NCBI GenBank assembly: GCA_964552755.1
Contig: CAZKHX010000001.1
Coordinates: 18,007-82,006 of the forward strand
From: Candidatus Micrarchaeota archaeon
GTDB taxonomy: Archaea > Micrarchaeota > Micrarchaeia > Anstonellales > Bilamarchaeaceae
DNA: 64,000 nucleotides
Reading direction: 5' to 3'
A model generated the notes under the pieces. That model saw only the letters and a list, made by a program, of their open reading frames with translations, was not told the DNA's origin and ran no database searches. Numbering within the stretch: position 1 is the stretch's first letter; every line of letters begins with the position of its first letter. Shown piece after piece: positions 1 through 64,000 of this stretch. The translations under genes and the position numbers were made by a program.

Positions 1-182
1 TTCCTCCAGAGCCTGCTGTCGGGGATTCTCCGCACATCGGTGCGCTGCGCATTGGCTGCCTTGTTCATGGATATATATACCGTCAAAGACATATTTAAAC
101 ATTTCTCCCCACCTAAAAACCACCGAAACCCTTTAAAAACCACATAATTTGCTTTAAACCGCTTTCGGGCTATTGAATATGC

Positions 183-1634
183 ATGGCCATTCCGGGTGCA
201 GCCACCTCAGGCAAAATCCTCAGTGGGATAAAGGACGGCACCTACCAAAAGCTCGTCTACAGGAGGATACCCGCATTCGTCATGCTCTCCATGGGCATGC
301 GGGTGGGGGACGAGGAATCCAACCATAAGGAGCTCGGCTACCCTCACGTACTGCCCACCGACCTGAACGTGGGCAACACGGTCCTCTTCTCGAAGCAGGA
401 ATGGGACAGGGACTTCGAGGCGGTTTCCGCTATGGCGGAAAAAGACCCGAATTTCCTGCACAGGGTTCTTGAGGGCGGCACTGCGCTCGGGGAGAAGCTC
501 ATGGGCATGGGAGACGAGATATTCTCCACCAGTTTTGAAGGCGAGAGAGAAGTCCGCCTTTACGAAGAATTCGGCAGCTTCTACTTCGAATGGATAAGGA
601 TATTCAGCTACCTCGATTCCATCCTCAACATCGAAAAATATATTGAATCCAAAATGAGGCAAATCCTCGAAGTGCGGGGCTGCAAGGATGTGGAAGGCAC
701 CCTCTACGCAATGGCCAAGCCGTCCAAGAAGACAATCGACGCGAACGAGCGGCTGGACATGCTCCGCATCGCTTCGGAATGCAAGCAGGGAATAAGCGAA
801 GAGAAGCTCAGCGGGCTTATAGACGAACACATTGAGAAATACTGGTTCACCAGCTTCTCCTGGGGCTCCGGCTCCCCCATGAGCCGTGGGGACCTCCTAC
901 TGCGCATCAAAGAGGCAAAAGAGCCGGATGCGGAACTGGAGAAGCTCGCGTATGAGGAAGAGATGCAAATAGATGACATGGAACTACGCAGGTGGTCGGA
1001 CCTCGGCCGCGGCTACGCCTGGCTCCGCACCGCCCGGCACCAGGCCGCAAGTTTTTCCCTTGTGAAAGTCCAGCATTCCCTCCTGAAGGAACTTGGGAGG
1101 AGGAAAGGCATTGAGCCCTGGGACATATTGTGGTCTTACCCCGAAGAGCTCACAGAAGGCAACCTGCAGCCCGCTTCCGTGCTGCGGGAAAGGCAGCGCT
1201 TCCCTGTTTTTGGGACTCTGGAGGGTGAAGTTGTCAAACTATACGGCGATTCTGCAGAGGCCCTCGTGAAAGAGGTAAATAGGTTCTTTATCGGAGAAGT
1301 GGAATTTGCAAAGGGCATTGTTGCGAACAAGGTAATGAATATTTCCGGGAAAGCGAAAATAGTGCGCACCGCGGACGAAATCGGAAAAGTGGAGCACGGC
1401 GACATCCTGATAGCGCCCATGACTGCCCCTTCCTTCGCGCCCGCGCTTGAGCGCGCCGCGGCATTCGTGACCGACGAGGGCGGCATCCTCTGCCACGCGG
1501 CGATAATAAGCAGGGAGATGGGCAAGAGCTGCATAGTCGGCACCAAAAGCGCAACTGCAATTTTCAAGGACGGGGATGTAGTGGAACTGGACATAGACAA
1601 AGGGACAGTGAAGAAGGCAGAGCATTCTAAATAA
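183..1634 (+). CDS. Uncharacterised protein with C-terminal PEP-utilising enzyme mobile (phosphohistidine swivel) domain, paralog 1 of 3
   Basis: C-terminal ~80 aa 'GDILIAPMTAPSFAPA...DEGGILCHAAIISREMGKSCIVG' match the PEP-utilizers swivel domain with the conserved phospho-His. N-terminal ~380 aa are unassigned but share motifs ('YW', 'NYA') with the next two ORFs. Confidence 0.7.
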   Translation: MAIPGAATSGKILSGIKDGTYQKLVYRRIPAFVMLSMGMRVGDEESNHKELGYPHVLPTDLNVGNTVLFSKQEWDRDFEAVSAMAEKDPNFLHRVLEGGTALGEKLMGMGDEIFSTSFEGEREVRLYEEFGSFYFEWIRIFSYLDSILNIEKYIESKMRQILEVRGCKDVEGTLYAMAKPSKKTIDANERLDMLRIASECKQGISEEKLSGLIDEHIEKYWFTSFSWGSGSPMSRGDLLLRIKEAKEPDAELEKLAYEEEMQIDDMELRRWSDLGRGYAWLRTARHQAASFSLVKVQHSLLKELGRRKGIEPWDILWSYPEELTEGNLQPASVLRERQRFPVFGTLEGEVVKLYGDSAEALVKEVNRFFIGEVEFAKGIVANKVMNISGKAKIVRTADEIGKVEHGDILIAPMTAPSFAPALERAAAFVTDEGGILCHAAIISREMGKSCIVGTKSATAIFKDGDVVELDIDKGTVKKAEHSK

Positions 1635-1656
1635 TCTTGCGGGCATAGGTGAGCCA

Positions 1657-3207
1657 ATGGAAGAAATGCAGCTTTTGGGAAAAGTGGACCTCAAGCAGGA
1701 ATGGACGCACAAAAGCTTCCATGGGATACTGCACACTTTTTTCCCTGCGGCAGAGGAAGCGTTCAAGCCCCTCAGGGACTATTATGGTGACTCCTTCACC
1801 AGCCATGTTTTCTTCGTCTCAGAAGACCATGCAAACTGGTATTGGAATACCACGGACATGAAGCGGATGCGGGATTCGCTCATAGCAAAAGTAAACGAAG
1901 ACCCGTCCTTCCTCGATAAGCTGCAGGAGGACTGGCTTGTGCGCGTGAAGGCATTTGAGGAAGCGATGGCAGAAGTTGGTTCGACCGACCTTTCAAAGCT
2001 TGATAATGAGGAGCTTTTCAGCCTTTACAAGAAGCTATACCTGGCATATTTGGATGAGTTTGCCCTGTGCACAGGCCTTCAAGAGTCCTTTTCCATGCAT
2101 GCAGATGAGCTTGTGCTGCCCGCGATAAAGAAGTTCCTTGAGGAAAAGGGCATCGGAGATTATTTCGTGGAGTACTATTCCATCCTCACTGCCCCGGTAG
2201 ACGAATCCTTCATCTTCCAGGAGAGGTTCGACCTCCTCAGGATATTGGAGATGGTGCAGAAAAGCCCGGAATTGACGGATTTGTTCGGGAAGGATGCTGC
2301 GGAGATCGAAGAGGAATTGGAAAAACACAAAAAACTGAAAGCCATGCTGGAGGCGCATGCGGAGAAGTTCTACTGGGTGCAGAACAATTACGCAGTAGCC
2401 AAAGTCCTTGACATGAGGTTCTTCATCAACGAAGTCAAGCGCCTCCTTCTCCCGGAAAATGCAGTTGATGCATCCGGCGAATTGAAGAAAATGGAAGCTC
2501 AGGTCCCTGAAATAAAAGAGAGAAAGAAAAAGCTGATTGAGGAGCTCGGCATTCCTCAGGAACTTCAGAATCTGCTCCGGATAGGGGAAGTTTTCACCTA
2601 CATGCAAGACGTCAAGAAGAAATACACCCTCATCTCAAACCATTACCAGAAATTATTCAGGGATGAAATTGGGAAAAGGCTGGGGCTCAGCGAAGAGGAG
2701 ATGGACTATACTTATATCTGGGAACTTGAAGGGATGCTGATGGATGGGAAAGTGGACAAAGGGGCACTGCGCTCCCGGAAAAAAAATTGCATGGGCATCT
2801 TCACCTTGGGCGGCTACCAGATAATATGCGGCGATGAAGCCGGCAGGATTTATGACCGGCAATTCAGGATTAAAGCCAAGGCAGATGAAATACGGGGAGC
2901 TGTTGCCTCTAAAGGAATCGCGAGAGGGATAGTCCGGGTTGTGAGGAAGACCCACGATTTGGTGAAGGTAATGAAGGGGGACGTGCTGGTCGCAAGCATG
3001 ACCCGGCCCGAGATGGTTACTGCGATGGAGAAGGCCTGCGCAATAGTAACGGACGAAGGGGGGCTGACCTGCCATGCGGCAATTGTTTCACGTGAGCTCG
3101 GCATTCCATGCATAATAGGAACAAAAATCGCTACTACTGTCTTGAAAGATGGAGATGAAGTGGAAGTGAATGCGGACAAGGGAAAGGTAAAAAAGATATC
3201 CGGCTGA
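1657..3207 (+). CDS. PEP-utilising mobile-domain protein, paralog 2 of 3
   Basis: C-terminus 'GDVLVASMTRPEMV...DEGGLTCHAAIVSRELGIPCIIG'. N-terminal region shares 'KFYWVQNNYA' with paralog 3 ('KYYWLRCNYA'). Confidence 0.7.
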   Translation: MEEMQLLGKVDLKQEWTHKSFHGILHTFFPAAEEAFKPLRDYYGDSFTSHVFFVSEDHANWYWNTTDMKRMRDSLIAKVNEDPSFLDKLQEDWLVRVKAFEEAMAEVGSTDLSKLDNEELFSLYKKLYLAYLDEFALCTGLQESFSMHADELVLPAIKKFLEEKGIGDYFVEYYSILTAPVDESFIFQERFDLLRILEMVQKSPELTDLFGKDAAEIEEELEKHKKLKAMLEAHAEKFYWVQNNYAVAKVLDMRFFINEVKRLLLPENAVDASGELKKMEAQVPEIKERKKKLIEELGIPQELQNLLRIGEVFTYMQDVKKKYTLISNHYQKLFRDEIGKRLGLSEEEMDYTYIWELEGMLMDGKVDKGALRSRKKNCMGIFTLGGYQIICGDEAGRIYDRQFRIKAKADEIRGAVASKGIARGIVRVVRKTHDLVKVMKGDVLVASMTRPEMVTAMEKACAIVTDEGGLTCHAAIVSRELGIPCIIGTKIATTVLKDGDEVEVNADKGKVKKISG

Positions 3208-3218
3208 ATGGAATTCGC

Positions 3219-4781
3219 ATGAAGAGCGTAGAGGAAGTGAAGGAAGAAGCAAAGAAGGAATGGTACATACAAGGGTTCAACGGTGCTCCGAATTACATGA
3301 TGCTGGGCGAAGTTTCGGGGATTCGGGCATGCAACCGCATGAGCGGCTACGGCTACACGAAGTTTCTCTCGGAATACAGGAACGACTATTGCGATTTTGG
3401 GTATTACGCAAAGGACCTGGAGAATGTGGGGAGGGAATTCATGCGCAGGCAAAGGGAAAACCCTGCCTACCTTTCGGAAATGATAGCGAAATATGATGCG
3501 GAGGCGGAAAAGCTCTTCTCATTCGTGGAAGAGCTCAGGAAAAAGGACCTTTCCTCCCTCCCGGCCGGCGAGCTTATCGGCATTTACCAGGAATTGTTCA
3601 AGCGCTATTACGGGCCGCTCGGCTACGGCCACCTGCTGGAGGGCCTTGTGATAACCTCGGATGGGGTGATAAAGGCGAAGCTGCTGGACGTTCTGAAGAA
3701 GGCGAGGAGGGAAAGGGAGCTGAACAGGATATTTTCGGTCCTTACTCAGCCGGTTGAGCCGTCCTTCACCAACCTGCAGAACCTGGAGATGCTCAGGCTG
3801 GCAAAATACCTGAGGGACAACGGCTATGCAGGGCTGTTCAGGGGCTCTCCCGCGGAAGCGTGGGAAAAGCTTCCCGAAGGGCCGAAGGAAATGATATGGC
3901 GGCATGTTGAAAAATACTACTGGCTGAGGTGCAACTATGCCTCTGCCGTCCCGCTTGGGCCCGAGGACATAGTGGAGGAGCTTGCCGGGCTCGTGACCGA
4001 GTTGAATCTTGAAGAGCAGATAGAAGCGGAAGAGAAGCGCTATGCGCACATCCGCTCGGAAAAGGAAAAGCTGATGGAGGAGCTTGGCATGCAGGACGAA
4101 GAGCTCAGGTCCTACCTGTCCATGATGGAAACGGTTGCCAAGTGGCAGGACGACCGCAAGATTGAGATACTCGTCGGCATCGCAAACCTCGAGAATGTGC
4201 TTTCCGAAATCGTCCGCAGGTTCGGCCTTAAGCAGGAGCTGATGCGGTACTTAATCCATTACGAAGTGGATGAAGGCACCCTCAGGAAAATGACCAATGA
4301 AATGCTGGAAGAGAGGAGGGATGGCTGCGTAATCTATTCAGAACTGGTGGAAAAGGATGGGCTCCCCGACGTTGAAACCACAATTTTCACCGGGGACGAT
4401 TATAAGGCGCTGCACCGGGCCATCAGCGCGGCAAGAAAGGGCACGAGCGAGGACCTCCACGGGCTTACCGCTTCCACGGGAAAGGTTTCCGGCAGAGTAA
4501 GAATATGCAAGAGCCTTGAAAGCATCCGCGACTTTAAGGAGGGAGACGTGCTCGTTGCCTCCATGACAAGGCCGGAATTCGTGCCCGCGATGAAGAAGGC
4601 CGCCGCGATAGTCACGGACGAAGGCGGCATCACGTGCCACGCCGCCATAGTGAGCAGGGAGCTGGGGATTCCCTGCATAATCGGCACGAAGATGGCTACA
4701 AGGGTGCTCAAGGACGGGGACATCGTCGAGGTGAATGCCAACCACGGACTGGTGAGGGTGCTGGAGAAGAAGGAACAGTAA
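3219..4781 (+). CDS. PEP-utilising mobile-domain protein, paralog 3 of 3
   Basis: C-terminus 'GDVLVASMTRPEFV...DEGGITCHAAIVSRELGIPCIIG'. Same architecture as the two preceding genes and tightly spaced with them. Confidence 0.7.
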   Translation: MKSVEEVKEEAKKEWYIQGFNGAPNYMMLGEVSGIRACNRMSGYGYTKFLSEYRNDYCDFGYYAKDLENVGREFMRRQRENPAYLSEMIAKYDAEAEKLFSFVEELRKKDLSSLPAGELIGIYQELFKRYYGPLGYGHLLEGLVITSDGVIKAKLLDVLKKARRERELNRIFSVLTQPVEPSFTNLQNLEMLRLAKYLRDNGYAGLFRGSPAEAWEKLPEGPKEMIWRHVEKYYWLRCNYASAVPLGPEDIVEELAGLVTELNLEEQIEAEEKRYAHIRSEKEKLMEELGMQDEELRSYLSMMETVAKWQDDRKIEILVGIANLENVLSEIVRRFGLKQELMRYLIHYEVDEGTLRKMTNEMLEERRDGCVIYSELVEKDGLPDVETTIFTGDDYKALHRAISAARKGTSEDLHGLTASTGKVSGRVRICKSLESIRDFKEGDVLVASMTRPEFVPAMKKAAAIVTDEGGITCHAAIVSRELGIPCIIGTKMATRVLKDGDIVEVNANHGLVRVLEKKEQ

Positions 4782-4807
4782 AAAAGATATCCGCCTAATC
4801 TATTTCC

Positions 4808-5719
4808 ATGAAGACTCTTGTTTCTGTTTCAGATTTGAGCAAGGAGGACATCCTGAAAATCCTCGACTATTCGGACAAGTTCGACACCGGGAAGCTTGAG
4901 CCCTACGGATATGCAAAGGGCAAGGCGCTCGGCATAGTCTTCCTGCAGGAGAGCCTGCGCACCTCCGCTTCCCTGAAAGTGGCGATGATAAAGCTGGGCG
5001 GCGGCTGGGTGGACTTTGACCTCAGCTATGTGAAGAGCGGCGAAGAGGACCTGGAGGACAGCCTCGTGGCGATTGCGCCCATGGTGGACATCATAGGCAT
5101 CCGCGGCCCGGCGGACATCGACATCGCGCCCATTGCGAAGGAGATAAGCACGCCGATGGTAAATGCGATGATAGGGATGGAGCACTCAATAGGCGTGATA
5201 TGGATGGCGTACACCGTATGGAAGCGCCTCGGGAAAATGGAGGGGCTGAACGTCGGGGTTTACGGGCTCAGCAGGTACTCCCGGCCGGCGATTGCGCTAT
5301 ACAGGATACTTTCAAAGCTGGGCGCGAACTTCATAGAGGATTCCATCATTGACGAAGCGGGCACGCAGCCGGAGCTGATTGGGGAAATAGAAAAGAACGG
5401 GGGCAAGTTCAGCAGGGGCAAGCTGGAGGATTTCATAGGAAAGGTGGACTTCCTCTTCGTGCCCGAAGGCCTGCCGGTGAAAGGCGCAGACCAGAAGATA
5501 GTGGATGAATTCAACAAAGGGTACAAGCCGCTGAACAATGAAATGCTCAAGGGGCTCAGGGAGGACGCGGTTTTCGAATACTCCATGCCCCGCGCATTGA
5601 CTGACGGGAGATTGGTTGCGGAAAAGGAAGTGGACTCGGACAAGCGCCTCATTACCTACGAGCTGATGGAAAAGGCAATCCCCGTGAACATGGGAATTTT
5701 CGCATGGTGCTTTGAATAG
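4808..5719 (+). CDS. Aspartate/ornithine carbamoyltransferase-fold protein (divergent)
   Basis: N-terminal 'GKALGIVFLQESLRTSASLKVAMIKLGG' resembles the carbamoyl-phosphate-binding region of ATCase/OTCase, with 'SLRTS' in place of 'STRTR'. Canonical HPxQ and HCLP motifs are not recognisable. Confidence 0.45.
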   Translation: MKTLVSVSDLSKEDILKILDYSDKFDTGKLEPYGYAKGKALGIVFLQESLRTSASLKVAMIKLGGGWVDFDLSYVKSGEEDLEDSLVAIAPMVDIIGIRGPADIDIAPIAKEISTPMVNAMIGMEHSIGVIWMAYTVWKRLGKMEGLNVGVYGLSRYSRPAIALYRILSKLGANFIEDSIIDEAGTQPELIGEIEKNGGKFSRGKLEDFIGKVDFLFVPEGLPVKGADQKIVDEFNKGYKPLNNEMLKGLREDAVFEYSMPRALTDGRLVAEKEVDSDKRLITYELMEKAIPVNMGIFAWCFE

Positions 5720-6789
5720 GATATGGCTCACGCTGAGTGCATCATTTTCCGAATAAAAATTCGGGGAAAAGATGACAACAGAAAATTTAGCGTATGTATT
5801 ATGCCTTTAGTAACTGCAGGCTGAAAGCCTCGCTTGCGCTAAGCTCTTACACCCCAGTTCTATCAAACGGATCTGTTATCCGCGGCCTTTGCTTATTCGT
5901 TTTGAGAGTGGCTTCGACCTTAGATGCTTTCAGGTCTTATCCACGTAGAGCGTAGCTGCCCAGCAATGCATTGATACAACTGGTCCACCAGAGGCTCCGA
6001 ATCCCTGTTCCTCTCGTACTCAAGGATCCTTACTCTCAATAAGCAACACTTCCTGAAGATACTACCGTACTGTCTCGCGACGTACTGAACCCAGCTCATG
6101 TGGGACTTTGATGGATGTACAACCCAACCCTTGGTGGCTCCTGCACCACCAGGATGTCCCAAGCCGACAGCGATGTACCAAGCCGCGAGGTCGATGTGTA
6201 CTCTCACCCGCGACGAGCCTGTTACCCCCAGGGTAGCTTGTTTGACAGCTTAAATCCCTACCAATAGGATATTAAGGTTCACTAAGCCCGGCTTTCGCCT
6301 CTGCGTTCCATGCTTTTAAGAACACAGTCAGCCCTGCATTTGTCTTTCACCCTCTACAGCGGATTTCTGACCCGCTTGAGCAGAGCATTGGGCACCCTTG
6401 TTTCCCTATCGAGGGCGTACCGCCCCAGCCAAACTATCCACCTGACGCTGTCCTCTTGCGAGTAAGCAATACCAGAATGATTAAGTGGTGTTACACTTTC
6501 GCCTCCACGCGGCCCGGAAGCCGCGCTTCGAAGGCTCCCACTTACTCTCGGTAACCACCCCGATACCACAACATCAGGCTATAGTAAAGCTCCATGGGGT
6601 CTTCGTTTCCCTCAGGAAGTCCCCGGCATGTTCACCGGGTAGTGAGTTCACCAGGTCCCAAGCAGGGACAGTGGGAGCGACGTTACGCCGTTCATGCAAG
6701 CCGCCAATTAAGCGGCGAGGTATTACGCTCACGTTGTTACTCGCTTCACAAGAAGCGGGGCCGGTCATTTCTGCCGGCCTCCGTGCATC

Positions 6790-7420
6790 GCTGCACGGGT
6801 CGGACTGTATCTTCGGCTTTCGCCGTCTAGCGTTCAGTCTCTGAGGATTCTAGATACTTCGGGATCGGTTTGCGGTTCATCTGGGAGATTATCCGGGCTA
6901 TCCGGTCGAGCCCTTCCCTCCGGAGGTGTTCCTTTTCCTCCATCATGGAAAGAACTTCTTCGAACAGCTCGAAGTTCCTGCGCTTGGAAGTCTGCAGCGG
7001 GTGTTCCTTGAAGAACTCAATGAGTTTCCTCAGGTTTTTCACCCCTCTCACCCGGAACTCCTTTCTGTCTCCATTGTTCTGGGTCACTTTGCCGAATCCG
7101 AAGTAATTCCGGATGCGGTAAAGAACTTCCTCATCGCGCTGGTGCTGCACCACCCTGAATTCGGGCAGCACAGTCCAACCGAGGGTCATTTTCCCGAGCT
7201 TGTTCAAAGCCACGTGGAAACAACCTTCTCCGTCGACGAAACCGGCAATCCACTCAGCATCCAGCCTTTCCTGCTGATTGCCTGCACCCATCGCTTTTTC
7301 ACCACCTTCACGAGCTCTGCAGCGGTTATTAACCGTTGCCTCACCGCATTTCCGGTGGTAGCGTGGGATACACAGGTATTCCAGCATATAGCTAGATTTT
7401 ACTAAGGCAACTTAATTCAC
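6790..7420 (-). mobile_element. 23S rRNA intron (domain IV, about E. coli position 1850-1930) carrying a homing-endonuclease ORF
   Basis: About 600-800 nt of extra sequence lie between 23S landmarks that are adjacent in uninterrupted 23S. The insert contains a LAGLIDADG ORF. Exact splice junctions were not determined. Confidence 0.65.
6827..7387 (-). CDS. LAGLIDADG homing endonuclease (single-motif, I-CreI/I-PorI-like) encoded in the 23S intron
   Basis: 'WIAGFVDGEGCFHV' is a classic LAGLIDADG motif. Size is ~150-185 aa. The true start is probably the internal Met (MGAGNQQ..., ~7291) or the ORF is read through from the exon. Confidence 0.75.
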   Translation of the reverse strand: MLEYLCIPRYHRKCGEATVNNRCRAREGGEKAMGAGNQQERLDAEWIAGFVDGEGCFHVALNKLGKMTLGWTVLPEFRVVQHQRDEEVLYRIRNYFGFGKVTQNNGDRKEFRVRGVKNLRKLIEFFKEHPLQTSKRRNFELFEEVLSMMEEKEHLRREGLDRIARIISQMNRKPIPKYLESSETER

Positions 7421-10025
7421 CTTAAGAGGGTCAGAGTTACCCCCGCTCTTTACCAGCCCTTCTTTCCCTTGGACAGGACTTTCAGGTACTGGCAGTGAGC
7501 AGGCGTCGACCATCGTACGCAGCCTTTCGACCTAGCGATGATCTGTGTTTTTGGTAAACAGTCGCACTCCTCCGGTCTGTGCCACCTGCCCTTTACACAA
7601 AGGCAGGCATCCCTTCTTCCAAAGTTACGGGACCATTTTGCCGAGTTCCCTTGCCTGGGTTATCCTGACACACCTGAGCCTTTTCAGCTAGGGGCACCTG
7701 TACTAGTTCTAGGTACGGTTTCAGAGGATCGGATCAGCTTCTTTTTCACGGGCCACTGGAATCAGCCGAAGAAATTCCCATTAAGGCCTTAATCCCCTTC
7801 TCCTCATAATAAGACTCCGGGGATTTATTGCCCGTAGACAGGGTCTCCCCTGCTCGGCCTATCCAAAAGCGTCGGAAACTGAACTTGCGTTGCCGCATCT
7901 ACCTCCAAAGGGCAGGAATATTAACCTGCTTCCCTTTCCTGCACTAGGAGTTACCTGTGCAGTTAGGATCGCCTAACCCTCAGCTGATTCACATGGCTGA
8001 GGAATCCGTGCCCTATCAGGTGTCCAGGGTTCTCACCTGGATATGCTGCTACTAACGCCAGGATATTCGTACCAGATCGGTCCACAGGAACTCACGCCCC
8101 TGCTTCTCACCAACCCGGTCGCCCCCCTACTCCATAGGCTTTTGGCCTGGGTAAGGTATCGGAATCCGGTTTAGCCCCGTCAATTTTCAGAATCTGCATC
8201 CTCGACTGGTCCGCTATTACGCGTTGTTTAGAGGGTGGCTGCTTCTGAGCCTACCTTCCAGCTGTCTTTGGATAGAGACTCCTTTACGATTAACACTTAA
8301 CCGGAATTTAGGGCCCTTAACCTCACGTACGGTCGTTCCCGTAAGGTTCTACAGGCTTACCCCGTAGAGCCCACCGCCTTCGTCTAAAGAGACAACGGAT
8401 TCGGAGTTTGATAGGAAAGTGACACCTTTCGGAGCCGCTCTTTCCAGTCAGTGCTCTACCCCGCTGTCATCCTCGGAAGACGCTGTGCTGAGACACATTT
8501 CGGAGGGAACCCGCTATTGCTGTGTTCGACAGGACTTTCACCCCTACACCCCGGTCACCCAAGGGGAATATACCACCACTGGTTGCGGGCTTCCACCAGC
8601 CGTCAGGCTGGCTTCACCCTGCCAAGGCGTAGATCACACAGCTTCGGGTCCGTAACATGTGACTGGTCCCCTTTTCAGAGGATGCCCCTCATTGCTTGCG
8701 GGCACTTGCTTTCGCTTCGGCTCTCGCCTTGCCACATGCCATGACTCCCTGGCTCTTGCTTCGAGAAGAAAGATACGACACTGGTTAAACCGCCTCGATC
8801 CCACCCTTGCGGGAGTTCACTTCGGCGGCCCTACCCTTTCGCGCCGTACCTGCCTGTTACCACGTAGTTTCAGGGTCTTTTCGCACCCCTCCCGGGGTCC
8901 TTTTCAGCATTCGCTCGCGCTACTCATTCGCTATCGGTCTAGTGCCCCATATTTAGACTTGGAGATTGGTCTCCCCATATTCCCGTCCTCAAGCCGGAGG
9001 ACGGTACTCTTCATGGATCGCTCCCTTCGCCTTCGCATACGGGACTGTCACCCGCTATGGTATGGCTTTCCATCCAACTTCTGCTCAGCTCAGGGATGCT
9101 CCCCGCCACATCTGCCCTGCATTGCTGCAGGGTATTCGGCTCGGTCTGACCGGCTTTCATTCGCCATTACTAACCGGATCCCAATTGGTTTCTTTTCCAC
9201 CCGGTACTAAGATGTTTCAATTTCCGGGGTTCTTACACCCTCAGCATAACCGAAGGTGCACCGTCAGATCCTAGGATCATAGCTTGCGTGCAGCTACCCT
9301 AGGCGTATCGCCGCTTACCGCGTGACCGTGCGGGCACCAGCCTAGCCATCCACTACGTGGATTGCAACATATCCAAACTTTCTGTTGCCATCTCTTCCTG
9401 AACGTGTTCGCGCATAAAGCGGTCTCAGTAGCTAATGAGCCGCAAAACCTTTTCAGGCCAATGCGCCGCTCTCCCCTGATTGAGGGGACAAGCTAAGTAG
9501 TCTCTTAGTCACCGCGCCATACATGCAGAGGGCGCTCAATAAGAGGTAAGCTAGATATATGAACATACGGCTATTTAAAGGTTTCGTCGGTCCGGAGACG
9601 GGCAGCAGCATTTTTCTTCCTTCTATAACGAAAGCCATTTAACCCCTATTTGCCATAAATAAGCAATTATGCTCGAGCGCATACCCTGATTGTGAAAGTG
9701 GTTGAAAAGAAAGAACACGGGGAGAATGGCGCAGCGAAGAAGCTGGAAGCGCTCGGAGTGGATCCGGCAAGCATATCCCGGAAAAAAGCTTCCATATCCT
9801 ATACTATCCTCGCCCTTTCAAAAGAAGGGGTTGAGCTGCCCATGTCCCTCTCGTTCCCCGATGTGAAGGCGGCAACGGAAGCAAGGCGGGCAGAGCTTGG
9901 GGGCGCGCGCATGGAGATGGCAGGGCGCCTCTGCTTCGGATTCAGCCCGGTGCAATAGGCACATTACAAATTTTTCAGGAAAAACAAAAAACTTAAAAGA
10001 ATCGCGGAATTTATGCTCTCGGTGC

Positions 10026-10280
10026 ATGACCATGTTGAATGCAAAAAGCTTGGGTCTTGCTGCAGGTGTCCTTTGGGGGCTTTCAGTCTTCATAATGGCG
10101 CTTGTGGGAGTAACCGGGTACCTGGCAGGCCTAGTGGCCGGCCTCGGGACAGTGTACATCGGGTATCAGGAGGGAATCGTAGGTGCCATCATCGGGCTCA
10201 TCTACGGATTCATTGACGGATTCATCTTCTTCTACCTCCTCGGCTGGCTGTACAACATGTTTGAAGGCAAGAAGAAGTAG
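10026..10280 (+). CDS. Small glycine-zipper membrane protein (GlsB/YeaQ/YmgE-like)
   Basis: 84-aa ORF 'MTMLNAKSLGLAAGVLWGL...GAIIGLIYGFIDG...' contains two TM helices with GxxxG repeats. A TATA-like 'CTTAAAAGAA' lies upstream. Confidence 0.4.
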   Translation: MTMLNAKSLGLAAGVLWGLSVFIMALVGVTGYLAGLVAGLGTVYIGYQEGIVGAIIGLIYGFIDGFIFFYLLGWLYNMFEGKKK

Positions 10281-10306
10281 GCCTTTCCATTTCTCCTTTT
10301 TCTTTT

Positions 10307-12319
10307 CTATTCTTCCAGGTACATTAAGTAGGTAAAGCCGTCCCTGCTGGAGCCCTCGATGTAGAATTCAAGGAGCGGCAGCCCATAGCCCCTGCCCGCC
10401 TCGAACGGGTTGGCGTTCCCCGGCATCACGAAGACCGCCGGGACCTTCCTTCCTGCCGCAAGGTCATGCTCTCCGGAATACACTTCGAATTTTTCCCTTA
10501 CTCCGAGGTCGCACCCGTCTTCGTAGCACCCGGGGTAATAGTCTGCCTTTATCACAACCGGCCCGTCATCTCCCCCGATGACTATTACCGGCACGGTCGT
10601 TTCCGCCCCGGCAACAACGCCCTTCATCTCATGCGGGCCCTTCACTATGTTCCCGCTGTAGAACGTGGTCCCGGAGACCGCAACCGCCCCGCCGGCGCCG
10701 TTCTCCACTATCAGCTTCGCGCCCACATACCTCTCAAGGGAGCTGTCAAGGTGGTGCGCAAAGGAGAATGGCTTGGGCAGGATGGGCGCAACCGTCCCGT
10801 TGAACACTTCGACGTCATTGTTTGAAACGTTGTAAATCGCAAGCGTGGTTACCGAGAAATCGGAGTTGTTGTAGAGCACTGCATTGGCATCGGCAGTCAC
10901 CGAAACGTCCACGAATTCAGGGGTGGTGACGCTCACCTCAGGCATCTCCGCAATCAGCATCGCCGGGTCCCCGAAGAGCTGGAACTGCATGAGCTGCTCC
11001 TTCCTTTCCGGGGTCATTGATTCGGTAGTTGCAAGCATGCGCTTGTACTGGCTGAGCATGTCCCCGAGGCGGTAGTCGCCCCTCAGGTAGCCATGGTTCC
11101 ACGGGTCAAAGTGCACGGGCGCATGGCTCCTGCTCGCGCCTATGAATGCCACAACGCGGCCGGTTTTGAGAAGCCACTCGGCCAGCACATCACTGCCATG
11201 GTCTATGGCCCCCACCAGGCATGCATATGCAAAATACGCCGGTGGCTTCTCAACCGCCGTACTTGAATAATTCAAGTAGTATCCATATGGCCCCATTTCC
11301 AGGATTCCGTAGGTCCATCCATGGGAAAAGCTGCTTACGAAGTCCGCGCCTTCCTCATTGATGAGGGAGGCAATGTCTCCCCCTTCGTCGGTTGCGCACG
11401 CATGCGGCGCCACATCCTTGACTTCCGGGAGGTTCCCCCGCACGATGCTTTCTTCTATGTTTTCCCTCTCTTCCGTGCTGAATCCATCCTGGCAGTAGCC
11501 TCCCTTGGTGACTAAGTGCACTGGCCGCTCCTGCGGCGCCCAGCCCATAATGGTATCAAGCATGGCCTCAAGCTCCTCAACGGTCTGCACGGGCAGGCGG
11601 CCCACTGCCGTTTCCCCGTCTAGCGAGAACTCGTCCTCCATGAGGCCCATTTCGCCGTAAATGCCGTCTCCATCCGTGTCCCACGTGCCGGAGAAATTGG
11701 CATAGTACTCATCAGCAGGCATGATTGAGTCGTTGTATGACTCCTCCAAGGTACCAAAATCTTCCATCGGCCCTTCGCTATAGTCCGCACCTTCCATGCT
11801 CACATAGCGGGCGTGCACTTCCCACGGCTTGTCGGTTTCGTAATTGGGCCATTCGCCCTGCCGGTAATCGTCAGCGTCAACATCCCCAATAATGAAAAGA
11901 TAATCCATGCCGCCGGAAACCCTGAGCTGTGCAAGGTAATCCCTTATCCTCCCGGGCGGGTCATCCCCGCTCCCTGAGGGGATTTCCTCGACCGTAACCA
12001 CTTCAACCTCAAAGCCTTCCTCGGCCTTTGCATCAACATAGCGCTGGAGGGAACCCTTGAACATTTCGCGCGTGAGCACGACAATCTTTTTTGCCTGCTC
12101 CGGAACCACCGCGGTGATGGGCGGCCTGTTCGCGGTAAAGCCCGGTTGCGGGTCCTTTGGCAAATTCCCGTCCTTGCCGCAGCCCACGAGCCCGCCAACA
12201 ATAATAGAAGCAGTGAGAACCGCTGCGCGGCCGAAAGCCCTTATGCCGCCCGGGCGGCGGTCCGGCTCCCGCTCTGTGCATGGTGCATCGCTGCGTGCCT
12301 TCCTTATGGGGGCCATAGT
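10307..12319 (-). CDS. Secreted lipoprotein with clan CD (gingipain C25/caspase-like) cysteine peptidase-like domain
   Basis: Signal peptide ends in a lipobox-like 'LVGC'. A His-Gly...Ala-Cys dyad ('FSHGW' ... ~35 aa ... 'YACLVGAIDHG') is spaced as in clan CD peptidases. Start is taken at 'MAPIRK'. Confidence 0.45.
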   Translation of the reverse strand, partial: TMAPIRKARSDAPCTEREPDRRPGGIRAFGRAAVLTASIIVGGLVGCGKDGNLPKDPQPGFTANRPPITAVVPEQAKKIVVLTREMFKGSLQRYVDAKAEEGFEVEVVTVEEIPSGSGDDPPGRIRDYLAQLRVSGGMDYLFIIGDVDADDYRQGEWPNYETDKPWEVHARYVSMEGADYSEGPMEDFGTLEESYNDSIMPADEYYANFSGTWDTDGDGIYGEMGLMEDEFSLDGETAVGRLPVQTVEELEAMLDTIMGWAPQERPVHLVTKGGYCQDGFSTEERENIEESIVRGNLPEVKDVAPHACATDEGGDIASLINEEGADFVSSFSHGWTYGILEMGPYGYYLNYSSTAVEKPPAYFAYACLVGAIDHGSDVLAEWLLKTGRVVAFIGASRSHAPVHFDPWNHGYLRGDYRLGDMLSQYKRMLATTESMTPERKEQLMQFQLFGDPAMLIAEMPEVSVTTPEFVDVSVTADANAVLYNNSDFSVTTLAIYNVSNNDVEVFNGTVAPILPKPFSFAHHLDSSLERYVGAKLIVENGAGGAVAVSGTTFYSGNIVKGPHEMKGVVAGAETTVPVIVIGGDDGPVVIKADYYPGCYEDGCDLGVREKFEVYSGEHDLAAGRKVPAVFVMPGNANPFEAGRGYGLPLLEFYIEGSSRDGFTYLMYLEE

Positions 12320-12456
12320 AATACTATTGTGGCTGGAAGTGTTTATAAATGTATTTTTTTGGCAGAAGGTGGTTGTTCGCGCACACCCGTGTTCCCGCCC
12401 GGAAATGGGCAAAAAACCGCAACCTTTATATTACACATCCTTCCCTAAATAACCAT

Positions 12457-13425
12457 ATGGTTTCTGCACTGGACGAACGGCCGCTAATTACCGCCACCTA
12501 CGATGGCGCGTACTTTGACCAGTTCATCGGTAATGCATACAAGACAGAAGGCTACGCGGCAGCACGCGGCTTCTTCGACCTTCTCATCCACAAGGCAAGC
12601 ATGGAGCCGGAGAAGCTCCACCTCGGGGAAGTGGAGAACGGCTGGTATTACATCGCCGCATTCGGGGACACGTTCCTTGACGTTTTTGATGGAGGAGAAA
12701 TTGCGAGGCTTGACACTTCCTTCCGCAGCATAACCGGGATGTCCGACCTTGACGCGAACGACAGCGACCCGCGCGTGGACTTCCTCATGCACTGCATTTC
12801 CAACCTGAATGACATGGATTATTCAGGGCGCCTCATGCTCAACAACCACATGCACCCCGAGGATGATGCAGAGGACATAGGCAGGCTGGGCGAAACCTAC
12901 CCCCGTTGGCTTTCGGAAAATTCGCTGCACATGCTCAGGGAAAACATAGTGATGTTCTACTACCTGATTGATTTGGAGGGAATGAGGCAGTATCTCGAGG
13001 GGAAGATAAAGAGCCTCGATGCGGACGTAATACGCAATTCAAACGAGACGATGCAGAGGCTCATGAACCTGCTGGGCAGAATTCCTCCGGATACAAAAAT
13101 AAAGCGGCTTGCGGAGCAGTCAATCGACTCGATACTGGATGAGATGGACATCGACCCGCAGCTAGTCCTCAATTTCGGCAGGGGCTACGGGGACGACGGC
13201 ATTAGGTTCGTGGTGGGCCTCACCGAGCTCGCCCTGCGCACCGTGCTCTCCGGCTTCACGAAGGAGGCGATGCTCCACTCCCAGATGGAAGAGCTCAGGG
13301 GCGCGGACATGAAATTCATAAGGGGCAGGTTCACGAAGAGGACTTTCCTCGACCGGAAGAGCATTCCCAGGGAAAAGAACCCGGTGCGCATCCCGCGCGA
13401 AGCGGCCGGGAAGCTGCTTGCCTAG
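12457..13425 (+). CDS. Hypothetical protein
   Basis: ORF with TATA-like 'CCTTTATATTA' ~30 nt upstream of ATG at 12457. No recognisable domain. Confidence 0.5.
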   Translation: MVSALDERPLITATYDGAYFDQFIGNAYKTEGYAAARGFFDLLIHKASMEPEKLHLGEVENGWYYIAAFGDTFLDVFDGGEIARLDTSFRSITGMSDLDANDSDPRVDFLMHCISNLNDMDYSGRLMLNNHMHPEDDAEDIGRLGETYPRWLSENSLHMLRENIVMFYYLIDLEGMRQYLEGKIKSLDADVIRNSNETMQRLMNLLGRIPPDTKIKRLAEQSIDSILDEMDIDPQLVLNFGRGYGDDGIRFVVGLTELALRTVLSGFTKEAMLHSQMEELRGADMKFIRGRFTKRTFLDRKSIPREKNPVRIPREAAGKLLA

Positions 13426-13958
13426 GCGAAAAGCGCCGCGCCCAAATACCCGAATATAACATACCTCAGCATGCGCCCAGCCGCGCATGCAACGAAGAAC
13501 TCCCTCTTGGGCATGTTTGCCGCGCCCGCGGCAAGCCCAGCAAGGTCGAAGAACGGGTTCGGGAGGAAAGCAAATACGAAAATGGCGAGCATGTCGTTCC
13601 TCACCATCCACTTCCTGTATTTCCCCAGCATCTTCTGCTTCTCAAGGGTAAGCTCCGTGACGCCTTTCCCGAAAAAGTAGCCGGTGAATTCCCCAAGCGC
13701 GGAGCCGATTCCCGCAATTATGCCCACAATGAACGGATTCAATATGGCGCCCATCGCGAGCACAATCCCCCAGCCGGGCAGGGGTACGAAGATGGTTGCC
13801 GCGGAAAACAGCGAAATCAGGAACACGCCCAAATACCCGTATCCCTCAAACTGCTGGATGTAGCTGCTGAAATAGAGTATTATCCCTGCGACAATGAGGG
13901 CGAAAATTATTTGCAATGCCGCCTGCAGCTTTCCCTCCATGCAGTGGTTTTGGAGCAT
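13422..13958 (-). CDS. DedA/SNARE-associated (TVP38/YqaA) family membrane protein
   Basis: 'NDMLAIFVFAFLPNPFFDLAGLAAGAANMPKREFFVACAAGRMLRYV' matches the DedA-family core. Start approximate. Confidence 0.6.
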   Translation of the reverse strand: MLQNHCMEGKLQAALQIIFALIVAGIILYFSSYIQQFEGYGYLGVFLISLFSAATIFVPLPGWGIVLAMGAILNPFIVGIIAGIGSALGEFTGYFFGKGVTELTLEKQKMLGKYRKWMVRNDMLAIFVFAFLPNPFFDLAGLAAGAANMPKREFFVACAAGRMLRYVIFGYLGAALFA

Positions 13959-13990
13959 TCCTTTATATTTGTATTCGGAGAATCTCTCCC

Positions 13991-15142
13991 ATGTTGCCTT
14001 CCAGAAGAAGCGATAAGGTAAGGTATGCAATCAGGGACATCGCCGCGGAGGCGCGGCTACTCGAACTTGAAGGCAAGGAGATAATCCACCTCAACATAGG
14101 CGACCCGTGCGAGTACGATTTCGACCCGCCTGCGCGCATAAGGGAAGTGGCGAAGGAGGCGCTCTCCCAGAGGTATGCGGCTTATGCTCCCTCGGGGGGC
14201 GACGAGGACCTCCGCGGGCTGGTCGCGAAGATGGAAGGCGTCACAAAGGAGGACGTATTCGTCACCACGGGCCTCAGCGAAGGAATAGACTTCGCAATGA
14301 GCATACTGCTAGACCCCGGGGACGAGATGCTGCTCCCGAACCCGGTCTACCCTCTGTACAGCTCGAAGGCCGAGATGCTGGACGCGAAGCCGGTCTTCTA
14401 CGACTGCGACGGGGAATGGGTGCCCATACTCGAAGACATAAGGAAGAAAATCACCGGTAAAACAAGGGGCATAGTGCTCATCAGCCCGAACAACCCCACG
14501 GGCGCAATCTGGCCCGAAAAGACCGTGAAGGGAATATGCGACATCGCCTCCGAGCACAAGCTCCCCGTATTTGCGGACGAGGTGTACGACCAGATAGTGT
14601 TCGAGGGCTCGTACACGAACGCCCGGAAGGTGCGCGGCGACGCGGTCGTCATGGGGGGGAATTCCATTTCCAAGAACTACTCCTACCCCGGCGCCCGCGT
14701 GGGCTACGTTGCATTCCACGGCGACGCGGAGAAGAAGCTTACCGATGCGTTCCTGCGCATGTGCAACCAGCGCCTTTCGGTGAACTGGGAAATGCAGAGG
14801 GCGGCAATCGCCGCATTCAGCGAGCCCGCGGACCCGGCGTACATTGAAAAATTGAAGAAAAGGCGCGACCTGCTCTACAAATTAATTGAGGAAACAGAAG
14901 GCCTTTCTTCGCCCAAGCCCAACTCCGCGATGTACGCGATGGTCAAGGTGGAGGGCTACCCGGGCAATGACTGGGAATTCGCAAGGCAGCTCATGCGCGA
15001 GGCAGGGGTGCTGGTCGCGCCCGGCTCCGCGTTCCTCAAAGGGAAAGAGGGCGTCTATTTCCGCACCACTTTCCTGCCCACTGAGGAAAAGCTCCAGCAG
15101 GCATACGAGAACATAGGGAAGTTCCTCAAAAGCAAGGCGTAG
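13991..15142 (+). CDS. Class I/II PLP-dependent aminotransferase (AlaT/AspC-like)
   Basis: 'IHLNIGDPCEYDFDPP', the PLP-lysine motif 'SISKNYSYPGARVGY', and overall length match this family. Start taken at 'MLPSRR'. Confidence 0.85.
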   Translation: MLPSRRSDKVRYAIRDIAAEARLLELEGKEIIHLNIGDPCEYDFDPPARIREVAKEALSQRYAAYAPSGGDEDLRGLVAKMEGVTKEDVFVTTGLSEGIDFAMSILLDPGDEMLLPNPVYPLYSSKAEMLDAKPVFYDCDGEWVPILEDIRKKITGKTRGIVLISPNNPTGAIWPEKTVKGICDIASEHKLPVFADEVYDQIVFEGSYTNARKVRGDAVVMGGNSISKNYSYPGARVGYVAFHGDAEKKLTDAFLRMCNQRLSVNWEMQRAAIAAFSEPADPAYIEKLKKRRDLLYKLIEETEGLSSPKPNSAMYAMVKVEGYPGNDWEFARQLMREAGVLVAPGSAFLKGKEGVYFRTTFLPTEEKLQQAYENIGKFLKSKA

Positions 15143-15193
15143 GGGAAAGCAGGGAAGACAGCCCGGCCTGAATTGCAAGCGCCTTGGGAAAAC

Positions 15194-17911
15194 CTAAAGT
15201 CGCTCCCCGTATTCGGTGATGAAGCGCTCGTACTCCGCAAGCAGCCCCGCAGTAATCGAGGGCCGCATGCGCGAGATTATGTCAACAACTTTTTCAGTGG
15301 TCAGCTTCGGCTCCTTGCCCGTTGAGCTCTCCCTGAGCAGGTACATGCGCGCCTGCTGGGCGACCGCAGCGATGTCCGCCCCGGAGAATCCCTCGGAAAC
15401 CTTCGCGAGCTTCTTCAGGTCCAGCCCCGTGGCGAATTCGCCGAGGTGGATGTTGAAGAGCTGCTCGCGCCCGGTGGAGTCCGGCGCGTGCACATAAATT
15501 ATCTTGTCAAAGCGGCCGGGCCTCAGGATTGCGGGGTCGAGCATCTCCGGCTTGTTCGTTGCGCCCACAATCATCACGCCCTCCATTCCCTTTATGCCGT
15601 CCATCTCCACAAGGAACTGGCCGGTGATTTCAGCGCGCCCGATATCCCTAGAAGGCGCAACCGTTTCAATCTCATCTATGAAGATCACGGAAGGCGGGTT
15701 CTCCCGCGCCCGGTTGAAGGTTTCCTTGATTACGTTCACCGCATGGGTGTAGCCGCGTTTCATCAATTGCGCACCGCCCAGCGAAAGGAACGTGATGTCC
15801 AGCTCGTTGGAAGCTGCGCGGACAACAAGCGTCTTGCCGCACCCGGGCGGGCCGAACATCAAAATCCCCTTGGTGGGCTTCACCCCGTACCTCTTCACCA
15901 GCTCGGGGTGCAGCAGCGGCGTCTCAATCGCCTCGCGGAAAGAGCGCTTCACGTCCTCCAAATCCGCAACATCGTTCCAGCCGATTTTCTTCTCCGCCTC
16001 TTTCTCTTTGGGCGCCTTCTCCGCTTCGCGCTCCGCAACCCCTGCGACCGAGCGCTCGAAATCGGTCCTGAACTCATCGTAATCCTCAATCTGCGCAAAA
16101 GTGGTGCTGGGCTTGGTGTGCTCAAGCACAGCGCGCAGCAGATCCATGGTGACCGGCACTACCTTTCCGGTCTTCTTTGCCTGGCCTGCAGCGAGCCCCA
16201 CCGCCTCCTTCACTACGTTTGCGATGTCCGCGCCGGAGTAGCGGTCGCTCTCAGCCGCCAGCTTCCTGTAATCGACCTTTTTCCCGAGTATGCCCTTCTT
16301 TGCGAGCCCTTCCATGTGCACCTTGAATATCGCCTCCCGCGCCTCCTTGTCCGGAAGGTGCATGTACACTATCTTGTCAAAGCGGCCGGGCCTCATGAGC
16401 GCCGGGTCCAGCTTGTTCGGCACATTGGTTGCGCCAACCACGATCACCGGCTTCTTGTTGTCGGTTTTCAGGCCGTCCATTTCCTGGAGGAGGATGCTTA
16501 GCACGCGCGGCCCCACGTCATCTGAAGAGGCTGCCATGCGCTTCTTCCCCAGCGCATCGATTTCATCGAAGAAAAGTATCGCCGGCGCGCTTTCCCGCGC
16601 CTTTGCGAATATCTCGCTTATGTTCTTCTCGCTCTCGCCCACCCATTTGGAGAGGATATCCGAGCTTTTCACATAGTACATGCGGAAGTCCAGCTCCTTT
16701 GAAAGGGCGCGCATGAGCATCGTCTTCCCGGTGCCGGGAGGCCCGAAGAGCAGTATCCCCGAAGGCGGCTTAATCCCGTATGCGCTCGCAAGCTCAACGT
16801 TCTGCAGGGGCAGCACTATGGAGCTGCGCAGCTCATCCTTCACGTCATCGTAGCCGCCCACATCGTCAAGCCCCTCCTCGCCCCCTCCGATGGACATGTC
16901 CTGCAGCCCAAACTTCCCGAATGATTTCATTTTCTCCTTCGCGCTTATCTTGCGCTCGCGGGATACGTGCGCCCCGAGAAAGTCGGCCGCGCCGACCACC
17001 GCAACCGCAAGCAGGAAATAGGGGAACATCATCCAGCTGAATGCGAAGCCCACAAAGGAAAGAAGGAAATATGCAAGGGGCACCAGCAGTATCGCAAGCG
17101 CGGATTTCGTCTGGTTCCACCTCCCCTTCCTGAATACGCGGGGGAGCATCCCCACAACGTAGAGCGCCGCACCCCACACCATCAACTGCACAATGCCGCC
17201 GTCCATGAACAGCAGCGTGACCGAATTGGAGAATATCTTCCCGAGCACCGCCCACACATGGGTTGCGGAGGCGAAGTTGAGTATTGAGCCCAGCGCAGCC
17301 CCGATTTCGGAGCCGAGGGCGCCCAGCTCAACCGGCCCGGCCCTGAGCGCAAGCTGGCCCACCGCGGGCTCATATGCGGAAAGCGTGACCGGCAGGAATG
17401 CGTTGTTCGGCACCAGCCAGAGCGAAGAGAGCAGCAGTATGATGAACACCGCGGGCACGGAAATCAGCACGCTCTTGCGCGAGCCGAAATGGAAGCTGCC
17501 CAGCAGCATGAGCAGGTAAACCATCCCGCCGAGCATTGCAAAGGGTGCGGCGGCAAAGGGCAGGAGGCAGATTACTTCCAGCAGCGCGATTATCCCCCAG
17601 TTGTCGAACATCTCGAAGAAGACAATTGCGAGAAGGAGGAGCCCCAGCCAGCCCCATACGGTGGACTGGAACGCGAATGCGGGGATTGCGAGTATCCATG
17701 TCGCGCCCACCCCGAGGGGCGGCTTCTTCATTGCGATTGCGCCGCAGATGAGCGCGAGGACGAATGCAACCGCAATGGGGTAGAATGGGATTGCGGTGAG
17801 GAGCGCAAGCGCCCCAAGGAATACGAGTATTGCATTCCAGAAGGATTCGCTCTCCTGGAGCTGCTGCGTGTAGGCCACTATCCTTTGCTGAGTGAGCGTC
17901 GCCCCGGCCAT
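15194..17911 (-). CDS. Membrane-anchored tandem AAA+ ATPase (Cdc48/VCP-like D1+D2 with ~330-aa polytopic N-terminal domain)
   Basis: Two Walker A motifs ('GILLFGPPGTGKTML', 'GILMFGPPGCGKTLV'), each followed by Walker B 'DEID/DEIE' and SRH regions. The N-terminal third has ~8-9 predicted TM helices. Confidence 0.85.
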   Translation of the reverse strand: MAGATLTQQRIVAYTQQLQESESFWNAILVFLGALALLTAIPFYPIAVAFVLALICGAIAMKKPPLGVGATWILAIPAFAFQSTVWGWLGLLLLAIVFFEMFDNWGIIALLEVICLLPFAAAPFAMLGGMVYLLMLLGSFHFGSRKSVLISVPAVFIILLLSSLWLVPNNAFLPVTLSAYEPAVGQLALRAGPVELGALGSEIGAALGSILNFASATHVWAVLGKIFSNSVTLLFMDGGIVQLMVWGAALYVVGMLPRVFRKGRWNQTKSALAILLVPLAYFLLSFVGFAFSWMMFPYFLLAVAVVGAADFLGAHVSRERKISAKEKMKSFGKFGLQDMSIGGGEEGLDDVGGYDDVKDELRSSIVLPLQNVELASAYGIKPPSGILLFGPPGTGKTMLMRALSKELDFRMYYVKSSDILSKWVGESEKNISEIFAKARESAPAILFFDEIDALGKKRMAASSDDVGPRVLSILLQEMDGLKTDNKKPVIVVGATNVPNKLDPALMRPGRFDKIVYMHLPDKEAREAIFKVHMEGLAKKGILGKKVDYRKLAAESDRYSGADIANVVKEAVGLAAGQAKKTGKVVPVTMDLLRAVLEHTKPSTTFAQIEDYDEFRTDFERSVAGVAEREAEKAPKEKEAEKKIGWNDVADLEDVKRSFREAIETPLLHPELVKRYGVKPTKGILMFGPPGCGKTLVVRAASNELDITFLSLGGAQLMKRGYTHAVNVIKETFNRARENPPSVIFIDEIETVAPSRDIGRAEITGQFLVEMDGIKGMEGVMIVGATNKPEMLDPAILRPGRFDKIIYVHAPDSTGREQLFNIHLGEFATGLDLKKLAKVSEGFSGADIAAVAQQARMYLLRESSTGKEPKLTTEKVVDIISRMRPSITAGLLAEYERFITEYGERL

Positions 17912-17948
17912 GCTAGAGTAAAAGGTGGAAACTTTTTATACGTGCGCC

Positions 17949-18518
17949 TCAGATGCGCTTGAAGGCGGCGACACCCGCGGCCGTCTTGCGGAACCTGTAG
18001 CCCATCTTCATGAGCACCTTCTCGGTCTTTGTGCCCCTCTGCACAACTATGTCCGCCAGCTGCCCGTCGGGGTTTGTGGGCGAGGTAATGGTCACTGCGA
18101 ACTCGAATTCCGCCTCCTTCCCGCGCTTCTCCCTGCGGTCAACGAGCAGCTCGCGCAGGCCCTTCCCCTCATAGGGAAGCAGCACCGCATCATCCTCAAG
18201 GAAAACCGCGTTCTCCTCCCCCTCGACTATCCCCCCCGAGTCCTCATCAAAGTGCACCCCCCATGCGAGGCCCACTGCAACCAGCATCCTGCCGACAAAT
18301 GCGCCGTAGCTCATGCCGAGCCCAAGCACGTCCCCCACTTCTTTTTCGGTAACGGAGAAGAGACACTTCCGCATGATGCGCGAAACCTCTTCCGTATCAG
18401 AGGGCTCAAGGCGCTTGATTTCCGCCTCCTCGAATTCCAAGGGCGCATGGAACTTCTTCTTTTTCTCTTCCTTTTCCTCCTCTTTCTCGTCCACTACGGG
18501 CCCCTTGAACTCAGACAT
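17949..18518 (-). CDS. Hypothetical protein (acidic, K/E-rich N-terminus)
   Basis: ORF in operon context between the Zn-ribbon gene and the AAA gene. No domain recognised. Confidence 0.45.
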   Translation of the reverse strand: MSEFKGPVVDEKEEEKEEKKKKFHAPLEFEEAEIKRLEPSDTEEVSRIMRKCLFSVTEKEVGDVLGLGMSYGAFVGRMLVAVGLAWGVHFDEDSGGIVEGEENAVFLEDDAVLLPYEGKGLRELLVDRREKRGKEAEFEFAVTITSPTNPDGQLADIVVQRGTKTEKVLMKMGYRFRKTAAGVAAFKRI

Positions 18519-18857
18519 TCACACAAACCTCGTCCTGCATACCGGGCAGCGCGTCATGTACCCGCCCATCTCGTAGCCGCATATCGGGCAGCGCCACACC
18601 GTTTTCTTTGCGCGCTCCATCTCCGCCTTGAAGCTGAAGCCGCACTTTTCGCACACATTCGCGTCAAGGTCGTTGAGCTCCTTGCACTTTGGGCACTTCT
18701 TTTTGAACATGGATTTTATGCGGACCCCGCAGCTCGGGCAGCGCTCCATGTCCAGCGTGACCTGCGCCCCGCAGCTCGGGCACTTGAACTTCTTCCCGGC
18801 GAGGGTTGATTTGCCCTTGCCGCCCACCGCGCCCTTCAGCACGTCTAGTATGCCCAT
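18519..18857 (-). CDS. Triple zinc-ribbon protein
   Basis: Three CxxC...CxxC pairs: 'CPSCGAQ..CPSCGV', 'CPKCKEL..CEKCGF', 'CPICGYE..CPVCRT'. It abuts the upstream gene. Confidence 0.6.
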   Translation of the reverse strand: MGILDVLKGAVGGKGKSTLAGKKFKCPSCGAQVTLDMERCPSCGVRIKSMFKKKCPKCKELNDLDANVCEKCGFSFKAEMERAKKTVWRCPICGYEMGGYMTRCPVCRTRFV

Positions 18858-19870
18858 CTTGCCACCAGCGGCGCAAGCAGTATCAGAAGCGAAACGCAGC
18901 AGACCTTCTTCTCTTCGGGCACTGGCCTGTTGAACGGGTCGAAGCCTTCATCCCCGCCGCCCCCTTCAAGGGAGCCGCTGCCCGGGCTACCCGTTTCCTT
19001 CTCCACGGCGGGCAGCTCCTCCGGGAGCTCCCCCCCGCACTCATTCTCCATCGCGGCGTTCACCACCGAGAGGTCCAAATCGTAATCGCCCGCCTCCAGG
19101 TCGGATTCGAGCGAGGCGATTGCCGCGTCAACCGTGGAGCTGGAGCAGGACCTGTCGCTCTTCACCTTGAGCACGCCGTCAATTTTTTTCACCGCGGCCT
19201 CGCATGCGGCCTTGCCCTCCGAATATTCGCGCGCATCCTCGAGCGCGGGGCCGAGCAGGCTGGCCGCGCTGCTCACCTTGCACTGGCTCAAGAATGTGCG
19301 GGCGCTGCCCGCCTTGCCCGAAAGGCTTTCCACATCAAAGGGGCAGCATGCTCCGCTCGTGGTGCAGTAGTCCCCGCCCTCGAGCCCGGAGTAGAGCGCC
19401 TCCAGCTCGTCCGCATCCTCGATTGCCTGCGATTCGGAAGATGAGGGGTAATGGGTGAGGTTGTCCAGCTCTATAATATAGTAATAGTCGTCCCCGAGCT
19501 CGAACTTGAGCACTTCCACCCCGTCGAGGGTTTCCTCGGGCTCGCCCCCGAACTGGAAGGGCATCTCAAGGTCCTCGTTGTCCCCACACACGCTCCCGTA
19601 GGAGGAAATGCTGCACTCTCCGATTTCCACCCATCCCCCTGTTTCCCGGTCCATGTAGTAGAAGGTTGCGGTTTCGGATTCGCCGTACGGGTTGATTATC
19701 CATATTTCGAAGCTCACTATGGAGGGGCCGCTCGAGCCGCAGTTGGGTATCCTGTAGCCCGGGTGCACGCCCCTTACCTCTACGTCTGAATCGTCCATCT
19801 CGGTTGCGGCAAAAGCAAAGCCGGAAAGCATCAGGAAGCCTGCCAGCAGCAGGAACAGCGGCCTTTTCAT
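18845..19870 (-). CDS. Secreted Cys/acidic-rich protein with N-terminal signal peptide and C-terminal hydrophobic anchor
   Basis: 'MKRPLFLLLAGFLMLSGFAFA' is a signal peptide. The C-terminus 'KKVCCVSLLILLAPLVARWAY' is hydrophobic. First gene of the minus-strand operon. Confidence 0.6.
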   Translation of the reverse strand: MKRPLFLLLAGFLMLSGFAFAATEMDDSDVEVRGVHPGYRIPNCGSSGPSIVSFEIWIINPYGESETATFYYMDRETGGWVEIGECSISSYGSVCGDNEDLEMPFQFGGEPEETLDGVEVLKFELGDDYYYIIELDNLTHYPSSSESQAIEDADELEALYSGLEGGDYCTTSGACCPFDVESLSGKAGSARTFLSQCKVSSAASLLGPALEDAREYSEGKAACEAAVKKIDGVLKVKSDRSCSSSTVDAAIASLESDLEAGDYDLDLSVVNAAMENECGGELPEELPAVEKETGSPGSGSLEGGGGDEGFDPFNRPVPEEKKVCCVSLLILLAPLVARWAY

Positions 19871-19922
19871 GCGTCAGGATTAACCGGCAACCCTTTTTAT
19901 CTTTTTCCTCGAAAGTGGCGCA
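19870..19922. promoter_or_regulatory. Short divergent intergenic region with AT-rich TATA-like element between the two operons of the membrane-system block
   Basis: 'CCTTTTTATCTTTTT' lies ~30 nt upstream of ATG 19922. The same element read on the other strand precedes the minus-strand operon start (19870). Confidence 0.4.
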
Positions 19923-21187
19923 TGCGAAAGGCGCTTCTGCTACTGGCAGTGATTGCCCTGTGCCATGCAGGCGGCGCCTCCCCCAAAGTAGACCTCCCTG
20001 AGCTCGGGTTCGTATTCGTTGGCGCGGCAGTGCTCCTTTCCACGGCATTCATCGCGATAGCGTACATGGTCTCCAGCGCGTTCCAGAACCCGCAGGCGAT
20101 TGCATGGTCGAAGAACCAGCTGCGGGAACTGATTGTCGGGGTGTTCATAGTGGTACTGGTTGTCGGCGCGTACGTGGCGGCGAACGAGCTCATCTCCAGC
20201 ATGACCGGCTACCCCAACGCGGTGGAGCTGGGGGAGGACAACATCCGCGATATACTCGCCCCGATAGAAAAGATATACAAGAAGGTGGGCGAGGCCTATT
20301 TCACGCTCGGCCAGTACCAGGGCTCTTCCACCTCATACGTCTCTGGCAACCTCGGCTACATATACTATCATGAGTCCAAGAGCCCGTATTACGGGGTGAG
20401 CCCGGTGATGGGCAGCCTCAACCAGCAGACCTACCAGCTCACGATGCAGATACTCTCCTTCCGCTTCCTGCTTGTGCTTCTCCAGTACATAGACGTAGTG
20501 GTGCCGAATTTCCTCCTTCCGCTGGGCATGGCCTTCCGCGTGTTCCCGTTCACGAAAAAGATAGGGAACACGCTGATTGCGCTCGCTCTCGGCGCGCTCT
20601 TCATGCTGCCCGCGTCCCTGCTTGTGGTGGACGAGATGCGGAAGGCAATCACGTTCCAGCATGTGGACGCGGCCGCGCTCATGAGCTTCCAGGTGAGCAG
20701 CGCCATGGGCGAGATGACCGGCAGCGCCACAGGAGATGCGCTCTACAGCCTCCTCATATGGCCCTACCTGGTCGCAAAGGAAACCTGCGAAATAGCGACA
20801 GTCCGCACGTTCTTCTCTTTGGGGGAAATAGTGTGGGGCGTCATATATGCGACGCTTGCCGCGATAAAGTGCCTCGCCGGCTATGCGGCCTGCTGGGTGA
20901 TTGAGTTCAACTTCTTCGTGTTCTTCCTGTGGCCGTGGATAATGTTCTTTGCGCAGAACATACTCGCGGTGCTTGTCGCGATAGCCGGCACCCCGTCAGC
21001 GGGGTTCATCTACGACCTGCTGGTCGCGGACATAGTAAAATACCTATTCCCAGCGGTGAGCGAGCTCACCACCTTCTCCATAATGTCAATAATAGTGATA
21101 GCGGTAATCACGTTCACAGGAACGCGCTCGATATCTGTCGCCCTGGGAGGCGAGTACGCCCTTTCAGGGCTTTCGAGGCTGATATGA
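19922..21187 (+). CDS. Polytopic membrane protein, paralog M1 of a 6-member tandem family
   Basis: Signal-like N-terminus, multiple TM helices, core motif 'LLPLGMAFRVFPFTKKIGNTLIALALGALFMLP', C-terminus '...LSGLSRLI'. Stop overlaps the next start (ATGATGA). Confidence 0.75.
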   Translation: MRKALLLLAVIALCHAGGASPKVDLPELGFVFVGAAVLLSTAFIAIAYMVSSAFQNPQAIAWSKNQLRELIVGVFIVVLVVGAYVAANELISSMTGYPNAVELGEDNIRDILAPIEKIYKKVGEAYFTLGQYQGSSTSYVSGNLGYIYYHESKSPYYGVSPVMGSLNQQTYQLTMQILSFRFLLVLLQYIDVVVPNFLLPLGMAFRVFPFTKKIGNTLIALALGALFMLPASLLVVDEMRKAITFQHVDAAALMSFQVSSAMGEMTGSATGDALYSLLIWPYLVAKETCEIATVRTFFSLGEIVWGVIYATLAAIKCLAGYAACWVIEFNFFVFFLWPWIMFFAQNILAVLVAIAGTPSAGFIYDLLVADIVKYLFPAVSELTTFSIMSIIVIAVITFTGTRSISVALGGEYALSGLSRLI

Positions 21188-22074
21188 TGAGGGCCGCGCT
21201 CTTCCTCCTGCTGCTTGCGCCGCTGTGCTCCGCGGCAACCTGCGACTTCGCGAGCGACGTGTTCGCGGATGCAATCCCGATAATCGCCGCTGCGATACTT
21301 TTCTCAGTGGCGCTTGCCGCAATAATGTACATGGCAGGCAGCGTGCTGCACGACCCCGGCCTGCACGTGGGCAGCAAGGACCTGCTGTTCCAGGCATTCG
21401 TCTCCATACTGCTAGTGCTCTTCATACAGGGGCTGTTCACCGGGCTGTGCCTCATGACGGCAGATTTCCTGGGAGGGCAGGATGCCCTCTCCACCGCAAT
21501 CTACGATCTGAGGCAGCTCAAGATTGAGGGTGCGCAGATACTCACCAACCTGATGAAGAAGGTGGTGAACGAGAAGTTCACCGCGGCGTATTTCTCCGGC
21601 TACTACATCCCGCTGAGCGGGGGCGAGACGTTTTTCCCCTACGGGGAGCACAACGCATATGCGCGCCATGCGGAAATCGTCTTCGACATGGCGATGATCG
21701 GCTACGTGAGCGTGGGCATACAGAGCATGATACTGAAAGGGATACGGGACCTCACGCTCGCGATACTGCTCCCGTTCGGGCTGATACTGCGCTCCCTCCC
21801 CAAGCTCAGGGAGGGCGGCAACATCCTCATCGCGCTCGCTCTCGCATTATATGTGGTATTGCCGTTTGCGTATGCTGTGAATTCCACCGCTGCGGACATC
21901 ATCCCTGATTTCTGCGACGGCGATGACGGGGTGTTCGGCGCATGCGGGGATGGGTACGGGTTCGGCACGGTCGGGCTCTACCTGTTCCGTACGGTATTCC
22001 TACCGAACCTCGCGCTGGTGATTTTCGCAACTTCCGCAGGCGCGCTGGTGAAAGTCGCGAAGGTGATTCCATGA
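21184..22074 (+). CDS. Polytopic membrane protein, paralog M2
   Basis: 'MMRAALFLLLLAPLCSA' N-terminus; core motif 'LLPFGLILRSLPKLREGGNILIALALALYVVLP'. ATGA overlap with M3. Confidence 0.7.
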   Translation: MMRAALFLLLLAPLCSAATCDFASDVFADAIPIIAAAILFSVALAAIMYMAGSVLHDPGLHVGSKDLLFQAFVSILLVLFIQGLFTGLCLMTADFLGGQDALSTAIYDLRQLKIEGAQILTNLMKKVVNEKFTAAYFSGYYIPLSGGETFFPYGEHNAYARHAEIVFDMAMIGYVSVGIQSMILKGIRDLTLAILLPFGLILRSLPKLREGGNILIALALALYVVLPFAYAVNSTAADIIPDFCDGDDGVFGACGDGYGFGTVGLYLFRTVFLPNLALVIFATSAGALVKVAKVIP

Positions 22075-23879
22075 ACAGGCGCATAGCGGCATTGCTGCTC
22101 CTCGCGATATTCCTTTTCGGGTGCGCCACGGAAGGCACTGCGACCGAAAGCGCGATAATCGAGGCGCAGGAGCGCGACACGCTCGTAGGCAACATGGTCG
22201 CGAACTGGGAGCTCTTCGCGGTAATGCTGATGCTCATCTCCGTGGGCCTTGTCGCAATGGCGTATGCGATTTCCATCTCCTTCAACCTCCCCGACCTGAG
22301 GGCATGGGCGGACGTTGAGCTCTCGGAAGTGTTCACCACCGCGCTCATAGTGATTTTCATAATCGCGATACTGGTATTCGTGGATGTTACTGCCGGCGCG
22401 ATGGTTGCAAGCGAGCCGATGTTCGCAGGGACGTGCGACCCGATGCTGAATCCCGAGGCCGGGCATGCCTTCTGCCCGTCCCTGCTCGCAAAGGAATACA
22501 TCGGCCAGTACGTGGATGCGGCGGAAACGCTTTACGAAAAGCTCACCAAGCGCGCGATAAACAAGGCGCAGGATGCGACCTACTCCTCCGGGCTCGGCAT
22601 CTCTTACCAGATTTACCTCTACCTCTCCATCTCATGGAGGAACCAGCCGTGGGAGATGATGAATGTGGAGCGGCTGGAGCAGCTAATCAATTTCACCGGC
22701 ATGGTGCTGGGCGCGCTGCACACGCAGAGGTTCCTGATAGATTCCATGTCGCTCGGCTTCGGGCCGATTGCCCTGCTCCTTGGCATAGTGTTCCGCTCGT
22801 TCTTCGTAACGCGCAAGATGGGCGGCCTGCTGATGGCATTTGGAATTGGGTTCATGCTGGTCTACCCCGCGTCGTATGCGCTAGGCTGGTTCACGCTTAA
22901 CGTTGCGATTTACGGAGTGGAGAACGTTGCGAGCGGCCCCACGGGCACATGCCCGCAGTCCTGCCTGCAGGCCCCTCCTTCCGGCTTCTACACCGACACG
23001 CTGGAGCCCGCGGCGTACAATGACGTTTATGCGGCCGCACTGGAAGAGGCGGACGGGGATGCGGAAGCGGCAAATGATGTCCTCCGCGGGTTCTTCAATG
23101 GCTCTACCCAGCGCCTCGGGGGCATTGAGTCGTGCGAATACTACGGCAATGAAGATGCGCTGAACTGCAGCTCCGCATGCAGGAGCCTCCCCTACCCGAT
23201 GCAGTCCTCGGGCTGCGCCGCGCGGGAGGCGGCATGCGCGGAGATGCCCGATGCGTGCATAATTTCGCACTATTACGATTCCGCGGACCCGGTGCTCCAG
23301 AACATAGATGCCGCAGCGGAGGTGAAGGCATGCCCGGCGGACTGCCAGCCCCTCGTGCCGATGAAGAGGGACTGCATCGAGGAATACGGGTATTCATGCC
23401 CGTCCCAGTGCAGGTACGTGATACTGGATACCGGGACCGGCGCGACAAAGACCGAGCCGGGGTGCTGGTGCACCGAATATTACCCAACTAATGCGCTCGA
23501 GCTATGGAGCGGAGCCCGCGCGGAGGAGAGCTGCGTGTACATAATTCCGGAAAAGGTCTATGACCAGCCGACCTACTGCAATGACTGCAGCTACACACTC
23601 GATCCCGGGCTTGCGTACAAGCCGCAGGTGTTCGTGGACTGCACTTCCCTTTGCGGCTCATCCACCAACCCCACCATAAACACCGAGGACCCGGCAACCG
23701 CTTCGAACAAGGTGGACGGGTTCATAGGGAACTCGGACATCAAGTCCGCGGCGAAGCTGGTGGTCCCCGCGTTCCTGCTGCCGCTGTTCAACCTCGCGGT
23801 AACCTTCATATTCATACAGACGCTTTCCCCGATGCTCGGCGGGGACATCGACATACCGGGCATGATGAGGCTGATATGA
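22071..23879 (+). CDS. Polytopic membrane protein, paralog M3, with ~290-aa Cys-rich extracytoplasmic insertion
   Basis: 'MNRRIAALLLLAIFLFGC' lipobox-like N-terminus; core motif 'IALLLGIVFRSFFVTRKMGGLLMAFGIGFMLVYP'; >25 Cys in the 22900-23760 segment; C-terminus '...IPGMMRLI'. Confidence 0.7.
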   Translation: MNRRIAALLLLAIFLFGCATEGTATESAIIEAQERDTLVGNMVANWELFAVMLMLISVGLVAMAYAISISFNLPDLRAWADVELSEVFTTALIVIFIIAILVFVDVTAGAMVASEPMFAGTCDPMLNPEAGHAFCPSLLAKEYIGQYVDAAETLYEKLTKRAINKAQDATYSSGLGISYQIYLYLSISWRNQPWEMMNVERLEQLINFTGMVLGALHTQRFLIDSMSLGFGPIALLLGIVFRSFFVTRKMGGLLMAFGIGFMLVYPASYALGWFTLNVAIYGVENVASGPTGTCPQSCLQAPPSGFYTDTLEPAAYNDVYAAALEEADGDAEAANDVLRGFFNGSTQRLGGIESCEYYGNEDALNCSSACRSLPYPMQSSGCAAREAACAEMPDACIISHYYDSADPVLQNIDAAAEVKACPADCQPLVPMKRDCIEEYGYSCPSQCRYVILDTGTGATKTEPGCWCTEYYPTNALELWSGARAEESCVYIIPEKVYDQPTYCNDCSYTLDPGLAYKPQVFVDCTSLCGSSTNPTINTEDPATASNKVDGFIGNSDIKSAAKLVVPAFLLPLFNLAVTFIFIQTLSPMLGGDIDIPGMMRLI

Positions 23880-24922
23880 TGAGGAAGCTGCTGCTGTTCG
23901 TGCTGCTGGCCGTTGCGGCCTGCTGGGCTGCCGAGCCCTATGAATGGCAGGCGCTCTCCATCATGGCGGTGTTCGTCGCGTTCATAGTCCTGGTAATCCT
24001 GTACATGCTCACCTACCTTGCGAATTCGCCGGAAATGCGCACAATGGTGAGCAGCGAGATGTACCAGGTGATATTCACCCTTTTCATAATCGCGATATTC
24101 ATCGGGGTGGAGGCGTTCTCCGCGGAAGTGATCGGGCCGGCTTTCGGCCTCGATTTCGGGGCGGCGGAGGGCCAGAACCAGATAGACTACGCACTGGAGG
24201 TCACGGGCGGCCCGGACGCATCCGACGGCCTCATCGCCTACCAGTGGGGCGAGATGCTCTCCTTCGCAAACAACGTGGTCTCGCCGCTGGGCACGCTTTC
24301 CGCGCTGAGCGCAAGGTGCTCGTTCCTCGGGTTCTCCTTCGGGTTCGCGGGCTGCGCAGGGCTTGCGGTGCCGTTCGCCTCCGCGTCCCTCGCAATGCGC
24401 GTGCTCTCAACCTCGCTGCTTATGCTCAATTCACAATACTTCCTGCTGAAGCTCGCGCAGGGCTTCTTCTTCCCGGTGCTGCTGCCGGTGGGGCTGTTCC
24501 TGCGCTCGTTCCACGTCACTAGGGGCGCGGGCGCCCTCCTCATTGCAATTGCCGCGGCATTCTATTTCATGTACCCGGTCGGCGTGCTCGTGACAAAGGG
24601 GATGGCGGACATGGTGGACTACCCGGACCCGGACATCCCGCACTTCGAGGCGCCGGACCCGACCGAGGCAGGGGAAATCCTTGGCGTGGACCTGCCCCCG
24701 GACGTCGACTGCAACCCCTTCGACAATGACTACAAATACACGAAAAGCGCGATGAACAAGCTGCTTGATGACGATTTCCTGCAGCCCATGCTGTTCCACT
24801 TCATGATTGCCGGCCTGCTGAATACTGCCCTGAGCCTTATGATAGCCCTCTCCGTTGTCGGGGGGCTTGCGAGGCTGTTCGGCGCGGAGGTTGACGTTTC
24901 CGCGCTTGCGAGGATGATATGA
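23877..24922 (+). CDS. Polytopic membrane protein, paralog M4
   Basis: 'MMRKLLLFVLLAVAACWA' N-terminus; core 'LLPVGLFLRSFHVTRGAGALLIAIAAAFYFMYP'; C-terminus '...SALARMI'. ATGATGA overlaps at both ends. Confidence 0.75.
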
Positions 24923-25932
24923 TGGGATGCCCTATTGACCTTTCAGGAGTTTACGGCCTTTCGGTGCTGGCACTGGGCATTACATTGATTGCCGTGGGGC
25001 TTGCTTATGCGCTCGGGCAGATGCTCAGGAACCCGCGCTTCAACGTTTGGGCAAAGACGGAAGTGTTCCAGGTATTCGTTACATTCGTGCTGGTGATTGT
25101 CACGCTTTTCCTTGTGGACAGCCTGTGCACGTTCCAGTATGGCGCGCTCACCTCGCTTGCGCCCATCTCGGTTGAGGCGTATGAGCATCCCGCAATATCG
25201 GATACGGACGTGGTGGCGGACGCCGCGGGAGGCTACCTCAAGAACCTCGCGTATTTCGCGCACATAGCAATGGGCAACTCCCGCGCGGTTTACGGCGGGC
25301 TGGAGAAGGCGCTGCGCTATAGCCGCTCCCCATGCATGCCCGCGTGGCTCCTCTGCATGCTCGGGCCGAACGGGTACACGCTCGCGCCCTACAGGGGCGG
25401 CTCCGGATGGATACAGGTCGCGAACCTCACCCTCTACACAGACACAATCTCATATCTCACGGTGCTTGCGCAGCTTGCGCTGCTGCAGTTCATACTCGGG
25501 GGCGGGCTCGCGGTGCTGATGCCCGCGGCAATAATCATACGCTCCCTCCCGTTCATGCGGATATTCGGGGGAGGCCTGCTCGCGATATGCATATCCCTGC
25601 TCATAGTCTACCCGTTCCTGCTGATGGCGGAATCGCTTTTCTGGAACCCGTATGAGATGATAGGGCAGGAGAATTTCGATGGCCTGGAAGACCTTGCAGG
25701 GAAGGCGCGCGATGCCAGCCACTCCGATGACCTCACGCTTTGGTCGGGAGGCGACGGCTATTCCAAGCTGCAGAGGTACTTCGACCAGGTGTTCCTCGGC
25801 TCGTCCGCCACATTCATGTCCTCGACTTTCCTGTTCATGCTGAACGTGCTTGTGATTACTGCCTCCGCGAGGGAGTTCGGCCGCGTGCTCGGAGTCGAGG
25901 TTGACATGAGCCGGCTGATGCAGATAGTGTAG
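24919..25932 (+). CDS. Polytopic membrane protein, paralog M5
   Basis: Core 'LMPAAIIIRSLPFMRIFGGGLLAICISLLIVYP'; C-terminus '...SRLMQIV'. Confidence 0.7.
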   Translation: MMGCPIDLSGVYGLSVLALGITLIAVGLAYALGQMLRNPRFNVWAKTEVFQVFVTFVLVIVTLFLVDSLCTFQYGALTSLAPISVEAYEHPAISDTDVVADAAGGYLKNLAYFAHIAMGNSRAVYGGLEKALRYSRSPCMPAWLLCMLGPNGYTLAPYRGGSGWIQVANLTLYTDTISYLTVLAQLALLQFILGGGLAVLMPAAIIIRSLPFMRIFGGGLLAICISLLIVYPFLLMAESLFWNPYEMIGQENFDGLEDLAGKARDASHSDDLTLWSGGDGYSKLQRYFDQVFLGSSATFMSSTFLFMLNVLVITASAREFGRVLGVEVDMSRLMQIV

Positions 25933-25940
25933 GTGATGAG

Positions 25941-26954
25941 ATGACTGCAGGCGTTGATGAGATGCTCGGGACGGTTTTCCTCAGCCAGTGGGTTGCGCAA
26001 ATGGGCTGGTTCACCAATGCGGTGCTCGCGGTCATCGTCACCGCCTTCATATTCGGGATAATCTACGTGATTGCGTACGCAATCAACTCCTTCCCGCTGA
26101 GGAGGTACGCGACATCGGAGTTCCTGCAGCTCGCGGCTACCGCGCTGATGGTAATCGGGCTGGTGGCCTTCATCCAATTGGGCTCTGCCGCGGTTTCCAC
26201 CTCCCTCGAGGGACTGGGCGTGCCATGCATGGGCGAAACATATGTTGAGCCGATAAGCGCCGCGATGTGCAAGACGGAAGAGCGGCTGATATTCTTCGAT
26301 GAGGCATGGAGCTTCCTGCGCGAGGACGTGCGCGGGGCGGAATGGTTCTACTACTTCACGATTTCCTATTACGGCGTGCCGCTGTTCCAGGGGCTTTGGG
26401 TGGCGTCAATCCACAGGCAGGTGGAGACCGCGCACTACCTTGCGTACAAGATAGTGTCCATACAGCTTTCCCTCAATGCGCAGATGTTCCTGCTGAAATA
26501 CATACGGGAAAACATGCTCACCATCTTCCTGCCGCTGGGGATAATACTGCGCACGTTCTATTTCACGCGCGGCATAGGCGGGTTCTTCATAGCGCTGGCG
26601 CTGTCCCTGTATTTCATATACCCCACAGCGCTGTTCATCATGACCGCGGTTTCCATCGGGCCGCCGGCCGTGCCGGTCCCCTCGCTTACCACAGTGGGCA
26701 TCTGCGACCTTCCAATGTACTCCGGAATGGCGTTCGGCTCCGCGAACCTTGCGACCATGGCCGGCACGGGCGGGAGCACGATGGCCTCCGCAAGCGTGAA
26801 CACAATCGCATCCTTTGTGAATACGGTATTCGTGAGGATGTTCTATGAGAACATGGTCGCGTTTGCGATTGCGCTTACCGCGCTCCGCTACGCAGGGGTG
26901 CTGCTTGGCACCGAGACAGGGGTGTTCCTGCACATGGTTTCGAGGTGGATATGA
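25941..26954 (+). CDS. Polytopic membrane protein, paralog M6
   Basis: Core 'FLPLGIILRTFYFTRGIGGFFIALALSLYFIYP'; C-terminus '...HMVSRWI'. ATGA overlap with the next gene. Confidence 0.7.
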   Translation: MTAGVDEMLGTVFLSQWVAQMGWFTNAVLAVIVTAFIFGIIYVIAYAINSFPLRRYATSEFLQLAATALMVIGLVAFIQLGSAAVSTSLEGLGVPCMGETYVEPISAAMCKTEERLIFFDEAWSFLREDVRGAEWFYYFTISYYGVPLFQGLWVASIHRQVETAHYLAYKIVSIQLSLNAQMFLLKYIRENMLTIFLPLGIILRTFYFTRGIGGFFIALALSLYFIYPTALFIMTAVSIGPPAVPVPSLTTVGICDLPMYSGMAFGSANLATMAGTGGSTMASASVNTIASFVNTVFVRMFYENMVAFAIALTALRYAGVLLGTETGVFLHMVSRWI

Positions 26955-29900
26955 TGAAAAAGCTTCTTGCGCTGCCCGCAATCGCCTTCCTTTTCCTTCT
27001 GGGGTGCAACGCGCCCACTTACCAGGATTGCTGCCTTTACGCGAACGCAAGCGATAGCGGCATCTGCGTGATGCTGAACGGCACAATCTACGATGACAGC
27101 ACCTGCGACATGGAACTGCTCACCTGCAACGTGACGCTGGACGACAGGGAGCTGGAGATCCCCCTCTGCCCGAAAGTGGACAAGGTTAGATGCAACACCT
27201 CCTGCGTGGGCGTGTTCTGCGGCAGCTTCGACTACGACCCGAGGCCGCTGCCCAGCCCCGCGGATGACATGCAGAGCGACGATGAGGAATCGCAGGAGCG
27301 GGTGACTGCAGGCTCCGCTTCCGAGCGCGGGCCGATAAACCTTTTCCAGTCCGAGTGCAGGGTGAAGAACATCACCCCCGCGTTCCTGCGCGCCGCGAAG
27401 AGCACGGGCGGGTTCACGCTCAACGTGTTTCGCTTCGGGGTCGGGAACTCCTTCGCGGAATTCGACGAGGCGATGGCATACTTCCCGCTCACCGACCTCT
27501 CCTGCAGGATAAACATGTACGGGACGAAGGACCGCTACGTGAACTACGTGCTGCCGAACAGCATAGACGGCTCGGAAAAGCTGTGCAGGTTCACCGGCAT
27601 CCTTGACGCGATGTATATCTGCAATATTGATTCCACAATCGAGTCGCACAGCTATTACGACTGCGCGAGCAGATGCGCGCTCGCATACCAGGGCTACGAG
27701 CCCAATGTGGACCCGGACAACCCCTACCCTACGGAGAACGAGGCCGGGGAGCTCGTGGGCAACCCGTTCTCGTACGGGATTTACGGCACCTATTCGCTTG
27801 CTCCGGCCGAGCCGCTTGTGCTGAGCAGCAAGTACCGCGACCAGGTTGACATGTCCGGCATCACGTTCACTTCCACCTCGCCATTCAAGGACGAGTACCA
27901 GCCGGGCTACAACTTCTACGGCGCGACCTTCAGGAAATCCGATTCGCTCAGCGCGGAGAGGGGGGGAATAGACTGGGCAGTCGCAAGATACGGCCTGCCC
28001 ATTTTCTTCACCGATTCCATATACGACTATTACTCCGGGGAGATGGAGGACACGGACTCCATGGAGTTCTCCGGCTCCACCACCGTTTTCACCACCGCGG
28101 AGCAGGACCTGCACGGCGCGTACATCCCGCTGCTCACCCACCACTCGGTTTATGCGGACCAGCTTGCCGAGGGCCACAGGCTAGACAACGGCTCATGGAT
28201 GCCGGGCGCGGAGTTCGAGTGTGCGGACAATTCCGAATGCATCTCCGGCTTCTGCAACACTTTCGACTACCACCGGGGCAACTGCATCCCCAAGGACAAG
28301 TGGATTCTGGGCGAATATATCTCCAACTATGAAGTGCCGTGCGGCTGCTGGGAATACCAGGGCGAGACGCTCTGCCCAGGGATGCAGAGCTATGAGGCGC
28401 AGGCATGGGACGACACAAGCGAAAGGGTGCGCGCGACCGCAGCGCTTTCCGCCCCCGTGCGTGCGCACAAAGAGCTGGAGGTGCTCACCCCGCTGCGGAG
28501 CATGCCCTCCAAGGGCCGCGTGTTTTCCCATGAGGATGATGAGACCGGGGAAACCATCCCCTACGTAGTGATACAGGTCGGCGGGGAAAGCAGGCACCCT
28601 ACTTACGGGTACACTAATTTCGGAGCCCTGGACATGGCAGGCGTGTTCGATGATGAATCGTACAGGGCCGCGATGGCAGCATGGCTCATGGCCGTCGATG
28701 CAAGAACCCTTACCATCGACCAGGCGCTTTCCCGTGACAAGTGGGGCCAGTGCGGCACGGACTGCGGCAAGTTCTACACGACCTTTGCGGAGGCATGCAT
28801 GCCCGAATGGGATTCCGACCCGGATGCGTATGACTATTTCCACATGTGCAGGGAGTTCCCCGAGGTTTCCGGCGGCTCTGCACCCCCCGCCGCAGTCTAC
28901 GGGAAAAAAGTGTCCCCTTCCACCGGGGAAGCGGTGGATTCCGGCTTCTGCGCCTCCCTCAACGGGAACAGCGAGCTGTACGATGAGGTCTTCTGCTATG
29001 AGCGCAACATAGACGATGACTGCGTAGCATGGTCCACTACCGCGATAGTTGTAGAGCCGCGCCCGGTTACTTACCGCGATGAGGAGGGCAGGGAAATTGC
29101 AGGCTATGCTTTCGGCAACTGCCTTGCGGACGAGGACGGCACGGAGCTGCTCACGCACACCTACGGGATTTGCGAGCAGTGCACCTTCCTCACGCTCGCG
29201 AAGCAGGAAATCGTTCCCCTCCCGCAGGACGAGGACGACCCGGGCTACCCAGGGAGCGGCGACAGGGAGGACAACAAGTACTGCCCGAACGTGGTGGTGG
29301 AGACGCCCTACGAGCCGAACGACCCTGCAGTAACGAAATTCGGGAGCCTCGGCCCTTATGACGAGTGGCAGGTTGGCGGCACTCACGGCACCGAGGACTA
29401 TTCTCAGTGCTACATGCCGGACTATTCCGAGAACGGCCTGCAGGAAGCCTGGGCCGACTACCTGCCCAACGCATACTACCTTAAGAGGAAAACCGAGAGC
29501 TACCTAGTGCGGGGCGTGATGCCCGTAATCGTCGCGACCAACGACAGCCTCTGGGAGGCATACACGAGCCCCGGGGGCGAGAGAGACTGGGCGCTGATGG
29601 CGTATTATTGGAACCACATCACGAGGGATGACGAAGGATATGCGCGGGTAACTATAGACGCGAGCCACCCCTACATGATTGAGCTTGCGGAGAACGAGCC
29701 GCAGCTGCTGGAGCAGTTCGCGCAGCATGACGAGGCCGGGGAATACTATGCCTTCGGAGGCCCGCTGCTCCTGAACGGCATACAGGACATGGGCGCCGCG
29801 ATAATCATCGTCGGGAACCAGGACCTTGGCGACTGGAGCAGCATACCCCTGTTCGGCGCTTACAGTGCCGGGGGCGGGGCAAGCAACAGGGACAGGGCCA

Positions 29901-31108
29901 GGGCGGTCCGCCTCATCTGCCCCAACTGCATGGTCGCAGTGGGCGCGGGTTATACCGGATACGGGGGGGATGCCGAGAACAGCTACCAGCGCCGGCTCGA
30001 TTTCGCGAACTTCCTTTTCCGCTACCAGAACGAATCAACGCATTACATACTCAACGGGCCGGACAGCTACAACCTGACCATCCCGTGCGAAGACCCGCGG
30101 CTTGAATGCGACAACGAGGCCCTGAACCTGGTGGACGTGCTTGCGATGAAATGGGAGCTCAGCAAGGAGGATTCCTTCTGCGAAATAGAAAATGAGCAGG
30201 AGCGCTTCCAGGCAATCCTTGACGCGGAAACCGGCCTCGGCTCGCGCATGCTTGCGCGCTTCCACAAGCCGGTCGTGATTACGGACTTCAGCATAGTGCT
30301 CACCGAGTTCGATACCTGCTGGGACGCGGAGAGCGCCGCACGCTTCATGGTATTCCTTTCGGAGCACACGCAGGAGCTTGCGGAGAGCGGCCACCTAGGC
30401 ATAATCTATGATGCATGGACGAAGGAGCGGGCGGAGGCCGCGCCCACGGGCACCGCCACCGCTGCGGAGCAGGGCCGCGCCTACATCCGCGTGGACTCGG
30501 GCGACGTGGACGGCAGGAGGGGCACGTTCTATGAGGGCGCCTTCATCGCCTCGCGCATCTTTGCGGGCTACGAGCACAAGACCTATTTCAACGAGGTGAG
30601 CGCAACCGAGGAATGCTACTGCGAGCCCTGCCTGCCCTCCGACCCGGATGAGATTTGCAACGGCCGCTACCGCGGGGTTGGCTATGAGTGCAAGGACTAT
30701 GACGGCTCGCGCAGCAAATGGTCTGAAATGTGCGTCTCGCTCAACCAGTGCACCCTCCCCGGCGAGGATGATTATGAGATTGAATGCGACGTGATATACA
30801 ACAACGGCACCCGCACCACGGAAACCTACCATTCTGATGACATTGCGGAAACCCCTCAGCTCTACATGGACGTGATTGCCTCAATCGAGGAGGGCTACGG
30901 CACGCCCTGCTTCAACTTCAGCGGCAATTACATAAGCTATGTGAAGATTGGCGAGCCGATTTTCCAGGCAACGCCCACGATGTTCAGGACCGATGGCGAC
31001 ACCGCCAAGTCCTGCACCCCGCTGGAGGGCTTCGACCTTTCCTTCTGCGGCTACACGCCGCCCGTGAGCGACAGGGAGATGCACTGTGAAATACTAGGGG
31101 TGAGGTGA
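26951..31108 (+). CDS. Giant (1387-aa) secreted cysteine-rich lipoprotein
   Basis: 'MMKKLLALPAIAFLFLLGC' is a signal peptide plus lipobox. The protein is very Cys/Asp/Tyr/Asn/Gly-rich throughout and has no TM after the signal. It is translationally coupled to M6. Confidence 0.75.
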   Translation: MMKKLLALPAIAFLFLLGCNAPTYQDCCLYANASDSGICVMLNGTIYDDSTCDMELLTCNVTLDDRELEIPLCPKVDKVRCNTSCVGVFCGSFDYDPRPLPSPADDMQSDDEESQERVTAGSASERGPINLFQSECRVKNITPAFLRAAKSTGGFTLNVFRFGVGNSFAEFDEAMAYFPLTDLSCRINMYGTKDRYVNYVLPNSIDGSEKLCRFTGILDAMYICNIDSTIESHSYYDCASRCALAYQGYEPNVDPDNPYPTENEAGELVGNPFSYGIYGTYSLAPAEPLVLSSKYRDQVDMSGITFTSTSPFKDEYQPGYNFYGATFRKSDSLSAERGGIDWAVARYGLPIFFTDSIYDYYSGEMEDTDSMEFSGSTTVFTTAEQDLHGAYIPLLTHHSVYADQLAEGHRLDNGSWMPGAEFECADNSECISGFCNTFDYHRGNCIPKDKWILGEYISNYEVPCGCWEYQGETLCPGMQSYEAQAWDDTSERVRATAALSAPVRAHKELEVLTPLRSMPSKGRVFSHEDDETGETIPYVVIQVGGESRHPTYGYTNFGALDMAGVFDDESYRAAMAAWLMAVDARTLTIDQALSRDKWGQCGTDCGKFYTTFAEACMPEWDSDPDAYDYFHMCREFPEVSGGSAPPAAVYGKKVSPSTGEAVDSGFCASLNGNSELYDEVFCYERNIDDDCVAWSTTAIVVEPRPVTYRDEEGREIAGYAFGNCLADEDGTELLTHTYGICEQCTFLTLAKQEIVPLPQDEDDPGYPGSGDREDNKYCPNVVVETPYEPNDPAVTKFGSLGPYDEWQVGGTHGTEDYSQCYMPDYSENGLQEAWADYLPNAYYLKRKTESYLVRGVMPVIVATNDSLWEAYTSPGGERDWALMAYYWNHITRDDEGYARVTIDASHPYMIELAENEPQLLEQFAQHDEAGEYYAFGGPLLLNGIQDMGAAIIIVGNQDLGDWSSIPLFGAYSAGGGASNRDRARAVRLICPNCMVAVGAGYTGYGGDAENSYQRRLDFANFLFRYQNESTHYILNGPDSYNLTIPCEDPRLECDNEALNLVDVLAMKWELSKEDSFCEIENEQERFQAILDAETGLGSRMLARFHKPVVITDFSIVLTEFDTCWDAESAARFMVFLSEHTQELAESGHLGIIYDAWTKERAEAAPTGTATAAEQGRAYIRVDSGDVDGRRGTFYEGAFIASRIFAGYEHKTYFNEVSATEECYCEPCLPSDPDEICNGRYRGVGYECKDYDGSRSKWSEMCVSLNQCTLPGEDDYEIECDVIYNNGTRTTETYHSDDIAETPQLYMDVIASIEEGYGTPCFNFSGNYISYVKIGEPIFQATPTMFRTDGDTAKSCTPLEGFDLSFCGYTPPVSDREMHCEILGVR

Positions 31109-31118
31109 GGGTGATTTA

Positions 31119-34100
31119 ATGTTTTGTCCCGAAATAAAGGCGATGAGGCCCGCCGCATTCCTTGCGCTCCTGATTCTCGTTTCCCTAGCCTTTTCCACGA
31201 CCGGCCGGCTGCCCATGCAGATCGACCAGCCGCCGCTTATACCCGGGATGGGCGTCCCGCCCATGCACGTCCCTCCCCCTTGCGAGGAATGCCCTGCAGA
31301 GGGTTCCCTGCAGCCGTTCATGTTCTCCTCCCTAAATGAGGAGGCGGAGATTACCACTGTTACGATGGGGGTGCAGGCTGCGGACGAGCGCTACCCCGTG
31401 GAGGGCGCCACAATTTTTGCATATGTTTACGACCGTGACGGGTTCGAAACTGACAAGTGCAGGATGTACACCGATTCATCCGGCACCGCGGAATTCGACT
31501 TCAGCGGCATCCCGGAATGCACCGGAGGGGACGGGTGTACGATGCGCTTCATCTTCTGCTGCCCGAACCCCGGGCAGGGGTGCCTCATCGCAAGCTGCCT
31601 TGACGAGCCGATTACCGATTATACTGATTTCCCAATGTGCGCAGATTACAGCGGCGGGATATGGCCCGAGGCCGCAACGGTAGACGGTTCAGAGGAGCCG
31701 CTTTTCCCTGCGTATACCGAAACGGTGAGGCCGCCCGAAGAGGTGGTGATTGGCACCGCATTCGAGTTCGACCTCTGCTTCCCGGTGCTTGTCATTTTCG
31801 GCTTCCTTGCGGCCGCGATGTTTGCCGCGGGCAGGAATCCCTTCTCTGCATTTTCCATCTACACCCCGCGCTACACGCGGGGCGCGGAGCGCGCAATCAG
31901 TGCCCGCGGGTTTTCAATTGACGCGGCAAGCGTCGCGAGCGCGCTCGGCCTCGCCATGGCAGGGGGCAAGGCGCTCAAGAAGGCCGCGAAAAAGGCCGCG
32001 GCAAAGGCCAAGAAAGCGGGAGTGAGCGCCAAAAAGGTGCAGATGGCGGTGAAAGGCGCACAGACCCCTTCCAAGAAGCTGGGAGTGCAAGAAGGAGAAG
32101 AGGCAAAAGGGGGCGCGCAGGCCCAAAAGGCCGAATTGACCGGGGCGGGGGGGCCGACGCAGGCGGAAATAGCGATGGGCGCGGCCGCAGGAAAAGCGAT
32201 GCCCGGAGGCACCGCGATGGCCTTCGGAAAGTCCTTCTTCAAGGCAATATTCTCAATATTCAAGGGCGGCGATGCCGCAAGGGCAGCATGGGCGGAATTC
32301 GGGCAGCTGATGTCTGCCGGCAAGTTCAGGGGAGACATGGCGGCCCAATACCAGGGAGCAGGGGTAAGGGAGGCAGGGCTCGCATTCCTGGATACCCTCC
32401 TGCTGTTCGCAACCCCCTTCGGCCTTTACTATGCATTCGGGCAGCTGGGCCCGGTCAAGAAGCAGCTTGCCAAATACCAGGGCCAGAGGAACGCTCTTGT
32501 CGCGGCAGGCCTCATAAACCAGTTCAAGGAAGGCACCGCCTACATAAAGGAGAAGGACGGCATAGTCACGGTGCAGTTCGACAACGTCGCCACCGGGGAA
32601 ACAGTAAAGGAAACGTTTGACATAACCACAGAAAAGGGCATGAAGGCCTACCAGCACTTCCTCAACATCAACATAGTGATGCCTATCCAGATAGGCACCT
32701 CATTCATCCAGAGCCAGATGCAGGAAGGCCAGCAGGAAATGGCAAAGCAGGGGAACGGGGCGCTTACAGGGGATTCCGGGGACCTGCTCACCCAGTTCTA
32801 CCTTGTCGAGCAGGGCATGAACGTTGCGGAGCTCCAGAAATACTCCGACGCAAAGGCAGTCGACGCGGTGCTCACAGACCGCAAGGCCACTTCCGAGCAG
32901 AAGCTCTTCGCATTCCTTGCCTACATGTCCTCGGACAAGGCGAACCTTGCGAAGGCATCAAAGGAATACACGAGCTTCAACAGCTTCCTGCTCGGCTACG
33001 GGGGGGCCGCGGACCTAGTGGGCGAAGACGGCAAATTCAACGTTTCCGCCCTTACCGGAGCAATGCTGCTCTCGGGCCAGCTGGAAGGGGTATCCGAGAA
33101 GAAAGTCAGCGGCATAGCCGCGTTCAAGGCGAACCTTGAGGGGACCGTTGACCGGACAACCGGAGCGGCGCAAAACGAGGCAATAGAATCCCAGCTGCTG
33201 GCAATGGAAGCGCAGATGCTGCTTGAGGGAAAGGGCGAAAGGGAAATCGCGGTTGCGAAAAACAGGCAGGAGGCATACCTGCGCGGGAAGGGCATGGGGA
33301 TTTCCTCCGTCCTCGCGACCGAAGGCATGGGCGAGGACAGCAAGGCCGTCCAATTGGGCATACTCTCCCTGGGCTTTGCGAACATGGCCTATTCCGAGCA
33401 GCTTGGGAACAAGTCAATTGCGGAAACCGGCACCGGCAAGCTGAACAAATACTCTGCGGAGTATGCCGCGTGGAAGAAGCTCGAGATAGACGTAAGCGAG
33501 AGGAAGGGGGAGAAGCTGGAGCAGTTTGCGGATTCCTATAAGGATTATCAGGCATTCCTCGGGTATTCGCAGGAGATTGCGCTCGCGCTCCCGGAAATGC
33601 CCCCCGCGCTGCAGTACAAGCCGGAGGGCTCGCCCTCTGCCATGGCAATCGGCGTGGTTTCTGGGCAGGCGAAGCTGGAGAGCGTCCCGAAGGTGAGCGT
33701 CGGGGACGTTGCGGTTGCAGGCACCTACCAGATAGTGGGCAACCAGCAGGAAGCCGCGACGTATCTCAAAAACCTTGGGCAGATAGGCAATGCGTTCGAA
33801 ACGATGGGAATGCTCCTGCAGCCGATGGCAGTGGCCAACAACATAAACGCAATGAGTGTAGGCGGGGACCCGGAAACCGGCAAGGAAGGCAAGCCAGTTT
33901 ACGAACTGCTCGTTTCGGGAGAGCCGAAAGGCAAGAAGAAGGGAGAACTGTACGACTCGGCCATCTATGTAATGATGAGCACGCTGGAAACCTCATTCGG
34001 CGAGCCGCTTTCCACGCGGGGGGCGGAGGAGTATAAACAATTCGACTACATAAACTCCGGCGCGAAAAAGGCAGGGGAAAAGCCGCCGGAATATAAGGGC

Positions 34101-35156
34101 GCGGAGCTGCAGAAGCAGCTGGATGCGCAGGCAGCCATAATACTTGACCCTGCCGCAGACCCGGATGCAAAAGCCAAGGCGCTTGAGCAGTTTGGGTACC
34201 TTGCGCTGGGCACAATCCAGAGCTCCGGCAGCGCCAAGAAGGACAGGGGCATTGCGCTGGATGCAATTGCAGAGCTCGGCGTGACCAAGGCAACAAACCA
34301 ATATACGGACGCAACCCTTGGCCCAGAATACCTCCCCACATTCGAGACGACGACTGCCGAAACCGCCGCGGCGGAGCAGATACAAATAACAAAGGTGCAA
34401 TACCAGGCCCCCCAGCCCGAATATTCGAAGCCGGAAACCTCAGGGATGCTTACGACTTACCTCACCATGGGAAATACTTTCGCTGGCACTGAATCAATCC
34501 CCGGGGGGAGGGACCTGAAGAAAGAGATTGACTCCCAGACAAAGGTAGCGACTGACCCGAATTCCTCCCCGGACCAGGTAGCCGAATCGTTGCTTGTGCT
34601 TGGGCCGCTGACGCTTGGCGTTCTGCAGAACCCTGAAAGCAGCGCACAGGACAAGGCGCTGGCAAGGGCGGCCCTCACAGGCCTTGCGGACAAGGTGCCT
34701 GCTGACAACCTGCTGCCTCCCGAAGAAACGGTTGCCGAAACCACAGCAGGGGAACAGTTCAAAATCACGAAAAAAGGTTATGGCGCTCCGCCCCCCGCAT
34801 ATGCTCCCCCGGAGCCGGGCGCGAAGCCTCCCCTGGCCGGGGTGGAAGGCCTCGACCCGATGCAGAATTTCCAGAACATATACAACCTGCCGTCAGCGCA
34901 GAAGGCAATTGGCAAATACATGGAAGACCCAAAGATCCATGATGAAGCATTCAAGATGGAAAAAACCGCGAAGGAAACCTACGAAAGCATACCTGTGGGC
35001 GGCTACATAAGCAAGGAAGAGAAAGAGACCGTGCCCTTCCTTGAAGAACGCCCGTTGCCAAGGGCTACTGAGAGGTTTGAAGCGCCGCACGAAGCGACCG
35101 GCCCAAAAACAAGGGAGGAAAAGGCCGCAGGGCATTCCAAAGGCGGTAAGAAATGA
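31119..35156 (+). CDS. Giant (1345-aa) membrane protein: signal peptide, Cys-rich ~200-aa ectodomain, TM helix, then ~1100-aa K/A/E/Q-rich helical low-complexity domain with internal repeats
   Basis: Strong SD 'GGTGAGGTGAGGGTGAT' lies before ATG 31119. TM 'FEFDLCFPVLVIFGFLAAAMFAAG' at ~aa 215-238; 'KKAAKKAAAKAKKAG' tracts; ~130-aa internal repeat ('TAETAAAEQIQITKVQYQAPQPE' / 'TVAETTAGEQFKITKKGYGAPPPAY'). Confidence 0.75.
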   Translation: MFCPEIKAMRPAAFLALLILVSLAFSTTGRLPMQIDQPPLIPGMGVPPMHVPPPCEECPAEGSLQPFMFSSLNEEAEITTVTMGVQAADERYPVEGATIFAYVYDRDGFETDKCRMYTDSSGTAEFDFSGIPECTGGDGCTMRFIFCCPNPGQGCLIASCLDEPITDYTDFPMCADYSGGIWPEAATVDGSEEPLFPAYTETVRPPEEVVIGTAFEFDLCFPVLVIFGFLAAAMFAAGRNPFSAFSIYTPRYTRGAERAISARGFSIDAASVASALGLAMAGGKALKKAAKKAAAKAKKAGVSAKKVQMAVKGAQTPSKKLGVQEGEEAKGGAQAQKAELTGAGGPTQAEIAMGAAAGKAMPGGTAMAFGKSFFKAIFSIFKGGDAARAAWAEFGQLMSAGKFRGDMAAQYQGAGVREAGLAFLDTLLLFATPFGLYYAFGQLGPVKKQLAKYQGQRNALVAAGLINQFKEGTAYIKEKDGIVTVQFDNVATGETVKETFDITTEKGMKAYQHFLNINIVMPIQIGTSFIQSQMQEGQQEMAKQGNGALTGDSGDLLTQFYLVEQGMNVAELQKYSDAKAVDAVLTDRKATSEQKLFAFLAYMSSDKANLAKASKEYTSFNSFLLGYGGAADLVGEDGKFNVSALTGAMLLSGQLEGVSEKKVSGIAAFKANLEGTVDRTTGAAQNEAIESQLLAMEAQMLLEGKGEREIAVAKNRQEAYLRGKGMGISSVLATEGMGEDSKAVQLGILSLGFANMAYSEQLGNKSIAETGTGKLNKYSAEYAAWKKLEIDVSERKGEKLEQFADSYKDYQAFLGYSQEIALALPEMPPALQYKPEGSPSAMAIGVVSGQAKLESVPKVSVGDVAVAGTYQIVGNQQEAATYLKNLGQIGNAFETMGMLLQPMAVANNINAMSVGGDPETGKEGKPVYELLVSGEPKGKKKGELYDSAIYVMMSTLETSFGEPLSTRGAEEYKQFDYINSGAKKAGEKPPEYKGAELQKQLDAQAAIILDPAADPDAKAKALEQFGYLALGTIQSSGSAKKDRGIALDAIAELGVTKATNQYTDATLGPEYLPTFETTTAETAAAEQIQITKVQYQAPQPEYSKPETSGMLTTYLTMGNTFAGTESIPGGRDLKKEIDSQTKVATDPNSSPDQVAESLLVLGPLTLGVLQNPESSAQDKALARAALTGLADKVPADNLLPPEETVAETTAGEQFKITKKGYGAPPPAYAPPEPGAKPPLAGVEGLDPMQNFQNIYNLPSAQKAIGKYMEDPKIHDEAFKMEKTAKETYESIPVGGYISKEEKETVPFLEERPLPRATERFEAPHEATGPKTREEKAAGHSKGGKK

Positions 35157-35464
35157 CCGGAACCCGGCCGATGAGGCGCCTGAGGCGCCACCTCACGGTT
35201 GAGAACCTCTGGCTATACATCCTCTCATTAATCAGGAAAAAGAAGGAAGTTTACGCATATGCGCTCCCGGAAGAGATAGAGAAGCGCTATTCCTTCAAGC
35301 CCAGCAGGGTGATGATGTACATAGTATTGCACATGCTGGAGGATGAGGGGCTTATTACAAGCAAAATGAAGGAGCGCAGGAAATATTACAGGCTTACGAA
35401 GAAAGGCAACGAAGCGCTGAAAGAATCCAGGAAAATGCTCACATCCCTTTCAAGGAAGCTCTGA
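35153..35464 (+). CDS. PadR-family winged-helix transcriptional regulator
   Basis: 'ENLWLYILSLI...YAYAL...MYIVLHMLEDEGLI...RKYYRLTKKGNEAL' is a PadR signature. ATGA overlap with the giant gene. Confidence 0.75.
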   Translation: MTGTRPMRRLRRHLTVENLWLYILSLIRKKKEVYAYALPEEIEKRYSFKPSRVMMYIVLHMLEDEGLITSKMKERRKYYRLTKKGNEALKESRKMLTSLSRKL

Positions 35465-35517
35465 CCGGTGCGGAAGCGCCATGCTGGCACCCTCCGGCGC
35501 AATGGGCCGCGGGAGCC

Positions 35518-36546
35518 CTAATCAATGCGGAAGCGCAAAAGCGCAACCAGCCCGCCGAAGCCCTTGAGCTTCTGCGCGGCATCGCTTTCCGAGAAGAAAA
35601 CCACTTCCGCCTTTTTCTTTTCAGCGGCTTCGACTATGTCCTCTACTTCTTTGCTCTTGCGCAACGCCTCGTCAAGGACGAGCAATTTCTCCACAGCAGA
35701 GGCGGCAACCGCATCCTTCACCTTCCCAAGGCCGTAGCATGCAAGGCCGCTGTCCCTGTGCAGCTCCACCATGAACTCCTCCATGAGTGTCTCTTCCCTT
35801 TCCACCTGCGCCTCCCCCGCGACGCGGGCGACAACCCCTCCCTTGAGGAGCTCATTCACCCCGGTGCGCTCGGCATAGGAACAGGTTTCGAAGACCATCC
35901 GCTCAAGCAGGGCGGGCTCCTTTTTCTTTATGAAATCCCTGAGCCCGTCCTTTGCAAAGCCAGGGCCGGCAACTATGAATTTCTCCGGGTGCTTGGAGAT
36001 GAAGGCCGCAACGTCCCCGTAATACTGCAAAAGCTTCTCCTCATATTTTCCCTCTTTTTTCGAGCCGTGGAATTCGAATTCAGGGCCGTAGGAGACCCCG
36101 TAGCCGCGCAGGACCGCGGTGAGCGCGTGCTCCTCGTCCATCGCTATTATGCGGAGCACCGGCCTCTTGGTCTCTTCTACTGCTTTTTTCAGCCGCGAGA
36201 CCTCGAACTCCTTCCACTTCTTGGTAACCTTGGGCTTGCTGCCGGGCCCGAATTCAAACGTATGGTGCCGGCCCCTCTGCACGAATTCCTCGGGCGTGCC
36301 CGCTTCAATCGTGCCGCCCACCCGCAGCCGGTTCGCATACTCCGCGAATTCAGCGCTTTCCATGCGAAGTGCAATCGTAACCGGCTTTTTCTCCTCTTTT
36401 CCTTCCCCAAATTTCACGCTGCGCCACGTCCTTGCGGTAACGAGGTCGCCGGGGCGCAGCACCCTCTCAAGGTGCCACAGGTCCTCCAGCCGCTCAAGCA
36501 GGAGCTTCATCTCGCCGGTTTTCCGGTCGAAGTGCACTATGCGCAT
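35518..36546 (-). CDS. pelA: Pelota (aPelota/Dom34) mRNA surveillance factor
   Basis: N-terminus 'MRIVHFDRKTGEMKLLLERLEDLWHLERVLRPGDLV' and ~340-aa length are typical of archaeal Pelota. Confidence 0.8.
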   Translation of the reverse strand: MRIVHFDRKTGEMKLLLERLEDLWHLERVLRPGDLVTARTWRSVKFGEGKEEKKPVTIALRMESAEFAEYANRLRVGGTIEAGTPEEFVQRGRHHTFEFGPGSKPKVTKKWKEFEVSRLKKAVEETKRPVLRIIAMDEEHALTAVLRGYGVSYGPEFEFHGSKKEGKYEEKLLQYYGDVAAFISKHPEKFIVAGPGFAKDGLRDFIKKKEPALLERMVFETCSYAERTGVNELLKGGVVARVAGEAQVEREETLMEEFMVELHRDSGLACYGLGKVKDAVAASAVEKLLVLDEALRKSKEVEDIVEAAEKKKAEVVFFSESDAAQKLKGFGGLVALLRFRID

Positions 36547-36572
36547 GGGAAGGATTAGCATGGAAAAGGCAT

Positions 36573-37067
36573 TTAATCAGAGCGGGAAAGCCGCTCGAGA
36601 ATCGCTTTTTTCTCCTCTTCCGGGATGCCTTCGTCGTCCCTGAAGAAGTCATTGTAGAATTCGCGGAGCAGCTTGCGCGTGCGCTCCGGGTCGATGCGCC
36701 ATGCTTCGCGTATGTGCAGCCGTGCCTTTGGGGAATCCAGGAATAGGTAGCATACGCCGAGCATAAAGTTTACGTCAGCATCCTTTTTGAGCCCAAGCGC
36801 ACGGTGGAGGTGGTTGGCGGCCGCCTCGAACTCGAACCGCTCCATGTGCAGGTGCGCGATTGCCTTCAGGTACTTTTGGGAAACCTTGGAATAGAGCGCG
36901 CGGGTATAGCATTCCATCGCGCGCATGGAGTCGCCCTCGTGCTTTGCGGCCATGCCGAGCATGAACCACGCTTCCGCATCCCCCTTGTCCTTCGCGAGGC
37001 GCTCCTTTGCAATCCTGCGCACTTCCCCTGCCTTTCCCTTGCTGAGAAGCGCAAGAAGCTCATCCAT
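36573..37067 (-). CDS. TPR-repeat protein
   Basis: Repeated 'AWFMLGMAAKHEGD...AMECYTRAL' and 'FMLGVCYLF' TPR-like helices. Confidence 0.5.
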   Translation of the reverse strand: MDELLALLSKGKAGEVRRIAKERLAKDKGDAEAWFMLGMAAKHEGDSMRAMECYTRALYSKVSQKYLKAIAHLHMERFEFEAAANHLHRALGLKKDADVNFMLGVCYLFLDSPKARLHIREAWRIDPERTRKLLREFYNDFFRDDEGIPEEEKKAILERLSRSD

Positions 37068-37122
37068 GATTTTCCTTCCACATCCGCTTTTAAAAATAGT
37101 TGTGCTCCTTTCCAATACGAAA

Positions 37123-37274
37123 AGCCCCGTCGTCTAGTTGGTCTAGGATAGCAGGCTTTGGAAAGCCTTTTTGGCTTTCGGGTGTCTCAGGGCAAAAAGC
37201 CTTGGGAAAAACCCTTAGGTACGCCAAAGGCTTGGGGAAACCTGCAGGCACCAGTTCGAATCTGGTCGGGGCTA
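37123..37274 (+). tRNA. tRNA-Gln(TTG) with ~78-nt intron in the anticodon loop
   Basis: Acceptor AGCCCCG/CGGGGCT, D-arm GUCU-AGUUGGUCUA-GGAU, anticodon stem GCAGG...CCTGC separated by ~85 nt, loop 'CUUUGG^...^A' (anticodon UUG), T-arm ACCAG-TTCGAAT-CTGGT. Isotype depends on junction placement. Confidence 0.6.
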
Positions 37275-37371
37275 AGACAACCGCGGAGGGGGATGCCCCC
37301 TCCCTGGTTTTTCTTTGATTCCCGACCCTCCCCCATATTAGTAATGTTTATAAAGATTGGAAGTGGAATAT

Positions 37372-37671
37372 ATGTGTGCGAAAATGGCATTTAAGGAGAT
37401 GCTTAGAGAAAAAGAGGCAAAATCCGAGAAGCTTGGCCTCATACCGAAAATCGCAAAGGCAGACTATACCATGCACTCCCTGAAGCACCTTGCAGGGAAC
37501 GTGCGCGAGATGGAGCACGAAAGCAGGCACTACGGGAATGCGCATTCCGCATGGGAGCATGTCGCCCTGAGGGAGAAATGGGAAGGCCTGCCCATGAATG
37601 CGAGCCACCAGTCCTATTCGCACAACCACGTCCTTAGGCTTTTTGAGAATTTCAGGGGTGCAGTGCTCTAG
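37372..37671 (+). CDS. Hypothetical His-rich small protein
   Basis: ORF downstream of the tRNA. No domain recognised. Confidence 0.35.
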   Translation: MCAKMAFKEMLREKEAKSEKLGLIPKIAKADYTMHSLKHLAGNVREMEHESRHYGNAHSAWEHVALREKWEGLPMNASHQSYSHNHVLRLFENFRGAVL

Positions 37672-38628
37672 TCATTCCATCTCTATTGTTGAAGGCGGCT
37701 TATTGGTAATGTCATAAACTACGCGCCCGGCCCCGCGTATTTCGTTCGTAATCCTTGTGGAAATCTTCGCGAGCACTGAGTGCGGGATTTCCGAGAAGTT
37801 CGCAGTCATGCCGTCAAGGCTGCGCACCGCCCTTACTATTATGGTATATTTGTATATGCGCTCATCCCCTGCGACGCCGACTGTTTTTGCGGGCAGCACC
37901 GCCGCAAAGTACTGCCATGGGCGCTCCATCTCCCCGCGTTCCGAGGCGCGGTCGATTTCCTCTTCGGCGATTGCGCAGGCCTCGCGCACTATCTCCAGCT
38001 TTTCACGCGTAATCTCCCCCACTACCCGCACCGCAAGGCCCGGGCCGGGGAATGGCTGGCGCTCGTAGACGAACTCCGGGATGCCCAGTTCCTTGGCTGC
38101 CATGCGCACCTCATGCTTGTAGAGCTCGCGCAGGGGCTCGCATAGCTTGAGCTTCATCCCCTCCGGGAGGCCGCCGACGTTGTGGTGGCTCTTTATCGTG
38201 TCCCGGCCCATGCCGCCGCTCTCGATCCAGTCGGGCGCAATCGTCCCCTGTATGAGGTATTCCACCCCCTCCTTCTCCGCAATCTCGTCGAAAACCTCTA
38301 TGAACATCGCGCCTATTTTCTTCCTCTTCTCCTCGGGGTCGGAAACGCCTTCGAGCTTTGAGATGAAATATTCCTGCCTGTCCACCACACGCAGGGGGAT
38401 GCCCGCCTTTTCCGCAGCTTCAAGGGCGCGCTCCGCCTCATTCTTCCGCATGAAGCCGGTATCCACAAAAACAGCGACCAGCTGGCCGGGCACCGCGCGC
38501 GCGGCGAGCGCAGCTGCGGTCATGGAATCCACTCCCCCCGAGACGGCGGTGATGCACCTTGCGCTGCCCACCTTCTCCTTCATCTCCTTCTCCCCATCCT
38601 CCACGAATTTCGCAGGGTCGAACGCCAT
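37672..38628 (-). CDS. guaAB: GMP synthase (glutamine-hydrolysing) subunit B, ATP-pyrophosphatase
   Basis: PP-loop 'AVSGGVDSMTAAAL' and the conserved C-terminal dimerisation region. Archaeal split GuaA. Confidence 0.9.
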   Translation of the reverse strand: MAFDPAKFVEDGEKEMKEKVGSARCITAVSGGVDSMTAAALAARAVPGQLVAVFVDTGFMRKNEAERALEAAEKAGIPLRVVDRQEYFISKLEGVSDPEEKRKKIGAMFIEVFDEIAEKEGVEYLIQGTIAPDWIESGGMGRDTIKSHHNVGGLPEGMKLKLCEPLRELYKHEVRMAAKELGIPEFVYERQPFPGPGLAVRVVGEITREKLEIVREACAIAEEEIDRASERGEMERPWQYFAAVLPAKTVGVAGDERIYKYTIIVRAVRSLDGMTANFSEIPHSVLAKISTRITNEIRGAGRVVYDITNKPPSTIEME

Positions 38629-38657
38629 ATTGGATATTCGCGTTTCCTTATTTAAAC

Positions 38658-39911
38658 ATGACGTGCCCAATCCATCCCATGGAGCTGATTGCCGACCTGC
38701 ATATACACTCCAAATATTCGCGCGCCACCAGCCCGCAGTGCGATCTTGAAGGGCTTTCGGAATGGGCCCGCATAAAGGGCATAGGCCTTCTGGGCACAGG
38801 AGATTTCACGCACCCGAAGTGGAGGAAGGAGCTGAAGCAGAAGCTCAAGCCCGCGGAAGACGGCCTTTTCATGCACAATGAAATAAAGTATGTGCTGCAG
38901 GCAGAGGTGAGCAACATCTTCCGCAGGGGCGAGAAGCTCAAGAAGCTGCATACAATCCTCTATTCGCCTTCTTTTGAGGTTGCGGAGCAGGTTTCTGATG
39001 CGATTGGGAAACACGGCAATCTTGCGGAGGATGGCAGGCCCATCCTCACAATGGATGTCATGGAGATGCTGGATACGTTTTTTTCGCTTTCCGATGAGCT
39101 TGTGGTTGTGCCTGCGCACGCCTGGACCCCCTGGTTCGGCATATTTGGCTCGAAATCGGGCTTTGATTCGCTGAAAGAAGCGCTGGGAAAGCATGCGAAG
39201 CGCATATTTGCAATTGAAACAGGCCTGAGCAGCGACCCGGGGATGAACTGGATGCTCAGCGGATTGGATGGCGTCTCCCTCATTTCCAACAGCGACGCGC
39301 ACTCGCCGCCGAAGCTCGGGAGGGAGGCAAACGTTTTCTCGCTCCCGGAGCTTTCCTACAAAGCATTGATGGATGCGATAAGGACGCACAAGGGATTCGT
39401 GAAAACATACGAATTCTATCCAGAGGAGGGAAAATACCATTGGGACGGGCACAGGAACTGCGGGATATTCATGTCCCCCCGGGAGGCAATGAAGCACAGG
39501 GACATATGCCCGAAATGCAGGAAGCCGCTTACAGTGGGGGTACTGCACCGCGTGGTGGCGCTTGCCGACCGCAGGGAAGGGGAGAAGCCCGAAGGCGCGG
39601 TTCCGTACACCAGCCTGGTTCCGCTCGCCACAGTGATTTCCGCGGTGCGGGGCAGGGGCGAGCAGACAAAAGGCGTTAAAGACGAGTATTTCAAGCTCGT
39701 GAACTACTTTGGCACAGAGTTTGCGGCGCTGGAGGCGCCGGAGAGCGAGCTCGCGCTGGCCTCCGATGCGGAATTGGCGCGCGGGGTCGTTGCCGCAAGG
39801 GAGGGGAAGGTGCACTGGAGGCCGGGCTACGATGGGGTTTTCGGGGAGCTTTCCTTTTCCGCGCAGGTGCCCCAGCAGGACAAATCCCAGACGGCGCTTA
39901 CCGATTTTTAA
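38658..39911 (+). CDS. PHP-domain protein, endonuclease Q (EndoQ)-like
   Basis: N-terminal 'ELIADLHIHSKYSRATS' PHP metal-binding motif, C-terminal Zn-finger 'CPKCRKPL', ~420 aa. TATA-like 'CTTATTTAAAC' lies immediately upstream (leaderless?). Confidence 0.5.
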   Translation: MTCPIHPMELIADLHIHSKYSRATSPQCDLEGLSEWARIKGIGLLGTGDFTHPKWRKELKQKLKPAEDGLFMHNEIKYVLQAEVSNIFRRGEKLKKLHTILYSPSFEVAEQVSDAIGKHGNLAEDGRPILTMDVMEMLDTFFSLSDELVVVPAHAWTPWFGIFGSKSGFDSLKEALGKHAKRIFAIETGLSSDPGMNWMLSGLDGVSLISNSDAHSPPKLGREANVFSLPELSYKALMDAIRTHKGFVKTYEFYPEEGKYHWDGHRNCGIFMSPREAMKHRDICPKCRKPLTVGVLHRVVALADRREGEKPEGAVPYTSLVPLATVISAVRGRGEQTKGVKDEYFKLVNYFGTEFAALEAPESELALASDAELARGVVAAREGKVHWRPGYDGVFGELSFSAQVPQQDKSQTALTDF

Positions 39912-39943
39912 AACCACCCATCCAAATCAGAGCAGGTGTGAGC

Positions 39944-40282
39944 ATGATTGAGACCATGAAGGAGCTCAAGTCCGAATTGCGTGGGATAAGGCAGGACATA
40001 CGCAGGTCAGGGATGCGCGCAGACCCGGTGATAGTGGCCAGCTGGCTTGACAGGATGGTCATCTGCATGGAGAAGGCGATGGATTCCGTGGACCTCATGC
40101 AGGAGCGTGTTGACGTAATGAGCGGCCCCGCATTCAGGGCTTCGGGCGCGGCAAGGAAGGCGGGGGCGGGGAAGCCCGCGCGGAGGAAAGCCGCGAAGAA
40201 GCCCGAGAGGAAAAAAACTGCGAAGAAGAAAGCTTCCAGGGCGAAGAAGGCAAAAAGGCCTGCAAGGAAAAGGAAGAGGTAG
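39944..40282 (+). CDS. Small protein with helical N-domain and highly basic K/R/A-rich C-terminal tail
   Basis: '...KAGAGKPARRKAAKKPERKKTAKKKASRAKKAKRPARKRKR' is a histone-H1-like tail. Confidence 0.45.
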   Translation: MIETMKELKSELRGIRQDIRRSGMRADPVIVASWLDRMVICMEKAMDSVDLMQERVDVMSGPAFRASGAARKAGAGKPARRKAAKKPERKKTAKKKASRAKKAKRPARKRKR

Positions 40283-40293
40283 GTGTTTCAACG

Positions 40294-41778
40294 ATGGATT
40301 TGCACGAGCGCATCTACGAGCTTGCGCTGACACGCTCGTTTTTCTTTCCCGGGAATGAGCCGTACGGCCAGGTTTCGGGATTTTATGATTACGGCCCCAC
40401 AGGAGTGCTCATAAAGAAGAAAATAGAGGACCTCTGGAGGAGGAAGTTCCTCAGGAATGAAGGATTCCATGAGGTGGAAACCGCACTCATCACGCCCGAG
40501 CCGGTGCTGGTCGCTTCGGGCCACGTAAAGAGCTTCGGCGACCCGGTGGCCGAGTGCATGGGGTGCAAATCCAAAGTGCGCGCGGACTTGCTTTACGAGG
40601 AATACGCAAAGAAGAGGTGGGACGGCAAGATGGAGACCCTTGCAAAGGAATTTGCGAAGGGAGGGATAACCTGCCCGGCCTGCGGGGGGAAATTCGAAGA
40701 GCCCTACATGTTCAACCTTATGTTCAAAACGGGCATCGGCGGCTCGCTGGCGCCAGCTTATTCGCGGCCCGAGACCGCGCAGGGGATATTCACCGCATTC
40801 CCGCGGATATTCCGCAACCACGGGATGAAGCTCCCGCTTGCCGTCGGGCAGGTGGGGAGGAGCTTCAGGAACGAGATTTCGCCCAGGAAGGGGCTTGTGC
40901 GCATGAGGGAATTCACCCAGCTCGAGCTGGAGTATTTCTTCGACCCGGAGGACAGGAGCTTCCCGAAGTTCAAGGAGGTGGAAAAGGAGAAGGTCAGGAT
41001 ACTGCCGCCCGGGGAAAATGGGCCTGTGGAGGCGACGCTCAGGGAAATCGTGAAGAAGAAATGGGCAACTGATGAAATAATGGCCTACTTCCTGCTCAAG
41101 CAGTGGGATTTCTACCGCTCGCTGAACATCCCGGAAGAGAAAATGTGGTTCAGGGTCCTTGAGCAGGGCGAGGTGCCGCATTATTCAATGGGGAACGTGG
41201 ACATGGAAGTGGACACTTCCTACGGGGTGATTGAAACCACGGGCAATGCATACCGCACGGATTTCGACCTTTCCGCGCATGCGAAAGAAAGCGGCAAGGA
41301 CATGGGCGTGCACGTGGAGGGCAAGAAAGGAAAGATAATCCCGCACGTGTTCGAGCTTTCGATGGGCGTGGACCGGCTTTTCTTCGTGCTGCTTGAGAGC
41401 TGCTACCGGCCGAAAAATGAGGAGAAGGACTGGGAATGGTTTGACTTCCCTCCTGCGATTGCGCCCTATGACGCCTGCGTGTTTCCCCTGATGAAAAAGG
41501 ACGGGCTTGCGGAGAAGGCGCAGGAGGTTGCGGGGATGCTCAGGGATGCGGGGCTCGACGTGTTCTACTATGCTTCCGGAAGCATCGGCAAGAGGTATGC
41601 CCGCGCGGACGAAATAGGCGTCCCTTACGCCATTACCATAGATTATGACACGCTGGAAGGGGATACTGTAACCGTGCGCTTCAGGAACGACGGGAAGCAG
41701 GAGCGCCTCAAGATACAGGAGCTTGCGGCGAAAATAAGGGAATTCAAAAAAGAAGGGAAAGTTTCCCTCGGTGATTAG
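40294..41778 (+). CDS. glyS: Glycyl-tRNA synthetase (class II, archaeal/eukaryotic type)
   Basis: 'FFFPGNEPYGQVSGFYDYGPTGV', 'RNEISPRKGLVRMREFTQLELEYF', and anticodon-binding C-domain. Confidence 0.9.
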   Translation: MDLHERIYELALTRSFFFPGNEPYGQVSGFYDYGPTGVLIKKKIEDLWRRKFLRNEGFHEVETALITPEPVLVASGHVKSFGDPVAECMGCKSKVRADLLYEEYAKKRWDGKMETLAKEFAKGGITCPACGGKFEEPYMFNLMFKTGIGGSLAPAYSRPETAQGIFTAFPRIFRNHGMKLPLAVGQVGRSFRNEISPRKGLVRMREFTQLELEYFFDPEDRSFPKFKEVEKEKVRILPPGENGPVEATLREIVKKKWATDEIMAYFLLKQWDFYRSLNIPEEKMWFRVLEQGEVPHYSMGNVDMEVDTSYGVIETTGNAYRTDFDLSAHAKESGKDMGVHVEGKKGKIIPHVFELSMGVDRLFFVLLESCYRPKNEEKDWEWFDFPPAIAPYDACVFPLMKKDGLAEKAQEVAGMLRDAGLDVFYYASGSIGKRYARADEIGVPYAITIDYDTLEGDTVTVRFRNDGKQERLKIQELAAKIREFKKEGKVSLGD

Positions 41779-42058
41779 ATGACTATGATAGTAGCGCCAG
41801 AAGACCTCGTCCTGAAAGTTGCCGCGGGAATGATGTCGCAGGATGATGCGCTCCTTGTCCTAAAGCGCCTGGAAAAAGGCGAGGAAGGGACTCCCGAGGC
41901 TGTGGAGCGGTTCAGGGAAATCAGGAAGGACATAATCTCGGCGAATGTGCTCCGCTGCACAAGGGAAGGGAATTGCAGCATCTTCGTAAAAAGAACAAGG
42001 AGGGATGCTGCCGGGCAGCCCCCAGCGCGCGGCAGCAAAATGAAGAATCGAACCGGAG

Positions 42059-42457
42059 CTACCTCCTGATTCCGAGGGCCTCTTTCGTTTTTTCAACCTG
42101 CGCGCCCGCAGGCTTTACCGCAACTTCGGTGTGCTCATTGCTCCTGCTCACAATGTACAAGCTCTGCAGGTCTACGCCCCTGTTCGCAAGCTTTCGCGTG
42201 AGCTTGCCGAGCTCGCCCGGCCTGTTCGGGAGCTTCACCACGACCACTTCGGAGAGGGACACACCGCTTACGCCCGGGACCTTCTCCACGAGCTTCTTTG
42301 CGCTGTTGGGGTCCCCGGTAAGCACCCGGAATACCGCATTGCCGCCCTGCTCGTACGCGGAAATCGCCTCTATGTTCACCCCTGCCCCCCCGAGGGCTTC
42401 CGCAATCGCCGCGAGGGCGCCTACCCTGTTGTCCGTAATAATGGTCACTTCATCCAT
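42059..42457 (-). CDS. Tandem ACT-domain protein
   Basis: Two repeats of ACT-like 'VxxxNRxGxLxxIxxxLxxxGVNI'. Confidence 0.55.
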   Translation of the reverse strand: MDEVTIITDNRVGALAAIAEALGGAGVNIEAISAYEQGGNAVFRVLTGDPNSAKKLVEKVPGVSGVSLSEVVVVKLPNRPGELGKLTRKLANRGVDLQSLYIVSRSNEHTEVAVKPAGAQVEKTKEALGIRR

Positions 42458-42566
42458 GCCTGCCACCAAGTAGGTTTTCCAGCGAGAGTTTTTAACCCTA
42501 CTGAAAACCTTAAAAACCCTTGAACACACAATTATAACTTAGACCACTAGCAGGGGCTGGGATGAC

Positions 42567-43565
42567 ATGAAAGGCGACAAAATGATGTTCTGCAAAGCGG
42601 CACTCAGCGGCGGCATCAGGGACGGCCGCATGCCGCTCTATGCAATTTCAAAGTTCATACGCCATTTCCGGGGCTCTCCGGACGCTTCGGAAATTGCGCG
42701 CATAACAGCGGGCAGGCTCGCGGACCTCAGGCAGTACCGGCTTTCCGCAGTTTTTTACATGCACGGCGGGGACAATGCCGCTGCCGCGGCGCAGCTCCGC
42801 ACCGGAGGGATGTATTACCCGGCCGTTTACAACCTCTTGCTTGCAGGGAAGGAAGGCGAAGCGTTCCGGCTCGCGGAAAGGATTGCCGGGCAGGGGAACA
42901 GCCGCGTCCAGGGCTTCTTCGACACGATGTCTTCGCGGGCGCATGAGGCGGATATGCTGCTCTCAGACGGAAAGTATGCGGATGCAGTGCCTTCACTGCT
43001 TTCTTTCATGCTCATGCGCGAGGCAACCGGGTGCGCGGAGATGCTGGAACAGGGCAGGCCATACCAGGCATTGGACACATATCTCATGACAGGCATGCTG
43101 AGCGCGGCATTTGAGGTTTTCTTCAGTACCATGGGTACCGCGCTCAGGACAAAGGGCGCAGCTGACCCGCGCGCGCAGGCGCTTGAGCTCATGGGATTTT
43201 CAGCACAGAGCCTTTCTGACAGCTGCCTCAGGCGCGAACTGCACTTTGAAAGCGCCACCTTCAATATACTCGGCCTTGATTTCCTTACGCTGCTTGGGGA
43301 AGCGGTTGAAGTGATGCCCGACATGGGCCTCAGGAACCCTCTTGCCGCGGGCCGTATGGCCCTGGAAAAAGGGAATGCGGAGCTTGCGCTCGAGCTGGGG
43401 AAGAAAATGGAAGAGATGGGGCTTCACCTGTCTGCGGCCGAAATATACGGCGAAATGGGGCAGCTGCCGCTGCAGGCGGCGAACCTTGCGCTTGCAGGGG
43501 AGTTTGAGCGCGCAAATGAGCACCGGCTTAGCATGGAGCGGAAAGCAACCGCAAGGGAAGCGTAA
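42567..43565 (+). CDS. Hypothetical alpha-helical (TPR/HEAT-like) protein
   Basis: Long ORF with helical-repeat composition. No catalytic motif. Confidence 0.4.
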   Translation: MKGDKMMFCKAALSGGIRDGRMPLYAISKFIRHFRGSPDASEIARITAGRLADLRQYRLSAVFYMHGGDNAAAAAQLRTGGMYYPAVYNLLLAGKEGEAFRLAERIAGQGNSRVQGFFDTMSSRAHEADMLLSDGKYADAVPSLLSFMLMREATGCAEMLEQGRPYQALDTYLMTGMLSAAFEVFFSTMGTALRTKGAADPRAQALELMGFSAQSLSDSCLRRELHFESATFNILGLDFLTLLGEAVEVMPDMGLRNPLAAGRMALEKGNAELALELGKKMEEMGLHLSAAEIYGEMGQLPLQAANLALAGEFERANEHRLSMERKATAREA

Positions 43566-43680
43566 ACATTTTTCAAAAATTTATTTGCGGATTTTTTTGC
43601 GCAAAAGAACGGAATTCATTTGTTTTTGGGTTTTTTTGCGCGTTTTTTTGCAAAAAACAGCGAAAGGTTTATTTAATTAA
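43566..43680. repeat. T-rich repeat block with three copies of 'TTTTTTTGCGC'
   Basis: 'GGATTTTTTTGCGCAAAAG', 'GGGTTTTTTTGCGCGTTTTTTTGCAAAAAAC'. Candidate oligo-T terminators or regulatory repeats. Confidence 0.4.
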
Positions 43681-43706
43681 TTGCAATTAGTTCCCCAGTG
43701 ATTGAG

Positions 43707-43802
43707 ATGGCAGCAAAAAAGAAGAAAGCCACAAAAAAGAAAGCAACAAAGAAAAAGACCAAGAAGAAAACGACCAAGAAAAAAGCAAAGAAGAAGAGAT
43801 AG
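43707..43802 (+). CDS. Lysine-rich micro-protein (31 aa), paralog 1
   Basis: 'MAAKKKKATKKKATKKKTKKKTTKKKAKKKR'. Preceded by promoter-like 'GAAAGGTTTATTTAATTAATT'. Not in the ORF track (<60 aa). Confidence 0.45.
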   Translation: MAAKKKKATKKKATKKKTKKKTTKKKAKKKR

Positions 43803-43924
43803 GTCTTTCTAAGGTCGTGTATTCGGTCTTTCTTTGTCTAATTTTGTTTTTTCACCGCCCCAGAATTTTTGCCGCAGCGGAAAGGTTTAATTAGATTTCT
43901 GCATTATCTGCGCAGGTGTTTTGC

Positions 43925-44035
43925 ATGGCAGCAAAGAAAAAAAAGGCAACAAAGAAGAAAACAACAAAGAAGACTGCAAAAAAGAAATCCGCAAAAAACA
44001 AGTCCATGAAAAAGAAGGGCTGCAGCTGTTGCTGA
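43925..44035 (+). CDS. Lysine-rich micro-protein (36 aa) with C-terminal GCSCC, paralog 2
   Basis: 'MAAKKKKATKKKTTKKTAKKKSAKNKSMKKKGCSCC'. Preceded by the same 'GAAAGGTTTAATTAGATTT' element. Confidence 0.45.
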   Translation: MAAKKKKATKKKTTKKTAKKKSAKNKSMKKKGCSCC

Positions 44036-44131
44036 TTTCCCCCTAATTCTTCCTGATTTTTTCCGGGTCGGAGCAAGCATTCAAAGTTGCTGTGCGCAAT
44101 CCAGCTGGCAATTGCATTGGCGGATGCAAAG

Positions 44132-44215
44132 CGCCGGGGGTGGGATTTGAACCCACGAATCCTTGCGGAAAACAGGTTAGCAACCTGCCGCCCTGCCGGA
44201 CTAGGCGACCCCAGC
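44132..44215 (-). tRNA. tRNA-Ser(GCT)
   Basis: Reverse complement folds as acceptor GCUGGGG/CCCCGGC, anticodon stem CAGG/CCUG with loop UUGCUAA, long variable arm 'UUUUCCGCAAGGAUUC', T-arm GUGGG-UUCAAAU-CCCAC. Confidence 0.8.
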
Positions 44216-44293
44216 AAAAGTATACCCTTAGTTCAGTGTAGTTATTAAAAACCATTCCAGCCGCGCGCAGGGGAAGCGTTATAAATTTTATAT

Positions 44294-44608
44294 TTGTATA
44301 GTTGGGCAGGCGATCAGTTGGGAACGGCAGTGCGGCAGTACTATAGTATCGAGATGTGCAGGTTGCGTATGCTACAGCGCAGGAAGAATGGCCGCAAGCC
44401 CTTTTTGTCCGAAGAAAAGCTTTCCAAGATGCAAAAGCGCCTCCTTAGCGCCTTTGCCGAAGAGGCGGATCCGGAAAGGAAGCAGCGCCTTCATTCCCAG
44501 CTTAGTTACGTGCTTTCGGAGCTCTACAACCTTAGGGAAGGCCGCGATCCGCTGGTGGACCCTGTGACAGAAAAGCAGATGAATTTTTCAGGGTACTTCA
44601 TGGAATAG
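44294..44608 (+). CDS. Hypothetical small protein
   Basis: ORF 'MQKRLLSAFAEEADPERKQRLHSQLSYVLSELYNLREGRDPL...' has plausible codon usage. No domain recognised. Confidence 0.3.
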   Translation: MYSWAGDQLGTAVRQYYSIEMCRLRMLQRRKNGRKPFLSEEKLSKMQKRLLSAFAEEADPERKQRLHSQLSYVLSELYNLREGRDPLVDPVTEKQMNFSGYFME

Positions 44609-44842
44609 CGGATTTTTGTCCATGGGGAACAATATGTAAAAGTAAATATGGACTCATGGGGATTCAGTTGCGCCCTGCGCTCCAATCCAACGGCAGAGCC
44701 GTTGGTCACACCCCCGTAGAAAAATTCGACGATTAGGCCTCATGGTTTTGAGATGCCTGCTTCGCCACCGCAGTGGCGAGTTGGAGTGAGTGAAACGAAC
44801 GACTGATTGCCCGCAGAACGCCGTAGGACAAAAGCGGGTAGT

Positions 44843-44914
44843 TGGACTCAGGGGGATTCGCACCCCCGGCCTCTCGCGTGCGAGGCGAGCGCTCTACTGC
44901 TGAGCTATGAGCCC
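44843..44914 (-). tRNA. tRNA-Ala(CGC)
   Basis: Acceptor GGGCUCA/UGAGUCC with the G3:U70 Ala identity pair, anticodon stem CUCGC/GCGAG with loop CUCGCAC, T-arm GGGGG-UGCGAAU-CCCCC. Confidence 0.85.
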
Positions 44915-45116
44915 GAAAGCCCGATGAATGGGCGTGAGCGGCATCAGTGCAAAACCACGAGCGGGATGACTCCCTTCGCCAGCTCTTCCTTGGCCACGGA
45001 GAGGAAATCCATCCCCTCATCCGGCTTTATGAGCGGCGGGGCGCCAAGCGAAAGCTGGAGCGACCTTGCGCCGATTATCCTGGCGAGCTCGAAGTTGTTC
45101 AGTTCTTCCATAACAA

Positions 45117-45782
45117 TCAACCCTTCGGAAACGGCTTCCGAGGCTTAGAAGTCTTGCCCATAACTTTTTTTAACTCTTTCAATTCCTCAAGAATCTCCTT
45201 CAGGTAGTTTATTTCGTCTTCCGATGCCGCCTTTTTCGGCTCAATGGCCCCCATCTCTTCCCGCTTTATCTCCCTCTTCTTCCTCTCCACTATCTCCATT
45301 GCCTTCTGGACGAAGTCCTGCGGGTCGGCCACCCCCTCTATTACGCCTTCGGCCTTGGGGTTCCCTCCGGCGGTCTCGATTTTCACAGTCGCTATCCCGA
45401 GCACCCTCTCAAGCACGCTCCTCATTACGTAGAGGTTCTGTATCTTCGTGTACGGGATGATCACCCTCTCCCTGTTGAACACTCCCTTGCTTATCCTTAT
45501 CCTCTTCTTGCCGAATTCGTAGGTATAATTCTGGTAGTTGAGCTCGACCCAGACTATATGGGGGAGCACTATCACGAGGGTAATGGAGAAGAACAGCAGT
45601 GGGAAGAACCCGCGGTCTATCCCGATGAGGGAGGTGAACAGCGCACCGGCGACCATTGTTGCCACTACCCAGAACAGAAGCCCGGCCCCGAGGATGTGCA
45701 GGGACCATGCTATCCTTACCCGAGGGTCCGGGTGGTGCACAAGGTGCTCCCCTGCCTCATCCACTTCGAGCTTGTCCACCAT
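45117..45782 (-). CDS. Membrane protein with bacterial PH-like (bPH_2/YdbS-YdbT) domain
   Basis: Two TM helices followed by 'RERVIIPYTKIQNLYVMRSVLERVLGIATVKIETAGG'. The start abuts the tRNA-Trp gene and may use an alternative start codon. Confidence 0.55.
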   Translation of the reverse strand: MVDKLEVDEAGEHLVHHPDPRVRIAWSLHILGAGLLFWVVATMVAGALFTSLIGIDRGFFPLLFFSITLVIVLPHIVWVELNYQNYTYEFGKKRIRISKGVFNRERVIIPYTKIQNLYVMRSVLERVLGIATVKIETAGGNPKAEGVIEGVADPQDFVQKAMEIVERKKREIKREEMGAIEPKKAASEDEINYLKEILEELKELKKVMGKTSKPRKPFPKG

Positions 45783-45783
45783 A

Positions 45784-45889
45784 TGGGGCTGTAGGGATTT
45801 GAACCCTAACATGCAGGTTTCTTGAGAGAACTCCGCCGAAGCGGATCTCGCCTGGAGCCTGCCGCGCTACCTGGTTACGCCACAGCCCC
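45784..45889 (-). tRNA. tRNA-Trp(CCA) with ~33-nt intron
   Basis: Acceptor GGGGCUG/CAGCCCC, D-stem GCGU/GCGC, anticodon stem GCAGG...CCUGC, loop 'CUCCAG^intron^A', T-arm UAGGG-UUCAAAU-CCCUA. The intron is a hairpin 'GGAGAUCCGC-UUCG-GCGGAGUUCUC' with no obvious box C/D. Confidence 0.75.
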
Positions 45890-46025
45890 TGCCCTTCCAT
45901 ATAGTTGTTATTAGGGCTTAAAAACCATTTGTTTGTGGGCGTTGATTAACTTTTGTTCAAAATAATCTCTGAATAGAAAACTCATTTATTTAAACATATA
46001 CTTAGATATCACCTGCGGTGGGCCA

Positions 46026-46139
46026 ATGTCTCCTCAGGAAAAGATAAAAAACGGGATTTGCCCGGTGTGTGACAATTCGCTTGTTTTCCAGGAAGGCTGC
46101 AAACTCTGCTACGGTTGCGGCTGGGAAGCATGCAGCTGA
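46026..46139 (+). CDS. Small zinc-ribbon protein (37 aa)
   Basis: 'MSPQEKIKNGICPVCDNSLVFQEGCKLCYGCGWEACS' has two CxxC pairs. It overlaps convergently the 3' end of the DHH gene. Not in the ORF track. Confidence 0.3.
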   Translation: MSPQEKIKNGICPVCDNSLVFQEGCKLCYGCGWEACS

Positions 46140-47485
46140 GAGAGAATATCCACTATCTCATCCACTATCTCCTTAGTGAACTCCCTCCTTACCCTCAGCG
46201 AAGCGGCCCTGCCGTGGCCTCCGCCCCCGAGGACGAGCTCGCCCATCCTTTTCTTCAAGTCCTCTATCACCATGTTGGCGTTTGCGCCCATTTCTGCCGC
46301 GCCGGCCGAGATTCGGATGGACATGCCGCCCTGCCATGCCCCGATTACCACTACCGGGTCTTCTGAAGCCACCAGGTCGAAGGCGCGGGTGGTGAGTTTC
46401 CCCCTCCCGGGGAATTCCTTCTGCCCCAGACCTTCCAAGTCTACGGTGTAAATGGCCGGCTTTCCACCGGAGCGCTTCTTCATCCTCTTTTTCAGCTCAT
46501 GCCTCACGTTTTCCAGCTTTTCCTTTGCCTGCACGAGGATGGAGGCGTAGGTTTCATTGTTTTCCAGCGCGTTGCGGTAGGATTCCAGGCTGTTGCCGAA
46601 TTCGGGGTGAGTGGCCATGAAGTCAATCGCAAGGGCCGTGTCCCGGTCTTCCCCCGTTACTTCCATTATTTCGCTTCTGTCGCCTGCGCAGGAAACTGCC
46701 GCGAGGGGCTCGAGCCCGGAGGAGCCGCAGGCGCGCGCCGCCTCCAGCGCAAGGTAGCCTGCAGGGTAGGTTGAGGCGCTTTCCTCTTTCCTTACTGCCC
46801 ACGGGGAAAGGAACACCGAACAGTATTCCTCTACTCTTTCGCAGGGCGGATGATGGTCGATGAGCAGCACTTCCGCGCCCCCTGCCTTCAGGAGGCGGAG
46901 CCCTTCCTCGCTTTCCTCCCCGGAGCCGATATCCACAAGTATCGCAAGGGGTTTCTTCTCGTGCCTTAGCACGCCCATGTCCTGCATTGCGTCATGGATG
47001 CGGTAGATTGCGGAATTCTGCTGGAAAGAGCGGGTTTTGAGCACGGAATCTATGGAAATTGCGCCAACTATGCCGTCCGCGTCGCTGTGGAAGCGGAGCA
47101 GGCAGAACCTGCCGGTCTTTTTGGCAGCAAGCAGCTTCCGGGCGGCCAGTTCTATGCGCGGCGCCAGCTCCTCCATAAGGCCGTCCGCAATGGGCTCCCG
47201 CACCTCCACCTGCGCATTTTCCTCCGCCCTCCCGAGGATCCCTTCGTAGGCGCCTTCCCGCTCCTGCACGAACTCGGGCTTCAGCTTCAGCGCCCCATCC
47301 TCTTCAATTACCGTGCCTTTTACGAACAGCTCCGTGCCCGGGCGGTAATTTTCCTCGGAGGATAACGCAATTTCACCTATGCCGTCCGTAATTGTGTGTT
47401 CGAAGCCGGTGCGGCCCTTCCTCTGGCCGGAGACCACGCATTCCTCGGCTATCTCCTGCCCTTCGGCAAGGTTCTTGAGGGGCAT
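46109..47485 (-). CDS. DHH-family phosphoesterase (RecJ/GAN-like)
   Basis: DHH motif I 'LLRFHSDADGIVGA', motif III 'LLIDHHPP', and Gly-rich DHHA1-like C-terminus 'GGGGHGRAAS'. Confidence 0.6.
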   Translation of the reverse strand: MPLKNLAEGQEIAEECVVSGQRKGRTGFEHTITDGIGEIALSSEENYRPGTELFVKGTVIEEDGALKLKPEFVQEREGAYEGILGRAEENAQVEVREPIADGLMEELAPRIELAARKLLAAKKTGRFCLLRFHSDADGIVGAISIDSVLKTRSFQQNSAIYRIHDAMQDMGVLRHEKKPLAILVDIGSGEESEEGLRLLKAGGAEVLLIDHHPPCERVEEYCSVFLSPWAVRKEESASTYPAGYLALEAARACGSSGLEPLAAVSCAGDRSEIMEVTGEDRDTALAIDFMATHPEFGNSLESYRNALENNETYASILVQAKEKLENVRHELKKRMKKRSGGKPAIYTVDLEGLGQKEFPGRGKLTTRAFDLVASEDPVVVIGAWQGGMSIRISAGAAEMGANANMVIEDLKKRMGELVLGGGGHGRAASLRVRREFTKEIVDEIVDILSQLHASQPQP

Positions 47486-47538
47486 GCTGATATTACGGGC
47501 CGCATAACCCTTAAAAAACGGCGAGCAGAAAACGCACC

Positions 47539-47934
47539 ATGCATAGGTTCCTGGAGCACACCTCGGACGAGCTCCTCGAGGTGAAGAGCCCTGATTTTGC
47601 AAGCGCGTTCCGGGAGCTTGCGGAAGCGACGTTTACGCTTATAGGGAAAGGCGGGAGCGAAGGGCATTCCATCACCATAAAGGCGTCGGCCGATGATTTC
47701 GGGGCACTCGCGGTGAAGCTGCTTGAGGACCTCGTGGTTCAGTGCGAGCTCACGCCCCTTTCTCCGGTGCGTGCCGAAGTGGTGAGGGCGGACCCTGAGA
47801 AGAAGGAAGTGGAGATGAAAATCCACGGGGAGAGGAAGAACCCGAAGAACGTGATAAAGGCGGTTACTTACGGGATGCTCATTGCGGAGAAGACGGCAGA
47901 GGGATGGCACTTCCAGGTGCTTTTTGACATATAA
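47539..47934 (+). CDS. Archease
   Basis: 'MHRFLEHTSDELLEV' (HTAD/HTSD motif) and ~130-aa size. Confidence 0.7.
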   Translation: MHRFLEHTSDELLEVKSPDFASAFRELAEATFTLIGKGGSEGHSITIKASADDFGALAVKLLEDLVVQCELTPLSPVRAEVVRADPEKKEVEMKIHGERKNPKNVIKAVTYGMLIAEKTAEGWHFQVLFDI

Positions 47935-47964
47935 CTGAATTACGGGGAGTCTATGTAACCCTGG

Positions 47965-48573
47965 TTACATTGGCTCATACCGGACCTTCCTGTTTTCTAC
48001 AATAAAGCGGCCCTTGCAGAAGTCCGCCACCACTTTCCTCATGAGCTTGTGCTCATAGGGCAGAATCTTCTCGGAAACCTCATCCGCGCTTTTGCAGCCC
48101 CCGATGTAAACTGCGGTCTGCTCGATTATCGGCCCGGTATCCATGCCCCCGTCCACGAAATGCACTGTGCAGCCCGAAACCTTCACCCCGTAATCAAATG
48201 CCTGCCCCTGTGCGTGCAGCCCCGGGAAAGAGGGCAAAAGCGCAGGGTGGATATTTATCATTTTCCACTTGAACGGCTCAAGCAGCGTTTCAGTAACTAT
48301 GCGCATGTACCCCGCAAGCACAACGAGCCCGACCCCTTTCTCCTTCATTATCTCAGCGGTGCGCGCATCCATCTCCTTCTTGCTCCCAAAACCTTTCCTC
48401 TCAACCACTTCTACGGGGATGCCGTTGCTCTCTGCCCGCTCTATCGCCTTTGCCTCAGGATTATCGGTAACGAGCACAACAATTTCCGCATCGATGTCTT
48501 CTTCCTTTATCCCGTCTATTATCGACTGGAAATTGCTCCCCCTCCCGCTAGCAAGCACGCCTATCTTGAGCAT
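47965..48573 (-). CDS. purN: Phosphoribosylglycinamide formyltransferase (GAR transformylase)
   Basis: 'IGVLASGRGSNFQSII' and 'NIHPALLPSFPG'. Confidence 0.9.
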   Translation of the reverse strand: MLKIGVLASGRGSNFQSIIDGIKEEDIDAEIVVLVTDNPEAKAIERAESNGIPVEVVERKGFGSKKEMDARTAEIMKEKGVGLVVLAGYMRIVTETLLEPFKWKMINIHPALLPSFPGLHAQGQAFDYGVKVSGCTVHFVDGGMDTGPIIEQTAVYIGGCKSADEVSEKILPYEHKLMRKVVADFCKGRFIVENRKVRYEPM

Positions 48574-48603
48574 GATTAGAATGCGCAGCCCGCTCTTAAA
48601 AAC

Positions 48604-49152
48604 CTATTTCCTGCAGCGGATTATTTCCTTCTCGGTGACTATGATGTCTACGGGCACATCATGCTTCTCCTTTGGCAGCGAGTCCACCACCTGGAATGAG
48701 AATGCAATCCCGACCTTCAGCACATTCCTCTTCCCCTTCAGGTACTTGTCATAATAAGCGCGCCCGCGGCCTATTCGGTTGCCCTTGCGGTCAAAAACCA
48801 CCCCGGGCACGATTACGAGGTCCTTTCCCGTTGCGTATTCCTTCTTTGCAGGCTCGGGGACGTTGTACGACCCGTTCTTGGTCTGGTGCACGGGGCTGTA
48901 CTTCACGAATTTCATGTCCTCGCCCTCGACCACCGGCACGAGCACGTTTTTTCCCCCCACCCAGCAGTGCTTTATCATAGCGAGCGTCTGCACCTCGTCG
49001 TCTTTTGCAAGGTAGAAGCCGATTTTTTTCGCCTTCCTGAACTCCGGGAGGCCGAGGAGCTTCTGCATCACCTTCTCGCTGAGGAACTCGCGCTCCTCCT
49101 CCGCAAGCTCCTTCCTCTTTTTGAGCATCTCATTCCTGAGGGACTGCTTCAT
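48604..49152 (-). CDS. 5-formyltetrahydrofolate cyclo-ligase (MTHFS)
   Basis: 'VIVPGVVFDRKGNRIGRGRAYYDKYL' is the conserved C-terminal motif. Confidence 0.8.
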   Translation of the reverse strand: MKQSLRNEMLKKRKELAEEEREFLSEKVMQKLLGLPEFRKAKKIGFYLAKDDEVQTLAMIKHCWVGGKNVLVPVVEGEDMKFVKYSPVHQTKNGSYNVPEPAKKEYATGKDLVIVPGVVFDRKGNRIGRGRAYYDKYLKGKRNVLKVGIAFSFQVVDSLPKEKHDVPVDIIVTEKEIIRCRK

Positions 49153-50365
49153 ACACTTCCTCCATCATGTAGAAAGTACCTGTTGCCACTACCATTCCAT
49201 CTTTTGGCGTTTTGGAGAGTGCAAGCCGCATTGCTTCCGCAGGGCTTTCAGCAGCCTCTGCAGCACAGTATTTTGCGGCTTCTTCAGCCAAAACATCAGG
49301 CTCTTCTGCTCTTTCCGTTTTTGGCTTTGTTAATATAAACCTTTGTGCCACCCCCGAAAGCAGCCCCAGCATTCTCTTCCAGTCCTTGTCCTTCATGCAG
49401 CCGAACACGACTGTGGCATCCTTTTTCCCGAAGAGCCGCACCGCCTCCACGAGCGCCTCCACCGCTGCCGGGTTGTGCGCCACGTCCGCCACCACCAGCG
49501 GCTTTGTCCGAAGCACCTCCATCCGCCCCCTTATCCTTGCCCCCGCAAGCCCCTTCCTTATCGCATCCTCAGGGCACCCGAGAAGCTCCGCACCGCATAC
49601 CGCGAGCCCGGCATTCGCCACCTGGTGCGCCCCCACAAGCTTAGTGCTGAGGCTCTCATAAGAGCCCTTCCCCGAATAGCCGAACACGCACCCCCCGGGA
49701 TTCACTGAGAGCGGGAAGCATTCGAAGTCCTCCCCGTAGGCGCTGAGGGGCACGCCCCTCTTCCTCGCTTCCCTCCGTATCACTTCGAGCCCGTTCCCCG
49801 CGCCGGTCACTGCAGGGCCGGACTTCATTATCCCGGCCTTCTCGAATGCAATCTTATCGACAGTGTCTCCGAGCCAGCGCGAATGCTCAATCGAAACATT
49901 GGTAACTATCGAAAGCGCCTCCTCCGCAACGTTCGTTGCGTCAAGGCGCCCGCCCATCCCTACCTCCATTACTGCGAATTCCGCACCCTCTTTCGCAAAC
50001 CAGTCGTACGCCATAGCAGTAACTGCCTCAAAATAGGTAATCGCATGCCCGGAATCCACCCATTCCCTCACCCTTCTTTCATACCCCTCAATCTCCCCCG
50101 GGCCCATCCCCTTTCCATCTACGCTCAGCCTCTCTGAAAACCTGAGCAGGTGCGGGGAATAATACGAGCCGGTGCGGAAGCCCTGCGCCTGAAGGATGGA
50201 GCTGAGCATCGCGGTTACCGAGCCCTTGCCGTTGGTCCCGCCCACCAGCACGGCCTTCATTTCCCCCTGCGGGTCCCCCCAATCCGACAGCAGGGCTTCC
50301 ACCCTTTCAAGCCCCGGGATTGAGCCGAACCGCTCAAGGAAAGAAAAATGTTCCATGTTGTTCAT
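49130..50365 (-). CDS. folC: Folylpolyglutamate synthase/dihydrofolate synthase (Mur-ligase family)
   Basis: P-loop 'VGGTNGKGSVTAM' and 'YYSPHLLRFSERL'. Confidence 0.85.
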   Translation of the reverse strand: MNNMEHFSFLERFGSIPGLERVEALLSDWGDPQGEMKAVLVGGTNGKGSVTAMLSSILQAQGFRTGSYYSPHLLRFSERLSVDGKGMGPGEIEGYERRVREWVDSGHAITYFEAVTAMAYDWFAKEGAEFAVMEVGMGGRLDATNVAEEALSIVTNVSIEHSRWLGDTVDKIAFEKAGIMKSGPAVTGAGNGLEVIRREARKRGVPLSAYGEDFECFPLSVNPGGCVFGYSGKGSYESLSTKLVGAHQVANAGLAVCGAELLGCPEDAIRKGLAGARIRGRMEVLRTKPLVVADVAHNPAAVEALVEAVRLFGKKDATVVFGCMKDKDWKRMLGLLSGVAQRFILTKPKTERAEEPDVLAEEAAKYCAAEAAESPAEAMRLALSKTPKDGMVVATGTFYMMEEVYEAVPQE

Positions 50366-50409
50366 TCGAGGTGGGCAACACTTAAAAATCCCATCTTCCC
50401 AGTAGGCGC

Positions 50410-50880
50410 ATGCAGAAGTTTTACCGCCTTCTGTACCCCATGAGGGTCTGCCTCATCTCCAGCGCTTACGGGAGGAAGGAGGATGTGATGCCTGCCGCAT
50501 GGGTTTTCCCGCTTTCCGCAGACCCTCCCTATTTCGGGGTCTGCGTGACCAAAAAGCGGCATACTTACTCCCTCATCCGGAAGAGGAAAGCATTTGGCAT
50601 AAATACTGCAGGGCCGCGCATGAAGAAGCTCATTGGGCAGGCCGGCACCACGACCGGCTCCAAGGTGGACAAGTTTTCGCAATTCAAAATCCCGAAAGAG
50701 TATGGGCAATTGAGAGTGCCCCTTCTCAAGAACTCGCCCGTGAGCATCGAATGCAGGCTCGTGAAGGAAATCGAAATGGGCGACCACATTCTGCTTGTGG
50801 GCGAGGTGGTGGGCGCGGTGCAGAGGAAGAAGGCAAAGGGGATTTACCAGTCTGAAGGCTCCAAATTGGTGGAATTCTAG
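50410..50880 (+). CDS. Flavin reductase-like (FMN-binding split-barrel) protein
   Basis: 'RVCLISS...DVMPAAWVFPLSADPPYFGVCV' matches the Flavin_Reduct family pattern. Confidence 0.65.
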   Translation: MQKFYRLLYPMRVCLISSAYGRKEDVMPAAWVFPLSADPPYFGVCVTKKRHTYSLIRKRKAFGINTAGPRMKKLIGQAGTTTGSKVDKFSQFKIPKEYGQLRVPLLKNSPVSIECRLVKEIEMGDHILLVGEVVGAVQRKKAKGIYQSEGSKLVEF

Positions 50881-51692
50881 GGCTTTGCGCACTCCAGCAC
50901 GTTTTCCATGAGCATTGCGACTGTGAGCGGCCCGACGCCTCCAGGCACAGGGCTCACGTTCGCCCTCTGCGAAACCCCCTCAAAATCAACATCCCCCACG
51001 ACTTTCCCTTCCACGCGGTTTATTCCCACGTCCACGACAAAGGCCCCTTCCTTCACCATTTCCGCAGTGATAATGCCTGGCTTCCCAACTGCGGCAACCA
51101 GCACGTCCGCCCTGCGCGCATGCTCCGCAAGGCCCTTTGTGCGCGAATGGCACAGCGTTACGGTCGCATTTGCATTAGTAAGCAGGTAGGAAACCGGCTT
51201 GCCGACCATGCTGCTCCTGCCCACGACGATAGCTTCGGAACCCGCAAGCTCCGCGCCATAGTGCCTGAGCATCTCCATCACCCCTTTTGGGGTGGCCGGC
51301 ACGATGGAAGGGCTCCCCTGCGCAAGCCTCCCCACATTGAGCGGGTGCAGGCCGTCCGCGTCGCGCGCGGGAGAAACCGCCTCCACGACCTTCTGCGCAT
51401 CCAGGTGCACGGGCAGGGGCAGCTGCACTATCATGCCCCCGGTTTCCTTCTTGTTCAATTCCTCAATGAGCGAAAGCAATTCCTCTTCAGGGCAATCTTC
51501 CGGGAGCTCGTGCGCCTCGCCCTTTATCCCCAGCTCCCCAGCCTTCTTCACCTTCTTCTTCACGTAAATTTCCGAAGCCGGGTCAAAGCCGACCTTCACA
51601 ACATCCAGCGTGGGCTGGAAATCCAGCGCCTCCACCGCTTCCTTCACCCTCTGCTCCACCTTCTCTGCAACCGGCTTTCCTTCAAGAATCAT
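50877..51692 (-). CDS. folD: Bifunctional methylene-THF dehydrogenase/methenyl-THF cyclohydrolase
   Basis: '[11 protein letters not shown]', 'YVKKKVKKAGELGI', 'LPLPVHLD', 'VVGRSSMVGKP'. Confidence 0.9.
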   Translation of the reverse strand: MILEGKPVAEKVEQRVKEAVEALDFQPTLDVVKVGFDPASEIYVKKKVKKAGELGIKGEAHELPEDCPEEELLSLIEELNKKETGGMIVQLPLPVHLDAQKVVEAVSPARDADGLHPLNVGRLAQGSPSIVPATPKGVMEMLRHYGAELAGSEAIVVGRSSMVGKPVSYLLTNANATVTLCHSRTKGLAEHARRADVLVAAVGKPGIITAEMVKEGAFVVDVGINRVEGKVVGDVDFEGVSQRANVSPVPGGVGPLTVAMLMENVLECAKP

Positions 51693-52639
51693 GCGCTTGC
51701 CTCCTTCTTTTCCGCCTTCGCCTCTTTCCCCACTTCATCTATTATCATGCTCAGCTGCTCGTCCATGTACCTTGCATTGCCCGCTATCGCAGTGTATGTC
51801 TCAAGCTTTTCCTGGGATTGTATCTCTTCCGCAAGCGGGGCCTGCTTCATTTTCCCCCCAGGGGTTATCTCAAATTCGTAAAGGTGGGCCAGCCCCAGTT
51901 TTTTAAGCAATAAATCCCTCTCGCTGCGTGCCTCTTCAAGGTCGGCCTTCACTCCCTCGAGGTCCGCCTCCATCTGCTCCATCTTGGCGGTTTCCTCCGG
52001 GGTGCGGTCTTTTTTGCCCTTGAGCAGGTTCATCGCCTCTTCAGCGGCCAGCCCGTAATCCGCCAGCCATACTGCGCTTTTATATACGTACGCGTTCAGC
52101 TCCTTGAGCTCCTTCAGGTCGTCAAGCACAGTGGTTATCTCGGCCTCGTCCTCTGCCTCCTTGGGCTCAATCTTCCCCGCCTTCTTCCCTTTCTTCACTT
52201 CAGGCCCAACCCCATAATCCTTGCCCTGCAGGTACTCAAGCGCTATCCTGTACCCCTTGAACCCGCCTATCAATTCCGCCTTCTTTACGGCCTCAAGCTC
52301 CACCTTGGAAGGGATGTCCTTGCCCTTTTCCCTGTATTCAGCGATGTCTATCTTTATCGCAGAAGCCGGGTCCTTGCTCATAATCAGCTTCTTGAGCTCC
52401 CAGTTGAGCGCTGAGAATGGGCTGCTGCTTTTCGCGGCCTTGTCCACAAGCCCCTTTTTCTCCCCGGCAGTCAGCTTGATGTGCACATCTATGTACTCGT
52501 ACTTGTGCAGGAGCCAGTCTACCTTGTCCTCAAGCACTTTTCTCTTTTTGGCGAGGCCTCCCCCCTTTTTCTGCACCTGCGTCTGGGCGCCCATAAGAAT
52601 ATTGCTGAACGATTGTTTAAATTGGTTACCTTCCGGCAT
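51689..52639 (-). CDS. Hypothetical coiled-coil protein
   Basis: K/E-rich heptad-like composition. Translationally coupled between glyA and folD. Confidence 0.45.
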
Positions 52640-53861
52640 AGAGCGGGAACTGGCCGCAAAGCGCCTTCACTTCCTCCTTTATCTTGGCGAGCAGTATCTC
52701 ATCCACTTTCCTGCCCAGGACCCTTGCAATCATCTGCCCGATTTCCTTCATCTCGCTTTCCTTCAGCCCGCGGGTGGTGAGCGCAGGGGTGCCGAGGCGT
52801 ATGCCGCTTCCTATGAACGGCTTCTGCTTGTCATACGGGATTGTGTTCCGGTTGCACACGATGCCTGCCTTTTCGAGCGCCTGCTCCGCCTCCTTGCCCG
52901 TGATCCCCTTGTCAGAAAGGTCCACAAGCAGGAGGTGATTGTCCGTGCCGCCCGAAACAAGGCGGAAGCCGCGCGCCTGCAATTCCTCTGCGAGCGCCTG
53001 CGCGTTCCTCACAATCTGCTGTGCGTACTCACTGAATTCCGGCTCCATCGCATTGTGGAAGCATACTGCCTTCGCCGCGGTCACATGGTTGAGCGGCCCT
53101 CCCTGCGAGCCCGGGAACACCGCCTTGTCTATCTGCTTCGCGAGCCCCTCCCTGCACATTATCATCGCGCCCCTCGGGCCCCTCAGGCTCTTGTGCGTGG
53201 TGGTGGTGATGACGTCCGCATACTTTGCGGGCGATGGGTGCGCACCCCCTGCGATGAGCCCTGCAATGTGCGCAATGTCCGCCATGAGATAGGCGCCGCA
53301 CGCATCTGCAATCTCCCTGAATTTGTCGAAATGCACTGCCCTCGGGTAGGCGGTGTAGCCGCACACGATTACTTTGGGCTTCTCCTCTTCCGCCTGCTTC
53401 CTTATCGCATCGTAATCCAGCTGCTCGGTCTCCTCGTCTACCGCATAGCTTACCGCATTGTACCTCTTCCCGGAGAAGTTTACCGGGCTGCCGTGCGTGA
53501 GGTGGCCGCCCTGCGAGAGCTCAAGGCCCATGAGCTTGTCCCCGGTTTCCATGAGCGCGAAGTAGGCGGCATAGTTCGCAATGGAGCCGGAGTAGGGCTG
53601 CACGTTTGCGTGGTCCACCCCGAAAAGCTCTTTTGCGCGGGTGCGCGCAAGGTCCTCCACCGCGTCTATGTATTCGTTGCCCCCGTAATACCTCTTGTAG
53701 GGGTAGCCCTCTGAGTACTTGTTCGTGAGCACCGAGCCGGTTGCCTCCAGCACCTCCTGCGGCGCATAGTTTTCCGAGGCAATGAGGTTGATTGTGCCCC
53801 TCTGCCTGTCCAGCTCCTTCCTCACCAATGAGTAGACCTCAGGGTCTGCATCCTTCAGCAT
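52626..53861 (-). CDS. glyA: Serine hydroxymethyltransferase
   Basis: '[15 protein letters not shown]' and PLP site '[12 protein letters not shown]'. Confidence 0.95.
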
Positions 53862-53930
53862 AAGCCCACATGGGAACTATTGGGCAGATGGTTAAAAAAA
53901 GCAACGCTCTGCCCTTCCCGGAGGTTCCTT

Positions 53931-55316
53931 CTACTGATAGGGATTTATGGTGTCGAGAGTACTGGTTGGCACCGTGCCGGTGTACGGCACGATCTTAATC
54001 TGCCCGGCGCGCACTGCCGCCTCGAGCGCCTCGAGGTCCGCCTTGGAAACCTCCTTCCCGTCAATATAGGCAGTTTTCATTTTTGCCATCTGCAGAACGC
54101 CCATGACGGTCATGTCCGTGGGCTTAGCACCTATCCTGCCCTCTTTAAGCGCCTTATTGAAGGACTTAACCCTGCCTTCAAAAGCGGTATCCGCTCCCCA
54201 TTCTATCATGATGCTGTGAGTTTCGCCCCCGCTTTCGAACGTATATGGCACATGGACGGTTGTTTCCATCGGGGCGATATATGAAGGCCATTCAAGCTCT
54301 TCCCCTGCGGCTTTTTCCGCCCCTTTTTCCTTTGCTTTCACTTCCACCTCTTTCTTGCCCCCCGCCTTTACCTTCCCGGTTGCCGCTTTGCCGGCCTGCG
54401 CCTCTGAAAGTTCGGCTGCTTTTGACTCGCCCCCCGCGATTTCGCCGAGGCCGCCTTTCCCCGTCTCAGCCTTCTTCGCCTTTTTGGCCTTCTCGATAAC
54501 TTCCTCAATGTCAGAAGCGGATTCCTCCTTTTTCTTCGTAACAGGAGGAGCGCCAAGCGATGCAAGCAGCGCATCCGCCTCCTTGCTGTATTTCGGCTTG
54601 CCTTTGCCTTTTTTCGCCTTTGGCGCAGGTTTCGCGGCAGTTTCCTTCTCAATAGCGGCAACGATGCCCGCGCCCTTGGCTGCCTCGGCAGCCTTCTTTT
54701 TCTTCTCTTCCTCTTCCTTGAACTGCCCCGGCATCACCGTGGGCTCGAAAGTCCCCCTCGCCTCCGCGAGCAGGCCCTCCTTCTTCTTGCCCGTTGCGGG
54801 CTTTTTCTTCGGGGCCTTCGCAACCTTGGTTTCCGGCGCCTTCTCCGCCTTTGCCTTTTCCGGCTCCATCGCGGCAAGGAGACCAGCGCCTTTCGCCGCT
54901 GCCTCGGCTTCCTTGCTTACAGGGCCCGTGGAGGCCACCAGCTTGCGCCTTTCGGAAATGCTTACGACTTCCCCGCCTTCGCCATAAACCTTGACATCCA
55001 TGGTCTTGGCGAGCAGCTCCTTTGCGGAAAGTTTCTCCATTTCCCCCACTGTTGTGGAGAACAAGTATGCCGTCCCCTGGTATTCCTTCTCAAAGTTGTA
55101 GGCCTCTTCCCGCATTTCCTCCCGTTCGAATGGGCTGAGCCAGTGCTCGCCCTCCTTGAACGCAACGCCCTTCTGCAGGAGCAAATCATCCATTTTTGCT
55201 CCCTCCGGGATTGGCTCCTTTGAATAGACCTCTAGCTTGTGCCCTTTGTAATCAGTCTCGAACTGAAGCTCCATCTTCTTTTCCGGCCCTTTTGCTTTCT
55301 GCTTGGCATCAGCCAT
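53931..55316 (-). CDS. Hypothetical protein with central K/A/E-rich low-complexity region
   Basis: Globular N- and C-terminal regions flank 'KAKAEKAPETKVAKAPKKKPATGKKK...' tracts. Confidence 0.45.
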   Translation of the reverse strand: MADAKQKAKGPEKKMELQFETDYKGHKLEVYSKEPIPEGAKMDDLLLQKGVAFKEGEHWLSPFEREEMREEAYNFEKEYQGTAYLFSTTVGEMEKLSAKELLAKTMDVKVYGEGGEVVSISERRKLVASTGPVSKEAEAAAKGAGLLAAMEPEKAKAEKAPETKVAKAPKKKPATGKKKEGLLAEARGTFEPTVMPGQFKEEEEKKKKAAEAAKGAGIVAAIEKETAAKPAPKAKKGKGKPKYSKEADALLASLGAPPVTKKKEESASDIEEVIEKAKKAKKAETGKGGLGEIAGGESKAAELSEAQAGKAATGKVKAGGKKEVEVKAKEKGAEKAAGEELEWPSYIAPMETTVHVPYTFESGGETHSIMIEWGADTAFEGRVKSFNKALKEGRIGAKPTDMTVMGVLQMAKMKTAYIDGKEVSKADLEALEAAVRAGQIKIVPYTGTVPTSTLDTINPYQ

Positions 55317-55373
55317 GTTGAACACCATGCTGATATTTGCTCATCCGCCCTTAAAAATAGTATCTTTGGCCCC

Positions 55374-56261
55374 CTACTCCTTCCCCTCTGAGCCTACTCC
55401 CTGGATAATATCGGCCAATATCTTGGTGAGCGGCTCCTTTGCGCCCTTCTTGGGCACTTTCACCTCCACCACTTTGCCGCCCACACGAATGTGGAACTTG
55501 CCCTCCCCGCCGTCAAAGAGGGAAAAGCCCTGCTTAAGCAGCATCCCGAGCTCTATCTCCTCAACGTCCCAGTTGCCGTCCTTGTCCTGCGCCAGCGCAA
55601 CCAGGCTGGATGAGCCCGGCTCCATTATGAAGAGCAGGCCGTTCTTGGAAAAGATTTTCACGCCCTTCTTGGGCTTCCAGGGCAGCTCTATCTCCATGGG
55701 CTGCGCTCCGGTATACTCGGACTTCACGAAGTCCCAGTATTTGAGCGTCCCGTTGCTGCACAGGAGGTACAGCCTCCCGTCCGCAGCGGCCCACGCCGCA
55801 AGGTTGTCGCCCTGTGCCTCCCCGGAGAGCTTGAGCCGGTATTCCGTGCTCATTGAGAAGCCGCCCTTTTCTTCCATCATGAGTGCGTTCCCAAGCATCT
55901 GCGCCCAGCCGGGCGCAATCACCGCATAGTTGTCAGAAATTATGAGCGTATGGGTGGCCGAAGGCTCAACAGCCTTCACCTTGCCCAGCTCCTGTGCGGT
56001 GGGCGTGATGAAGGTGGAATTGGAAATCCCCTCCTTCTTTTCGGTGAAGCTGAGCTCGCGGGTGACCTTGCTGAATTCCACCCACACCTCCATCGTCTTG
56101 TAGGAAAGGACGTGCGTCCAGTGCTTTTTCTCGCCCTTCGCGTACGGGAGCGGCTTCTTCAGGCTGTGGTGCGGCACAACCTCTTCCGCCTCGGGCCCTT
56201 TGGGCTTTTTCTTCGGGACCGCCTTCTTCTGCTTCTTCGCCCCTCCCTTTTTTTCAGGCAT
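55374..56261 (-). CDS. Hypothetical protein (lysine-rich N-terminus)
   Basis: ORF with 'MPEKKGGAKKQKKAVPKKKPKGPE' N-terminus. No domain recognised. Confidence 0.45.
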   Translation of the reverse strand: MPEKKGGAKKQKKAVPKKKPKGPEAEEVVPHHSLKKPLPYAKGEKKHWTHVLSYKTMEVWVEFSKVTRELSFTEKKEGISNSTFITPTAQELGKVKAVEPSATHTLIISDNYAVIAPGWAQMLGNALMMEEKGGFSMSTEYRLKLSGEAQGDNLAAWAAADGRLYLLCSNGTLKYWDFVKSEYTGAQPMEIELPWKPKKGVKIFSKNGLLFIMEPGSSSLVALAQDKDGNWDVEEIELGMLLKQGFSLFDGGEGKFHIRVGGKVVEVKVPKKGAKEPLTKILADIIQGVGSEGKE

Positions 56262-56333
56262 GCTACCGCTCCGTAATGATTTGCCTTATTCTAATTTTTA
56301 AACGGTTATGTTCACAATAATATTGGTGTTTGC

Positions 56334-56717
56334 ATGTGCCCCAAGTTCAAGCCCAAGAAAGCCGAGGAATTCGTATATGTGGACCTCAAGATGAATGATG
56401 CAGGCCTTGCCCAGAACATAATCGGAGACAATAAAGTGCTCGAAGGCCTTCAGAATGGGGACAAGGTGAAGGTCTCCCTCACGGTGGAAACATTCGGGGG
56501 GCAGTACAAGACAATGGAGTTCGATGCAATTTTCTACGCAGAAGGTGGACGCAGCGCAAGCGGCAAGAAGAAATATACGTTCAAGCTTGAGAAGGACCTG
56601 AGTGCAGATGAGCTGGCGCACGTGAATGAGTTCGCGGCGCAGAGCGGCACCAACGCATTCAAGACCGTTTCGCAGGACAAGCTGCCCGGGGGCGGCGCGA
56701 AAGTGCACAAGGGCTGA
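56334..56717 (+). CDS. Hypothetical protein
   Basis: 127-aa ORF. No domain recognised. Confidence 0.4.
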   Translation: MCPKFKPKKAEEFVYVDLKMNDAGLAQNIIGDNKVLEGLQNGDKVKVSLTVETFGGQYKTMEFDAIFYAEGGRSASGKKKYTFKLEKDLSADELAHVNEFAAQSGTNAFKTVSQDKLPGGGAKVHKG

Positions 56718-56757
56718 GCGCATAAACCTTTTAATTCCTTATTCATGAGGTTATCCC

Positions 56758-57888
56758 ATGATTCCTCCGATGGAAACCTACTACTCGGACTTTATCGCAT
56801 TCCTGCAGACGCTGCCCGGCGGCCAGCCGACTGTGGCGTTCGTGCTGTTCGCGATAATGGCGATACTGCTCTATTCACTGGTCGTGCTCGTCATTTCAGC
56901 AATAAGAAGGCTGAGCGGCAAGACCAAGACCGAGCTGGACGACATAATCGTGGACCGGATAAGGAGGCCGCTCAAATACTTCGCCATAATAACCGCAATA
57001 TATCTCTCCATAGGGCTGGTGTACCCCGGCTTCGCCTTTGGGGACTATTCGCTGGAAAAGGTCTTTCTTATCGCACTGCTGCTGGGCGGCGCCTATGGCC
57101 TGGACCGGGTGATTGACGGCCTCATGCTTTGGTACGGCACGGAAATTGCGCCCAAGACCACCAGCAAATTCGATGACGAGGTATTCCCGCTGTTCAGGAA
57201 AATCGTGCGCGCGATAATCTATATACTCGTGCTCCTGATAATCCTCAGTGAGCTTGGGGTGGAGATTGCGCCGCTCATTGCCGGCCTCGGGATAGCGGGC
57301 CTTGCGGTTGCACTTGCCCTCCAGGACACCCTCCAGAACTTCTTCTCCGGGGTGTACATACTCGCGGACAAGCCCATCAAGCCCGGGGACTACATAGAGA
57401 TGGAGGGCATTGCGGGCACGGTTGAGGAAGTGGGCTGGAGGACCACCCGGGTCACCACCTGGGACAACAACAACGTCTACATACCCAACTCCAAGGTCGC
57501 GCAGAGCATAATCACCAACTACTACACCCCGGACATGGAGATGGGATATGCGATGGAGTTCGGCGCATCCTATGACGACGACCCGGACAAGGTCCTAGCG
57601 GCGCTGCTCAAAGCCGCCCAGGAGACCGCCAAGCGGACCGGCAAGGTTGTCGGTGAGCCCAGCGCCCGGGCGGACAGCTTCGGGGAAAGCTCGGTGAACT
57701 ACAAGGTTTTCGTGAAGGTGCCCACCAGGGTGGACAAGTTCACCGTTAAGGGGGAGATGATCAAGGAAGTCTACAATCAGTTCAAGAAGGCAGGCCTCAC
57801 CATACCGTTCCCCACGAGGACCGTCTACATTGAGGGCGAGGAAAAGCCGGTGAAGCTGGTGAAGAAAAAGAAGCGCCGCTCATCTTAG
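56758..57888 (+). CDS. Mechanosensitive ion channel (MscS family)
   Basis: TM3 and beta-domain 'IAGLGIAGLAVALALQDTLQNFFSGVYILADKPIKPGDYIEMEGIAGTVEEVGWRTTRV'. Confidence 0.9.
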   Translation: MIPPMETYYSDFIAFLQTLPGGQPTVAFVLFAIMAILLYSLVVLVISAIRRLSGKTKTELDDIIVDRIRRPLKYFAIITAIYLSIGLVYPGFAFGDYSLEKVFLIALLLGGAYGLDRVIDGLMLWYGTEIAPKTTSKFDDEVFPLFRKIVRAIIYILVLLIILSELGVEIAPLIAGLGIAGLAVALALQDTLQNFFSGVYILADKPIKPGDYIEMEGIAGTVEEVGWRTTRVTTWDNNNVYIPNSKVAQSIITNYYTPDMEMGYAMEFGASYDDDPDKVLAALLKAAQETAKRTGKVVGEPSARADSFGESSVNYKVFVKVPTRVDKFTVKGEMIKEVYNQFKKAGLTIPFPTRTVYIEGEEKPVKLVKKKKRRSS

Positions 57889-58205
57889 TCCTTGCCAATC
57901 TTCTTTATTTTCTTCCCCGCCTTTTTGGCGGTCTTCCCCACTTCCGAGGCGGCCTCCACCACGGTGTCCGCGGCCTCGCCTATCACGTGCAGCTCCCTCC
58001 GCAGGCCGAGCAGGTAGAGACCGAGCACTACCATTATCAATGCAAAGGATACCCTCCACAGCGGAGACTCATGCATCTGGCTGACGATTTCCTGCGCGAT
58101 TACGAAAATGCCGGTAACGAAAAATGCGGCGCCTATGTTGTGCCTCGCCCTGTAGACTGCGCGCCTGAACTTCCCCAAAATTCCGCCGTTCTCCGCCTTG
58201 GCCAT
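57885..58205 (-). CDS. Small membrane protein, hypothetical
   Basis: Two TM helices and a K-rich C-terminus. Confidence 0.4.
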   Translation of the reverse strand: MAKAENGGILGKFRRAVYRARHNIGAAFFVTGIFVIAQEIVSQMHESPLWRVSFALIMVVLGLYLLGLRRELHVIGEAADTVVEAASEVGKTAKKAGKKIKKIGKD

Positions 58206-58233
58206 AGGGAACCATCGGAAAAAAGGTTAAAAG

Positions 58234-58689
58234 CTATTCCGAACCATCTCCTGACTTCTGGAACAGCTTCGCAATCTTCCTCTTGATGGTGGTGGGGATG
58301 GGCACGGCCATGTCCACGAACTCCACCACGAGCTCGTCCTTGTTCTCGTCTATCTTGGTGATCTTGCCCTTTTCGCCCTTGAACGGCCCGCTCTTTATCT
58401 CCACGATGTCTCCGATTTCCATCTTCAGGGCAGCGGGCTTCTCGGCCTTTATCATCTTCTCTATTTCGCCGATGGTGATGTTCTTCTTGAGCATGCCCTT
58501 AACGTGGCGGGTGTTGTGCGCAAGCTTCACCGCCGCCTCGTCGCTCTCCGCCTCTATGAAGATGTAGCCCTTCACGTTTTCGGGCACGAGTATCGAGTAA
58601 ATCGGCAGCTTCATCACTTTTGCCTTCTTCTCAAGCATCTGGGAGACGATTTTTTCCTGCCCGGTCGTCACCCTGTAGATGTATATCAA
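58234..58689 (-). CDS. spt5: Transcription elongation factor Spt5 (NusG-like, NGN+KOW)
   Basis: 'IYIYRVTTGQEKIVSQ' (NGN) and KOW 'GDIVEIKSGPFKGEKGKI'. Probable TTG start. Downstream of secE as in most archaea. Confidence 0.8.
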   Translation of the reverse strand: MIYIYRVTTGQEKIVSQMLEKKAKVMKLPIYSILVPENVKGYIFIEAESDEAAVKLAHNTRHVKGMLKKNITIGEIEKMIKAEKPAALKMEIGDIVEIKSGPFKGEKGKITKIDENKDELVVEFVDMAVPIPTTIKRKIAKLFQKSGDGSE

Positions 58690-58697
58690 CGCATCAC

Positions 58698-58856
58698 CTA
58701 TATCACTGAGAATACCAGGAACATCACAAGCCCCACGAACCCGACGAACAGCATGCCCATGCCCGTGATTTTGATTATCTGGCGGTACTCCTTGCTTGTG
58801 GGCCTGCGGGCAATCTGCAGGAGCCTTATGCATTTCCCGACTATCTCAAACAACAT
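58698..58856 (-). CDS. secE: Preprotein translocase subunit SecE (Sec61 gamma)
   Basis: 52-aa ORF 'MLFEIVGKCIRLLQIARRPTSKEYRQIIKITGMGMLFVGFVGLVMFLVFSVI' with a single C-terminal TM. Sits in the conserved ftsZ-secE-spt5 position. Below the ORF-track length cutoff. Confidence 0.7.
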   Translation of the reverse strand: MLFEIVGKCIRLLQIARRPTSKEYRQIIKITGMGMLFVGFVGLVMFLVFSVI

Positions 58857-58857
58857 C

Positions 58858-59973
58858 TCACCCTATTATGTCCAGGTCTATGCCCTCGAGGCTGCTCGTG
58901 GGCGAGGCGTCCAGGGAGTACTTCGGTATCTTCACTCCCCCAAGCACCACCAGCACCTTTATGGAGGCCTTCTGGAGGTGCGCGTCAAGCCGCGAGCCCC
59001 AGATGATGTGCGCTGACGGGTGTATCCTTTTGCCCGTCTCCGCGACAATCACCTCAGCTTCCTTCAGCGTCATGTCCTCCCCTCCTACAACGTTTATAAG
59101 CGCTCTGTTGGCCGAGGAGATATCCGCATCCAGCAGCGGCGAGTTGAGCGCGGTCTCGATTGCAATCGTGGAGCGGTCCTCGCTCTTCGCATCCACCGAT
59201 GCTTCGCCGATGCCGATTACCGCGTAGCCCGCGCCGCTGAGTATCGTCTTCAGGTCTGCGAAATCAACGTTCACGAGGCCGGACTTTGTAATCAGTTCCG
59301 CAATTCCCTTCACAGAGCCCGCAAGCACTTCGTCGCACACTTTGAACGCGGTGTTGAGCGGAAGGTCCGGCGCAAGCGAAAGCAGCTTGTCGTTCCTGAT
59401 TACTATAAGGGTGTCCGTATGCCTCCTGAGCTTCTCGAGCCCCTGCAGCGCGTTCTCCATGCGAACCCTCCCCTCCGAGGAGAATGGCAGGGTGACCACC
59501 GCAACGCAGAGGGCGCCGCTCTTCTGCACCTCCTCCGCAATGACCGGCGCGGAGCCCGTGCCCGTGCCGCCCCCGAGGCCGCATGTGATGAATACCATGT
59601 TCGCGTCCTTGAGCGACTCGGTCATCTCGCTCATCGCCTCCTTTGCGGCGTTCATGCCCACGTCGGGGTCGCTGCCTGCGCCGCGCCCCTTCGTCAGCTG
59701 CTTTCCAAGGAGTATCTTCTTGTTCGCTTTTATCTTGAGGAGGTGCTTCGCGTCGGTGTTCATGCCCACGAGATTCACGCCCTCAATCCCGAGGTCATAG
59801 AGGCGGTCCAGCGTGTTTGTGCCGCTGCCCCCCGTCCCTACCACGTAAACGCGGGGCTTGCTCTCCTCTATGAATTTCAATAGCTCCTCATCGTCCTTCG
59901 TCTGCGAGGAAGTCAACTCTTTTGCGATTTGCTCTTCTCCTGTCACATCATCCCCTCTGAAAGAAATATGCAA
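58858..59973 (-). CDS. ftsZ: Cell division GTPase FtsZ
   Basis: 'VVGTGGSGTNTL', tubulin signature 'GGGTGTGSAPV', 'NVDFADL'. Confidence 0.95.
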   Translation of the reverse strand: MHISFRGDDVTGEEQIAKELTSSQTKDDEELLKFIEESKPRVYVVGTGGSGTNTLDRLYDLGIEGVNLVGMNTDAKHLLKIKANKKILLGKQLTKGRGAGSDPDVGMNAAKEAMSEMTESLKDANMVFITCGLGGGTGTGSAPVIAEEVQKSGALCVAVVTLPFSSEGRVRMENALQGLEKLRRHTDTLIVIRNDKLLSLAPDLPLNTAFKVCDEVLAGSVKGIAELITKSGLVNVDFADLKTILSGAGYAVIGIGEASVDAKSEDRSTIAIETALNSPLLDADISSANRALINVVGGEDMTLKEAEVIVAETGKRIHPSAHIIWGSRLDAHLQKASIKVLVVLGGVKIPKYSLDASPTSSLEGIDLDIIG

Positions 59974-60068
59974 CAGATGAGTTGTTAAGAAATGCTTATA
60001 AAACCGCTATACCCGTCCGGAATTCCTCAATGCTCAGGTATATAAATCTTTTATGTGTTATAATAAGT

Positions 60069-60911
60069 ATGATTTCACGGAGAGTGAGCCCCACCCACAG
60101 GCTGCCGAAGCATCCGGCCGAGAGCTACCGCCCCCCAAAAGGCAGCTGGAAGATACTGTGCATTGACAAGCCCGTCGTGGAGAGCTACAGGCCGGTCCTC
60201 GCGGACCCGCGCATGGATTCCTCGAAGCTTGAGGCGGACCTCTGGAAATCCGAGCTCGAGCGCAGGAGAATGCTCGCGCAGGCGCCTGGCAGGTTCGAGG
60301 GCAGGCTGCGGAGCATCGCATTCGAGCGGCTGATGGCAGGTGAAGGGAAAGAGGCGTTCCCAAACGCAAAATGCCCCAGGGACATCGCGGAATCCCTCCT
60401 CAGGCACGGGAGCCGCGGGATGCCCGGAGACCTCCTGAAGATGGCGTTCAATGCCGCGACGCTCGGCATGGGCGTTTCCACTTACGAGCACATGCTTGCA
60501 GGGAGCACTACTAATATGATGTGCGACCCGTTCATCCCCGAGATGGTTTCTACGGGCCTGCTTTCCGTTTCGGAAATCGCGGAGCTCAGGGAGATGGTTT
60601 CCCCAATGGGGAGCACGCTGCTCTCCTTCCTTGAGCCCGTGGAAAGCCTCATGCCCGAAGAATCAGGGGAAGGCATACTGGCGATCATGGGCAAATACAC
60701 AGTCCAGTTCTTGGAGAACGGCAGGATGGCAGATTACCCTGTAATTACCGGTCTGGACGTAACTCTGGATTCCTTTGAGGCCGTCAGAGTGCGTTCCCCG
60801 GAAGTGCTCAGCAAAGTGGCCACCCCGCGGGTGAAAATTGACAGGTACCACAACTGCGTGTGGGTTTACGACTTCGACAAGGGCCTGCGCGCCGTGAAGC
60901 TTGAGGAATGA
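60069..60911 (+). CDS. Hypothetical protein
   Basis: ORF with TATA-like 'TATATAAAT' ~28 nt upstream of ATG 60069. No domain recognised. Confidence 0.45.
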   Translation: MISRRVSPTHRLPKHPAESYRPPKGSWKILCIDKPVVESYRPVLADPRMDSSKLEADLWKSELERRRMLAQAPGRFEGRLRSIAFERLMAGEGKEAFPNAKCPRDIAESLLRHGSRGMPGDLLKMAFNAATLGMGVSTYEHMLAGSTTNMMCDPFIPEMVSTGLLSVSEIAELREMVSPMGSTLLSFLEPVESLMPEESGEGILAIMGKYTVQFLENGRMADYPVITGLDVTLDSFEAVRVRSPEVLSKVATPRVKIDRYHNCVWVYDFDKGLRAVKLEE

Positions 60912-60953
60912 GAGTACTCTTTTTAAGCAGTTCTTTGCCTAATCAGAAACCTA

Positions 60954-61027
60954 GCCCCCGTAGTCTAGCCTGGATAGGATGTGAGCTTGCGGAGCTTGAG
61001 ACCTGGGTTCGAATCCCAGCGGGGGCG
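60954..61027 (+). tRNA. tRNA-Arg(GCG)
   Basis: Acceptor GCCCCCG/CGGGGGC, anticodon stem UGAGC/GCUUG (two G-U pairs), loop UUGCGGA, T-arm CUGGG-UUCGAAU-CCCAG. Confidence 0.75.
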
Positions 61028-61034
61028 TTGTTCT

Positions 61035-61370
61035 TCAAAGCATCCACTCCGGCTTCCGGCCCTTCTTTTTCTTCGCCATCTCTTTGGCGAATTCCGCGCT
61101 GACATCGAACACTTCGCCGCCACCGCTTTTCGGGGGCGCAAATTCGGGCTTTTTCCTTTGGGTAGGCGGAGTCTCTTTGAGGGAAGGCGCCTTCGGATTA
61201 GAAGCCGGCTTCGGTTTTGGCTCAGTCGGCCTTTTGGCCCCCAACGCGCCAGGCCTCTGGCGCCCCTCCTTCTCCACTTCCGCGGCAGGCGGCTCCCGCA
61301 CCTTCACCGGAACAATGCCGCTGAGCGCGCCTCTTTTCGTTTTTTTCTTCACAGCGGACTCTACGGGCAT
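61035..61370 (-). CDS. Hypothetical K/P-rich basic protein
   Basis: Low-complexity ORF 'MPVESAVKKKTKRG...KPKPASNPKAPSLKETPPTQRKKPEF'. Could be spurious. Confidence 0.25.
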   Translation of the reverse strand: MPVESAVKKKTKRGALSGIVPVKVREPPAAEVEKEGRQRPGALGAKRPTEPKPKPASNPKAPSLKETPPTQRKKPEFAPPKSGGGEVFDVSAEFAKEMAKKKKGRKPEWML

Positions 61371-61476
61371 CTGCTCACCATGCGCATATTCCAGTCGCCT
61401 GCTTAAAGCCCTAAGCGGCAATAATTAAAAAGGGTTCCTCAAAAGAATAGGATAACTCATCTTAGGTGATGTGCTC

Positions 61477-61623
61477 ATGAAAAGATGCATAAGCTGCGGA
61501 AGGCTCACCAAGGACTTTGCGGATTTCCCGTGCCCGGAGTGCACTGAAAAGGTTGTCAGGTGCTTCCACTGCAGGGAGACCAGGGCGCCCTACTCCTGCA
61601 AGTGCGGGTTCGAGGGCCCATAG
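61477..61623 (+). CDS. Zn-ribbon protein associated with EF-1beta (COG2888-like)
   Basis: 'MKRCISCGRLTKDFADFPCPECTEKVVRCFHCRETRAPYSCKCGFEGP' has four CxxC pairs and lies immediately upstream of the aEF-1beta gene, as in many archaea. Not in the ORF track. Confidence 0.7.
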   Translation: MKRCISCGRLTKDFADFPCPECTEKVVRCFHCRETRAPYSCKCGFEGP

Positions 61624-61632
61624 GTGGTTTGC

Positions 61633-61881
61633 ATGGCAGAGGTTATGGTTACCCTCAAGGTCTTCCCGGAAGACCCCGAAAAGCTGGAAGAGATAAGGCA
61701 GGAAATCTCCAAGATAGTGAGCGTTGACAAGCTTGAGGAGGAAGAGATCGGCTTCGGAGTGAAGGCGCTCCTCGTGCATTTCCGCACTGAAGAGGAAGGC
61801 GGCCTCGACCCGATTGAGGAAAAGATAGCCGCGCTTGACTCGGTTTCGCAGGTGCAGGTCACCCGCGTGGACAGGCTCTAG
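61633..61881 (+). CDS. ef1b: Translation elongation factor aEF-1beta
   Basis: 'MAEVMVTLKVFPEDPEKLEEIRQEI...IGFGVKALLV...' and ~83-aa size. Confidence 0.85.
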   Translation: MAEVMVTLKVFPEDPEKLEEIRQEISKIVSVDKLEEEEIGFGVKALLVHFRTEEEGGLDPIEEKIAALDSVSQVQVTRVDRL

Positions 61882-63446
61882 GCTTTCTTCCTTATTACGA
61901 AAATGTAGATGTACGCCGCCAGCGCAAGCAGGAACAGGAACCCGAAAACATACGCGAGCGTGGGCTGGGAGCGCACAATCACCCTCACTTCCTCATCCGC
62001 ATACCCTGTCTTGCCCACGGTTATTGCCTTGTCCCCCGAGCTGCCAATTGTAATCTCTATTGTCCCGTCACCGGTGAACTCTTTCCCGTCCACAGTTGCC
62101 TTCACATCGCTGAGCGTGTTCCCGTAAGTGTCGGTGGCGCGTATCTCAAATGGCTCGCCCTCCTTTACCTGGCTCGGGTAATATACAATGATGCCTGGCT
62201 TTGCCGCGTCTGAGGCCTTGATGAATGTGAGCTCGGTGTATGGCGCGGACTCGCTGCCCGCGCCGCCCGAAACATAGCATTCCACGGTGTGCACCCCGTA
62301 CGCAAGCGCGGCCGGAGCAACTTTGTATTCCCAGTCCTCCCCGGAAACGTCCTCCCATGGGCCTTCGTTGAGCCTGATGCGCGTTGCCGGCGCGCCGCCG
62401 GAGGAATAGCTCCTGCCGGTGATTGCGAATTCAGCGTCCCCGACAATGGAGTCCTGAGGGGGGTATATGAAGCTGCAGCCCCTCTTCGGGTCTATTGCAT
62501 GCACCTTGGAATCCTCCGTGCCGACGATGATGAGCCCGCTGATGAACGCAGGGGAAAGCGGCCAGTCCGCGAAGCCCCTCTTGATGAGCACGCTGCCGTC
62601 ACCCGGGCTTATGCCATAGAGCGCACTGCGCGTGGAGGCAATCAGCAGCGGGCTGCCATCAATGGTCTTTACCATCTTTTCGCCCACCATGCCGTCGAGC
62701 TGGGATGCCCATGCGACCTCGTCGTCCGAAGTCGCATACAGCATCCCCCCTGCTGTGCCGAAAACGATGTATGCGCCGTAGTCAGTCGGGGTGGTGGTTA
62801 TCTGCTCGCCAACTGCGAGCACCCACCTCTCTTCCCCGGTATATATCCTGTAGGAGTGCAAGTTTCCGTCACCTGTGCCCACATAGATGTTGCCTGCGTT
62901 CACGAAGGGCGCGGTGTTCCATGCCTCCCCGACTTCTGCCTCCCAGAAGAGCTCGCCCGTGCTGCGCAGGCACACGAGCTTCTCCCCTGCGGAAAATACT
63001 ATGTATGACTCCGAAGTCGCAGGTTCGTTCGCCGCCTCTTCGGTATTATAAATCCACGCAATTGTGCCGTCCGTGTTAAGCGCATGCACCCCTGTTTCGG
63101 AGGCGACGTAAACCTTGTCCGAGGCAGCCACCCCGCGCACGCTTACCACCGGCGCGCTCCAGGTGATGCCGCCCGCGGAATTCACCGCATAAACCCTATT
63201 CTCCGTTGGAATTATTGCGGCTTCCCCAAAAAGCGCAGCATCGCCCACAACGGGCGCCTCAAGCTGCTGCGTCCACACAATCTGCCCGTCCGCAATCCCG
63301 TGCAGCGCCCCCTTGTCCGTGCCTGCTATAATGCGGCCGCCAAGCTCCACCGGCTTGCCCACCGGGGCGCCGTCCGTGTTCACGTCCCACACTTCGCCCG
63401 CAAAGGAAAGCGAAACCAGCAGGAGCATCAGCACGGCGCGCTTCAT
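61878..63446 (-). CDS. Secreted PQQ-like beta-propeller repeat protein with C-terminal TM anchor
   Basis: Signal peptide 'MKRAVLMLLLVSLSFA'. Repeated 'G.L.A....G...W' beta-propeller blades. C-terminal 'LAYVFGFLFLLALAAYIYIFVIRKKA'. Confidence 0.65.
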   Translation of the reverse strand: MKRAVLMLLLVSLSFAGEVWDVNTDGAPVGKPVELGGRIIAGTDKGALHGIADGQIVWTQQLEAPVVGDAALFGEAAIIPTENRVYAVNSAGGITWSAPVVSVRGVAASDKVYVASETGVHALNTDGTIAWIYNTEEAANEPATSESYIVFSAGEKLVCLRSTGELFWEAEVGEAWNTAPFVNAGNIYVGTGDGNLHSYRIYTGEERWVLAVGEQITTTPTDYGAYIVFGTAGGMLYATSDDEVAWASQLDGMVGEKMVKTIDGSPLLIASTRSALYGISPGDGSVLIKRGFADWPLSPAFISGLIIVGTEDSKVHAIDPKRGCSFIYPPQDSIVGDAEFAITGRSYSSGGAPATRIRLNEGPWEDVSGEDWEYKVAPAALAYGVHTVECYVSGGAGSESAPYTELTFIKASDAAKPGIIVYYPSQVKEGEPFEIRATDTYGNTLSDVKATVDGKEFTGDGTIEITIGSSGDKAITVGKTGYADEEVRVIVRSQPTLAYVFGFLFLLALAAYIYIFVIRKKA

Positions 63447-63447
63447 G

Positions 63448-63924
63448 TCATTTCCCCGCAAGGACCGAGTCGTGCTTCCCCTCGTTGACTTCCCATATGA
63501 ATTTCCGCGCGCCCACTCCGCCTATGGTAATGCCGAGGGACTTGCAGGTGCCTGCCACTTCTTTCAGCACATCTTTCGTGCTCTTGCCGAGTGCCGAGCT
63601 CTTCTTGCCGACCGCAATCTTCACGAGCTCCTCAACGGAAATGTCTCCGACCGTTTCCTTTGTGCCGGTGCCCTTGTCCACGCCCGCCGCCTTTTTTATC
63701 ATCTCGGATGCAGGAGGGCTGCCGACCTCGACCTCAAAGGACTTGTCTTCGGTCTCCACAATGACCTTCACCGGGACCTTCATCCCCTTGAAATTCTTGG
63801 TAAGCTCATTGATTTTCGCAATCACCTGGCCTGCGTTCACGCCCATGGGGCCGAGCGCCGGGCCAAGGGGCGGCCCTGCTGATGCCGCTCCGCCTTCAAC
63901 GATAGCACTTATTGTTTTCTTCAT
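63448..63924 (-). CDS. rpl11: 50S ribosomal protein uL11
   Basis: 'GGAASAGPPLGPALGPMGVNAGQV' is the uL11 signature. Confidence 0.9.
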   Translation of the reverse strand: MKKTISAIVEGGAASAGPPLGPALGPMGVNAGQVIAKINELTKNFKGMKVPVKVIVETEDKSFEVEVGSPPASEMIKKAAGVDKGTGTKETVGDISVEELVKIAVGKKSSALGKSTKDVLKEVAGTCKSLGITIGGVGARKFIWEVNEGKHDSVLAGK

Positions 63925-64000
63925 TCTATCCACCAATGGGACAATATGATTGGGGTTTTGTTTTTTAAACAGTTTCTATGCCTTCGCAACCCATTCCGCC

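Follow-up and report, generated by a model that had tools for sequence, protein, structure and literature searches.

Two paralogous polylysine micro-genes with their own promoters in a Micrarchaeota archaeon, candidates for nucleic-acid-binding polycations

Introduction

Protamines, the C-terminal tails of histone H1 and ScvA of Coxiella are short, low-complexity polycations that condense DNA by charge neutralisation. The protamines are Arg-rich and eukaryotic, and the cysteines of mammalian protamines are cross-linked by disulfide or zinc; H1 tails form part of a protein with a globular domain. The small basic proteins eL41 and bS22 are also Arg-rich, and they contain Trp, Leu or Met. In Borrelia, bS22 is a protein of about 30 aa with 61 % Lys+Arg that had been left unannotated and is an essential-gene candidate (no transposon insertions); its site is the h27/h44/h45 rRNA pocket, filled in eukaryotes by eL41 (PMC10618245). 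Only a few archaeal phyla have an annotated eL41 protein, which is a single helix of 25 aa (PMC9932298).

This study concerns two adjacent micro-genes, K31 and K36, in a 64 kb stretch of DNA from a Micrarchaeota genome (the window, meaning the whole stretch that was analysed). Their putative products would represent a new and extreme version of the known tiny polycationic nucleic-acid-binding peptides. If made, they would be among the most extreme gene-encoded polycations in nature, with a charge of approximately +20 in 31 residues. Every gene retained in the minimal genomes of DPANN archaea carries information, and confirmation of the peptides would give these organisms a new component, either of the ribosome or of chromatin.

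Composition and genomic setting of K31 and K36

The K31 gene is located on the forward strand at 43707–43802 and encodes a polylysine peptide of 31 aa (MAAKKKKATKKKATKKKTKKKTTKKKAKKKR) with 19 Lys, one Arg, no acidic residues and a charge of about +20. The K36 gene lies downstream on the same strand (43925–44035) and encodes a 36-aa polylysine peptide (MAAKKKKATKKKTTKKTAKKKSAKNKSMKKKGCSCC) with a charge of about +17 and the C-terminus GCSCC. Lysine accounts for 61 % of K31 (19 of 31 residues) and 47 % of K36 (17 of 36), proportions that are far beyond chance given an average of 5.8 % for the long ORFs of the window, and Lys and Arg together make up 65 % of K31 (20 of 31). A preliminary description of this DNA had reported two Lys-rich micro-ORFs of about 60 % lysine at this position. 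The coordinates and sequences were confirmed, as was the GCSCC ending, but the percentage is accurate for K31 only. Besides Lys and Arg, the two peptides consist of Ala, Thr, Ser, Asn, Gly, Cys and one internal Met. Neither contains Leu, Ile, Val, Phe or Trp, and neither has an N-terminal signal sequence. The terminal sequence of K36 is KKKGCSCC, with three Cys within the last four residues, and K31 is devoid of Cys.

The pair is flanked by an orphan gene of 332 aa (g332) and by a tRNA-Ser(GCU) gene on the reverse strand (44131–44215) that is convergent to K36, and an 84-aa gene (g84) sits downstream. Information-processing genes surround the locus, namely the genes for prolyl-tRNA synthetase (ProRS) and RpoK and three tRNA genes. 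The window as a whole carries an archaeal 23S rRNA gene and four tRNA genes, and its ProRS is 62–65 % identical to homologues in Candidatus Micrarchaeota metagenome-assembled genomes. The K31/K36 locus is near-clonal in several hypersaline-sediment metagenomes (JGI, ENA and Logan); samples containing the organism include JGI 3300017963, 3300017971, 3300017991 and 3300018080 and ENA ERZ272567xx.

Expression signals of the two genes

The 10-mer GAAAGGTTTA has just two exact matches across both strands of the 64 kb, at 43662 and 43880. Each copy is situated 45 nt upstream of the ATG of K31 or K36, respectively, and the intervening sequence differs between the two. The putative K31 promoter (43660–43679, forward strand) consists of a BRE, GCGAAAGG, and a TATA box, TTTATTTAA, starting at 43668, and the putative K36 promoter (43878–43896, forward strand) of a BRE, GCGGAAAGG, and a TATA box, TTTAATTAG, starting at 43886. 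A longer promoter string had been attributed to both genes in the preliminary description. This string is exact in the first copy only (GAAAGGTTTATTTAATTA), the second copy being GAAAGGTTTAATTAGATT. Other genes of this organism have a GAAA-nn-TTTAWWWA pattern (GAAA-nn(n)-TTTAAAAA-like boxes) 30–45 nt before the start, and the promoters of its tRNA genes read A(A/T)GGTTTTTAA. As the GAAAGGTTTA element matches these gene and tRNA boxes, it is best interpreted as a BRE/TATA promoter in a form close to that of the tRNA promoters, in agreement with the BRE/TATA-like character first ascribed to it.

Shine–Dalgarno-like sites were present 4 nt before the ATG of K31 (AGTGAT, 43697–43702, forward strand) and 6 nt before that of K36 (AGGTG, 43914–43918, forward strand); the consensus upstream of operon-internal genes in this organism is AGGTGAT. 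Termination at oligo-T tracts is established for archaeal RNA polymerase. Likely terminators of this type are the T-run TTTTGTTTTTT that follows K31 (43842–43852, forward strand) and the T6 run that follows K36 (44057–44062, forward strand), beyond which lies tRNA-Ser(GCU). As judged from the sequence, each of the two genes forms a monocistronic unit of its own, approximately 150 nt long and with a short leader.

Evidence for coding from paralogue and strain comparisons

The two genes were aligned without gaps over their 31 shared codons and differed at 5, 3 and 18 sites at codon positions 1, 2 and 3, respectively (P=1.2e-5, Fisher's test). The same distribution was apparent in the first 16 codons, with 1, 0 and 7 differences. 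An alternative Lys codon was used in 10 of the 16 aligned Lys–Lys pairs, and the motif MAAKKKKATKKK-TKK was preserved between K31 and K36, the conservation extending beyond Lys content to amino-acid order. Synonymous sites thus look saturated in genes whose amino-acid order has been kept, which suggests an old duplication under protein-level constraint. The ATG, Shine–Dalgarno-like site, stop codon and promoter are identically spaced in both copies.

A strain with approximately 97 % identity (L210) was found through the 84-aa gene, the search with this gene having yielded this strain only. Divergence in L210 was 4.6 % at the 3′ end of the 332-aa gene, 7.5 % in the 84-aa gene and 12.6 % in the spacer between K36 and the tRNA gene. 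There were no differences in the K31 ORF (0 of 96 nt), the K31 promoter was invariant, and only one difference was found in 351 nt (43574–43924) comprising K31, its 5′ region and leader and the promoter of K36; the 122-nt spacer holding the latter has one difference. At the rate of the flanking genes, approximately 19 differences would be predicted in 351 nt, with a probability of one or fewer in the order of 1e-7 by a rough Poisson estimate. Recent recombination between the strains could be an alternative explanation for the low divergence around K31. The K36 gene of L210 has three synonymous and three conservative changes (K4R, T9A and N25S) and an intact ORF length, and the GCSCC tail is retained with a synonymous change of TGT to TGC.

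These data bear on whether the tracts are coding at all. It could be argued that A-rich tracts in this region are non-coding DNA, acting as T-rich terminators for tRNA-Ser on the other strand or as promoter-flanking sequence, and that the ORFs are incidental. The sequence is indeed of low complexity, the Lys codons read as T-runs on the minus strand and could terminate transcription from tRNA-Ser, and the protein databases searched yielded no homologue. However, this explanation is contradicted by the substitutions between the copies, which follow a three-base period. The identical spacing of signals in the two copies and the retention of Cys codons through synonymous change also argue against it, as does the position of K31, which is more than 300 nt from the tRNA gene. 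The database negatives are uninformative on this point for reasons given in the next section. We consider a non-coding origin very unlikely. The codon-position pattern between the paralogues and the conservation between strains instead indicate that K31 and K36 are, by all sequence criteria applied here, genuine protein-coding genes under protein-level selection with complete expression signals, and they uphold the proposal made in the preliminary description that these are real small genes.

A further alternative is that only the act of translation matters, the ORFs serving as sensors (Lys-codon-rich leader peptides or ribosome-stalling elements) whose peptide product is irrelevant. There are 19 and 17 Lys codons in the two genes, and AAA accounts for 42 % of these vs 28 % in ordinary genes; an avoidance of long A-runs through Lys codon choice was not significant. 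Polylysine and poly(A) tracts are known to slow ribosomes (PMC9207662). Two bacterial polylysine genes, described below, are located upstream of a lysA-like decarboxylase gene. However, there is nothing downstream of K31 or K36 to regulate, since K36 is followed by the T6 run and the convergent tRNA-Ser, and K31 by T-runs and a second full promoter; the lack of a downstream gene in the same orientation makes a leader-peptide role unlikely. The paralogues have also kept the exact amino-acid order and not merely the Lys content, and the two bacterial genes each have their own hairpin terminator upstream of a decarboxylase with its own promoter-like site. A purely regulatory role is therefore regarded as extremely improbable.

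Gene calls, database searches and orthologues

The preliminary description had stated that these ORFs are missed by standard ORF callers. This was not the case for the public contigs on which gene callers had predicted the 36-aa gene (17 contigs) or the 31-aa gene (nine contigs), but it did apply to the divergent strain L210, in which neither K31 nor K36 was called as a gene. As the calls come from independent assemblies, they form a third line of evidence for coding.

Protein-level searches were uniformly negative. Neither peptide was present in a collection of approximately 15 billion proteins, a search for protein homologues with a 45-aa extended form of K36 returned nothing, and an HMMER profile of K36 and K31 had no matches among 1.84 billion representatives. 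No match to K31 or K36 was detected in Pfam at E≤0.01 or at E≤10, where the HMMER composition filter may hide weak ones, nor at E≤10 in NCBIfam (including its ribosomal models), PHROGs or the sequences of PDB chains. A Foldseek structure search likewise returned no match. However, ten tiny Lys-rich ORFs (28–76 aa) were looked up in the 15-billion-protein collection and none was present (0 of 10), and negatives from protein databases therefore carry little weight for genes of this type. There may be a systematic blind spot for tiny Lys-rich genes in databases and assemblies.

Orthologues were sought at the DNA level in other Micrarchaeota. No Lys-rich micro-ORF was found in approximately 130 kb around ProRS in ten other Micrarchaeota genomes, where synteny has been lost and no neighbours are shared. 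A ProRS scan of GTDB genomes returned Micrarchaeota homologues of 62–65 % identity whose neighbours are not conserved, and the orphan 332-aa gene had one homologue (69 %) on a contig that ends 72 nt past the gene. The closest relative (L032 and L217; 79–92 % DNA identity; ENA ERZ23498360/61, sample SAMN12687858) is represented by two short scaffolds, scaffold_375391 and scaffold_420445, ending at window positions 43634 and 44435, respectively, and the K31/K36 stretch of approximately 800 nt falls exactly in this assembly gap. This relative, more distant than strain L210, was also reached by an exact look-up of RpoK, on a contig that stops inside the 84-aa gene. It had been proposed at the outset to search other archaea for MAAKKKK micro-ORFs behind the same promoter. 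None was seen in the 130 kb of the ten Micrarchaeota genomes, and a comparable archaeal gene (L135) was recovered from the metagenome scan described next.

Polylysine micro-ORFs in bacteria, phages and one other archaeon

Metagenome contigs were scanned with the pattern M-A-x-KKKK-xx-KKK-xx-KK. The scan yielded at least 110 complete ORFs, at least 80 of which had a length of ≤80 aa and ≥45 % Lys; of these, at least 47 were not simple homopolymers. Many of the polylysine micro-ORFs among the matches listed have AAGGAGG-type ribosome-binding sites, sigma-70-like promoters and hairpin-T terminators, and many sit between convergent or divergent genes. The stand-alone bacterial genes are 19–51 aa long with strong Shine–Dalgarno sites and are found on contigs of 26–68 % GC (for example, L100 10783–10869, L194 2201–2287 and L186 1969–2070, with further loci on L130; L125; L090/L207/L108; and L156/L192/L199/L203/L174/L201). 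Three groups of orthologues, A, B and C, could be compared and had 8/0/22, 0/1/6 and 3/1/8 differences, respectively, at codon positions 1/2/3. Change was thus mainly at third positions, indicating a synonymous bias.

The sole archaeal locus among the matches listed was a 32-aa ORF (MARKKKKTKKKKTAKKKKAKKKKAKKRKKKKK) on the reverse strand of contig L135 (249–347), which is followed by T-runs after the stop codon and preceded by a BRE/TATA-like element (GAAAATTTAAATAG) 39 nt before the ATG. Its neighbour is a radical-SAM wyosine enzyme of the Taw1/Tyw1 type. One bacterial ORF of 20 aa (MAKKKKKEGKKKGKKKGCCK; L170 1058–1120) has a Cys pair near the C-terminus. It was the only other polylysine micro-ORF with a Cys pair among the matches listed and recalls the GCSCC of K36. 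Two further bacterial genes, of 28 aa (L155 4158–4244) and 76 aa (L166 4741–4971), are orthologous and are situated 250–310 nt upstream of a lysA-like ornithine/diaminopimelate decarboxylase gene, each with a terminator hairpin of its own. A role as lysA leader peptide was considered for this pair and rejected on the basis of the intervening terminators, the promoter-like site of the decarboxylase gene and the lack of a lysine riboswitch.

The same pattern had at least 33 matches on viral contigs (IMG/VR, L220–L251), at least 30 of which were polylysine ORFs of 12–27 aa (for example, L221 1118–1183, L222 4300–4368, L224 and L237). One such sequence, MAKKKKKKGKKKNKKKGKKK[KR], was found on at least about nine contigs, and another example is MAKKKKKAKKKKKAKKKKKR. 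The viral ORFs that were inspected lie in operons, and most have an AAGGAGG-type ribosome-binding site. Neighbouring genes at some of these loci are phage genes, encoding ribonucleotide reductase, head morphogenesis and major head proteins, DNA polymerase, endolysin and exonuclease. The viral polylysine ORFs had no match in PHROGs. On three contigs (L221, L233 and L247), a Lys run also closes the sequence directly upstream, and these ORFs may be in tandem. The motif MAAKKKKxxKKK was rejected as a family marker, since it also forms the N-terminus of an unrelated marine-phage protein. This family (L033–L078, IMG/VR) consists of proteins of 57–58 aa in which MAAKKKK(x)2KKK is followed by a conserved domain (...PTNPALYARVKAEAKKKFKVYPSAYANGWLVREYKKRGGGY); it has the first seven residues in common with K31 and K36 and is otherwise unrelated to them.

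The stand-alone polylysine micro-ORFs (16–76 aa) resemble K31 and K36 in their MA(A/K)KKKK start, in their periodic KKK-xx build and in having their own expression signals. They differ in that most are bacterial or of phage origin, with bacterial Shine–Dalgarno sites and hairpin terminators. Common ancestry with K31 and K36 cannot be argued because the sequences are so simple. K31 and K36 nevertheless appear to fit a recurrent kind of gene. Among the matches listed, stand-alone polylysine genes are frequent, most notably in phages, and they are uncatalogued; no description of such genes was found in the literature searched. If the peptides are made, the occurrence of similar genes in bacteria and above all in phages, yet not in Pfam, NCBIfam, PHROGs or the 15-billion-protein collection, would point to a blind spot. 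We tentatively raise the possibility that K31 and K36 are archaeal members of a large, uncatalogued and functionally coherent class of polylysine micro-proteins (16–80 aa; MA-KKKK-xx-KKK-xx...) distributed over archaea, bacteria and many phages. Such proteins would act as genome- or ribosome-bound charge neutralisers and would have been missed through length cut-offs and low-complexity filters, and K36 would be a Cys-tailed variant that is cross-linkable or anchored.

Proposed function as nucleic-acid-binding polycations

AlphaFold2 (AF2) predicted K31 as a single helix spanning residues 2–30 (pLDDT 94) and K36 as a helix spanning residues 6–30 with a coil tail (pLDDT 75). The confidence of AF2 for a lone polylysine helix says little, and a helix is plausible only in the polyanion-bound state. 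With net charges of about +20 and +17 and no hydrophobic residues, neither peptide would be able to fold alone.

The preliminary description had proposed association with the nucleoid or the ribosome, and metal binding or lipidation of GCSCC, as possible roles. The function most consistent with this composition and with known precedents is, by analogy, the binding of nucleic acids. We infer that K31 and K36 are old paralogous micro-genes with their own promoters that encode nucleic-acid-binding polycation peptides, and we place the probability of this reading at roughly 0.55. From its own BRE/TATA promoter, presumably a strong one, each gene would yield a monocistronic mRNA of approximately 150 nt, to be translated into a peptide made up almost purely of Lys, Ala and Thr. 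The peptides would become helical on a polyanion, which may be rRNA, other RNA or DNA, and the resulting charge neutralisation would stabilise or compact the nucleic acid. The GCSCC tail of K36 might link molecules to one another through disulfides or through jointly bound metal ions, or might tether the peptide, in which case K36 could be a simple natural polycation that can be cross-linked or anchored.

The protamines, H1 tails and ScvA offer one comparison. Like these, K31 and K36 are low-complexity polycations without a hydrophobic core, and the GCSCC of K36 could form cross-links as protamine cysteines do. There is, however, no homology to any of them, and DNA binding by K31 and K36 is putative.

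The other comparison is with eL41 and bS22, single helices of 25–33 aa without a globular fold that contain approximately 60 % or more Lys+Arg, bind rRNA and are often unannotated. K31, with 31 aa, 65 % Lys+Arg and one predicted helix, has a similar size, charge and form. This raises the possibility of a tiny ribosomal protein that is specific to the lineage: K31, and perhaps also K36, would occupy the conserved h27/h44/h45 intersubunit pocket as a functional analogue of eL41 and bS22 in an archaeon without a recognisable eL41. Such a role would be in keeping with the near invariance of K31 between strains, the resemblance of its promoter to tRNA promoters and the proximity of ProRS, RpoK and three tRNA genes, as well as with the frequent lack of annotation of bS22 and eL41 and the patchy occurrence of eL41 in archaea (PMC10618245, PMC9932298). 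However, neither peptide matched Ribosomal_L41 or the NCBIfam ribosomal models even at E≤10, and no sequence relationship was detectable. The Arg, Trp, Leu and Met positions of these families are absent from K31 and K36, which are nearly pure Lys/Ala/Thr, and a pair of divergent paralogues, one with a Cys tail, would be unusual for a ribosomal protein. Membership of eL41 or bS22 is thus unsupported by sequence, the resemblance concerning a possible mode of action only, and a ribosomal role is possible but doubtful.

A target other than nucleic acid was also considered. DPANN archaea live attached to host cells, and the peptides might be directed at a membrane or at the host, with K36 anchored by Cys lipidation and its polybasic stretch lying on acidic lipids, or with both peptides serving as cationic effectors or antimicrobial-like peptides acting on the host. 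The eukaryotic proteins K-Ras4B and Rab have tails in which a polybasic stretch is combined with C-terminal Cys (CC or CXC in Rab) that are modified by prenyltransferases. In K36, similarly, a Lys run leads directly into the terminal CSCC, a sequence in which both CXC and CC can be read, and the bacterial ORF MAKKKKKEGKKKGKKKGCCK shows a polybasic sequence with Cys once more. The tails of K-Ras4B and Rab are, however, attached to folded G proteins, whereas K36 is 'tail' only, with no G domain. To our knowledge, there is no machinery in archaea for prenylation or palmitoylation of C-terminal Cys, including the prenyltransferases of small GTPases, and none was apparent in the 64 kb of the window. 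Neither K31 nor K36 has a signal peptide or a hydrophobic or amphipathic face, K31 lacks any Cys, and a Pfam scan of the neighbours revealed no export, transporter or modification genes adjacent to the pair. The antimicrobial-like function mentioned in the preliminary description is weakened by the same observations, and we regard a membrane- or host-directed role as unlikely. Nucleic-acid binding is retained as the preferred reading for K31 and K36.

Other features of the window

A small gene directly upstream of ProRS (39938–40282, forward strand) has no Pfam match and encodes a protein with a Lys/Arg/Ala-rich C-terminal tail of 40 residues (KAGAGKPARRKAAKKPERKKTAKKKASRAKKAKRPARKRKR), indicating that H1-like basic tails are also present on ordinary proteins in the window. 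The 23S rRNA gene (5788–9376, reverse strand) is approximately 600 nt longer than the Rfam model and contains, on the same strand, an ORF for a LAGLIDADG homing endonuclease of 186 aa (6827–7387). The extra length and this ORF together make an rRNA intron probable. Neither a 16S nor a 5S rRNA gene is adjacent to the 23S gene. A tRNA gene of 106 nt (45784–45889, reverse strand) was detected by Rfam and missed by ARAGORN, and for this reason it probably contains an intron. In its longest reading, a bPH_2 ORF extends at its 5′ end into this tRNA gene, and its true start must therefore lie further in. Between the 332-aa gene and the K31 promoter, there are three copies of TTTTTTTGC(G/A) (43593–43652). 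Strain L210 shows no change in them, and the 79 % relative L032 retains them in part; these repeats may be terminators of the 332-aa gene or elements that flank the promoter.
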